Both the position numbers and the translations under genes were made by a program. Below, one piece after another: positions 1 through 38,512 of a stretch of DNA of 38,512 bases. Origin of the DNA: Actinomycetota bacterium. Lineage in GTDB: Bacteria > Actinomycetota > CADDZG01 > JAHWKV01 > JAOPZY01. The stretch is taken from assembly GCA_025963875.1 (NCBI GenBank), contig JAOPZY010000051.1, positions 1 to 38,512 of the forward strand. Reading direction: 5' to 3'. Below the pieces are notes generated by a model, which searched no databases, had not been told where the DNA came from, and was given only the letters and a program-made list of their open reading frames with translations. How positions within the stretch are numbered: position 1 is the stretch's first letter; every line of letters starts with the position of its first letter.

Positions 1-2
1 GG

Positions 3-305
3 CTCCCCCGCGCAGACCTCGAGCGGCTGCGGGAGATACTCCGCGAGCGCGGCCTGGTCCCCGCCTCCGGCGACGAGGCGGACTCGGTGCTGGACGATCT
101 TCGGGCCAGCTACGAACCCTATGTCAACGCCCTGTCGAGGCAACTGCGGATGCCCCTGCCGTCGTGGCTGCCGCCGGAAGGCGCGGCCGACAACTGGGAG
201 GTCACCGCCTGGGAGGTCCTCTCCGGGCGCCGGGCGCGCCGTGACTTCGACCCGCCCACGCCGAGGAGACCGACGAGCGGCAGCGATCAGCCTCCGAATC
301 GGTAG
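3..305 (+). CDS. 3' part (gene begins before window) of a probable potassium/ion-channel family membrane protein
   Basis: Open frame from base 3: LPRADLERLREILRERGL...LDDLRASYEPYVNALSRQLRMPLPSWLPP...DNW, a C-terminal pattern I recall from bacterial Ion_trans_2 family proteins; the pore region is outside the window. Confidence 0.5.
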   Translation, partial: LPRADLERLREILRERGLVPASGDEADSVLDDLRASYEPYVNALSRQLRMPLPSWLPPEGAADNWEVTAWEVLSGRRARRDFDPPTPRRPTSGSDQPPNR

Positions 306-1207
306 TCGTCGAAGAACGCCACCGGCTCGTAGCCGATCTGGCGGTAGATGTGGTTGGGCGTGGGGTTGGAGACGTCGGCGAAGAGGAAGCAGGACGTGAG
401 GCCCCCCTCGAGCAGCGACGTGCTGAGGGCGGCGACCGACGAGCTCGCATACCCCTTCCGCCGGTGTTCCGGCGGTGTGTACACGGCATAGACCCGGCCC
501 CCGTTCGGGCTCGGCCGGCCCGTCGCCACCATGGAGACCGGTTCGGTGTTCTCCCAGAGGTAGACATTGCGGCCCCGGTGGGATACCAGGTCCTGGGCCA
601 TCCGCAGCGCGGCCGAGCGGTCCGAGACCCCCCCGGCGAGGGCCTCGTCGTTGAAGTCGGCGATCCAGCCCGCGATGAGCGCCGTGTCCGCGGGCCCGCC
701 GGCCCGCAGGCAGCCGGGCGCGGGGTGTGGTGGCGGGCGGATCTCCCGGGCCTCGTAGACCTGCAACGCCATGGCCCGCCGGAACGGCTCGGCATGGAGG
801 CGAGCCCACGCGGTAGCGAACAGCCGGGACTCTGCCGCGGGGCCCGACACGCCCGGCAGGAATAGCCCAAGGCCGGTCAGTCCCCCGGCGAGCGCTCCGA
901 CTGCCCCCACCGTCGCAGCACGGGAGATCACGAGATTGCGGGGCGGCGTGCAGACCCCGACGGCCGCGATGCCGGCGCCCTCCTCGACGAGGGCAAGCAC
1001 CGGACCGCCCCCCGAATCGGCCCCGTAGGCCCAGCCGCTCGACAGGTTCGACAGGATGCCGAACAGGAGGCTGTGCTCCGCCTCGTGGACGACCAGGAAG
1101 TCCCCGACCCGGTCGGCGAACTCATCGGGATCCCGTAGCACGTTGAACCGCAGTTCGGGTAGCAAGGGCAGCCTCGGGGGTGGGCTGGGTGGGTCGGCCG
1201 GCGGCAA
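287..1207 (-). CDS. GNAT family N-acetyltransferase (FR47-like C-terminal domain)
   Basis: VYTPPEHRRKGYAS acetyl-CoA-binding motif A and N..Y..IGY motif B; exact start uncertain. Confidence 0.85.
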   Translation of the reverse strand: MPPADPPSPPPRLPLLPELRFNVLRDPDEFADRVGDFLVVHEAEHSLLFGILSNLSSGWAYGADSGGGPVLALVEEGAGIAAVGVCTPPRNLVISRAATVGAVGALAGGLTGLGLFLPGVSGPAAESRLFATAWARLHAEPFRRAMALQVYEAREIRPPPHPAPGCLRAGGPADTALIAGWIADFNDEALAGGVSDRSAALRMAQDLVSHRGRNVYLWENTEPVSMVATGRPSPNGGRVYAVYTPPEHRRKGYASSSVAALSTSLLEGGLTSCFLFADVSNPTPNHIYRQIGYEPVAFFDDYRFGG

Positions 1208-1242
1208 GGTTCAGGAGCGGAGAATAGTGCATAGTCGTTGCA

Positions 1243-2586
1243 ATGCAGACCGACACTTCCCCTGGGACAGTCGTCCACGTCGATCCCCCGACCACCCGGG
1301 TGGACGAGCCCTTCAGCCTGACGGTCTCGGGGCTGCCACCTGGTGAGCCCGTGACGATCCGTGCGACGACCCGGGACGGGGAACTGCGGGAGTGGGCCTC
1401 GCATGCCACCTTCCTCGCCGGCGACGACGGCACGGTCGACGTGGCGACTGCCGCGCCGCTGTCCGGGACGTACTCCGGCGTCGATCCCGCCGGCCTCCTG
1501 TGGTCGATGCTGCCGGTGCGCGGGCCGAGCACCTTCTTCGTTCGCCGGAAGGCCGCGCCGTTGCGGGTGCGTGTCACCGTGGAGGCCCCCCTCAAGGGGC
1601 CGGGTCAAGGTAAGCCCGAGGCCGGTGGGAGGGAGCTTGCCGCCTGCGACGTCGAGCGCACGTTCGGGGGCGAGACCGTCCTGCGGCGAGTGGCCGACGG
1701 CCGAGGCCTGGCGGGAGACCTGTTCTTCCCCGTCGCCGGCGGCCCCCACCCCGGGGTGATGGTCGTGAGCGGCTCGGACGGGGGCCAGCTGGACCACGCG
1801 GCCTCGCTCCTGGCTGCGCACGGCTACGCGGTGCTGTCGCTTGGCTATTTCGGCGTCGAGGACCGGCCGGCCGGGCTGCACCACATCGACCTGGAGTACT
1901 TCGAGCAGGCGCTGGACTGGATGGCGGTCCAGCCCGAGGTGAAGGGCGATCGGATCATCGTCATCGGGCTCTCGCGGGGTGGCGAGCTGGCCCTGCAGCT
2001 CGGCTCGATGTTCCCCCGGATTGCCGGCGTCGTAGCGGGCTCACCCTGCGGGATCCGCCAGGCCGGCATCACGAAGCGCAACAGCGACTTCACCAAGCCC
2101 GCCTGGATGTACGGGGGGACTGCGCTGCCGTACGTGCCCGCCCGGTTCAACCTCCGGCGGTTCCTCCAGTTCTACTCCGTCTTCGTCTTCCGGCGCCCGC
2201 TCCGACTCCGGCCGGTCTTCGAGCGCCTCCTCCGCAAGCACGACCTGGTGGCCGCCGCCACGATCCACGTCGAACGCATCAAGGGCCCGGTGCTGCTCCT
2301 CTCCGGCTCTGGGGACGAGCTCTGGCCGTCGGAGCGGTTCGCGGAGCTGGTGATGGCCCGCCTCGGCGACGAAGAGCGGCCCTATGCGGATGAGCATCTG
2401 CGGTATGCGGGGGCGGGGCACTTCATGTGCTTCCCCTACGCCCTGCCGTCGTTGCCCCCCATGACGAGAATGTCGCCGGTCCCGGTCTTCACGATGGACT
2501 TCGGGGGGACCCCCGCCGCCAACGCCGCCTCCGCCCGCGACTCCTGGCCCGAGATCCTGCGCTTCCTGGCCGCCATCCCCCAGTAG
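1243..2586 (+). CDS. Acyl-CoA thioesterase / BAAT family alpha/beta hydrolase
   Basis: N-terminal GTYSGVDPAGLLWSM, nucleophile motif GLSRGG, GDELW and GAGH triad motifs. Confidence 0.9.
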   Translation: MQTDTSPGTVVHVDPPTTRVDEPFSLTVSGLPPGEPVTIRATTRDGELREWASHATFLAGDDGTVDVATAAPLSGTYSGVDPAGLLWSMLPVRGPSTFFVRRKAAPLRVRVTVEAPLKGPGQGKPEAGGRELAACDVERTFGGETVLRRVADGRGLAGDLFFPVAGGPHPGVMVVSGSDGGQLDHAASLLAAHGYAVLSLGYFGVEDRPAGLHHIDLEYFEQALDWMAVQPEVKGDRIIVIGLSRGGELALQLGSMFPRIAGVVAGSPCGIRQAGITKRNSDFTKPAWMYGGTALPYVPARFNLRRFLQFYSVFVFRRPLRLRPVFERLLRKHDLVAAATIHVERIKGPVLLLSGSGDELWPSERFAELVMARLGDEERPYADEHLRYAGAGHFMCFPYALPSLPPMTRMSPVPVFTMDFGGTPAANAASARDSWPEILRFLAAIPQ

Positions 2587-2620
2587 GGCCGGGCCACTGA
2601 GCTCGGTGCGGTCCGCCGGC

Positions 2621-2674
2621 CAGTTTCCGTCAAAAAGGGCCGGCAGCACGCTTTTTGACGGAAACTACCGCCGC
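2621..2674 (-). repeat. REP-like palindrome, copy 1 (16-bp perfect stem 2622-2637/2651-2666, 13-nt loop, GTAG foot on minus strand)
   Basis: AGTTTCCGTCAAAAAG...CTTTTTGACGGAAACT between convergent genes; 49/54 identical to 28290-28343 in inverted orientation. Confidence 0.85.
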
Positions 2675-2678
2675 TTCG

Positions 2679-4418
2679 TCAGGGCTGCGACAGGATCGCC
2701 ACCGATTCGGCCGGGAGCTTGAGCGATCTCCCGCCGAGGCTCACATCGGGGTCCGATCCGAGCTCGAGGGTGGCCCGCTCCCCGACGTGGAACTCGGCGG
2801 GCTGCGGCGCCAGGTTGGCGACGAGCTCGACGGCCCCCCGCCGCACGCGGAGCCACTGGTCCTCCTCGCTGAAACTCACCTGCACGCGCTCCAGCCTGGA
2901 GTCGGTGAGGTCCGGCAACCGCCTGCGCAGCGCCAGGAGGGTGCGGTGCCATGCCAGCATCTCGGCATGGGGGGCCTCGCCCACCTCATCCCACCGCAGC
3001 TTCGAGCGGGCGAACGTCTCCGGCGCCTGAGGGTCGGGGATCTTGTCGGGGGGCCAACCGAAGGCGGCGAACTCGGCCCGCCGTCCGTTGTGGACCGCCG
3101 CCGCCAGGGCGGGGTCCCGGTGGTCGGTGAAGTAGAGGAACGGCGTGGAGGCGGCCCACTCCTCGCCCTGGAACAGCATCGGGACGAAGGGTGACGTGAG
3201 GACCAGGGCGGCGCCGATCTTGAGGCGGCCGAGGGTCATCAGTGCCGCGCTGCGCTCCCCGAGCGCCCGGTTGCCCACCTGGTCGTGGTTCTGCAGGAAG
3301 CCGACGAAGCTCCTACCGCCCAGCCCGGTGAAGGGCCGCCCGTGGCGCCGGCGACGAAACGGCGAGTAGCGGCCGTCGTAGAGCACCCCCCGCTCCAGGC
3401 ACTGGGCGACGTCGGCGATCGAGCCGAAGTCCTCGTAGTAACCCTCCCGCTCCCCGGCCAGGAGCGCATGGAGCGCGTGGTGGAAGTCCTCGTTCCACAC
3501 CGAGTCCATCCCGTACCCGCCGATCTCCCGCGCCCGGACAACCCTCGGGTCGTTCAGGTCGCTCTCGGCGATGATCAGGAGGTCCCGGCCCACGGCCGCC
3601 GAGACGTCGTCGGCGCGCAGCACCATCTCCTCGAGGAAGTGCACCGCGGAGGTGTCGATGATCGCGTGCACGGCGTCGACCCGCAGGGCGTCGAAGTGGT
3701 AGTCCCGGAGCCACATCGCCCCGTTGTCGATGAAGAAGGCCCGGACCTCGTCGCTGAACGCACCGTCGAGGTTCACCGCCTTGCCCCAGGGCGTGGCGTA
3801 CCGGGCCGTGAAGTACGGACCGAAGCGCTCCAGGACGTTCCCCGCCGGCCCGAGGTGGTTGTACACGACGTCGAGGATCGCCGCGAGGCCCCGCTCGTGG
3901 CAGGCGTCGACCAGGCGCTTGAGGGCGTCGGGACCGCCGTAGGCGTGGTGTGGCGCGTAGAGGAAGACGCCGTCGTACCCCCACCCGTGATCCCCCGAGA
4001 ACTCGTTGACCGGCATGAGCTCCACCGCCCGCACCCCGAGGTCCACCAGCTGGTCGAGCCGTCCGATGGCGGCGTCGAACGTGCCCTCGGGCGTGAAGGT
4101 CCCGGTATGCAGCTCGTACACGGCGCCCCCCGAGAGCCACGCTGCGGGGCAACCGTGCCACTGCTGGTCCGTCCAGGTGAACGACCCGTGGTCGAGGACG
4201 CGGGAGGGGCCCTCGATGCCCTCGGGCTGCCAGGGCGATCGGGGATCGGGCAGCGGCTCGGATCCGTCCACCACGAACCAGTAGTCGGTGCCCGGCCCCG
4301 CCGCCTCCAGGTCCACCTCCCACCAGCCGCCGGGCAACGCCTTCATCGGTGCCGGCTCGGCCGTCGTCACCACGCCGACCGCTTCGCCCTCGGGGGCCCA
4401 GACTGCAAAATGGGTCAC
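2679..4418 (-). CDS. treZ: Malto-oligosyltrehalose trehalohydrolase (GH13)
   Basis: VWAP start, YELHTGTF, WGYDGV, DVVYNH, RVDAVH, QNHDQVGNR; GTG start at 4418 overlaps the treY stop (GTGA). Confidence 0.95.
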   Translation of the reverse strand: MTHFAVWAPEGEAVGVVTTAEPAPMKALPGGWWEVDLEAAGPGTDYWFVVDGSEPLPDPRSPWQPEGIEGPSRVLDHGSFTWTDQQWHGCPAAWLSGGAVYELHTGTFTPEGTFDAAIGRLDQLVDLGVRAVELMPVNEFSGDHGWGYDGVFLYAPHHAYGGPDALKRLVDACHERGLAAILDVVYNHLGPAGNVLERFGPYFTARYATPWGKAVNLDGAFSDEVRAFFIDNGAMWLRDYHFDALRVDAVHAIIDTSAVHFLEEMVLRADDVSAAVGRDLLIIAESDLNDPRVVRAREIGGYGMDSVWNEDFHHALHALLAGEREGYYEDFGSIADVAQCLERGVLYDGRYSPFRRRRHGRPFTGLGGRSFVGFLQNHDQVGNRALGERSAALMTLGRLKIGAALVLTSPFVPMLFQGEEWAASTPFLYFTDHRDPALAAAVHNGRRAEFAAFGWPPDKIPDPQAPETFARSKLRWDEVGEAPHAEMLAWHRTLLALRRRLPDLTDSRLERVQVSFSEEDQWLRVRRGAVELVANLAPQPAEFHVGERATLELGSDPDVSLGGRSLKLPAESVAILSQP

Positions 4419-7093
4419 GGCGATACCCGGGTGAGCAGCGCCACGGGCAGCGCCGACCAGAGGTCGGGGAGGACGGTGTCTCCCTCGTGCTCGCGGCGGG
4501 TGATCTCGTCCAGCCAGCGTCCGGGCGGCAGCGTGACCGCCGTCTGCCGGGCGGGACCCTCGGCCACCGCCCATCTCCCGGCGTCGCCTCCGGTGATCCC
4601 CATCGCCAGCCGTGGCACCACCGTGACCGCCGCGCCGCCCCTGCCGAACGCGACCACCCGGTCCGCCATGGGCCCTCCGGCTTCGAGCGGTCGGTACTCG
4701 CTGGTACCGGCGAACACTCCCGGCAGCCGCCGGCGAACGGAGAGGGCTGCCCGAATGACCGCCAGCTTGGGGAGCCCCGACGGAGCCTGCCCCCACAGCC
4801 GCTCGGGAGGTGTCCGCTGGAGCTGGTCGAGCCGCCTCCGGCGGAGTGTGAAGTCGACGGGCCGGCGGTTGTCCGGGTCGACGAGGCTGAGATCCCACAG
4901 CTCGGTCCCCTGGTACACGTCGGGGACACCAGGGGAAGTGAGCAGCAGCAGCATCTGCGACAGAGAGTTCACCCAGCCCGGTGCGAGCAGCGGCTCGACG
5001 AAGCCCTGCAGATCCCGCCGGAACTCCCCGTCCCGCATGACGCCCTGGACGAAGCGGGCCAGGGCATCGTCGTAGCCAGGATTGGGATCGGTCCACGAGG
5101 TGTGCTCCTTCGCCTCCTTGGAGGCCTTCTGGAGGTAGGCGAGCGCCCGCTCCTCGTCGATCGGCCAGGCTCCCACGAGGGTCTGGTACAGCAGGTACTC
5201 GATGTTGTGATCGGGCCAGCCTCCCGAGCGGTGCTTGTCGTTGATCTTCATCCACCCCCGGACGGCCTCGGCCCAGCGCTCCGGGATCTCGGTCAGCAGG
5301 TTGGTCCGGGCCCGCACGTCCGCGCCGCGCTTGGTGTCGTGGGTGGACAGGGTGAGCATCGTCGCCGGCCAGTCCCGTGCGGTCTCGGCGTTGAGCCGGT
5401 GGAACTCCTCGACGCTCACGCCGAAACGTTCCGGCGACCCGCCGACCTCGTTCAGCGACACCAGCCGGTAGTAGCGGTAGAAGGCGGTGTCCTCCACCCC
5501 CTTGGCCGTCACCGCTGCGGAGATCTGCTGGAGCCGCATCACCAGCTCGGACTCGCGGTGGCCCCGTAGGTCGAGCGTCATCAGGCGGTAGATGAACTCG
5601 AAGAGCTCCGGGTCGAGATCCGGCCGGTTCCGCCGGCCTGCCTCCGCTGCCCTCCCCACGATGGTCCGGTCCTCGGGCTCGATCCTTCCCTCGTCGGCAT
5701 TGACGTAGGTGCGGTAGACGGGCAGGCAGGCCATGAACTCACGCAGCGCCTCGTGCAGCTCGTGGCGGCTGTAGTCGCGGTAGCGCCGGTGGAGCTCGCA
5801 GATCTCCACGAGCAGTTGCGTCAACCGGTTGATGTCGCTGGCCAGCACCATTTGCATGACCTCGAGCTTGGCGGCGGAGGCAATCGTGTCGAACTCCCGG
5901 GTCTCGCCCGTCAGCTCCTGGTAGAGCTCCGTCATGGGTCGCTCGGCGGCAGCGTTCACGAACAGGCCGTTGGCCCGGTTCAGGAAGTCGTACCCGGTGG
6001 TGCCCGCGACGGGCCAGGAACGCCGGAGGGGCTCGCCCGGGTGCAGGATCTTCTCCACCACGACCCATGCATCCGGGGCCCGGTCCGTGAGGCGGCGGAG
6101 GTAGCCCTCCGGGTCGCGCAGGCCGTCGGGGTGGTCGATGCGGACACCGTCGAGCACACGCCGGGCCAGCCAGCGCAGCACGAGCATGTGGGTGGCAGCG
6201 AAGACGTCCTCCCGCTCCATGTTGAGCCCGACGAGGGTGTTGATGTCGAAGAAGCGGCGGTACGGAAGGTCGCGGCCGGCGGTACGCCAGTAGGCGAGCC
6301 GGTAGTTCTGCCGCTCGAGGAGACTGTCGAGGGTGTCGGGGTCGGCGTTCACCAGGTTGATGGTCTCGTCGACCGCCGCGGCGACGGCCGGTCGTTCGTC
6401 CATCAGGCGCGCCAGCGCGCCCAGCAGGACGTCGGCGTCGCGCTCACGCTCGTGGATCGAGTCGGCGTCGGTGGCGGTGCCGGGCGGGATGCGCCCCAGC
6501 GCGGCACCGATGCTCTCCAGCTCGTCGGAGCCGCTGCGTCCCGCCGCCACCTGGAGCAGGCGGTCGAGGGAGTCCGGCGTCACCGGGAGCACCTGGCCGG
6601 GGCACAGCACCTGGAACACGGCACCGAAATGGACGAGGCGGATCTCGCCGGACTCCAGCACCCGCCCGTAGTGGTTGGCGAGCACCGGCAGCAGCACCTT
6701 GTTGCGCAGGCGCGACTCGGGGCCGTGCCAGTCGATGTCGAAGTAGCCGGCGTAGCGGCTGGACGGCCCGTTCTGCAACACGTCCCACCACCATGCGTTC
6801 TCCGGACCGGTCGCCATGTGGTTCGGCACGACGTCGAGGATCTGCCCGAGACCGTTGTCCTTCAGGGAGGCATCGAGGCGGGCGTGGGCGGCGGCACCCC
6901 CGAGTTCCTCGTTGACCCACCCGTAGTCGACGATGTCGTAGCCGTGGGTGCTGCCCGGTGCCGCCTGCAGGTAGGGCGAGCAGTAGAGGTGCGAGATGCC
7001 GAGCGCCGCCAGATAGTCCGCCAGCGACGCCGCCTCGTCGAAACCGAAGCCCGGCCGGAGCTGGACCCGGTAGGTGCCGACGAGATCAGTCAC
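4415..7093 (-). CDS. treY: Malto-oligosyltrehalose synthase (GH13)
   Basis: TYRVQL, STHGYD, DVVPNHM, RIDHPDGL, STHDTKR, LVDPDNRRPVD motifs. Confidence 0.95.
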   Translation of the reverse strand: MTDLVGTYRVQLRPGFGFDEAASLADYLAALGISHLYCSPYLQAAPGSTHGYDIVDYGWVNEELGGAAAHARLDASLKDNGLGQILDVVPNHMATGPENAWWWDVLQNGPSSRYAGYFDIDWHGPESRLRNKVLLPVLANHYGRVLESGEIRLVHFGAVFQVLCPGQVLPVTPDSLDRLLQVAAGRSGSDELESIGAALGRIPPGTATDADSIHERERDADVLLGALARLMDERPAVAAAVDETINLVNADPDTLDSLLERQNYRLAYWRTAGRDLPYRRFFDINTLVGLNMEREDVFAATHMLVLRWLARRVLDGVRIDHPDGLRDPEGYLRRLTDRAPDAWVVVEKILHPGEPLRRSWPVAGTTGYDFLNRANGLFVNAAAERPMTELYQELTGETREFDTIASAAKLEVMQMVLASDINRLTQLLVEICELHRRYRDYSRHELHEALREFMACLPVYRTYVNADEGRIEPEDRTIVGRAAEAGRRNRPDLDPELFEFIYRLMTLDLRGHRESELVMRLQQISAAVTAKGVEDTAFYRYYRLVSLNEVGGSPERFGVSVEEFHRLNAETARDWPATMLTLSTHDTKRGADVRARTNLLTEIPERWAEAVRGWMKINDKHRSGGWPDHNIEYLLYQTLVGAWPIDEERALAYLQKASKEAKEHTSWTDPNPGYDDALARFVQGVMRDGEFRRDLQGFVEPLLAPGWVNSLSQMLLLLTSPGVPDVYQGTELWDLSLVDPDNRRPVDFTLRRRRLDQLQRTPPERLWGQAPSGLPKLAVIRAALSVRRRLPGVFAGTSEYRPLEAGGPMADRVVAFGRGGAAVTVVPRLAMGITGGDAGRWAVAEGPARQTAVTLPPGRWLDEITRREHEGDTVLPDLWSALPVALLTRVSP

Positions 7094-9209
7094 GTCGCAG
7101 GAGCACCTGCGAGCGGGGCTTCACCTTCAGCTCCTCGCTCGCCCCGTAGATGAGCCCGTCCTCGTCGAAGCCGCCGCGGGGCTCGGAGGTGTCGAAGACC
7201 CGGGTCCACGACGATCCCCACTCGTCCGGGGGGAGAGCGAACGCCAGCGGCTCGAAATGGGCGTTGACCAGCCAGAGGAACGTGTCGTCGACGACGCGCT
7301 CCCCGCGGGCGTCGGGCTCCGCCATCGCCTCGCCGTTGAGGAAGACGCAGATGGACTTCGCGTAGCCGACGTTCCAGTCCTTCTCCTTCATCATCGTGCC
7401 CTGCGGCGTGAACCAGGCGATGTCCCGCTCGTCGCTGCCGCGGATCGAGCGTCCCTCGAACCAGCGCCTTCTGCGGAAGATCCGGTGGGCGAAGCGCAGT
7501 TCGATGAGGCGCCGGGTGAATTCGACCTGTTCGGCATTGGTCGCCGCCAGGTCCCAGTCGTACCAGGAGATCTCGCTGTCCTGGCAGTAGGCGTTGTTGT
7601 TGCCCTGCTGCGTGCGCCCCATCTCGTCGCCGCCCACCAGCATCGGGATGCCCTGGGACAGCATGAGCGTGGCAAGGAAGTTACGCATCTGCGTGGCCCG
7701 GAGGGCCAGGACCTGCGGGTCGTCGGTCGGCCCTTCGACGCCACAGTTCCAGGACCGGTTGTCGTCGGTGCCGTCGTTGTTGTCTTCGCCGTTGGCCGCG
7801 TTGTGCTTGTCGTTGTAGGTCACGAGGTCGTTGAGGGTGAAGCCGTCGTGGGCGGTGACGAAGTTCACGCTCGCGTAGGGCCGGCGACCGCTCCATTCGT
7901 AGAGGTCGGAGCTTCCGGTGATGCGAGCTGCGAACTCACCCAGGTTCCGGTCCTCGCCTCGCCAGAAATCCCGGATGAGGTCCCGGTACCTGCCGTTCCA
8001 TTCCGACCACAACGTCGGGAAGTTGCCGACCTGGTACCCGCCCTCGCCGACGTCCCACGGCTCGGCGATCAGTTTGACCCGGCTGACGACGGGGTCCTGC
8101 TGGATCAGGTCGAAGAATGCGGACAGCCGGTCCACGTCGTGCAGTTCACGGGCGAGCGTGGCCGCCAGATCGAACCGGAACCCGTCGACGTGCATCTCGG
8201 TCACCCAGTACCGCAGGCTGTCCATGATGAGCTGGAGGACGGAAGGGTGGCGCATGTTCAGGCTGTTGCCGGTCCCCGTGTAGTCCGTGTAGAACCGGCG
8301 TTCCTCCGGCATGAGCCGGTAGTAGGCGGCGTTGTCGATGCCCCGGAACGACAGCATCGGCCCCAGTTGGTTCCCCTCGGCGGTGTGGTTGTACACGACG
8401 TCGAGGATCACCTCGATGCCCGCGTCGTGCAGCGTCTTCACCATGAACTTGAACTCCTGGACCTGCTCGCCGTCCTGCCCTCCCGCGCTGTAGTCGTTGT
8501 GGGGGGCGAAGTAGCCGATGGAGTTGTAGCCCCAGTAGTTGCGCAGGCCCTTCTCCACGAGGTGGCTGTCGTTGACGAACTGGTGCACCGGCAGCAGCTC
8601 GACGGCGGTCACGCCGAGGTGCTGCAGGTAGTCGATCACCGCCGGGGTGGCGATCCCGGCGTACGTGCCTCGGAGCTCCTCGGGAACGCCGGGATGCAAC
8701 TTCGTCAGGCCCTTCACATGGGTCTCGTAGACCACCGTGTCGTGCCAGCGGTGGTTGGGCCTGCGTTCGGTGGACCAGTCGAAGAAGGGGTTGATGACCA
8801 CGGACTTCGGCATGAACGAAGCGCTGTCCGTCTCGTCCATCACCTCGTCGCTGCCGCCGAGCACGTAGGGGAAGACCGCCTGATCCCAACGCACGTCGCC
8901 ATCGATCGCCCTGGCATAGGGGTCGAGCAGGAGCTTGTTGGGATTGCAGCGGTGCCCCTCCTCCGGGTCGTAGGGCCCGTACACCCGGTACCCGTACCGC
9001 TGCCCGGGGCGGACGTTCGGCAGATAGCCGTGCCTCCAGGATCCTGTCTTCTCGGGGAGGGTGATGCAGGTCTCCTCGCCCTTGCCGTCGAACAGGCAGA
9101 GGTCGATGCGCTCCGCGACGTCGGAGAAAATCGAAAAGTTGGTGCCCGCGCCGTCGAACGTGGCCCCCAGGGGAAGGGGTCCGCCGGGCCAGACGGTTAC
9201 CGCTCCCAC
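7086..9209 (-). CDS. glgX: Glycogen debranching enzyme (isoamylase, TreX/GlgX)
   Basis: PLGAT, NKLLLDPYA, NYWGYN, DVVYNHTAEG, DGFRFDLA, AHDGFTL; GTG start at 9209 chosen behind a purine-rich RBS (ORF track starts at 9278). Confidence 0.95.
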   Translation of the reverse strand: MGAVTVWPGGPLPLGATFDGAGTNFSIFSDVAERIDLCLFDGKGEETCITLPEKTGSWRHGYLPNVRPGQRYGYRVYGPYDPEEGHRCNPNKLLLDPYARAIDGDVRWDQAVFPYVLGGSDEVMDETDSASFMPKSVVINPFFDWSTERRPNHRWHDTVVYETHVKGLTKLHPGVPEELRGTYAGIATPAVIDYLQHLGVTAVELLPVHQFVNDSHLVEKGLRNYWGYNSIGYFAPHNDYSAGGQDGEQVQEFKFMVKTLHDAGIEVILDVVYNHTAEGNQLGPMLSFRGIDNAAYYRLMPEERRFYTDYTGTGNSLNMRHPSVLQLIMDSLRYWVTEMHVDGFRFDLAATLARELHDVDRLSAFFDLIQQDPVVSRVKLIAEPWDVGEGGYQVGNFPTLWSEWNGRYRDLIRDFWRGEDRNLGEFAARITGSSDLYEWSGRRPYASVNFVTAHDGFTLNDLVTYNDKHNAANGEDNNDGTDDNRSWNCGVEGPTDDPQVLALRATQMRNFLATLMLSQGIPMLVGGDEMGRTQQGNNNAYCQDSEISWYDWDLAATNAEQVEFTRRLIELRFAHRIFRRRRWFEGRSIRGSDERDIAWFTPQGTMMKEKDWNVGYAKSICVFLNGEAMAEPDARGERVVDDTFLWLVNAHFEPLAFALPPDEWGSSWTRVFDTSEPRGGFDEDGLIYGASEELKVKPRSQVLLRRD

Positions 9210-9308
9210 GTTGATGCCTTCTCTTTTCTCTCTTCCTTCGTCACTCAAACCCCCCTTTTCCGCGCAGAACCGCTCCACGGTCGATCTGGGCCCATCTGAT
9301 GACTCTAC

Positions 9309-9314
9309 ATACCC
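9309..9314 (-). promoter_or_regulatory. Possible SigF/SigB-type -10 element (GGGTAT) upstream of glgX-treY-treZ
   Basis: GGGTAT on the minus strand 100 nt before the glgX start; the -35 match is weak and the adjacent TAGAGT could be a housekeeping -10. Confidence 0.35.
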
Positions 9315-9435
9315 AGGGCCCCGGGAACCTTGACCGGCACATCACCACTTCAGCGGGCTTCCACACGGCCGACGGTACCTGTGCATGTATCCCGCCGCGC
9401 CCTGCGGAGGGAAGCGTCAAACCAGGAGGCAGGCG

Positions 9436-9798
9436 ATGAGCAGGAGCGGCAGGATCTGGCGGGCAGGCACCGGCATCGCCCTGGTTGGTGCGCTGGCGAC
9501 CGGATGCGCACACGGAACCCGAGCCGCGACCCCACCCTCCCCCAGCGCCATCCCGGCGCAGGTGGCCCCGGTCGACGCCTCCACGGGAAAGGCTCCTGCG
9601 GCGGGGGAGCCGTCCGCAGCGGGGACCTCGGCCCCCGCGCCAGGCAAGCCGGTCGCTCCGGCGGCCGGCGCAACGCAGGACCCGCAGGCAACCGCGGACT
9701 CGCAGGCCGTCGACCGGTCCTTGAGCCAGATCGAGGCGGACCTCTCGACCATGGATCAGGCCGCCGCCTCGGGCGAGACGGACGTGCCGAGCAACTGA
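9436..9798 (+). CDS. Pro/Ala-rich lipoprotein, unknown function
   Basis: AGGAGG RBS then ATG 9436; signal peptide with lipobox LATG-C; low-complexity linker and short C-terminal helix. Confidence 0.75.
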   Translation: MSRSGRIWRAGTGIALVGALATGCAHGTRAATPPSPSAIPAQVAPVDASTGKAPAAGEPSAAGTSAPAPGKPVAPAAGATQDPQATADSQAVDRSLSQIEADLSTMDQAAASGETDVPSN

Positions 9799-9830
9799 AT
9801 CGTCCAGGAGCACTTCAGGAGGGGACAGCA

Positions 9831-10640
9831 ATGAGAACACATCCCGTAGTCAAGCGAATCGGGGCCCTTGCCCTTGCTGCACTTGCGGGTGGCATGGTCG
9901 TCAGCTTCAGCAGCATGGCTTTGGCAGCCGGCACGGCAACGTCGACGGTCACCCCGCGTCCCGGCACCGCGAAGGCCGGCAAGACCAGCACGATCGTCGA
10001 CGCACTGAAGCAGACCTGCGAGGCGGGCATCGACAAGCGCCTCGTCTCCCTCGGAGAACTACAGGGCAAGGTATCGGGCAGCACCTACCTCACCGCGGGC
10101 AGCAAGGCAACGCTGCTGGGTGAGATCGGCGCCGAGAACGACGGGCTCGGCGCCCTGCGGGTCAAGGTCGCCGGCGACACCGACCGCCCGACCCTCGTCG
10201 CCGACTGCAAGAGCATCGTCGAGCACTACCGGGTGTACATGCTGATGATCCCCAAGGCCCACCTGATGATCGCGAGCGATGCGGCTGCCGCCATCGGCCA
10301 GAAGCTGAGCGATCTCGCCGCCAGGCTCCAAGCCGACATCGAGAAAGCCACGGCTGCCGGCAAGGACACCGCGGTCGCCCAGCGGGACCTCCACAACCTC
10401 AACGCGGCGGTCAGCGCCGGCACCGCGGGCGCGGCACCCGTGGACGGACTCGTGAACTTCACCCTGCCGCTCAACCCTTCCGAGTACCCGGCGGACGAGC
10501 AGAGCGTGAAGACGGCCAGGACGGACATCGGCACGGCCCACACCAACTTCGTGCAGGCTCGCAGCGATGCCAGGCAGGTCGTGGCCGACCTCAACGCGCT
10601 GAGGACCCCGAGGCCGGTGACCGCCACCGCCACCGGGTAG
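9831..10640 (+). CDS. Secreted all-helical hypothetical protein
   Basis: AGGAGG RBS then ATG 9831; Sec-type signal peptide (KRIG + hydrophobic stretch + ALA); amphipathic helices; two Cys. Confidence 0.8.
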   Translation: MRTHPVVKRIGALALAALAGGMVVSFSSMALAAGTATSTVTPRPGTAKAGKTSTIVDALKQTCEAGIDKRLVSLGELQGKVSGSTYLTAGSKATLLGEIGAENDGLGALRVKVAGDTDRPTLVADCKSIVEHYRVYMLMIPKAHLMIASDAAAAIGQKLSDLAARLQADIEKATAAGKDTAVAQRDLHNLNAAVSAGTAGAAPVDGLVNFTLPLNPSEYPADEQSVKTARTDIGTAHTNFVQARSDARQVVADLNALRTPRPVTATATG

Positions 10641-10666
10641 GCACTGCTCCCTAGAATGGCCCGCAC

Positions 10667-11662
10667 ATGCTCGCCGTCCTGGCAGTCCGCACCGATCCCG
10701 CCGACCCGCTCGCAGGCCTCGCCCTTGCCGAGCGGGACGAACCGCGCCCCCCCGAGGGCTGGGAACTCGTCAGGGTGGTGGCCGCCGCCCTCAATTACCA
10801 CGACCTCGCCACCCTCCAAGGCGTCGGCGTCGATCCCGGCCGCCTCCCCATCGTCCTGGGGACCGACGCCGCCGGGGTGGCGCAAGACGGCCGGGAGGTC
10901 ATCGTCCATTCGGTGGTCAGCTCGGCGCCGGGCGCAAGCGAGACCCTCGCCCCCGACTTCTCCATCCTGTCCGAGCGCTACGACGGGACGATGGCGGGCT
11001 GGGTGGCGGTCCCGCGGCGCAACCTCCTCGACAAGCCCGCCGAGCTGTCCTTCGAGGAGGCCGCCTGCCTCCCGACCGCCTGGCTCACGACCTACCGCGC
11101 CCTGTTCACGCAGGCAGGGGTACGGCCCGGCGACACCGTCCTCGTGCAGGGCGCAGGCGGCGGGGTGGCGACGGCCGCGACCCTCCTGGGCCGGGCCGGC
11201 GGTTTCCGGATGTGGGTGACGAGCCGGTCCGAGGCCAAGCGTGCCCGGGCGCTCGAGCTGGGCGCGCACGGGGCCTTCGAGCCCGGGGCCCGCCTGCCGG
11301 AGCGGGTCCATGCGGTGATCGACACGGTCGGCGAGGCCACCTGGTCCCACTCGCTCAAGGCCCTCGTGCCCGGCGGGACCCTGGTGACCATGGGGGCGAC
11401 GAGCGGCTCGGAGCCCCCGGCGGACCTCAAGCGGATCTTCTACCGTCAGCTCCGGGTGATCGGGTCGACGATGGGAACCCGGGAGGAACTGGCAGCGATG
11501 GTCCGGATGCTGCTCGTGACCGGCGTCCGACCTGTCATCGACAGCGTCCTCCCGCTCGAAGACGCCACCGAAGGCTTCCGGCGGATGGCCTCCGGGGAGC
11601 TTTTCGGGAAGGTGGTGCTTTTAGCTAATCCGGCGCCTCGGGTACCCGACCCAGTGCCTTGA
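10667..11662 (+). CDS. MDR-superfamily (quinone oxidoreductase-like) NAD(P)H-dependent dehydrogenase
   Basis: ALNYHD, LGTDAAG, EEAACLPTAWLT, GAGGGV nucleotide-binding motif, FGKVVL; TAGAAT at 10652-10657. Confidence 0.9.
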   Translation: MLAVLAVRTDPADPLAGLALAERDEPRPPEGWELVRVVAAALNYHDLATLQGVGVDPGRLPIVLGTDAAGVAQDGREVIVHSVVSSAPGASETLAPDFSILSERYDGTMAGWVAVPRRNLLDKPAELSFEEAACLPTAWLTTYRALFTQAGVRPGDTVLVQGAGGGVATAATLLGRAGGFRMWVTSRSEAKRARALELGAHGAFEPGARLPERVHAVIDTVGEATWSHSLKALVPGGTLVTMGATSGSEPPADLKRIFYRQLRVIGSTMGTREELAAMVRMLLVTGVRPVIDSVLPLEDATEGFRRMASGELFGKVVLLANPAPRVPDPVP

Positions 11663-11674
11663 CGGTCTGCTTGT

Positions 11675-11683
11675 TGTTATAGT
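11675..11683 (+). promoter_or_regulatory. Extended -10 promoter (TGn-TATAGT) for the small membrane peptide gene
   Basis: TGTTATAGT in an AT-rich patch 50 nt upstream of GTG 11733. Confidence 0.6.
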
Positions 11684-11732
11684 TGCCCAAATTCGCAGGC
11701 AGCTGGCAGTACCGGGAGGGAGGTGACAGCAG

Positions 11733-11840
11733 GTGGCGCCTTTGGCAGACACGCTGGTGAACGGACCGTTTTTCATCATCCTGGTGGTCGTGGGAGTGAT
11801 CGCGACGTTCGGGTTTGCTTTCTTCCACAGCAAGGACTAG
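11733..11840 (+). CDS. 35-aa single-transmembrane peptide MAPLADTLVNGPFFIILVVVGVIATFGFAFFHSKD (below ORF-track cutoff)
   Basis: GGAGGT SD at 11719-11724, 8 nt before GTG; one hydrophobic stretch of about 19 residues; polar/charged tail; GC-rich third codon positions. Confidence 0.7.
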   Translation: MAPLADTLVNGPFFIILVVVGVIATFGFAFFHSKD

Positions 11841-11964
11841 CTCCGGCAACTAGATCCACACTGGCTTCGCAACCAGCTTCAAGGGGCACATCGCTCCCTA
11901 AGCACTGGCAACTGCCTTTCCCTCGAGCTCAGGTGGGGCCGATACCTCCTTCCGGCCCCACCCC

Positions 11965-11997
11965 TCGAGGCTCGTCCCCGTCCCTCGATTTTCTCTG
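11965..11997 (+). terminator. Probable intrinsic terminator of the small-peptide transcript
   Basis: TCGAGGG(11965-11971)/CCCTCGA(11983-11989) stem followed by TTTTCTCT. Confidence 0.5.
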
Positions 11998-12002
11998 CCC
12001 CC

Positions 12003-12620
12003 GTGCCTGAACCAGGGCCTGATCTGGCCCTCTTCCCGCTCGACCTCGTGCTGATGCCGGGCGAGCGCATTCCCCTGCACATCTTCGAGCCGCGCTACCG
12101 CGAGCTGATCGGCGAGTGCCTCGACAACCTCACGGAATTCGGTCTGATCTACCGGCACGGCGTCGCCCTCAGCCCGGTGGGCACCCGCGCACGCGTTGAA
12201 GGAGTGCTCGAGCGCTTCCCGGACGGACGGTTCAACGTCGTCGTCACCGGGACGACGCGGTTCCGCCTGGTCGAGGAGACCACCGGCCGGTCGTTCATCA
12301 CTGCCCGGGTCGGCGAACTCGACGAGATCGGGGACCGTCCCTCAGAGCTGGAGATCGCGGCCTGCCTGGCCGCGTTCGCCGAGACGCAGGCGAGGGCCGA
12401 GGTCCCCGAGCTCGACGGCACCCCGCAGGGTCTCGCCTTCGCCGTCGCCGCCGCCGTCGGGTTGCCCAACGAGGTCAAGCAGGAGCTGCTCGAGATGCTG
12501 TCCGAACGGGACCGCATCGTGCGGCTCACCGACGCTCTGACCGGATCCGCCGGGGCAGACATCCGTGCCCGGGAGATCGAACGACTGGCGTCGGGCAACG
12601 GCAGGGTCGACCACCTGTAG
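12003..12620 (+). CDS. Stand-alone LON peptidase substrate-binding (N-terminal) domain protein
   Basis: LALFPL.LVLMPGERIPLHIFEPRYRELI; DGRFNVVVTG..RF; KQELLE; no AAA+ or protease domain. Confidence 0.9.
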   Translation: MPEPGPDLALFPLDLVLMPGERIPLHIFEPRYRELIGECLDNLTEFGLIYRHGVALSPVGTRARVEGVLERFPDGRFNVVVTGTTRFRLVEETTGRSFITARVGELDEIGDRPSELEIAACLAAFAETQARAEVPELDGTPQGLAFAVAAAVGLPNEVKQELLEMLSERDRIVRLTDALTGSAGADIRAREIERLASGNGRVDHL

Positions 12621-12630
12621 GCCCCCTGCC

Positions 12631-13221
12631 ATGGAACCGCCCCATCCCTTCACCAGGGCCGACCCCTCCGACGACGCCCTCTTCTACGCCGAGGAGCGCA
12701 AGGTGGTCCACCTGGAGCCCGGCGCCATCGAGGCGCTCCGCTCCTTCTACGGTCGCCTGCTCCTGCCGGGGGACGCCGTCCTCGACCTCATGTCCTCCTG
12801 GCGTTCGCACCTGCCCGATGGCCTGGGCCGTGTGACCGGCCTCGGCCTGAACGCGGCCGAGATGGCGGACAACCCGCAGCTCGACGAGTACGTGATCCAC
12901 GACCTGAACCGGACGCCTCGCCTCCCGTTCGCCGACGCCTCGTTCGACGCCGTCGTCTGCGCGGTCAGCGTCCAGTACCTCGTCCGGCCGTGGGACGTGT
13001 TCGCCGACGTCCGCCGCGTCGTGCGGGCGGGCGGGCCACTCGTGGTGTCGTTCTCGGACCGCTGCTTCCCGACGAAGGCGGTCACCATCTGGCTCCTCGG
13101 AGGCGACGAGGAACACGTGATGCTGGTCCGCTCCTACCTGGAGGCGGCCGGGTACCCCGAGATCCACGCCGAGGCGCCGCACTCCCCCGACGACCCGCTC
13201 TTCGTCGTCTGGGGCCGCTGA
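12631..13221 (+). CDS. Class I SAM-dependent methyltransferase (type 11-like)
   Basis: DDALFY, VLDLMSSWRSHLP, GLGLNAAEM, SVQYL, DPLFVV pattern; ATG 12631. Confidence 0.85.
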   Translation: MEPPHPFTRADPSDDALFYAEERKVVHLEPGAIEALRSFYGRLLLPGDAVLDLMSSWRSHLPDGLGRVTGLGLNAAEMADNPQLDEYVIHDLNRTPRLPFADASFDAVVCAVSVQYLVRPWDVFADVRRVVRAGGPLVVSFSDRCFPTKAVTIWLLGGDEEHVMLVRSYLEAAGYPEIHAEAPHSPDDPLFVVWGR

Positions 13222-13405
13222 GCAGCGAGGGCCTTCTGCGCCTTGGCCACGAACTCGTCGGGCGGGAGGACGAGGTCCTCCCAGGTCACGTAAATGATGG
13301 TCCACTTCGTGAGAGAGAGGTCATTGGCCCGATCCACGCCGCGCTGGAACCGCTTCCTGCCGGAGTGGCACCAGTAGCCGACCGGCTCAAGCCCCACCCG
13401 CCGCC
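13222..13405 (-). pseudogene. Remnant of a DUF559 / very-short-patch-repair-like endonuclease C-terminus
   Basis: RVGLEPVGYWCHSGRKRFQRGVDRANDLSLTKWTIIYVTWEDLV..PDEFVAKAQKAL matches the E.DG..H...RD..R.N.L...GW....TW pattern; N-terminus missing, and the frame runs on into the opposing gene. Confidence 0.6.
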
Positions 13406-13450
13406 CCCGAGGACTCCCATTGCCGAGCGGCGAGGCGCCCCGCCGGATGA

Positions 13451-13495
13451 TCTTTGTGTGAATACCTGCCATTATCACTGTTATTCACACAAAGA
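13451..13495. repeat. Perfect 14-bp inverted repeat with 17-nt spacer
   Basis: TCTTTGTGTGAATA(13451-13464)...TATTCACACAAAGA(13482-13495), AT-rich, just downstream of the sulfurtransferase. Confidence 0.8.
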
Positions 13496-13512
13496 AGCTT
13501 AACAGCTACTTT

Positions 13513-14415
13513 CTACACGGGTGGGGAGACCGGCAGGCCGGGGCGCTCGATGGGCGCACGGACCAGGTTGCCCCACTCGGTCCACGAGCCGTCGTAGTTG
13601 CGGACGTGGCGGAAGCCGAGCAGGTAGGTGAGCACGAACCAGGTGTGGCTGGAGCGCTCGCCGATGCGGCAGTAGGCGATGACGTCGTCGTCGGGCGACA
13701 GGCCCTGCTCCTTCTCGTAGATCTCACGGAGCTGGTCGGTCGTCTTGAAGCTGCCGTCCTCGTTCGCCGCCCTCTTCCACGGCACGCTGGCGGCGCCGGG
13801 GATGTGGCCCCCGCGCAGGGCGCCTTCCTGGGGGTACTCGGGCATGTGCAGCTTGGTCCCGGCGTACTCCTCCGGAGAACGGACGTCGACGAGGTGCTCG
13901 CCCGCCCGGATGTGGGCCCAGACGTCGTCCCGGAAGGCCCGGATCTCCTCGTCGCTCCGCTCGACCAGCGGGTAGCTGGTCGCCGGGCGGGGGGTGGCGT
14001 CGGTGGTGATCGGCCGGCCCTCGGCGATCCACTTCGCGCGGCCCCCATCGAGCAGGCGGACGTCCTTGTGGCCGAAGAGGCGGAACACCCAGAGGGCGTA
14101 GGCAGCCCACCAGTTGAAGTTGTCGCCGTAGAAGACGATGGTGTCGTGCCGGGCGATGCCCTTCTCGGACATCAGACTGGCAAAGGCCTCGCTGCTCAGG
14201 TAGTCGCGGGCGACCGGGTCCTGGAGGTCGGTGTGCCAGTCGACCTTGACGGCGCCGGGGATGTGGCCGGTGTCGTAGAGGAGGACGTCCTCGTCGGATT
14301 CCACGATCACAAGGCCGGGGTCGCCGGCGTGCTCCGCCAGCCAGTCGGTGGTCACCAGCCTCTCGGGATGCGCGTAGCTCTGCAGCTTCTCTGCGGGGTC
14401 CGTTGCTACTGCCAT
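13513..14415 (-). CDS. sseA: Tandem-rhodanese thiosulfate sulfurtransferase (SseA/CysA type)
   Basis: [17 protein letters not shown], active-site [17 protein letters not shown] signature; ATG 14415 behind GGAAGA. Confidence 0.9.
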
Positions 14416-14538
14416 GGTTCTTCCTCCGGCTCGTTTCCAGATGGTTTCCGGCCTGTTAAGACCTTCCACCCTGATCCTACCGGATAAATGCAGTAAAACC
14501 GAGCCGGGTGACCGCCGGGGTATCGTGAGAGGACCGAT

Positions 14539-14979
14539 ATGGTCACGCCCCCGGGTCTCCAGCAGATCGTCGACCTCTTCGCCGAGGCCCCACGGGACCT
14601 GCGCCTGGAAGCGCTCCTGGAATACTCCCGGAGCCTCCCCCCGCTCCCCGAGCGCCTGAACGGGCATCGCGAGCAGATGGAGCGGGTCGTCGAGTGCCAG
14701 ACGCCGTTCTTCCTCGCCAGCGAGATCGGCGACGACCACCGGATGCACCTCTGGTTCGACGCTCCACCGGAGGCCCCGACCACCCGCGGCTTCGCCGGGA
14801 TCCTCTCCTCAGGTCTCAACGGCGCCACCCCCGAGGAGGTCCTTGATACTCCCGACGACTTCTACGACGCGATGGGGCTGTCGGAGATCATCTCGGCGCT
14901 CCGGCTGCGCGGCATGGCCGCCATCCTGTTCCGCCTCAAGCGTCAGGTGCGCACCGCCCTGGAGGCGGAAACCGCCTGA
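14539..14979 (+). CDS. sufE: SufE family sulfur-acceptor protein
   Basis: [18 protein letters not shown] (acceptor Cys), [18 protein letters not shown]. Confidence 0.88.
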
Positions 14980-14980
14980 C

Positions 14981-16195
14981 GTGGAGACGGTGACCCGGGG
15001 CCCCACCCCTCGTCGTGGACCCGGGGGGCCCAGGCCCGTCGACTCCGCGCTCCGCAGGACCGCCACGGGTCTCAGCGTGGCCCTCGGCACGGGGACCCTC
15101 GGCCTGCTCGGCGCCGCCTGGCACTGCGCCAGCGAGCTGCTCGACCCGGATCGGGCCGGGGACCCGTACACGCTGCGGCTCATCGCCGTCGATGGGCAAA
15201 CCGTCACCCTGCCGGCCACGCCCGAGACACAGGAGCCCGGCATCTGCTGCCTTCAATGGACCGGCGGCTACGGGCTCCTCGGCCCCGAGGTGCGGACCAC
15301 GCCCTCGGGCGTCCGGCGCGACCTGACGGATCGGGCCGGCACTCCGCCGGCGGCGGGCCTCCGGACCCGCACCAAACGGCACACCTTCGAGGGCGATCCC
15401 TGGCGGGCGTTCGGCCTGGCCTTCGAGGAGATCGGCGTGCCAACGCCCCTCGGCCCGATGCCCGCGTGGCTGACCCCAGCGGCCCCCGGCACCACCGGCG
15501 GCAGCGCCGGGACAGCCGGGACAGCCGGGACGTGGGCAGTTGTCGTCCACGGCCGCGGGGGCACCCGGGCCGGGATGTTGCGCCTGGTGCCTGCGCTGCA
15601 CGACCTGGGGATCACGAGCCTCGTCATCAGCTACCGTAACGATCCGGGGGCGCCACGAGGGCCTGACGGCCTCTTCCACCTTGGCGACACGGAGTGGCTC
15701 GACCTCGAGGCCGCGGTCCACGAGGCCCGCAGCCGCGGGGCGGCCCAGATCATCGCCTTCGGCGACTCCATGGGCGGAGCGATCGTGATGCAGTTCCTCG
15801 AGCGCTCGCCCCTGTCGGGGGCGGTCAAGGCGGTCGTGCTCGACTCGCCGGTCCTGGACTGGGCACCCGTGCTGGCCCACGCCGGCAGGCAGCTCAAGCT
15901 CCTCCCGATCGTCCTGTCCCTGGCCAAGCGCATCGTCGTCCTCCGCACCGGGCTGCGGTGGGAACGGTTGAACCAGCTGAGCCGGGCCGCCGAACTGACC
16001 GTGCCGGTGCTCATCGTCCACGGCGACGCCGACGAGACCGTCCCGGCGGCGACCTCGGGGGCCTACGCCGCCGCCCGACCCGACCTCGTGACCTATCTCC
16101 CGGTCCCCGGCGCCGGCCACGTCGAGGGCTGGACCTCCGACCGGGACGGGTACGGCGAGGCACTGCGGACCTTCGTCGGGCGGTTCGTGCCCTAG
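14981..16195 (+). CDS. Membrane-anchored/secreted alpha/beta hydrolase
   Basis: N-terminal hydrophobic segment, VHGRGG, GDSMGG nucleophile, HGDAD, GAGH; start approximate. Confidence 0.85.
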   Translation: METVTRGPTPRRGPGGPRPVDSALRRTATGLSVALGTGTLGLLGAAWHCASELLDPDRAGDPYTLRLIAVDGQTVTLPATPETQEPGICCLQWTGGYGLLGPEVRTTPSGVRRDLTDRAGTPPAAGLRTRTKRHTFEGDPWRAFGLAFEEIGVPTPLGPMPAWLTPAAPGTTGGSAGTAGTAGTWAVVVHGRGGTRAGMLRLVPALHDLGITSLVISYRNDPGAPRGPDGLFHLGDTEWLDLEAAVHEARSRGAAQIIAFGDSMGGAIVMQFLERSPLSGAVKAVVLDSPVLDWAPVLAHAGRQLKLLPIVLSLAKRIVVLRTGLRWERLNQLSRAAELTVPVLIVHGDADETVPAATSGAYAAARPDLVTYLPVPGAGHVEGWTSDRDGYGEALRTFVGRFVP

Positions 16196-16315
16196 ATTCG
16201 TGCCCGAAAGGGCAGCGATCCTCGGGTTGCGACGTCAACGTGGACTCTGGCTCCGGAGCGGCCTAGCATCATCGGCACTTGGCGGACTCGCCTCCGCGGC
16301 GGGAAGGGTCGGACT

Positions 16316-17587
16316 GTGGGACGCGGACTCGGGGCTCACGAGCACGACGGGACCGATCCCCTGCGAGCGGATCACGCTCGTCGGCCAGTGGGAGCTGGGC
16401 ACCCGTCCGTTGTGGAAGGCCGGGCGCCGGGCGCCGGCGGTCTCGAGCAGACGATGCTCGCCCTCCAGGCCAGCGCCGGCAACAGTGCAGTCAACCAGCT
16501 GCTGGCCGGCGACGCGCCGCTCCAGTTGCAGCGCCTCGTGTACATCCGCAACCGGATCGGGAGCGGTTGGCGCCGGAAGACCGGGAGAAGCACCCGAGCG
16601 GGACATGGAAGGCTCGGCGGCCCCACGGTCGGCGACATGATGGTGGACGCCGACAAGCGCTTCTTCGAGAGCAAAGCCGAGATGTCGCGTTGGGCGAGAG
16701 GCGAGATCGATACGATGGGGTACGTCGCCAATGCGGCCACGTGGGTCAGGGTCCGGCCGGGCTCGTTCACGGTGATCGGGGAGAACCACTCGGCGGTCAC
16801 GATGGCGGATCTCGCCAAGGGCCTCCACACCGACCGGTTCCGGTATGAGGCCTACACCGAGAACGTCGGGGCTCTGGAAAATCCGGATCTGCACGCCGCC
16901 GTGTCCCACCGCAAGCAACAGAAGGACGTCCAGATCGGCAGCGCCGTCGGCACTCGCGCACACGAGGCCGAGGACCTTCACCCCAAGATCCTTCGGAGCC
17001 TGACCGGGCTCATCCCCAACCAATCGAAGGTTATGGGCACGCCGGCAGAGCTGCGCCTCCTGGGGTGGGCCATCCTCGACGCCGCCACTCCCGCCAACGC
17101 TGCGCAGCTCGACACCTACCGCGACAACGAGGTAGCTCTGGACGCGTTGGCGCAGACCCTGGTCGCCATGCCCGATAGTGGTCCCAGCAGGGTGGTCGAC
17201 TTGGCTTGGGCGGTCTTCGAGGAGTTCAAGGCCGAGTACACCGCTCTCGTCCAGGCGAAGGTCGACGCATTGAGGGCCAGCGCCGTACCGGCGGACGTCG
17301 CCGCTTTCGACGCCCATTGGCATCTCGCCGTTGGGCCCTTCAAGACATTTAAGCGGAGTGGTGACTACCAGCGGGATCCTGCTCACGAGATGATGCAGGC
17401 TGAGAAGGCCCGCGACCTCTCGCTCTTCCTCCACATGAAGAGGGCCAAGGCCGACGGCGACCTGCTGTTCGGTGTCGGCGAGCTCCACCAGGACCGCCTC
17501 AACAGCCTCCTCGAATCTCAGGGCATCGCCCACACGGACATGACCACCTTCATCGACGGCCAGAAGCAGCGGTTCAGAGCCCCCTGA
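16316..17587 (+). CDS. Hypothetical protein; eCIS-cargo-like leader plus possible TIKI/EreA/RRSP-like domain
   Basis: LALQASAGNSAVNQLL...LQLQR leader; IGENH, RYE, ARD and GVGELH motifs. Confidence 0.7.
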   Translation: MGRGLGAHEHDGTDPLRADHARRPVGAGHPSVVEGRAPGAGGLEQTMLALQASAGNSAVNQLLAGDAPLQLQRLVYIRNRIGSGWRRKTGRSTRAGHGRLGGPTVGDMMVDADKRFFESKAEMSRWARGEIDTMGYVANAATWVRVRPGSFTVIGENHSAVTMADLAKGLHTDRFRYEAYTENVGALENPDLHAAVSHRKQQKDVQIGSAVGTRAHEAEDLHPKILRSLTGLIPNQSKVMGTPAELRLLGWAILDAATPANAAQLDTYRDNEVALDALAQTLVAMPDSGPSRVVDLAWAVFEEFKAEYTALVQAKVDALRASAVPADVAAFDAHWHLAVGPFKTFKRSGDYQRDPAHEMMQAEKARDLSLFLHMKRAKADGDLLFGVGELHQDRLNSLLESQGIAHTDMTTFIDGQKQRFRAP

Positions 17588-17599
17588 GAAGGGGCGGAG

Positions 17600-19087
17600 T
17601 TAGCCGGACACCCTCTGGTCGAGCGGGGGCAGCCACGTGAGCGCGTTGTTCCACCAGAGGTAACGGAGCAAGCGGGTCAGCTCCCTACGCCCGCGGTCGT
17701 CCGCGATCCCCAGCCGCTCGGCCATGCCGCCCACCGACACGGACCCGTCCGCCATGGCCAGGACCTGGTCGAGGCGGGGATCCTCCGGCTTCGGGGCGAG
17801 GAGGAACGGGGATCCGGCGGCGACCGGCTGCGGCTTTGCCTCGAAGGAGTCCCGCGACCGCATCGCCATGTTCGTGCGGGTCCAGGCGGCGATGCGGATC
17901 GGGCGGATCGCCCGGAGCAGGTCCCAGGGCGCCTCCGGCGGCGGGAGCTGGACCCAGCGGGCGAGGGCCACCGGCAGCGGGCCGGTGGCCATGTAGTCCG
18001 GGGGCGGGTGGCCCGCGATGTCCCGGACCGCCACCACGGCGGTGTTGATCGACACCCGGACCCCGGAGTGCGCCCCGCCGATGTGCAGGCCGCCGCCGGC
18101 CAGGTGGATGCCGTTGACGCCACCGAGCAGCCGGGTGCGGAAGTCCGGCCATGCCGCGAGCGCGGCCTGGATGGCGTCGGGCACCGAGCGGCCGTGGCGG
18201 ATCATCGTGTCGGGGGTCGGCGACGCCATCACCTGGGCGACCTCGCCCTCGGTGACCAAGCCGGCCGCCACGAGCATCGCCAGCACGTCGGGGTCCACCT
18301 CGTGGCCGAGGCAGGGGATGAGGACGTCGCAGGCGACGAACCCGGCCCCGTCGCCAGCCCGATACGCAAGCCCGCCCTCCGCCAGCGCCAGGTCCGTCGC
18401 ACCCTCGACGATCCGGGAGCCCGTGTCCCGCACCAGGGTCTCGAAGTGCGGGGTGCGGAACGCGCCGGGCAGGCGGTGCCGGGCGACGATGGTGACCGGC
18501 TGGCCGTGCATCATCACCCCCGTGGCGTGCTCGAAGGCCGACATGCCCCCGCCGACGATGACCGGCCGGCGGCCGGCGACGGCAACGGGGTCGTGCAGGA
18601 TCTCGATCACCTCGACCCCTCCTTTCAACCCGGCGCCTCGGGAGGCCGGGTCGGCCAGGGAAGGCGGTGGGCGCCGGCGCCGGTACCAGGCGGTGACCAC
18701 GACGTCGCGTGCCAGCCAGTCCCCGACCGGCGTCCGCACCAGGACGCGGCCGTCCTGCGGAACCAGCTCGAGCGCAGGGGCATGGAAGCGGAGGCCGATG
18801 CTCCCGTAGTTGATGACCCGGCCGAGGTAGTGGAGGACCTCCTCCCGGGTGAGCTGGTTGGGGTCCCGGGTGTCGAGGGGGATGCCGGCGATCTCGTAGT
18901 CGGTCGGCCGGGAGATGAGCACAAGCCCGTTCAGGTACTCCCGGATGGAGGTCGTCGGCCCCGGCCCGGCCTCCAGCCCGACCGCCTCGATGCCCTCCCG
19001 GCGGGCCTCGAAGAGCGCGGCGATGCCCGTCGGGCCGCCGCCGACCACCACCAGGGGCACTTCCGACGGCGCCTGCGCGCTCGCCAC
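17600..19087 (-). CDS. FAD/NAD(P)-dependent oxidoreductase (YpdA/TrxB-like) with C-terminal winged-helix-like extension
   Basis: VVVGGGPTG FAD motif, YEIAGIP...TREEVLHY, IVGGGMSA NAD(P)H motif; no CxxC. Confidence 0.75.
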   Translation of the reverse strand: MASAQAPSEVPLVVVGGGPTGIAALFEARREGIEAVGLEAGPGPTTSIREYLNGLVLISRPTDYEIAGIPLDTRDPNQLTREEVLHYLGRVINYGSIGLRFHAPALELVPQDGRVLVRTPVGDWLARDVVVTAWYRRRRPPPSLADPASRGAGLKGGVEVIEILHDPVAVAGRRPVIVGGGMSAFEHATGVMMHGQPVTIVARHRLPGAFRTPHFETLVRDTGSRIVEGATDLALAEGGLAYRAGDGAGFVACDVLIPCLGHEVDPDVLAMLVAAGLVTEGEVAQVMASPTPDTMIRHGRSVPDAIQAALAAWPDFRTRLLGGVNGIHLAGGGLHIGGAHSGVRVSINTAVVAVRDIAGHPPPDYMATGPLPVALARWVQLPPPEAPWDLLRAIRPIRIAAWTRTNMAMRSRDSFEAKPQPVAAGSPFLLAPKPEDPRLDQVLAMADGSVSVGGMAERLGIADDRGRRELTRLLRYLWWNNALTWLPPLDQRVSG

Positions 19088-19203
19088 TATCTGCCGTCCT
19101 TTCCGCTAACCTGCCGGGGTAGTTGGTGGGTGAGCCGACCCGAGACTACCCGCACCCGAGGGGGCCCTACGCCCCCGGATAGGAACGAGGAGAACGAGAG
19201 CCC

Positions 19204-20664
19204 ATGCCTGAAGCGTCCGAGACCGCCGTCACGGAGCACCGCTACGTGATCCCCGGCCGCGTGCTGCCGGAGAAGCCGATCGAGTCCCTGGACGAGTACC
19301 TGGCGCAAGGTGGCGGCGATGCCCTCCAGATTGCCCTGGCGATCCCGCCGGAGGAGATCATCGACATGGTCAAGCGCTCGGGCCTGCGCGGTCGCGGCGG
19401 CGCCGGCTTCCCGACCGGCATCAAGTGGGCATCGCTGCGGAACGACCCTGCCACCATCAAGTACCTCTGCTGCAATGGCGCCGAGGGCGAGCCGGCCACC
19501 TTCAAGGACCGTATGCTCATGCGGCGCAACCCTTACCAGCTCCTGGAGGGCGTCGCCATCGCCGCGTATGCCTCCGGGGCCAAGGGTTCGTTCGTCGCCT
19601 TGAAGCGCCGCTTCCACACCGAGGTCAAGGCGCTGGAGCGGGCCAGGCTCGAGATGATGGAGTACGGGCTGCTCGGCCCGGTCCCCCTCGAGCTCCGCTA
19701 TGGGCCCGACTCGTACCTCTTCGGCGAGGAGCGCGGCCTCCTGGAGGTCATCGAGGGCCGCGACCCGCTGCCCCGGATCCACCCGCCCTACATGCAGGGC
19801 ATCCTCGCCGACCCCGAGCACCCCTACCCCGCTGCGGTCAACAACGTCGAGACGCTCTCCAGCGTCCCGGGCATCCTGCGGTTCGGGCCCGACTGGTTCC
19901 GCGAGGTCGGCACCGAGCGCTCGCCCGGCACCATGATCTTCACCCTGGTCGGGGACGTACAGCGCCCCGGCATCTACGAGCTGCCCCTCGGCGTCACGAT
20001 GAACCAGCTCCTCTACGACATCGGCGGGGGGCCCCTGCCGGGCCACGAGTTCAAGGTGGTCGTCCCCGGCGCCTCCAACCCCGTCATGATCCCGGCCCAC
20101 TTCGGCACCCCCCTCGATTTCGACGCCACCGCCGCAATCGGCACGGGCCTCGGATCGGCGAGCTACACGGTCTACGACGACCGGACCTGCATGGTGCGCG
20201 TGGCGAAGGTGTTCTCCCGGTTCCTGCACATCGAGTCGTGCGGGCAGTGCGTGCCGTGCAAGATCCAGTCGGACCGCATCACCCGCCTCCTCAACAAGAT
20301 CGACGACGGCGACGGCGAGCAGCGGGACCTCGAAGAGATCCTCGCAGCGTGCCGCAGGGTCACCGACGGCCAGCGGTGCTACCTCTCCACGGCGGAGTCC
20401 GTCCTGATCCAGAGCCTCGTGCGGATCTTCGTCGGCGAGTTCGCGGCGCATCTGGAGATGGGGGGCTGCCCGCTGCCCGGCGTCACCGACCTTCCGAAGC
20501 TCGTGGACTTCCACGAGGACACCGGCGTGTTCGACTTCGACATGCGCTACCCGCTCAAGCGCTCCGACTGGACCTACGAGGACGACCCGGTCCCCGGGGC
20601 CTCCGTCCTGGTCCCCGGCGTTGAGACCGCCGAGGAGGAAGCGGCGGGGACGACCTCGGCGTAG
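19204..20664 (+). CDS. Stand-alone NuoF-like FMN/[4Fe-4S] protein
   Basis: [49 protein letters not shown] plus distal Cys; GAGGAG RBS. Confidence 0.88.
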
Positions 20665-20744
20665 GTTTCGCCGTTGAAGGCTGTGGATCGGCCCCGCCCG
20701 AGCGGGTATGGTGCCCACCGGAATCCTTGAGCCGGGCGAGGCAG

Positions 20745-21974
20745 ATGCCGCAGCGAACCCTTGCAATGGTGCTGGCGGGCGGGGAGGGAAAGCGCCTCGC
20801 CCCCCTCACCGCGGACCGGGCCAAGCCCGCCGTCCCCTTCGGCGGCCACTACCGCCTCATCGACTTCGTCCTGTCGAACCTTGTAAACGGCGGGGAGCGC
20901 CACATCGTCGTTCTCACCCAGTACAAGAGCCACAGCCTCGACCGCCACATCTCGCAGGCGTGGCGGCTGTCGACGATGGTCGGCGACTACGTGGCCACGG
21001 TCCCCGCCCAGATGCGCCGCGGTCCCCGGTGGTTCGCCGGGTCCGCCGATGCGATCTTCCAGAACCTGAACCTCGTCTACGACGACCGCCCCGACCACAT
21101 CCTGGTCTTCGGGGCCGACCACATCTACCGCATGGACCCACGCCAGATGCTGGCCCACCACGTGGCCTCGGGGGCCGGCGTCACCGTGGCGGCCATCCGG
21201 AGCCCCATCGAGGAGGCCGGGTCCTTCGGCGTGATCGAGGCCGACGCGCACGGCAGGATCCACGCCTTCCGGGAGAAGCCGGCCGACCCCGCCGGGCTGC
21301 CCGACGCTCCCCACCAGGTCCTCGCCTCGATGGGGAACTACATCTTCACCACCGAGGCGCTCATCCGGGCGGTGACCACCGACGCCGCCGACGAGGGCTC
21401 GAATCACGACGTCGGCGGCGACATCATCCCGAGGATGGTCGCCGAGGGTGACGCCTTCGTGTACGACTTCGAACTGAACGACGTACCGGGGGCCACCGAC
21501 CGGGATCGGGGCTACTGGCGCGATGTGGGGACCCTCGACAGCTACTATTCGGCCAACATGGACCTGATCTCGGTGCACCCGGTCTTCAACCTCTACAACA
21601 GGAACTGGCCCATCTACTCCTGGAGCGCCCCGGCACCCCCGGCGAAGTTCGTCTTCGAGGACGGCCAGCGCAAAGGCCAGGCGTTCAACTCGATGCTGTG
21701 CGTGGGAACGATCGTCTCCGGCGGGACGGTGCGCGGCTCCATCCTCTCCCCCGACGTCATGGTGCACTCCGGCGCCCTGGTCGAGGGATCGGTCATCCTC
21801 CAGGGCGTGCAGGTGGGCCAGGGGGCGGTCGTGCGCGGGGCGATCATCGACAAGAACGTCGTGATCCCGCCCGAGACCACGATCGGCGTGGACCTCGACG
21901 AGGACCGCCAGCGGTACACGGTCAGCGACGGCGGCGTCGTCGTCATCGGCAAAAACCAGAAGATCCTTCCCTGA
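20745..21974 (+). CDS. glgC: Glucose-1-phosphate adenylyltransferase
   Basis: [50 protein letters not shown], hexapeptide-repeat C-terminus. Confidence 0.95.
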
Positions 21975-22035
21975 ACGCTCGGGCCCTGAGCGCTGGCCTA
22001 CGGGCCACACGGGTTTCGGGGAAAATCGGGCTCGC

Positions 22036-23217
22036 ATGAACGGGGTCGATGTCATCATTCTCGTGGCCGTGGCGGCGTCGGCGGCCCACGGCTTCTTCCG
22101 GGGCGCCGCAGTGCAGCTTCTCTCCTTCGCCGGGTTCTGGGGCGGCCTCGCCCTCGGGGCCGTCCTGGCCCCCCAGGTGTCCCGCCACATCCACAGCGAC
22201 GTGGCGAAAACCGCCACCGCCGTCGTGGTCGTCTTCGGGCTCGCCATCCTGCTCGGCGGGCTCGGGGAGCGGATCGGAGCCAGGATCCGCACCGGGCTCA
22301 GGGTGACCATGCTGGGCCCGCTCGATTCGGGCGTCGGGGCCGCCATCGGCGTCGCGGCGACCCTGCTGGCCATCTGGGTCATCACCGCCATGATCTCCAT
22401 CGTCAGCATCCCGTCGATCTCGCGACCGCTCAGCCAGTCGGCCATCGTGAAGGCTCTCGTGAACACGTTGCCCCCGGCCCCCGCCGTCTTCGCCGGGGTC
22501 GGCCACCTGCTCGCCCCCTCGGGCCTTCCGCAGGTCTTCGCAGGGCTGGAGCCTGGGCCGCCGGCACCGCTGCCGACCCCCAGCACCCCGGTGGTCGATG
22601 AGGCGGTGGTCGCCGCCAGGGACTCCACGCTGAAGATCGCGGGCCTGGGCTGCGGGGGCGTCAAGACCGGCTCCGGATGGGTGGCCGCACCGGGCCTGGT
22701 CGTCACCAATGCCCACGTCGTGGCGGGGATCGCGGCCCCCTACGTGCAGGACCGGTTTGACCACACGTACAAGAACACCAGGGTCGTCGTCTTCGACCCC
22801 GAGACCGACATCGCGGTGCTCCGGGTGACGAACCTGCCCGCCATCGCCAGGCCGCTCCCCCTGCAGCGGTCGGATTCGTCCCGCGGAACGAGCGGGGCTG
22901 TGCTCGGCTACCCGGGCGGCGGGACCTTCAAGGCAATCCCGGCGGCGCTGCTCGCCGAGATCCAGGCCACCGGCCGGGACATCTACAACCAGAACGTCAC
23001 CACCCGCAGCGTCTACGAGATCCAGGCCGACGTCCGGCCGGGCAACTCGGGTGGGCCCTTCGTGACCGCGGCGGGCCAGGTCGTCGGCGTGGTGTTCTCG
23101 GCTTCGGTCTACCTCCCCAACGTCGGGTTCGCCCTGACCGGCCACGAGGTCGGCCCCGAGATCGACAGGGCGCAGAACTCCGTCGCCGAGGTCGGCACCG
23201 GGGCCTGCTCCTCCTAG
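22036..23217 (+). CDS. marP: MarP family membrane serine protease (CvpA-like TM domain + trypsin-like domain)
   Basis: Four TM helices, TNAHVV, DIAVL, GNSGGP; Cys pair in GLGC and C-terminal GAC as in MarP. Confidence 0.85.
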   Translation: MNGVDVIILVAVAASAAHGFFRGAAVQLLSFAGFWGGLALGAVLAPQVSRHIHSDVAKTATAVVVVFGLAILLGGLGERIGARIRTGLRVTMLGPLDSGVGAAIGVAATLLAIWVITAMISIVSIPSISRPLSQSAIVKALVNTLPPAPAVFAGVGHLLAPSGLPQVFAGLEPGPPAPLPTPSTPVVDEAVVAARDSTLKIAGLGCGGVKTGSGWVAAPGLVVTNAHVVAGIAAPYVQDRFDHTYKNTRVVVFDPETDIAVLRVTNLPAIARPLPLQRSDSSRGTSGAVLGYPGGGTFKAIPAALLAEIQATGRDIYNQNVTTRSVYEIQADVRPGNSGGPFVTAAGQVVGVVFSASVYLPNVGFALTGHEVGPEIDRAQNSVAEVGTGACSS

Positions 23218-23224
23218 GTTTCCA

Positions 23225-23305
23225 CTCGTGGCCCGCTCCTTCGGAGCGTCCCACGAGCCAGGGGGATTCGCAGCTCACCCGGCTCCGCTGCGCTCCGCCG
23301 GGCTG
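23225..23305. repeat. Tandem GC-rich hairpins (REP-like or bidirectional terminator) between convergent genes
   Basis: CTCGTGG..CGCTCC/GGAGCG..CCACGAG and CCCGGC-TCCGCTGCGCTCC-GCCGGG. Confidence 0.5.
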
Positions 23306-24847
23306 CTAGTCCCCCCTGGACCCCCCTGGCTTGTCCACTCCGCCCAGGGCGAGCGCGAGGACCGCCGCCACGGCGCAGACAACCGCCGTGATCCGGAAGA
23401 TCTCGCCGTACTCGGTATGGAGGGCGATCCTTACCCCCTGCTCGTAGGCGGCGACCCTGGTCAGGTAGTCGGGGCTCGTCGCCCCGGAGGCGCCCCCGAA
23501 GGGAAGGGCCGGGAACGTGAGCCGGGCGGTCAGCGACTGGAAACGGTGCAGGCCCCATGCCGCCAGGGCCCCGATGCCGATCAGCATCCCCATCATCCGG
23601 GCAGCCACCACCGCGGCCGATGCCGACCCGTGGTCCTCGATCCTCGACGACCGCAGGGCCACCGACGCCAGCGGGGCCACCACGAGGCCGAGGCCGAGGC
23701 CGGCCAGAGCCAGGTCGATGTCGAGCCGGGGTAGCGAGAGGGGGCCGAGGTGGTGGCGGGCGGAGAGGACCTGGAGCGGCCAGGCCTCGATGAGGAGGTA
23801 GGCCGCAGTTGCCAGGGCCAGCCCTCCGAGGGCGACCGGCCGCTCGCCGAGACGCCTCGCGAGGATGCCGCCGAACAACGCCCCCACGGCGAGGGCCGCG
23901 AGGAAGCGGGCAAGCAGCAGCGCCGCCCCGAGGGCGTCCTTGCCGTAGAGCGTCTGGGCCAGCAGCGGCACGTCCACCAGCGTGACCATCAGGGCGACGC
24001 CGGAGAGGAAGCTCGCACCAAGCGTCGCCGAGAACCGCCGGGCGAGGCCCGGCGCCGGGGACACCAGGCGCACCGGCGAGCGGCGCTCCCAGACCGCGAA
24101 GGCGGCGAGGCCGGCCACGCCGAGGGCGACGGTCCAGCGGCCCCAGGGAGGCAACACCCCTGCGGCCGGGTCCGGGTTGTAGAGACCGGCGATGACGAGC
24201 GCCAGCGCCGCAGCCAGCATGGCCCCGCCCACGACGTCCACTTTCTGCTCCGGCCTCGGCCCGCGGCCGGGTCGGGTAAGCCCGATGACGACCGCCGCGC
24301 CCACGGCGAGGGGGATGTTCACCCAGAAGAGGCCCCGCCAACCGATGACCGCGGCCAGCACCGCGCCGTAGAGCGGCCCGAGCACGCTGCCGAGCTCCTG
24401 GAGGGCTCCGACGACGCCGAGGGGCACCGGACGGTGCTCGACGTCCCACTGGTCCCCGACGACGGCGAAGGTGACGGGCAGCAGGGCACCTGCGGCCGCA
24501 CCCTGCAGCACCCGGGCGGCGACGAGGACCGCCAGGCTGTGGGCGAGGGCCGAGGCTGCGGAGCCGGCAGCGAAGACGAGGAGGGACCCCTGCAGCACCC
24601 GCATCCTGCCGAGCCGGTCCGAGAGCTGGCCGAGCAGCGGCATGGCTGCGACGTAGCCGAGCAGGTACCCGGTGACGATGGGCGTGGCCCGCTCCAGGTG
24701 GTTGATCGGGATGTTGAGGTCCCGGACGATGTCGACCAGGATCGCGACGACGACGTAGGCGTCGAGCGAGGCGAGCAGCACCGCGGTGCCGGAGGCGCCG
24801 GCCGCGAGACGCCGTGAACGAACGACGTCGCTCGCCGGAGGATCCAC
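23306..24847 (-). CDS. MFS transporter, P55/Rv1410c-like (DHA2 type)
   Basis: LDAYVVV, ATPIVTGYLLGYVAAMPLLGQLSDRLGR, QELGSVLGPLYG, ARMMGMLIG. Confidence 0.88.
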   Translation of the reverse strand: MDPPASDVVRSRRLAAGASGTAVLLASLDAYVVVAILVDIVRDLNIPINHLERATPIVTGYLLGYVAAMPLLGQLSDRLGRMRVLQGSLLVFAAGSAASALAHSLAVLVAARVLQGAAAGALLPVTFAVVGDQWDVEHRPVPLGVVGALQELGSVLGPLYGAVLAAVIGWRGLFWVNIPLAVGAAVVIGLTRPGRGPRPEQKVDVVGGAMLAAALALVIAGLYNPDPAAGVLPPWGRWTVALGVAGLAAFAVWERRSPVRLVSPAPGLARRFSATLGASFLSGVALMVTLVDVPLLAQTLYGKDALGAALLLARFLAALAVGALFGGILARRLGERPVALGGLALATAAYLLIEAWPLQVLSARHHLGPLSLPRLDIDLALAGLGLGLVVAPLASVALRSSRIEDHGSASAAVVAARMMGMLIGIGALAAWGLHRFQSLTARLTFPALPFGGASGATSPDYLTRVAAYEQGVRIALHTEYGEIFRITAVVCAVAAVLALALGGVDKPGGSRGD

Positions 24848-24851
24848 GGGG

Positions 24852-25541
24852 CTAGACAGGAGGCGTGACGTTGACCGCGACGCCGAAGTTCGTGAGGTTT
24901 CCCGTCAGCACCGTGTCCTGCGTGGCGTCCTTGGCCCGGTAGGGGATGCGGAACTTGAGGAGCCGGCTCCCGTTGGAGGCGATCCACACCGTCGCCTTGA
25001 GCGTGTCCTGACCCGAGGCCAGGTCGGTCAGGCTCTTGATGAGCTCGGTGGGGATGCTTGCCGACACCCGGTAGGCGTCCACGCCCCCCACCGACTCGGA
25101 GGCCTGCGTCTGCCCCGCCGTGGCGTTCGCGAGGATCGAGGGCAGCCCGGTGGTTTGGTTGAGGAGGGCCGTGGGGTCGTAGGGCGGGGCCGAGCTCACC
25201 CAGCCCCCGGTCGGGCCCTTCAGGTAGAACTTGCCGTTCAGCAGGCGGAACGGGAACTCGGTGCCACCGAGGGAGAAGCTGCCGTTGGCCTTGCCGTCGC
25301 GGCTGATGTCGCCCTGCGCCGACTTGATGTAGCTGGATATGTAGCCGTCGAACTTGAGGTCGACATGGGCGCTGTTGACGTCGGCCATGGCCTGGCCGGA
25401 CTGCTGCAGCAGCTGAGGACCTGCCGGCAGGCTGGCCGGGTTCGAGCTTGATTTGCACGCTGCAAGGAGTGCCACGGCAAGCAGCAGCGCCGCGGCAGGC
25501 AGCCTGCGGGCGACTCGGGTGGGGACTGGGCGACGGTACAC
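24852..25541 (-). CDS. LppX/LprAFG family (LprG-like) lipoprotein
   Basis: Lipobox LAAC; SAHVDL, AQGD, YDPTALL...GL..IL, ATVWI; immediately upstream of the P55-like MFS gene. Confidence 0.8.
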   Translation of the reverse strand: MYRRPVPTRVARRLPAAALLLAVALLAACKSSSNPASLPAGPQLLQQSGQAMADVNSAHVDLKFDGYISSYIKSAQGDISRDGKANGSFSLGGTEFPFRLLNGKFYLKGPTGGWVSSAPPYDPTALLNQTTGLPSILANATAGQTQASESVGGVDAYRVSASIPTELIKSLTDLASGQDTLKATVWIASNGSRLLKFRIPYRAKDATQDTVLTGNLTNFGVAVNVTPPV

Positions 25542-25554
25542 GACGCCGGGGATC

Positions 25555-26163
25555 TTACTCCTCGCCGTACAGCTCGCCGGCCCTCACGGCGACGGGAACG
25601 GTGTTGCCGGGTTGGGCGAGGGGGCAGGCCCAGGCGGGATCGTAGGCACACGATGGGTTGTAGGCGAAGTTGAGGTCGGCCACCAGCCGGCGACCCTCCC
25701 CGCCAAGGTCCGCTCCCTTCGCCGTGTCGATCAGGTAGCGACCTCCGCCGTAGGTCTCCTTGCCCGCCAGGGCGTCCTTGATCGGAATGAACAGGCCCCC
25801 GCCGTACGAGGCCAGCCACCAGACGTCGAGGGCTCCCACGCCGGGCAGGTCGAGCCGCCCTACCCGCTCGAAGGCGACGACGCCGTCGGTGCCCGTCGGG
25901 ATCTCCAGGCGCTGGGGCGCGACGTCGGGCTCGATCTCGGCTTCGAAGCGAAGCCCGGGGTCGTACGGCGCCACGGGAGGTCCGTGGTAGGCGGGCCGCT
26001 CCGCCGCAGGCACCGGCGAGGCAGGGTGCGTCTTCAGCATCTCGGCCCTGCCGGCGCACCACAGCGTGTGGGCCTTCCGAGGATCGGGCTCGGCACGGAT
26101 CTGCGCGTAGAGTGCGGCGGTCCGCCGCCGCCAGTCGACGACCGCAAGGGACCCCGATGCCAT
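25555..26163 (-). CDS. DUF1684 domain protein
   Basis: DWRRR..LY, ETYGGGRYL, DLNFAYNPSCAY...CPL...N motifs; ATG 26163 chosen as start. Confidence 0.88.
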   Translation of the reverse strand: MASGSLAVVDWRRRTAALYAQIRAEPDPRKAHTLWCAGRAEMLKTHPASPVPAAERPAYHGPPVAPYDPGLRFEAEIEPDVAPQRLEIPTGTDGVVAFERVGRLDLPGVGALDVWWLASYGGGLFIPIKDALAGKETYGGGRYLIDTAKGADLGGEGRRLVADLNFAYNPSCAYDPAWACPLAQPGNTVPVAVRAGELYGEE

Positions 26164-26204
26164 GCTGGTAGCAAACGATACGCCACGAAGCCTGGAGGAG
26201 ATCA

Positions 26205-26735
26205 TTGGAACACCGGGACCACGTGATGCTGCTGCGGGAGGGCGTCGAGGGCGCCGGGAAGGTCTGGGCCGATCTCGGCTCGGGGAAGGGTGCCTTCACG
26301 CTGGCCCTGGCGGACCTCCTCGGAGCGGGGGCGGTCATCCATTCCCTGGACCTCGACGAGCGGGCTTTGACCACACAGCGCCAGGCCGTGGAGAACCGCT
26401 TCCCCGATGTCTCGGTCCAGTACCGACAGGCCGACTTCACCGGGGCCGTCGACCTTCCCCCGCTGGACGGCGTCCTCATGGCCAACTCGCTGCACTTCGT
26501 CGAGGCCAAGGAGCCGGTGCTGGAGCGTGTCTCGGGCTGGCTACGTCCCGGGGGGCGGCTGCTCGTCGTCGAGTACGACAGCGACCGGGGCAACACCTGG
26601 GCTCCCCACCCCCTCTCCTACCGGACGTGGGAGGCCCTGGCGGCCCGGTCCGGGTTCTCGGACACCCGCCTGCTGCGGACCATCCCCAGCCGCTTCCTGG
26701 GCAGGATCTACTCGGCGCTCAGCCTTGCCGCCTGA
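26205..26735 (+). CDS. Class I SAM-dependent methyltransferase
   Basis: WADLGSGKG motif I, ADF, ANSLHF, LRPGGRL. Confidence 0.85.
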   Translation: MEHRDHVMLLREGVEGAGKVWADLGSGKGAFTLALADLLGAGAVIHSLDLDERALTTQRQAVENRFPDVSVQYRQADFTGAVDLPPLDGVLMANSLHFVEAKEPVLERVSGWLRPGGRLLVVEYDSDRGNTWAPHPLSYRTWEALAARSGFSDTRLLRTIPSRFLGRIYSALSLAA

Positions 26736-28299
26736 CGTCGACGTGGTCATCGTCGGCGGCGGTCCGACGGGGCTGATGCTGGCCGCCGAGCTTCGCCTCG
26801 GCGGCGTCGATCCGGTGGTGCTGGAGGAGTTGCCCGAGGTCAGCGAGATCCCCAAGGGCAACGGGCTGGTGGGCCAGATCGTTCCGATGCTGGACTACCG
26901 GGGACTCCGAGAGCCCCTCGCTGCCGCCAGCACCTGGGCCGGTCCCATCCCGCGGTTCTCGTTCGGCCCGCTGGAACTCGACCTGTCGAGGGTCGGGGTC
27001 AGCCCGTTGCACATCATGGCGATCCCGCAACGGCGGCTGGAGCGGTTGCTGGATGAGCACCTGCGGAGTCTCGGCGGGACGGTTCGGCGTGGGCACGAGG
27101 TGACAGCCCTCTCCCAGGACGGCGACGCCGTCACGGTCGCCGTTGACGGCCCCAAGGGCTCGTACCGGTTGCGCGCCCGGTACGTGGTCGGTTGCGACGG
27201 TGCCCACAGCCTTGTCCGGAAGCTTGCCGGTATCGCCTTCCCCGGTGTCACCTCGTCGGAGCTCTCACGGATCGGTCGGGTCCTCCTGCCGTCGGCGACG
27301 ATCGTGGCCGGCACCGGAGAAGTGGAGCTGCCGGGGGTCGGCCGCCTCCCGGCGGCACGGATGATGCGCACGCCGCGCGGCGCCTACTCGCTCGCCCCCC
27401 TGACCACCCTCGACAAGGATGCCCGGCCCGGCACCTACATCATCTTCACCAGCGAGGACTCGTCGGTCGATGCCGACGGACCCATGACGCTGGAGGAACT
27501 GCGTGCCAGCGTCGCCCGGGTGCTCGGCGCCGACGTGGCGATGAGCGAGCCGCAGTGGCTGACCCGCACCGTCGGCAACAGCCGGCAGGCGGAGCAGTAC
27601 CGGGCCGGCCGGATGCTGCTGGCCGGGGACGCCGCTCATGTCTTCGGTCTGGGTGGGTCCCTCAACGTGGGGTTGCTGGACGCGGTCAACCTCGGCTGGA
27701 AGCTGGCCGCCGAGGTGGCGGGTTGAGCACCCGCCGGTCTCCTGGACTCGTACCACGCCGAGCGGCACCCGGTCGGCGAACGGGCCATCCTCGCCGCCCG
27801 TGCGCAGCGGGCGCTGTCGGCCCGGAACGAGGGGGCCGAGGCGCTCCGGGCCGTGTTCGGCGAGCTCCTCGAGTACGACGAGCCGCTGCGTCACATCGGC
27901 GAGATGCTGCAGGGCTCCGATATCCGTTACGCCATGGGAACCGGTGGCCCCCGCCCGCACCCGCTCCTTGGGCGGTTCGCTCCCGACCTTCGGTTGGAGA
28001 CAGACGATGGACGCACCCGCGTCGCCGAGCTCATGCGACCCGCCCGGCCGGTCCTCGTGGACCTCACGCCCGACGCCGCGCTGGCCGGCGTGGCCGCGGA
28101 CTGGCGCAACCGGGTCACCGTCGTCACCGGGCGGTGCCGGGGGCCCACTCCCCCGGCCGGCCTGTTGATCCGGCCGGACGCCTACGTGGCCTGGGTTACC
28201 GAGTCCAGCGACCCCGACCCGGCCGCCGGACTCCACGACGCCCTCTGCGCCTGGTTCGGCCCGCCGTCCTGGCGGGGGCCTGACGGGCGGCGGCGGTAG
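26725..28299 (+). pseudogene. FAD-dependent aromatic monooxygenase (PgaE/Rox-like) interrupted by in-frame TGA at 27724-27726
   Basis: VGGGPTG, VGCDGAHS, LAGDAAH, NLGWKLA; the same frame continues after TGA as APAGLLDSYHAERHPVG...LIRPDAYVAW to TAG 28299. Confidence 0.85.
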
Positions 28300-28343
28300 A
28301 TTCCGTCAAAAAGCGTGCGGGGGGCCCTTTTTGACGGAATCTG
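28290..28343 (+). repeat. REP-like palindrome, copy 2 (16-bp perfect stem 28298-28313/28327-28342, 13-nt loop, GTAG foot)
   Basis: GCGGCGGTAGATTCCGTCAAAAAG...CTTTTTGACGGAATCTG; inverted homolog of 2621-2674. Confidence 0.85.
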
Positions 28344-29058
28344 CAATCTCCTGCGAAGCCGGGCCCAAGGCAGCCTTCATCTCCGCCAGACGGGCCTGCA
28401 CGCGTTCCGGATCGCCCGCCGCTTCCAGGCGCCTGGCCACGCCGCCGGACTCGCCGATGCCGCTCAGCGTGCCCCGCTCGAGAAGCTCGCCGACCGCCTC
28501 GACCCGGGCCTGGTTCCAGAGGATCTTGTCCCGGGCCTGCTGGACCAGCAGCTCCAGCTCCCCGTCCTCCGGCGCAAGTCCGGCGACCGCCTCCCCTGCG
28601 GCCGCCGCAGCCCTGGCGGCGCCGTACTCGGCCCGAGCCGTCTCGGCCTGGGCTCGCATCGACAGGACCCGGCTCTCCATGCGGCGGGCGGTCGCCTCGA
28701 GCTGGCCCCGAAGCTCGCCGAGCTGGTGGACCCTGCCGTGCATCTCCTCGATCTGGCGGTCCATCGCCTGCGCGTCGGTCAGCGCCTCGACTGCCTGGTC
28801 CTCCCGTCCCTCGCCGATCGAGCGCCGTGCCTGATCCTCCAGGCGGGTGCGCCGCAGCCGCAGTTGCTGGAGCTGGCCCTCCAGGCGCTTGCCGGCGGCG
28901 ACGAGCTGCGCGGCGCTTGCCCGGACCTGCTGCAGGGCACGGAGCTGGCGCTCGTGGGCGAGATCGAACGCAGCGGCCGGGTCGTCCAGCCTCCCGGCGG
29001 TCCGGGCCGCCTGCGCCCGTGCTTTGCGGAGATCCGAAAATCGCCGGATCAGCCCCAT
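28306..29058 (-). CDS. pspA: PspA/IM30 family protein
   Basis: LDDP...QLRALQQVR..A.LVA..KRLE, GREDQA.EAL, A.DK....QAR..AV.EL...G.L coiled-coil pattern; TGATG coupling to the flotillin gene. Confidence 0.75.
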   Translation of the reverse strand: MGLIRRFSDLRKARAQAARTAGRLDDPAAAFDLAHERQLRALQQVRASAAQLVAAGKRLEGQLQQLRLRRTRLEDQARRSIGEGREDQAVEALTDAQAMDRQIEEMHGRVHQLGELRGQLEATARRMESRVLSMRAQAETARAEYGAARAAAAAGEAVAGLAPEDGELELLVQQARDKILWNQARVEAVGELLERGTLSGIGESGGVARRLEAAGDPERVQARLAEMKAALGPASQEIADSVKKGPPHAF

Positions 29059-30542
29059 CAGCCCTCCCGGCCGGAGGCGACACCCAAACCGTCGGGCACC
29101 GGCTCCTGTCCGTTGGAGAAGGATGCCGGGGTGCCGTTGCCGGTGACCGGGACGTTGAGGGTCGCCCGCAGCGCCTGCAGGGCGGCGAAGCCCTTGCTCA
29201 GCGTCTGCATCACGGCGTCCTGCACCCCTTCGGTCCCGTTGAAGACCACGAGGTTGTCGATCTCGCCGATCGGATAGGCGGCCGCGCCGACGATCTCCAC
29301 CGCCTTCTCCGCGAGCTGCTGGGCGATCACGGCGTCCTGGTTGACGGCGAGGGCCTCCGCCCGGGCCTTGACTGCATCCGCATTGGCGAGGCCCTGCGCC
29401 CGGAGGGAATCCGCCTCGGCGAGACCCCTCGCGCGCCGCGCCTCACCCTCGGCCCGCCCGACCGCCTCGACGGAGCCAGCCTGCGCCTCCGCCTCGACCC
29501 GCACCTTCTCGGCGTTGGCTGCCGCCTCGATCTTCGTGCGCTGGGCGGCGGCGACGGCGGCGAGTTCGGTCTCCTTCGCACCCGCCTCGGCCCGGGAGAT
29601 GCGGGAGTCGCGGTCGGCCTGGGCGAGCGTGCGCTGGCGGTACGCCTCGGCGTCGGCCGGCTTTCGGACCTCCGCCTGGAGCTGCTGCTCGGTCCGGTCG
29701 GCCTCCAGCTGGGCGACCTTGGTCCTCTCGACAACGACCCGCTGGGTTGCGATCTGCTCGGCGAGGGGTCCCGCCTGGGCCGCCTCCCGCTGGGCCCGGT
29801 CCATCTCCGCCTGGAACCCCGCCTTCTTGATCTCCGTCTCGCGCCGGGCGGCTGCCTTCAGGGCCTCGGCCTGCTGCTCCTGCTCGGTCGCCTCCCGGTC
29901 GGCCTGGGCCTGGGCGATGCGAGCCTGCTTCTGCACCTCGGCGGCGTGCGGCGCTGCCAGGTTCTTGATGTAGCCGGTCGTGTCGTCGATCTCCTTGATC
30001 TGCAGCGAGTCGATGACGAGGCCCAGCTTCTGCATCTCCTCGCCGGAGTGGCGCCGGGTGGCCTCGGTGAGGGCCTCCCGCTCCCGGATCATCTGCTCCA
30101 CGGTGAGGCCGCCGACGATGGAGCGTAGGTGACCCTCGAAGACGTTCTTGATCTTGCCCTCGAGCTCCTCCTGGGACTTGTCGAGGAAACGGCGGGCGGC
30201 GTTGGAGATCGAGGCGAAGTCGTCGCCGACTTTGTAGATGACGACCGCCTTGACGCTGACCGGGATGCCCTGCGTGGTCACGCAGGTGATGTCCAGCTCG
30301 GTCTCGTTGGCGTCGAGGGAGAGGTAGCGCACCCGCTGGAAGCCGGGCATGACGAGGGAACCCTTGCCGGTGACGATCTTGAAGCCCAGGCTCTCCGCGA
30401 CGCCCTCGACGGCGTCCTGGTGGAAGCCCGAGATGATGAGCGCCTCGTTCGGCTCGGCGACCCGCCACATCGCACGGAACAGCACGACGATCAGCACCAG
30501 CACCACGACCACAGCGCCACCGATGACGGCCAGTGGATTCAC
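29058..30542 (-). CDS. Flotillin / SPFH domain protein
   Basis: N-terminal TM, AEPNEALIISG, FEGHLRSIVG.LTVE, LQIKEIDD, AEA/EA-rich coiled coil with KPADAE. Confidence 0.92.
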   Translation of the reverse strand: MNPLAVIGGAVVVVLVLIVVLFRAMWRVAEPNEALIISGFHQDAVEGVAESLGFKIVTGKGSLVMPGFQRVRYLSLDANETELDITCVTTQGIPVSVKAVVIYKVGDDFASISNAARRFLDKSQEELEGKIKNVFEGHLRSIVGGLTVEQMIREREALTEATRRHSGEEMQKLGLVIDSLQIKEIDDTTGYIKNLAAPHAAEVQKQARIAQAQADREATEQEQQAEALKAAARRETEIKKAGFQAEMDRAQREAAQAGPLAEQIATQRVVVERTKVAQLEADRTEQQLQAEVRKPADAEAYRQRTLAQADRDSRISRAEAGAKETELAAVAAAQRTKIEAAANAEKVRVEAEAQAGSVEAVGRAEGEARRARGLAEADSLRAQGLANADAVKARAEALAVNQDAVIAQQLAEKAVEIVGAAAYPIGEIDNLVVFNGTEGVQDAVMQTLSKGFAALQALRATLNVPVTGNGTPASFSNGQEPVPDGLGVASGREG

Positions 30543-30574
30543 AGCAGTACCTCCTTCTCGCGACTCGCGGCGGC

Positions 30575-30781
30575 TCAGGCCGGAGCGACGTAGACGGTGC
30601 GGGGCGGGTAGTACTCGACGACTACCACGCGAGCGTTTTGCGGAATCGTCTGGTCGCTCTCGACGGCATGGGCAAGGAACGCCTCCGTGCCGCCGCGGAT
30701 GGAGATGACAACCTCGCCGGTCCTGCCGGGCCCAATGGTCCCGGTGACACGGCCTACCTTACCGACCATGTCCCGAACCAC
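30575..30781 (-). CDS. NfeD-like small OB-fold protein
   Basis: G..GRVTG.I.PG..GEV...IRGG.E.F.A....VVVVE...RTVYV; directly upstream of the flotillin gene; start may be ATG 30769. Confidence 0.8.
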   Translation of the reverse strand: MVRDMVGKVGRVTGTIGPGRTGEVVISIRGGTEAFLAHAVESDQTIPQNARVVVVEYYPPRTVYVAPA

Positions 30782-30814
30782 TCCTCTTGGTCATCTCCGA
30801 CTGCCCTCAATACG

Positions 30815-30843
30815 AGAATGCACCGTTTTGATTTCCTTGTAAA
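30815..30843 (-). promoter_or_regulatory. Putative sigma70-type promoter of the nfeD-flotillin-pspA operon
   Basis: TTTACA-N17-CATTCT on the minus strand in an AT-rich patch. Confidence 0.45.
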
Positions 30844-30896
30844 GCAGACCTGGGGAAAGCCGGGCTCCCCGCGCGGACCGGCTGTAGCGTGCGTCC

Positions 30897-31757
30897 ATGA
30901 CTGAGCTGCCGTGGGACGACCTGAGGGCGAGGGCCGCCCACCGGACGGAGCTGGGGGCGCTGCTCGTGGCCGACGCGCTCGACGTCGTCAGTGGGCTTCC
31001 GTCTGCGAGCGTCGATCTCGTCGTCACTTCTCCACCATACGACCGGCAGGGCAAGTACCGGGATGGCCGGGCCTATGGCCGGGACTGGTACGAGGGCTTT
31101 TTCCTGAAACTGACCGCCGAGGTGCACCGGGTGCTGGCCCCGCACGGCAGCTTCGTGCTCAACTACCGCTCCAAACGCCAAGGCTCTGAGCGTGGCGTCC
31201 TCCAGTACGAGCTGGTCTTCTGGCTGCGTGAGCAGGGGTTTCTCTTCGCCGAGGACTTCGTCTGGGGCAAGCCCTCCCCCCCACCCGGGCGGTTCAACCG
31301 CTACCTCAAGGACGCCGTCGAGTACTGCTTCCAGTTCGCCAAGTCGCAGCGGTGGCAGTTCTTCCCGGAGCAGTGCCTGGCGCCTGCCCGGTGGGACGCC
31401 GCCGACCGGGAGCGGCGGCGAAGGCTGCCCCACAACTACGAGCGGGTGTCCGAGCCATCGGGGCACGGGCGGCGCCGGGTGCAGGCCGGCCCCGACCTGG
31501 TCCGGCCCTCGACCCTGCTGCTCCACGAGCCCGAGTTCGCCCCCAACCCGACGGGGCATCCCTGCCGCTTCCCGGTCGACCTGCCGGCATTCTTCATCAA
31601 GCTGCTCACCACGCCGGGCCAGGTCGTCCTCGACCCCTTCGGTGGCACCGGGACGACCGCAGTGGCCGCCGAGGCGCTGGGGCGGCGCTGGCTCCTGACG
31701 GAGGCGGACGCCGGCTACGCCGCGGTGCTTCCCGGACGCCTCGAAACGGGTAGGTAA
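30897..31757 (+). CDS. Site-specific DNA methyltransferase, beta class (N4-C/N6-A), orphan
   Basis: Catalytic TSPPY near the N-terminus, HPCRFP and VLDPFGGTGTT SAM motif near the C-terminus; TAGCGT 6 nt before ATG (leaderless). Confidence 0.9.
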   Translation: MTELPWDDLRARAAHRTELGALLVADALDVVSGLPSASVDLVVTSPPYDRQGKYRDGRAYGRDWYEGFFLKLTAEVHRVLAPHGSFVLNYRSKRQGSERGVLQYELVFWLREQGFLFAEDFVWGKPSPPPGRFNRYLKDAVEYCFQFAKSQRWQFFPEQCLAPARWDAADRERRRRLPHNYERVSEPSGHGRRRVQAGPDLVRPSTLLLHEPEFAPNPTGHPCRFPVDLPAFFIKLLTTPGQVVLDPFGGTGTTAVAAEALGRRWLLTEADAGYAAVLPGRLETGR

Positions 31758-31784
31758 CCGGAAAAACAGACAGGAGACGAACGA

Positions 31785-32300
31785 ATGGAAACCTGGGACG
31801 CAATCCGGGCCCGCCGTAACGTTCGGGTCTACACCGGACAGCCGATCGAGGGCCCCGCTCTCGATCGCATTCTCGAGGCAGGCCGACGATCCCCCTCTTC
31901 GCAGAACACCCAGCCCTGGGACTTCGTCGTCGTCACCGACCGGGCGCAACTCCAGGACCTCTCGAAGGTGTGGCAGGGCGCCAGGCACGTGGCGAACTCG
32001 GCCGCCACGGTCGCCCTGGTGGCGCCGATGCGCTCCGAGGAGTCGCAGCGGGGGTGGGTGCGGTACGACCTTGGCCAGGCCACGATGTCGATGATGCTGG
32101 CGGCGGTCGACCAGGGCATCGGCAGCGCGCACGCGGCCGTGGGCGACCAGGACCGGGTACGCCAACTCCTCGGCTTCCCCGAGGGCCGCTTCTGCGCCTC
32201 CCTCATCGCCTTCGGCTATCCCGCGGACCGGCCGCTGCGCCCCATCCGCAACCCCAACCGCCGGCCGTTCGACGAGGTGGTGCACCGGGGCCGGTGGTGA
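31785..32300 (+). CDS. Nitroreductase family protein
   Basis: AIRARRNVR.Y, SPSSQNTQPW.FVVV, DLG.A...M.LAA...GIGS, FGYP; AGGAG RBS. Confidence 0.92.
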   Translation: METWDAIRARRNVRVYTGQPIEGPALDRILEAGRRSPSSQNTQPWDFVVVTDRAQLQDLSKVWQGARHVANSAATVALVAPMRSEESQRGWVRYDLGQATMSMMLAAVDQGIGSAHAAVGDQDRVRQLLGFPEGRFCASLIAFGYPADRPLRPIRNPNRRPFDEVVHRGRW

Positions 32301-32303
32301 CGG

Positions 32304-32552
32304 TCAGGGCGAGAGCCCGTACTTCCTTGCGATGTCGAGAAAGTTCAGGATCTCATCCGGCTTGGTGTCCTGATTCCTGAGCGGCTGCAGGACCAGCGGG
32401 TCGGACACCGACCGGTGCGTGAACACCAGGCGGATGCCCCGAGGGCCCTGAAACGTGAAGCCGCACGCCTCGAGGAGCCGCCGGAAATCGTTGAACGAGA
32501 CGTTGAGGATCTCCCCCTCGTTGATGCTGTCCCACAGCGGTACGGGTTCCAT
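32304..32552 (-). CDS. HicA-like protein lacking the catalytic His
   Basis: NVSFNDFRRLLEACGF....RG.RLVFTH......LQP.....KP..I..FL.....YGL; TAGGAT 7 nt before ATG 32552. Confidence 0.65.
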   Translation of the reverse strand: MEPVPLWDSINEGEILNVSFNDFRRLLEACGFTFQGPRGIRLVFTHRSVSDPLVLQPLRNQDTKPDEILNFLDIARKYGLSP

Positions 32553-32609
32553 GGTGGGGATCCTAAGCCTCGCCACGATGAATCGGGCGCATCTGGTTGC
32601 CGGCTGGGG

Positions 32610-33449
32610 TCAGGTCACGACCGCCCGCCACGCCGCCTCCCACGTGCTGGGACCGACGATCCCGTCGTTGTCGAGGTGCTTCTGGTGCTGGAACGCGTCC
32701 ACGACCCGCTGGGTCTGGGGCCCGTAGACGCCGTCGACTGGTATGCGCCATCCCCGCTCCGCCATGCGCGACTGGAAGACGCGGACGTCGTCACCCTGGC
32801 TCCCTAGTTCGAGGTAGCGGCCGGGCCACCGGGGGACGCCCCATACCGGCGGGTGGCAGAAGCCGTCGATGCTCGCCATCGTCCGGGCGTTGCGGACGCA
32901 GTCGTCGTGGTAGTCGCCTTCGATGGTCCGGACGATGCCGTTGAGGTGCACGGATTCCACCAGGCAGGCATGGCGGTCGCCGCCGACGATGGCGATGTCG
33001 CCCCGGCGGGGCGATGCGTCGTAGCGGCCGGCGGCCTTGAACGCCCGGCGAAGGTCGGCGACCCACGCGAAGCCATGCTCGGTCCGGGCCGCGATGCCGG
33101 GCATCGCCCAGTGGCCTGCGCCGTCGTTGAACCCGGCGTCGAAGCAGGCCTTGCTGACGGCGACGGCAGCCCAGGGAATGCAGCCCTGGCCGTACCACCG
33201 CGTGATGGCGTTGCAGTTGCTGCCGGGCGGATCCTCCCCGATGCCGAGGAAGGTGACCATGGCACCGACGAGCGCATCGGGGCTCGGCCAGGACCGTGCA
33301 GACTCCACCACCGGACGGTTCGGGGGGATGGCAATGGTGTCGTCGAACCCCCCGGCGGCGGCCGGAACGGTGTCGTCAACCTCCGGCGGAGGCTCCCCGT
33401 ACCCGCTGATGAGCAGCCGCTGGATGTCGTCCCGGAGGCGAGCCTTCAC
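32610..33449 (-). CDS. CHAP-like domain plus C-terminal PG_binding_1 peptidoglycan-binding domain protein
   Basis: GEDPPGSN, P.RGDIA...H..LVE...V.TIEG, then L..GS.GDDV...Q.....VDGVYGP.T...V..FQ....L..DGIVGP.TW. Confidence 0.8.
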   Translation of the reverse strand: MKARLRDDIQRLLISGYGEPPPEVDDTVPAAAGGFDDTIAIPPNRPVVESARSWPSPDALVGAMVTFLGIGEDPPGSNCNAITRWYGQGCIPWAAVAVSKACFDAGFNDGAGHWAMPGIAARTEHGFAWVADLRRAFKAAGRYDASPRRGDIAIVGGDRHACLVESVHLNGIVRTIEGDYHDDCVRNARTMASIDGFCHPPVWGVPRWPGRYLELGSQGDDVRVFQSRMAERGWRIPVDGVYGPQTQRVVDAFQHQKHLDNDGIVGPSTWEAAWRAVVT

Positions 33450-33470
33450 GTGCGCCGTCGTTCCCGGCGA

Positions 33471-33497
33471 GGAGGGGGCCGAAACCCGGCCCCCTCC
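33471..33497. repeat. Perfect 11-bp GC hairpin upstream of the CHAP-like gene
   Basis: GGAGGGGGCCG-AAACC-CGGCCCCCTCC. Confidence 0.7.
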
Positions 33498-33519
33498 GTT
33501 GTTCGGCCTGGCTTATGGA

Positions 33520-33567
33520 TTCTGTGAGCACCAGACGACGTATGAGCACCACTTTGTGCTCACAGAA
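33520..33567. repeat. Perfect 12-bp inverted repeat with 24-nt spacer
   Basis: TTCTGTGAGCAC(33520-33531)...GTGCTCACAGAA(33556-33567). Confidence 0.75.
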
Positions 33568-33657
33568 CTCTCGCCGCAACGGTGGGCGATCCCTGACGCC
33601 GGGCGGGTGGTGGAGGCCCGGCTCGCGCAGGACCTCCACCGCCCACCTGCTCCAGCG

Positions 33658-34176
33658 TCAGATGTGGTGGCTCCCAGCCAACGGCTCGCCCGTCTCGAGC
33701 AGCGACTTCAGGTCGCTGAGGATCCAGCTCCAGCCACCGCCGGCTCCCACGTCCTCCATTCCGCCGGAGAGCAGCAGTGACAGCTTCGGCGCACCCTCGA
33801 GGTCGTGGATCACGGTCAGGCGGGTCACGCCGCCCTCGCGTGGCTCGATCTCGTAGGTGAGGCGGGTGACCCCCTCGGCGGCCAGCTCCGGGTCCATCAG
33901 GAAATGCCAGCTCAGGACGAGGCGCCGCGGCGGGTCCGTCTCGATCACCTCACCCTCGACTGCCACGTCGGGGGCGCCCACCGAGCGCATAGCGTCGGTC
34001 GTGAATCCCCGGTAGGTGCCGCCTGGGCGCAGGTCGTACTCACTCCGGCCGCCGTAGCCGTAGCGCTCGGTCCATTCGGACTTGGTGATAGCGTCCCAGA
34101 TCGCCTCCGGGGTCGCCTTGATGTACACGCGGTGCACCTGCGTGGTCACACTCGTCGGTGCTGTGGTCGTCGTCAT
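33658..34176 (-). CDS. SRPBCC / AHSA1-like ligand-binding domain protein
   Basis: VYIKATPEAIWDAIT, DLRPGG, GEVIE.DPPRRL..SW, GW.WILS.LKSLLETG; ATGA overlap with the ArsR gene. Confidence 0.92.
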   Translation of the reverse strand: MTTTTAPTSVTTQVHRVYIKATPEAIWDAITKSEWTERYGYGGRSEYDLRPGGTYRGFTTDAMRSVGAPDVAVEGEVIETDPPRRLVLSWHFLMDPELAAEGVTRLTYEIEPREGGVTRLTVIHDLEGAPKLSLLLSGGMEDVGAGGGWSWILSDLKSLLETGEPLAGSHHI

Positions 34177-34499
34177 GCCTCCTCCTCCTCCAGCTTGGCC
34201 TTGAGCTCCGCAAGCGCGGAGACCTGGCGTTCCGTGTACTTGTCGATCCACCGGTCGTGGATCAACCGGATCGGGACCGGGTTCAGGAAGTGGAGCTTCT
34301 CCCGGCCCGACTTCCGTGTGATGACGAGGCCCGCATCTTCGAGGAGGCGCAGATGCTTCATGACACCGAAGCGGGTCATCTCCAGCTCCGACTCCAACTC
34401 GGTGAGCGTACGGCCGTCACGCTCGAAGAGCCGGTCGAGGAGGAAGCGACGCGTCGGGTCGGCAAGCGCCTTGAACACCCGGTCCTCGTCGTGGTTCAC
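34173..34499 (-). CDS. ArsR/SmtB family transcriptional regulator
   Basis: VFKALADPTRR.LLD.L, MTRFGVMKHL.LLE.AGLV, GREKLHFLNPVPI. Confidence 0.93.
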   Translation of the reverse strand: MNHDEDRVFKALADPTRRFLLDRLFERDGRTLTELESELEMTRFGVMKHLRLLEDAGLVITRKSGREKLHFLNPVPIRLIHDRWIDKYTERQVSALAELKAKLEEEEA

Positions 34500-34505
34500 G
34501 GCGCC

Positions 34506-34535
34506 ATAATACGTGACTGTTTAGTCACATGTCAA
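34506..34535 (-). promoter_or_regulatory. Sigma70 promoter with palindromic operator for the ArsR-SRPBCC operon (leaderless)
   Basis: TTGACA-N18-TATTAT-6 nt-GTG; GTGACT-N4-AGTCAC palindrome (34513-34528) inside the spacer. Confidence 0.85.
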
Positions 34536-35728
34536 GAAGGTCTGCCGGCATAGAGTTCGGCCGCCGCCCCCACCCCGGTGCCCAGGCTGACCGGGATGCC
34601 GGCGTCGCGCATGGCCATCTCGACCCCTGCCAGCGCGCCCAGGACCATCAGCTCGTTGAGGTCGCCCATGTGCCCGATGCGGAACAGCTTGCCGGCGACC
34701 CGGCCGAGCCCCCCGCCCAGAGAGAGGTTGTACCGGCGGAAGGCGATGTCGACGACCTCGGCCCCGTCGGTGCCCTCGGGCACCACGACGGCGGTGACGC
34801 TGTCCGAGACCCACTCGGGGCGCCGGGCGCAGGTGGTGAGGCCCCATGCGGCGACGGCCGCCCGCACGCCCTCGGCGAGGCGGTGGTGGCGGGCGAAGAC
34901 GTTGTCGAGGCCCTCCTCGAAGAGGATGTCCAGCGACTCCCGGAGCCCGAAGAGCAGCGAGAGCGCCGGGGTGTAGGGGAAGTAGCCGCCGGCGTTGGCC
35001 CTGGCCATGTCACCGAAGTCGAAGAAGGAACGGGTGCACCTGGCGTCCGCCGTCGCCGACAGGGCCTTCTCGCTGGCGCAGACGATGCCGAGGCCCGCGG
35101 GGAGCCCCAGGCCCTTCTGCGACCCCGTGATCACGAGGTCGACTCCCCACCCGTCGAATTCGAATGGGATGGAGGCGAGGGAGCTGACCGCATCGACGTA
35201 CAGGAGGGCGGGATGCCCTGCAGCGTCGATGGCCCGGCGGATGGCGGCCACGTCGCTGGTCACGCCGGTGGCCGTCTCGTTGTGGACCACGAGCACACCC
35301 TTGATCTCGTGGGCGGCGTCCGCGCGCAGCGCCTCCTCGACCCGGTCGGGCGGCGCAGCCTCCCCCCACTCGACGTCGATGACGTCCACGGCGAGGCCGT
35401 GCCGGCGGGCGCTCTCTGCGAATCCCTCGCTGAAGTGGCCGTTGCGCACCGCCAGGAGGCGGTCGCCCGGTGAGCGGGTGTTCACCAGGGACGCCTCCCA
35501 GCCACCGGTTCCGGTGGCGGCGAAGACGAAGACCTGCCCACCGGCCGTCCGGAACACACCCTTGAGGTCCTCCAGCAGCGGCCGGACGAAGCCGGGGAAT
35601 GCCGAGGAGCGGTGGTCCTCCATCGGCCGGTCCATCGCCCGGAGCACGCGGTCGGAGACGTTCGTCGGCCCGGGTACGAAGAGGAAATGCCGCCCGGGCA
35701 GATGGGCAAGGGAGTCGGGCAGGGCCAT
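34532..35728 (-). CDS. Serine/alanine-glyoxylate aminotransferase (class V PLP enzyme)
   Basis: FVPGPTNV, EDHRS, TGTGGWE, HNETATGV, VDAVSS, GSQKGL (PLP Lys), FRIGHMG; TACAAT 6 nt before ATG 35728. Confidence 0.92.
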   Translation of the reverse strand: MALPDSLAHLPGRHFLFVPGPTNVSDRVLRAMDRPMEDHRSSAFPGFVRPLLEDLKGVFRTAGGQVFVFAATGTGGWEASLVNTRSPGDRLLAVRNGHFSEGFAESARRHGLAVDVIDVEWGEAAPPDRVEEALRADAAHEIKGVLVVHNETATGVTSDVAAIRRAIDAAGHPALLYVDAVSSLASIPFEFDGWGVDLVITGSQKGLGLPAGLGIVCASEKALSATADARCTRSFFDFGDMARANAGGYFPYTPALSLLFGLRESLDILFEEGLDNVFARHHRLAEGVRAAVAAWGLTTCARRPEWVSDSVTAVVVPEGTDGAEVVDIAFRRYNLSLGGGLGRVAGKLFRIGHMGDLNELMVLGALAGVEMAMRDAGIPVSLGTGVGAAAELYAGRPS

Positions 35729-35760
35729 CGAGCGATTGTAGTGCGCCGAGCGATCGGTCC

Positions 35761-36189
35761 CTATTCCGCCCTGAAGGCGTAGATGTAGGACTCCTCGAGC
35801 TTGTCGGGCGCCCCCCCGACGCCGACCACATCGCGATCGACCTTGATCACGTGGTCGCCGGGCTTCAGGGTGACGGGTCCTTCGCCGGAGATGTAGTGCA
35901 GCAGGCCGGGTGACTTGTGGGCGTAGGCCGTCACGTCGGTCCCGTCGATGGTGAGCCGGGTGTACTCGGGAGGTGTGAGGCGGTCCCGGATGTCCACCGC
36001 CATGACGCCGGAGTCGGTCGAGCCCGGGATCGGGACGACGGTGACGAGCCAGGACGGTATCGGGGGCTGCGTTGGGAGGGCTGCCGCGGCCTTGGGATGG
36101 GTCTTGTGGCACGCGGGGGCCAGGAGCACCAGCGCGAGGACGGCGACCACAAAGCGCGGAACAGTGCGTCCGCGGGAGGGCGACAACAT
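35761..36189 (-). CDS. Small lipoprotein with Ig-like beta-rich domain
   Basis: Signal peptide ending LAPA-C; LTIDGTDVT...L.PG.H.I.V beta-sandwich pattern; start approximate. Confidence 0.7.
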   Translation of the reverse strand: MLSPSRGRTVPRFVVAVLALVLLAPACHKTHPKAAAALPTQPPIPSWLVTVVPIPGSTDSGVMAVDIRDRLTPPEYTRLTIDGTDVTAYAHKSPGLLHYISGEGPVTLKPGDHVIKVDRDVVGVGGAPDKLEESYIYAFRAE

Positions 36190-36196
36190 AGAGCTC

Positions 36197-38512
36197 TCAC
36201 CTCTGATTGACGGTGCCACGAACCGTATCCGGCTGGTCGGACCGGGAGACCACGCGTTTGCGTAGAGACGCTCCGAGGGGCGACGCTGCCGCCATGAGCA
36301 GGACGGCCGCCAGGGTGCCGAGCGTGATCAGGAAGCCCGTGCGGAGGCCGGGCGCCCGGTAGGCGAGCTCCACCCGGTGGGATCCGGCGGGGACCGGGAC
36401 CCCCTGGACCAGGCCGTCGACGCGCACCACCGCAACGACGTGCCCGTCGATCAGCGCCTCCCACCCGGGGCTCCAGGCCTGGCTGAGCACGAGCATCGCG
36501 GGCCGGGCGGCATCCACGGTGACCCCCGCACCATTCAAGCCCCACGCCACGGGGCCGGCCGTCCCCGCCGCCCCTGGTGCTCCAGTTGGGCACCGGGCGC
36601 ACGGCCGGTCGAGCAGTGCCACCGAAGCAGGGTCGAAGGGTGAGATTCCGTGGATGTCGCCGGTGGCCGACGCGAGGTTCGTCCTCGACGTGGAGCCCAC
36701 GAGGAACGCCTCGGGCAGTTTCGGCTGGTACTCGTAGCGCGTGAGACCGCCGGCGGGGCGCCCGTTCACCAGCAGCGCGGATGGACCCGGACCTCCCCGG
36801 GCCAGGTCGGGTCTGAGCACCACGGTCGTGACCCTGAGCAGGTCCAGGACGTGGCTCGTTGGGCGCCACAGGTCCTCGGTGAACAGGACCAATCCCGCGT
36901 CGGTCATCCCGATGGCCTCCGAGTAGTCCTTGGCCATCAGGACGTTGTCGGCGTTGACCGAGCGCAGACGTTTGGCGTCGGTGACGTCGACGAAGTCCAG
37001 GCCGATGGGCCGGGCGTCAGCGCCGATGTAGAGGTACCGGCCGATCCCCCCCGGTGCGCTGGCGACACCTCCCCAGGGGGTGGCCGGCGCTGCGATGTCC
37101 TGCCGGTAGGCCGCGGCCGTGGGGCCGACCTGGCGCCATTCGTAGAAGCCCCCGAACGAGAAGAAGAGGTCGGCGGCCACCAGTGCCACGAGGAGGAGCG
37201 CGCCGGCCCGGGTGCGGATCAGGCCGGCGGCACCGATGACCGCGGCGAGCGCGAAGGCGCAGGGGATCACGAGAGCGGCGGCAACCGGCTTTCCGCCCGG
37301 CACCAGGGGGGACACGCCGGGGAGGTGGGGCAACCAGAGAGCTGCGACCACCGCGCCCGCTCCCGCCGCCACGGCGAGGGCCGTTGCGAGGCGCCGCTGC
37401 TGGCGCGTGCCGCTGCGGAGTATCTTCACGCCGTATGCCCCGAGCATCGCCACCGCCAGGTCGACGCCGTAGATGTAGCGGCCCCAGGCGCGGAACTGAC
37501 CGTAGATCGGCAGGCGGAACACGACCCTGCTGAGGGGTGTCGCCGGACCGATGGCCATCACGAGGCAGAAGGCCCCGACGGCTACGAGCGCCCGCGCCCT
37601 GCGGTCGGCCCTCAATGCCACGATCCCCGCGAAGGCCAGCACGAGCAACGACAGGCCGGGATACCCGCTCAGCTCGGTGAGGCTGAAAACTCCGCCGTAG
37701 GTGGATGCGTAGGGCCCTCCGGGAAGCGTCTTTCCGAACAGGTACGGGAAGAGGAGCATCGGCAGCTGGCGGACCGGGAGAGAGAAGGTCATGGCGCCGG
37801 CATACGACAGGTCGTGGCGGACGCTCGCTTGCGCGACGAGCGCCGTCGGAAGGAGCTGCACCGCCGAGAGGCCGAGGCCCGTCGCCACGACCAGCAGGGC
37901 GAGCAATCCAGAGCGGACGGGCCGGTCGGGTTTGCCCAGGAGGGCAGAGGCGGCAACGTACACGCCCAGGACCAGCAGGTCCATGAAGAAGATCTGGCTG
38001 TGCCCCGAGAAAGCGGCAAGCGCCACGGCCGCTGCCGGGACGAGCAGACGCCAAGGACTGAATCGGTCGCGCACGAGCTCGTAGCCGTAGAGCATCCACG
38101 GAAGCCACGCGGCGCCGGCGATGATGGTCTGGTGCCCGATGTGCGCGAAGAAGAACGAGCACAGCCCGAAGCCCAGTCCGCCCACCGCGGCCGCCACCCC
38201 ATCCCCCGTGAGGCGCCGAGCCAGCAGCCATGCCCCGAGGCCGGCGATCACGAAGGTGACGACGATGGTGAGGTTGTTGGCGAGGGTGGGCGTGAGCACC
38301 AGGAAGAGCAGGTTGGGGGGGTACAGCGTGCCCGCCTGGCCGCTGGCGAGCAGCGGCATCCCGGCCTGGGCCCACGGGTTCCAGGTGGGCAGGTGCCCGC
38401 TCAGCCACGACCGGGCCGACACGATGAACCAGGGGATGAAGAGCTGGGCCCCGTCGCCCGGCGCGTAGAGCGAGGGCCCGGCGATGCCACGGATGAAGAC
38501 CACGAGAGGAGC
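36197..38512 (-). CDS. YfhO-family polytopic membrane protein (GT-C-like), 5' end beyond window
   Basis: LPTWNPW..AG.PL.A..Q.G.LYP, many TM helices, QLLPT, C-terminal LSQAWSPGW.A.IDG...GV.VPAG.H.V.L.Y. Confidence 0.85.
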   Translation of the reverse strand, partial: APLVVFIRGIAGPSLYAPGDGAQLFIPWFIVSARSWLSGHLPTWNPWAQAGMPLLASGQAGTLYPPNLLFLVLTPTLANNLTIVVTFVIAGLGAWLLARRLTGDGVAAAVGGLGFGLCSFFFAHIGHQTIIAGAAWLPWMLYGYELVRDRFSPWRLLVPAAAVALAAFSGHSQIFFMDLLVLGVYVAASALLGKPDRPVRSGLLALLVVATGLGLSAVQLLPTALVAQASVRHDLSYAGAMTFSLPVRQLPMLLFPYLFGKTLPGGPYASTYGGVFSLTELSGYPGLSLLVLAFAGIVALRADRRARALVAVGAFCLVMAIGPATPLSRVVFRLPIYGQFRAWGRYIYGVDLAVAMLGAYGVKILRSGTRQQRRLATALAVAAGAGAVVAALWLPHLPGVSPLVPGGKPVAAALVIPCAFALAAVIGAAGLIRTRAGALLLVALVAADLFFSFGGFYEWRQVGPTAAAYRQDIAAPATPWGGVASAPGGIGRYLYIGADARPIGLDFVDVTDAKRLRSVNADNVLMAKDYSEAIGMTDAGLVLFTEDLWRPTSHVLDLLRVTTVVLRPDLARGGPGPSALLVNGRPAGGLTRYEYQPKLPEAFLVGSTSRTNLASATGDIHGISPFDPASVALLDRPCARCPTGAPGAAGTAGPVAWGLNGAGVTVDAARPAMLVLSQAWSPGWEALIDGHVVAVVRVDGLVQGVPVPAGSHRVELAYRAPGLRTGFLITLGTLAAVLLMAAASPLGASLRKRVVSRSDQPDTVRGTVNQR

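Follow-up and report, generated by a model that had tools for sequence, protein, structure and literature searches.

The closest described systems are the type I toxin-antitoxin loci hok/sok and aapA/IsoA. In the passages of PMC6733600 that treat them, a non-translatable primary transcript is presented as the hallmark of type I loci; in hok and aapA the SD is paired with an anti-SD through a long-distance interaction of the 5' and 3' ends, the message is activated by 3' truncation, and the antisense RNA acts on the truncated form of the mRNA. Passages of PMC8309996 and PMC5367252 outline hok/Sok and describe type I families as narrow in range. Among the matches listed in the literature search, no described type I system in Actinobacteria was found.

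A second point of comparison is provided by the small accessory membrane proteins KdpF, AcrZ and CydX. The peptide described here shares with them a length of about 30-40 aa, one transmembrane helix and vertical inheritance, as well as purifying selection and the conservation of the whole helix.

The window, i.e., the whole stretch of DNA that was analysed (38,512 nt), originates from a lineage of uncultured soil Actinomycetota. In the original prediction, a hidden gene for a 35-aa membrane peptide was reported in it, the 3' UTR of which could fold back over its own SD, and the locus was regarded as type I toxin-antitoxin-like. With hok/sok and aapA/IsoA the locus shares a small hydrophobic peptide (30-52 aa), a narrow taxonomic range and an SD that is able to pair with a 3' anti-SD of the same mRNA beside a stable 3' structure, as far as those systems are outlined in the cited passages of PMC6733600, PMC8309996 and PMC5367252. 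Small membrane proteins are under-annotated, and the locus is a clean, conserved and apparently expressed example from an uncultured soil lineage. The repeat which brackets the ORF offers a compact, testable case of the pairing of 5' and 3' mRNA ends in a high-GC Gram-positive lineage, a group in which little work exists on the control of small proteins at the RNA level. The features of the locus are the following:

10667..11662, + strand: Zn-dependent dehydrogenase / quinone-oxidoreductase-like gene, upstream (Pfam ADH_zinc_N 2.2e-19, ADH_zinc_N_2, ADH_N)
11675..11683, + strand: putative extended -10 element TGTTATAGT, assigned from the sequence, with the hexamer TATAGT at 11678-11683
11697..11710, + strand: 5' arm block 1, AGGCAGCTGGCAGT, 12/14 Watson-Crick pairs with 11904-11917
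11714..11725, + strand: 5' arm block 2, contains the SD, 10/12 Watson-Crick pairs with 11887-11898
11733..11840, + strand: small ORF, GTG start, TAG stop, 35 aa, product MAPLADTLVNGPFFIILVVVGVIATFGFAFFHSKD
11841..11882, + strand: variable proximal 3' region with an insertion of ~38 nt that is private to the window's lineage in the alignment
11883..11897, + strand: predicted local hairpin GGGGC-ACAUC-GCUCC, -7.9 kcal/mol, z -2.4, present in the RNAalifold consensus
11887..11917, + strand: 3' arm, with the block 2 partner at 11887-11898 and the block 1 partner at 11904-11917
11921..11970, + strand: terminator-like stem-loop, -32.4 kcal/mol, z -5.85, 0/200 shuffles as good
12003..12620, + strand: gene of a stand-alone LON N-terminal (substrate-binding) domain protein, downstream (Pfam LON_substr_bdg 2.7e-24)

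The small ORF and its family

The small ORF is a real, conserved gene under purifying selection. It appears in the ORF listing at a minimum length of 25 aa, and its position and single transmembrane helix were found as originally predicted. The encoded peptide has one hydrophobic helix at about residues 13-31 and a polar C-terminus, HSKD. With 35 aa and a transmembrane helix it lies within the size and hydrophobicity range of type I toxins (under about 60 aa).

The DNA search of 41 related genomes detected the locus in five, the window's genome included. In the other four (G001, G002, G004 and G005), an ORF of 33-36 aa was located at the same position with the dehydrogenase-like and LON-domain genes on either side, and the peptide alignment across genera contained 14 invariant columns. 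The profile HMM built from the five peptides recovered five of the six family genomes with E values of 1e-21 or better and one copy in each. A single weak, non-syntenic match (E 0.004) was obtained in the 107 other genomes of the class, in G023; it was rejected as an unrelated 28-aa hydrophobic ORF on a different contig. In G003, a genome of the same family that is 97% complete, the peptide, the dehydrogenase, the LON-domain protein and the methyltransferase were all not found with these queries. No argument from co-loss can be drawn from G003. The metagenome scan added 20 loci, which after pooling with the genome loci resulted in 17 distinct DNA variants.

The pN/pS values ranged from 0.00 to 0.21 over the 10 computed pairs, between-genus pairs included. 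The comparison of the window with L003 gave 8 synonymous and no non-synonymous changes over 31 codons. An overlapping ORF of 95 aa at 11723-12010 was rejected as a gene, its frame being broken in relatives by the 38-nt indel.

The profile search of 1.84 billion representative proteins resulted in only four sequence clusters. By exact look-up, 5 clusters with 26 members in all were retrieved, the sole name among them being "hypothetical protein"; the identical peptide of the window is already deposited in NCBI/ENA/nr. No Pfam family was matched by the peptide at E values up to 1. In NCBIfam no family membership was found and two small-membrane-protein models were matched below threshold: NF045534 'EYxxD motif small membrane protein' (17.9 bits, cut-off 29) and NF040912 'SGM_5486 family' (14.8 bits, cut-off 35). 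The likeness to both is that of small single-helix proteins, with weak matches over the hydrophobic stretch and confined to the helix, and the peptide is not a member of either. The peptides of the four relatives scored 0-18.3 bits with NF045534 (cut-off 29). The top matches in the ESM Atlas were unnamed clusters at 0.87, followed by a YldA-like cluster at 0.82, all of them under the level that counts beyond a lead. No homology to the described type I toxin families was detected in Pfam or NCBIfam. The peptide is best read as representing a new family that is confined to a single lineage of uncultured soil Actinomycetota.

The dehydrogenase-like neighbour is also present in G001, G002, G004 and G005, and the LON-domain gene is syntenic in the same four genomes. 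The next gene after the LON-domain gene encodes a methyltransferase, and the wider surroundings are of housekeeping character (two alpha-amylase-family genes, a rhodanese, a hydrolase and a Nuo51-like gene). In contrast to KdpF, AcrZ and CydX, to which it has no homology, the peptide is not adjoined by an obvious membrane complex: the two flanking genes specify a dehydrogenase-like product and a soluble protein with a LON N-domain.

Promoter, expression and the 3' stem-loop

The extended -10 element begins 12 nt after the stop codon of the dehydrogenase-like gene, and judging from the sequence the transcription start probably lies near 11690. The motif CTTGTTG(T/G)TATAGTT was kept in 13/13 same-genus variants and in L004 and L034, L005 retaining only the TATAGT hexamer; it occurs once in the genome. 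The purine-rich SD GGGAGGGAGGTG occupies 11714-11725, with GGAGG at 11719-11723, 9 nt ahead of the GTG at 11733. Both elements were located at the predicted positions and are conserved among the variants. The generic sigma-70/terminator pattern scan, which demands a -35 box and a T-run, returned no sites.

Parts of the stretch are contained in 19 public runs, 10 of which are recorded as RNA; coverage was obtained from four RNA-library runs of 3 studies. These data are assembled contigs, which indicate presence only and carry neither the strand nor the ends of the molecules. The ORF was covered in the four runs by contigs of 268-380 nt, spanning 11632-11885 (X1), 11632-11963 (X7), 11701-12018 (X8) and 11749-12099 (X4). 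X1 and X7 extend upstream past the -10 box, their loose ends matching variant upstream sequence, and X4 and X8 span the 3' stem-loop. The regions 11400-11616 and 12144-12300 had no cover in the four runs, which is not evidence of transcript limits. According to these contigs, the small ORF is apparently expressed.

The stem-loop is predicted to consist of an outer stem CCUCGAG/CUCGAGG and an inner stem GGUGGGGCCG/CGGCCCCACC (11932-41 with 11953-62), with ACCUCC included in the loop at 11942-52. The sequence of the inner stem has one copy in the genome and was kept in 13/13 same-genus variants and in L004, L034 and L005, the loops being different. The stem-loop is succeeded by CCCCUCGAGGCUCG, without a U-run, and the terminator scan gave 0 sites. 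The structure therefore differs from a canonical intrinsic terminator (a G+C-rich stem-loop followed by a U-run) in the missing U-run. Actinobacterial terminators often have no U-run.

The inverted repeat of the untranslated regions

The complementarity of the UTRs is an imperfect inverted repeat of roughly 31 nt (11697-11725 / 11887-11917), and it is beyond chance in the window's genus. The two collinear complementary blocks were confirmed with the coordinates and pair counts (12/14 and 10/12) that had been reported. Both collinear blocks together were obtained in 0/2000 dinucleotide shuffles of 11841-11931 and one 12/14 block in 21/2000, with thresholds that were set post hoc. In a threshold-free Smith-Waterman alignment, the 5' UTR and the reverse-complemented 3' UTR gave a score of 14, which was matched in 8/1000 shuffles and 4/1000 same-genome segments; the three control orientations scored 5-9. 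For ten further same-genus variants the scores were 13-16, reached in 0-11/1000 nulls, though the same-genus variants share descent and count as roughly one observation. The score of L003/L017, which belong to the same genus, was 9, a value that 12-21% of nulls reached and that is no better than chance. The repeat scores of L004, L034 and L005, from other genera, were also at chance, 6-58% of nulls reaching them.

The duplex energy of 11690-11735 with 11841-11931 in the window was -39.2 kcal/mol (z -0.77), with 20% of 300 shuffles as good and 38% of 1000 same-genome segments equalling it. For eight of the ten further same-genus variants, which have no 38-nt insertion, z values of -2.2 to -3.8 relative to shuffles were determined, and with six of these eight only 0.2-2.5% of genome segments were as good in duplex energy. 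The energy and sequence tests disagree because the G-rich SD region has many alternative C/U-rich partners in a GC-rich genome. The repeat is stronger in most same-genus relatives than in the window. The predicted pairing is weakest in the window's own lineage, where it is lowered by both the 38-nt insertion and T11899; the latter position is G in L015, L016 and the RNA-library contigs X7 and X8. No further copy of either arm motif was found in the genome. A MITE or other repeat element was rejected as the origin of the locus, the arms, the -10 box and the stem-loop all being single-copy.

The predicted folds of the whole region were ordinary, with z -0.34 and, for 11690-11974, z -1.02. When 11690-11974 was taken as the transcript, block 1 closed both the MFE and the centroid structure. 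In the window's MFE the SD/block 2 was paired with the in-ORF sequence GCUUUCUUCC, and in the centroid block 2 was free; both blocks were formed in the centroid of L025. The predicted probability of the SD being paired with the 3' UTR was 0.23 for the window, 0.32 for L015 and 0.62-0.80 for seven other same-genus variants. In the RNAalifold consensus block 1 was kept, the SD was paired with in-ORF sequence, and the 3' GCUCC was placed in the local hairpin with GGAGC. The third pair of this hairpin varies among the rows (9 with A-U, 4 with G-U), and the hairpin and block 2 are competitors for the GCUCCC anti-SD. The total predicted pairing of the window's SD was 0.84; with 150 other GGAGG genes at the same window length, the mean was 0.75 and the median 0.79, 35% of the genes having values of at least 0.84. 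The proposed 5'-3' helix was accordingly recovered in part, as block 1 in the fold of the window and as both blocks in that of L025, but in the window block 2 and the SD were not predicted to be held by the 3' arm.

Covariation of the two pairing blocks, suggested as a check in the original prediction, was absent among the 13 variants: 0/26 arm pairs changed on both sides. In helix 1, 8/14 pairs never vary and 6/14 depart by unpaired cells only; four of these six were once paired and are broken in 1-2 variants, and the remaining two are mismatches in the majority of variants or in every one. Of the 12 pairs of helix 2, 3 are kept via G-U and 5 depart by unpaired cells only. When the arms and the stem-loop were taken together, covariation was detected in 0/43 pairs, and the RNAalifold covariation term was +0.07. 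Since the stem-loop, too, lacks covariation, the depth of the alignment is not sufficient for a decision. The mean pairwise difference was 0.12-0.14 for the arms (0.137 for the 3' arm), 0.15 for codon position 3 and 0.60 for the proximal 3' region (11841-11882). The constraint on the arms thus appears modest, with a divergence close to that of codon position 3.

Candidate roles of the peptide and the repeat

The favoured reading, given tentatively and at a little under an even chance, is that of a lineage-restricted, independently promoted small membrane protein, the mRNA of which probably closes on itself in this genus. A single-pass membrane protein of 33-37 residues with its own promoter would be inherited vertically between the dehydrogenase-like and LON N-domain genes. 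The peptide would insert with the N-terminus out and the K/R-bearing C-terminus in, and it may function either as an oligomer or as a small subunit with an accessory or regulatory role. The conservation of the helix over its full length suggests a specific helix packing and not generic membrane damage. In the mRNA of this genus the UTR arms would pair, resulting in a closed, end-protected and probably long-lived message. Its SD would be masked in part, and to a greater extent in L025 and similar relatives than in the window. The closing of the message would affect its stability and perhaps its translation. The pairing would be a lineage-specific tuning device outside the core of the system, because the sister genera keep the peptide, the promoter and the stem-loop without the repeat. 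Should the pairing prove to gate translation or to stabilise the message, the hok/aapA mechanism would be extended to a new phylum; should it do neither, the locus still represents a new family of small proteins, for which a partner could be looked for.

A somewhat unlikely alternative is an ordinary small membrane protein gene with a repeat that has no role in RNA; the repeat would then consist of two inverted regulator sites in the DNA, or be the decaying remnant of a local duplication and inversion. The arms pair about equally on either strand, so that an mRNA helix and a DNA-level repeat are not separated by pairing. The G-U asymmetry that would favour the mRNA strand is absent, with zero G-U among the arm mismatches of the window. 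The changes in the arms are mostly pair-breaking and none is compensated, and their divergence is about equal to that of codon position 3, as would fit sequence without a role in RNA. The erosion of the repeat in L003/L017, its absence from other genera and the resemblance of the insertion in the window's lineage to part of the 3' arm point in the same direction. However, both arms fall inside the likely transcript, one at the 5' end and the other immediately ahead of the stem-loop, as would be expected of an RNA closing helix, and the 3' arm has changed far less than the 3' stretch next to it (0.137 versus 0.60). The arm motifs also have no other genomic copies, hence no sign of a regulon.

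The type I-like reading, in which the peptide would be toxic to the membrane and the full-length mRNA would be kept inert by 5'-3' pairing until 3' trimming, is unlikely. Its RNA antitoxin would have to be undetected or replaced by the built-in 3' arm. The small hydrophobic peptide and the strong SD agree with such a module, as does the beyond-chance inverted repeat, which takes in the SD and sits directly before a stable 3' stem-loop and of which both blocks are held in the L025 centroid. The architecture fits the hallmark of hok and aapA as given in the passages of PMC6733600, and a narrow range is typical of such families in those of PMC5367252. Against this, the peptide matched no toxin family of Pfam or NCBIfam, and the locus has no sequence homology to hok/sok or aapA/IsoA. 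A minus-strand TANNNT was absent in 13/16 variants from -228 to +230 of the stop codon; the antisense scan covers TANNNT only, other promoter types and 3'-derived RNAs being outside its reach. The upstream region has no space for a divergent sRNA gene. No second copy or complementary stretch over 20 nt was found elsewhere in the genome, which is 94.6% complete, and the best non-self match of the locus was 20 nt or shorter (E 0.12). The Rfam search over 11000-12700 at E values up to 5 gave just two matches, both at chance level (E 3.1 and 4). Unlike hok/sok and aapA/IsoA, the locus belongs to Actinomycetota and is single-copy with fixed synteny in a housekeeping region. It shows zero covariation, and its SD is free of the 3' arm in the predicted fold of the window. 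The sister genera have not kept the pairing and maintain the peptide under purifying selection without the repeat. From the idea of a type I toxin-antitoxin-like locus, the size of the peptide and the beyond-chance repeat were upheld, but the toxin homology, the antisense candidate, the covariation and the repeat in sister genera were not found; nothing shows a toxin-antitoxin system, and only the peptide size and the repeat fit one.

The small ORF could also open an operon that continues with the genes of the LON N-domain protein and the methyltransferase, which we regard as distinctly unlikely. Equally improbable is the accompanying proposal that the ratio of the products is set by the stem-loop, as an attenuator or stabiliser inside the operon, the peptide perhaps anchoring or regulating the LON-domain protein. 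The order from the small ORF to the LON-domain gene is fixed in 5/5 peptide-bearing genomes, and in 12/13 same-genus variants neither a plus-strand TANNNT nor an SD precedes the start of the LON-domain gene. The absence of a U-run after the stem-loop and the contigs that cross it, X4 (11749-12099) and X8 (11701-12018), would also agree with a common transcript, but a contig over two genes is not proof of a single transcript. L004 and L034, in contrast, have TAGCCT-N6-ATG, a leaderless-type promoter, ahead of the LON-domain gene. In five LON loci of other families, the 517-660 nt ahead of the LON-domain gene contained no small hydrophobic ORF (7 loci were fetched and 5 examined, L042 and L046 being left out as the anchor motif was not found in them). 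The high stability of the stem-loop (-32.4 kcal/mol) also speaks against an operon.

It is highly doubtful that the locus is the first type I-like module of Actinomycetota, in which the abundant, stable mRNA of a membrane-active peptide would be silenced by its own 3' UTR arm as a cis-linked antitoxin with no antisense gene, and equally so that release would occur by 3' trimming, e.g., at the exit from soil dormancy. The spacing between stop codon and stem-loop ranges from 22 to 97 nt, for which reason attenuation by the position of the ribosome on the small ORF was discarded as a mechanism of general validity.

Stem-loop in the 3' UTR of the small ORF

The inner stem of the stem-loop behind the small membrane-peptide ORF, GGUGGGGCCG/CGGCCCCACC (window 11932-11962), was kept as the same sequence across genera (locus variants L004, L005 and L034). 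The synonymous sites were heavily diverged between the genera sharing this stem, with pS values of 0.49-0.67. Unlike the inner stem, its loop differed between the window and these three variants, as did the rest of the 3' UTR nearby.

Within the loop (11942-11952), ACCUCC at 11944-11949 is complementary to the ORF's own SD. Each of the 13 variants from the window's genus carries one of two loop versions, AUACCUCCUUC (six variants) or AUUCUCCCGC (seven), and the CUCC core was present in both. The core was not kept in the stem-loop loops of the other-genus variants L004, L034 and L005.

An insertion and a single-base difference in the 3' UTR

An insertion of about 38 nt in the proximal 3' UTR (window about 11846-11883) was found only in the lineage of the window, comprising the window's own variant, L015 and L016, where the 3' UTR is thereby 91 nt long instead of about 62 nt. 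The inserted segment contains CACTGGC, which is similar to a part of the 3' arm of the inverted repeat. The presence of the insertion coincides with a weaker predicted pairing between the SD and the 3' UTR in the same lineage.

At position 11899, the window has T, whereas G was determined in its closest relatives, L015 and L016, and in the RNA-library contigs X7 and X8. G at this position would give an additional pair, C11713-G11899, between the two pairing blocks.

Downstream genes and a second promoter-like site

In the window's genus, the LON-domain gene starts with TTG or GTG, with neither an SD nor a -10-like hexamer. In the sister genus (L004 and L034), a motif some 12 nt ahead of the ATG start of the LON-domain gene, TAGCCT-N6-ATG, looks by its sequence like a leaderless-type promoter of this gene. 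In its listed extent, the methyltransferase ORF shares 56 nt with the end of the LON-domain gene (window 12565-12620); the real start of the methyltransferase gene is probably further downstream.

A single other TG-N-TATAGT site was detected in the genome, outside the window, in a locus on contig C137 (11084-11480). The site is followed after 7 nt by the ATG of an ORF of about 90 aa and then by a second, overlapping ORF that starts with MSVVYDAGVLVAADHNDR; the two look like a candidate leaderless type II antitoxin-toxin pair.
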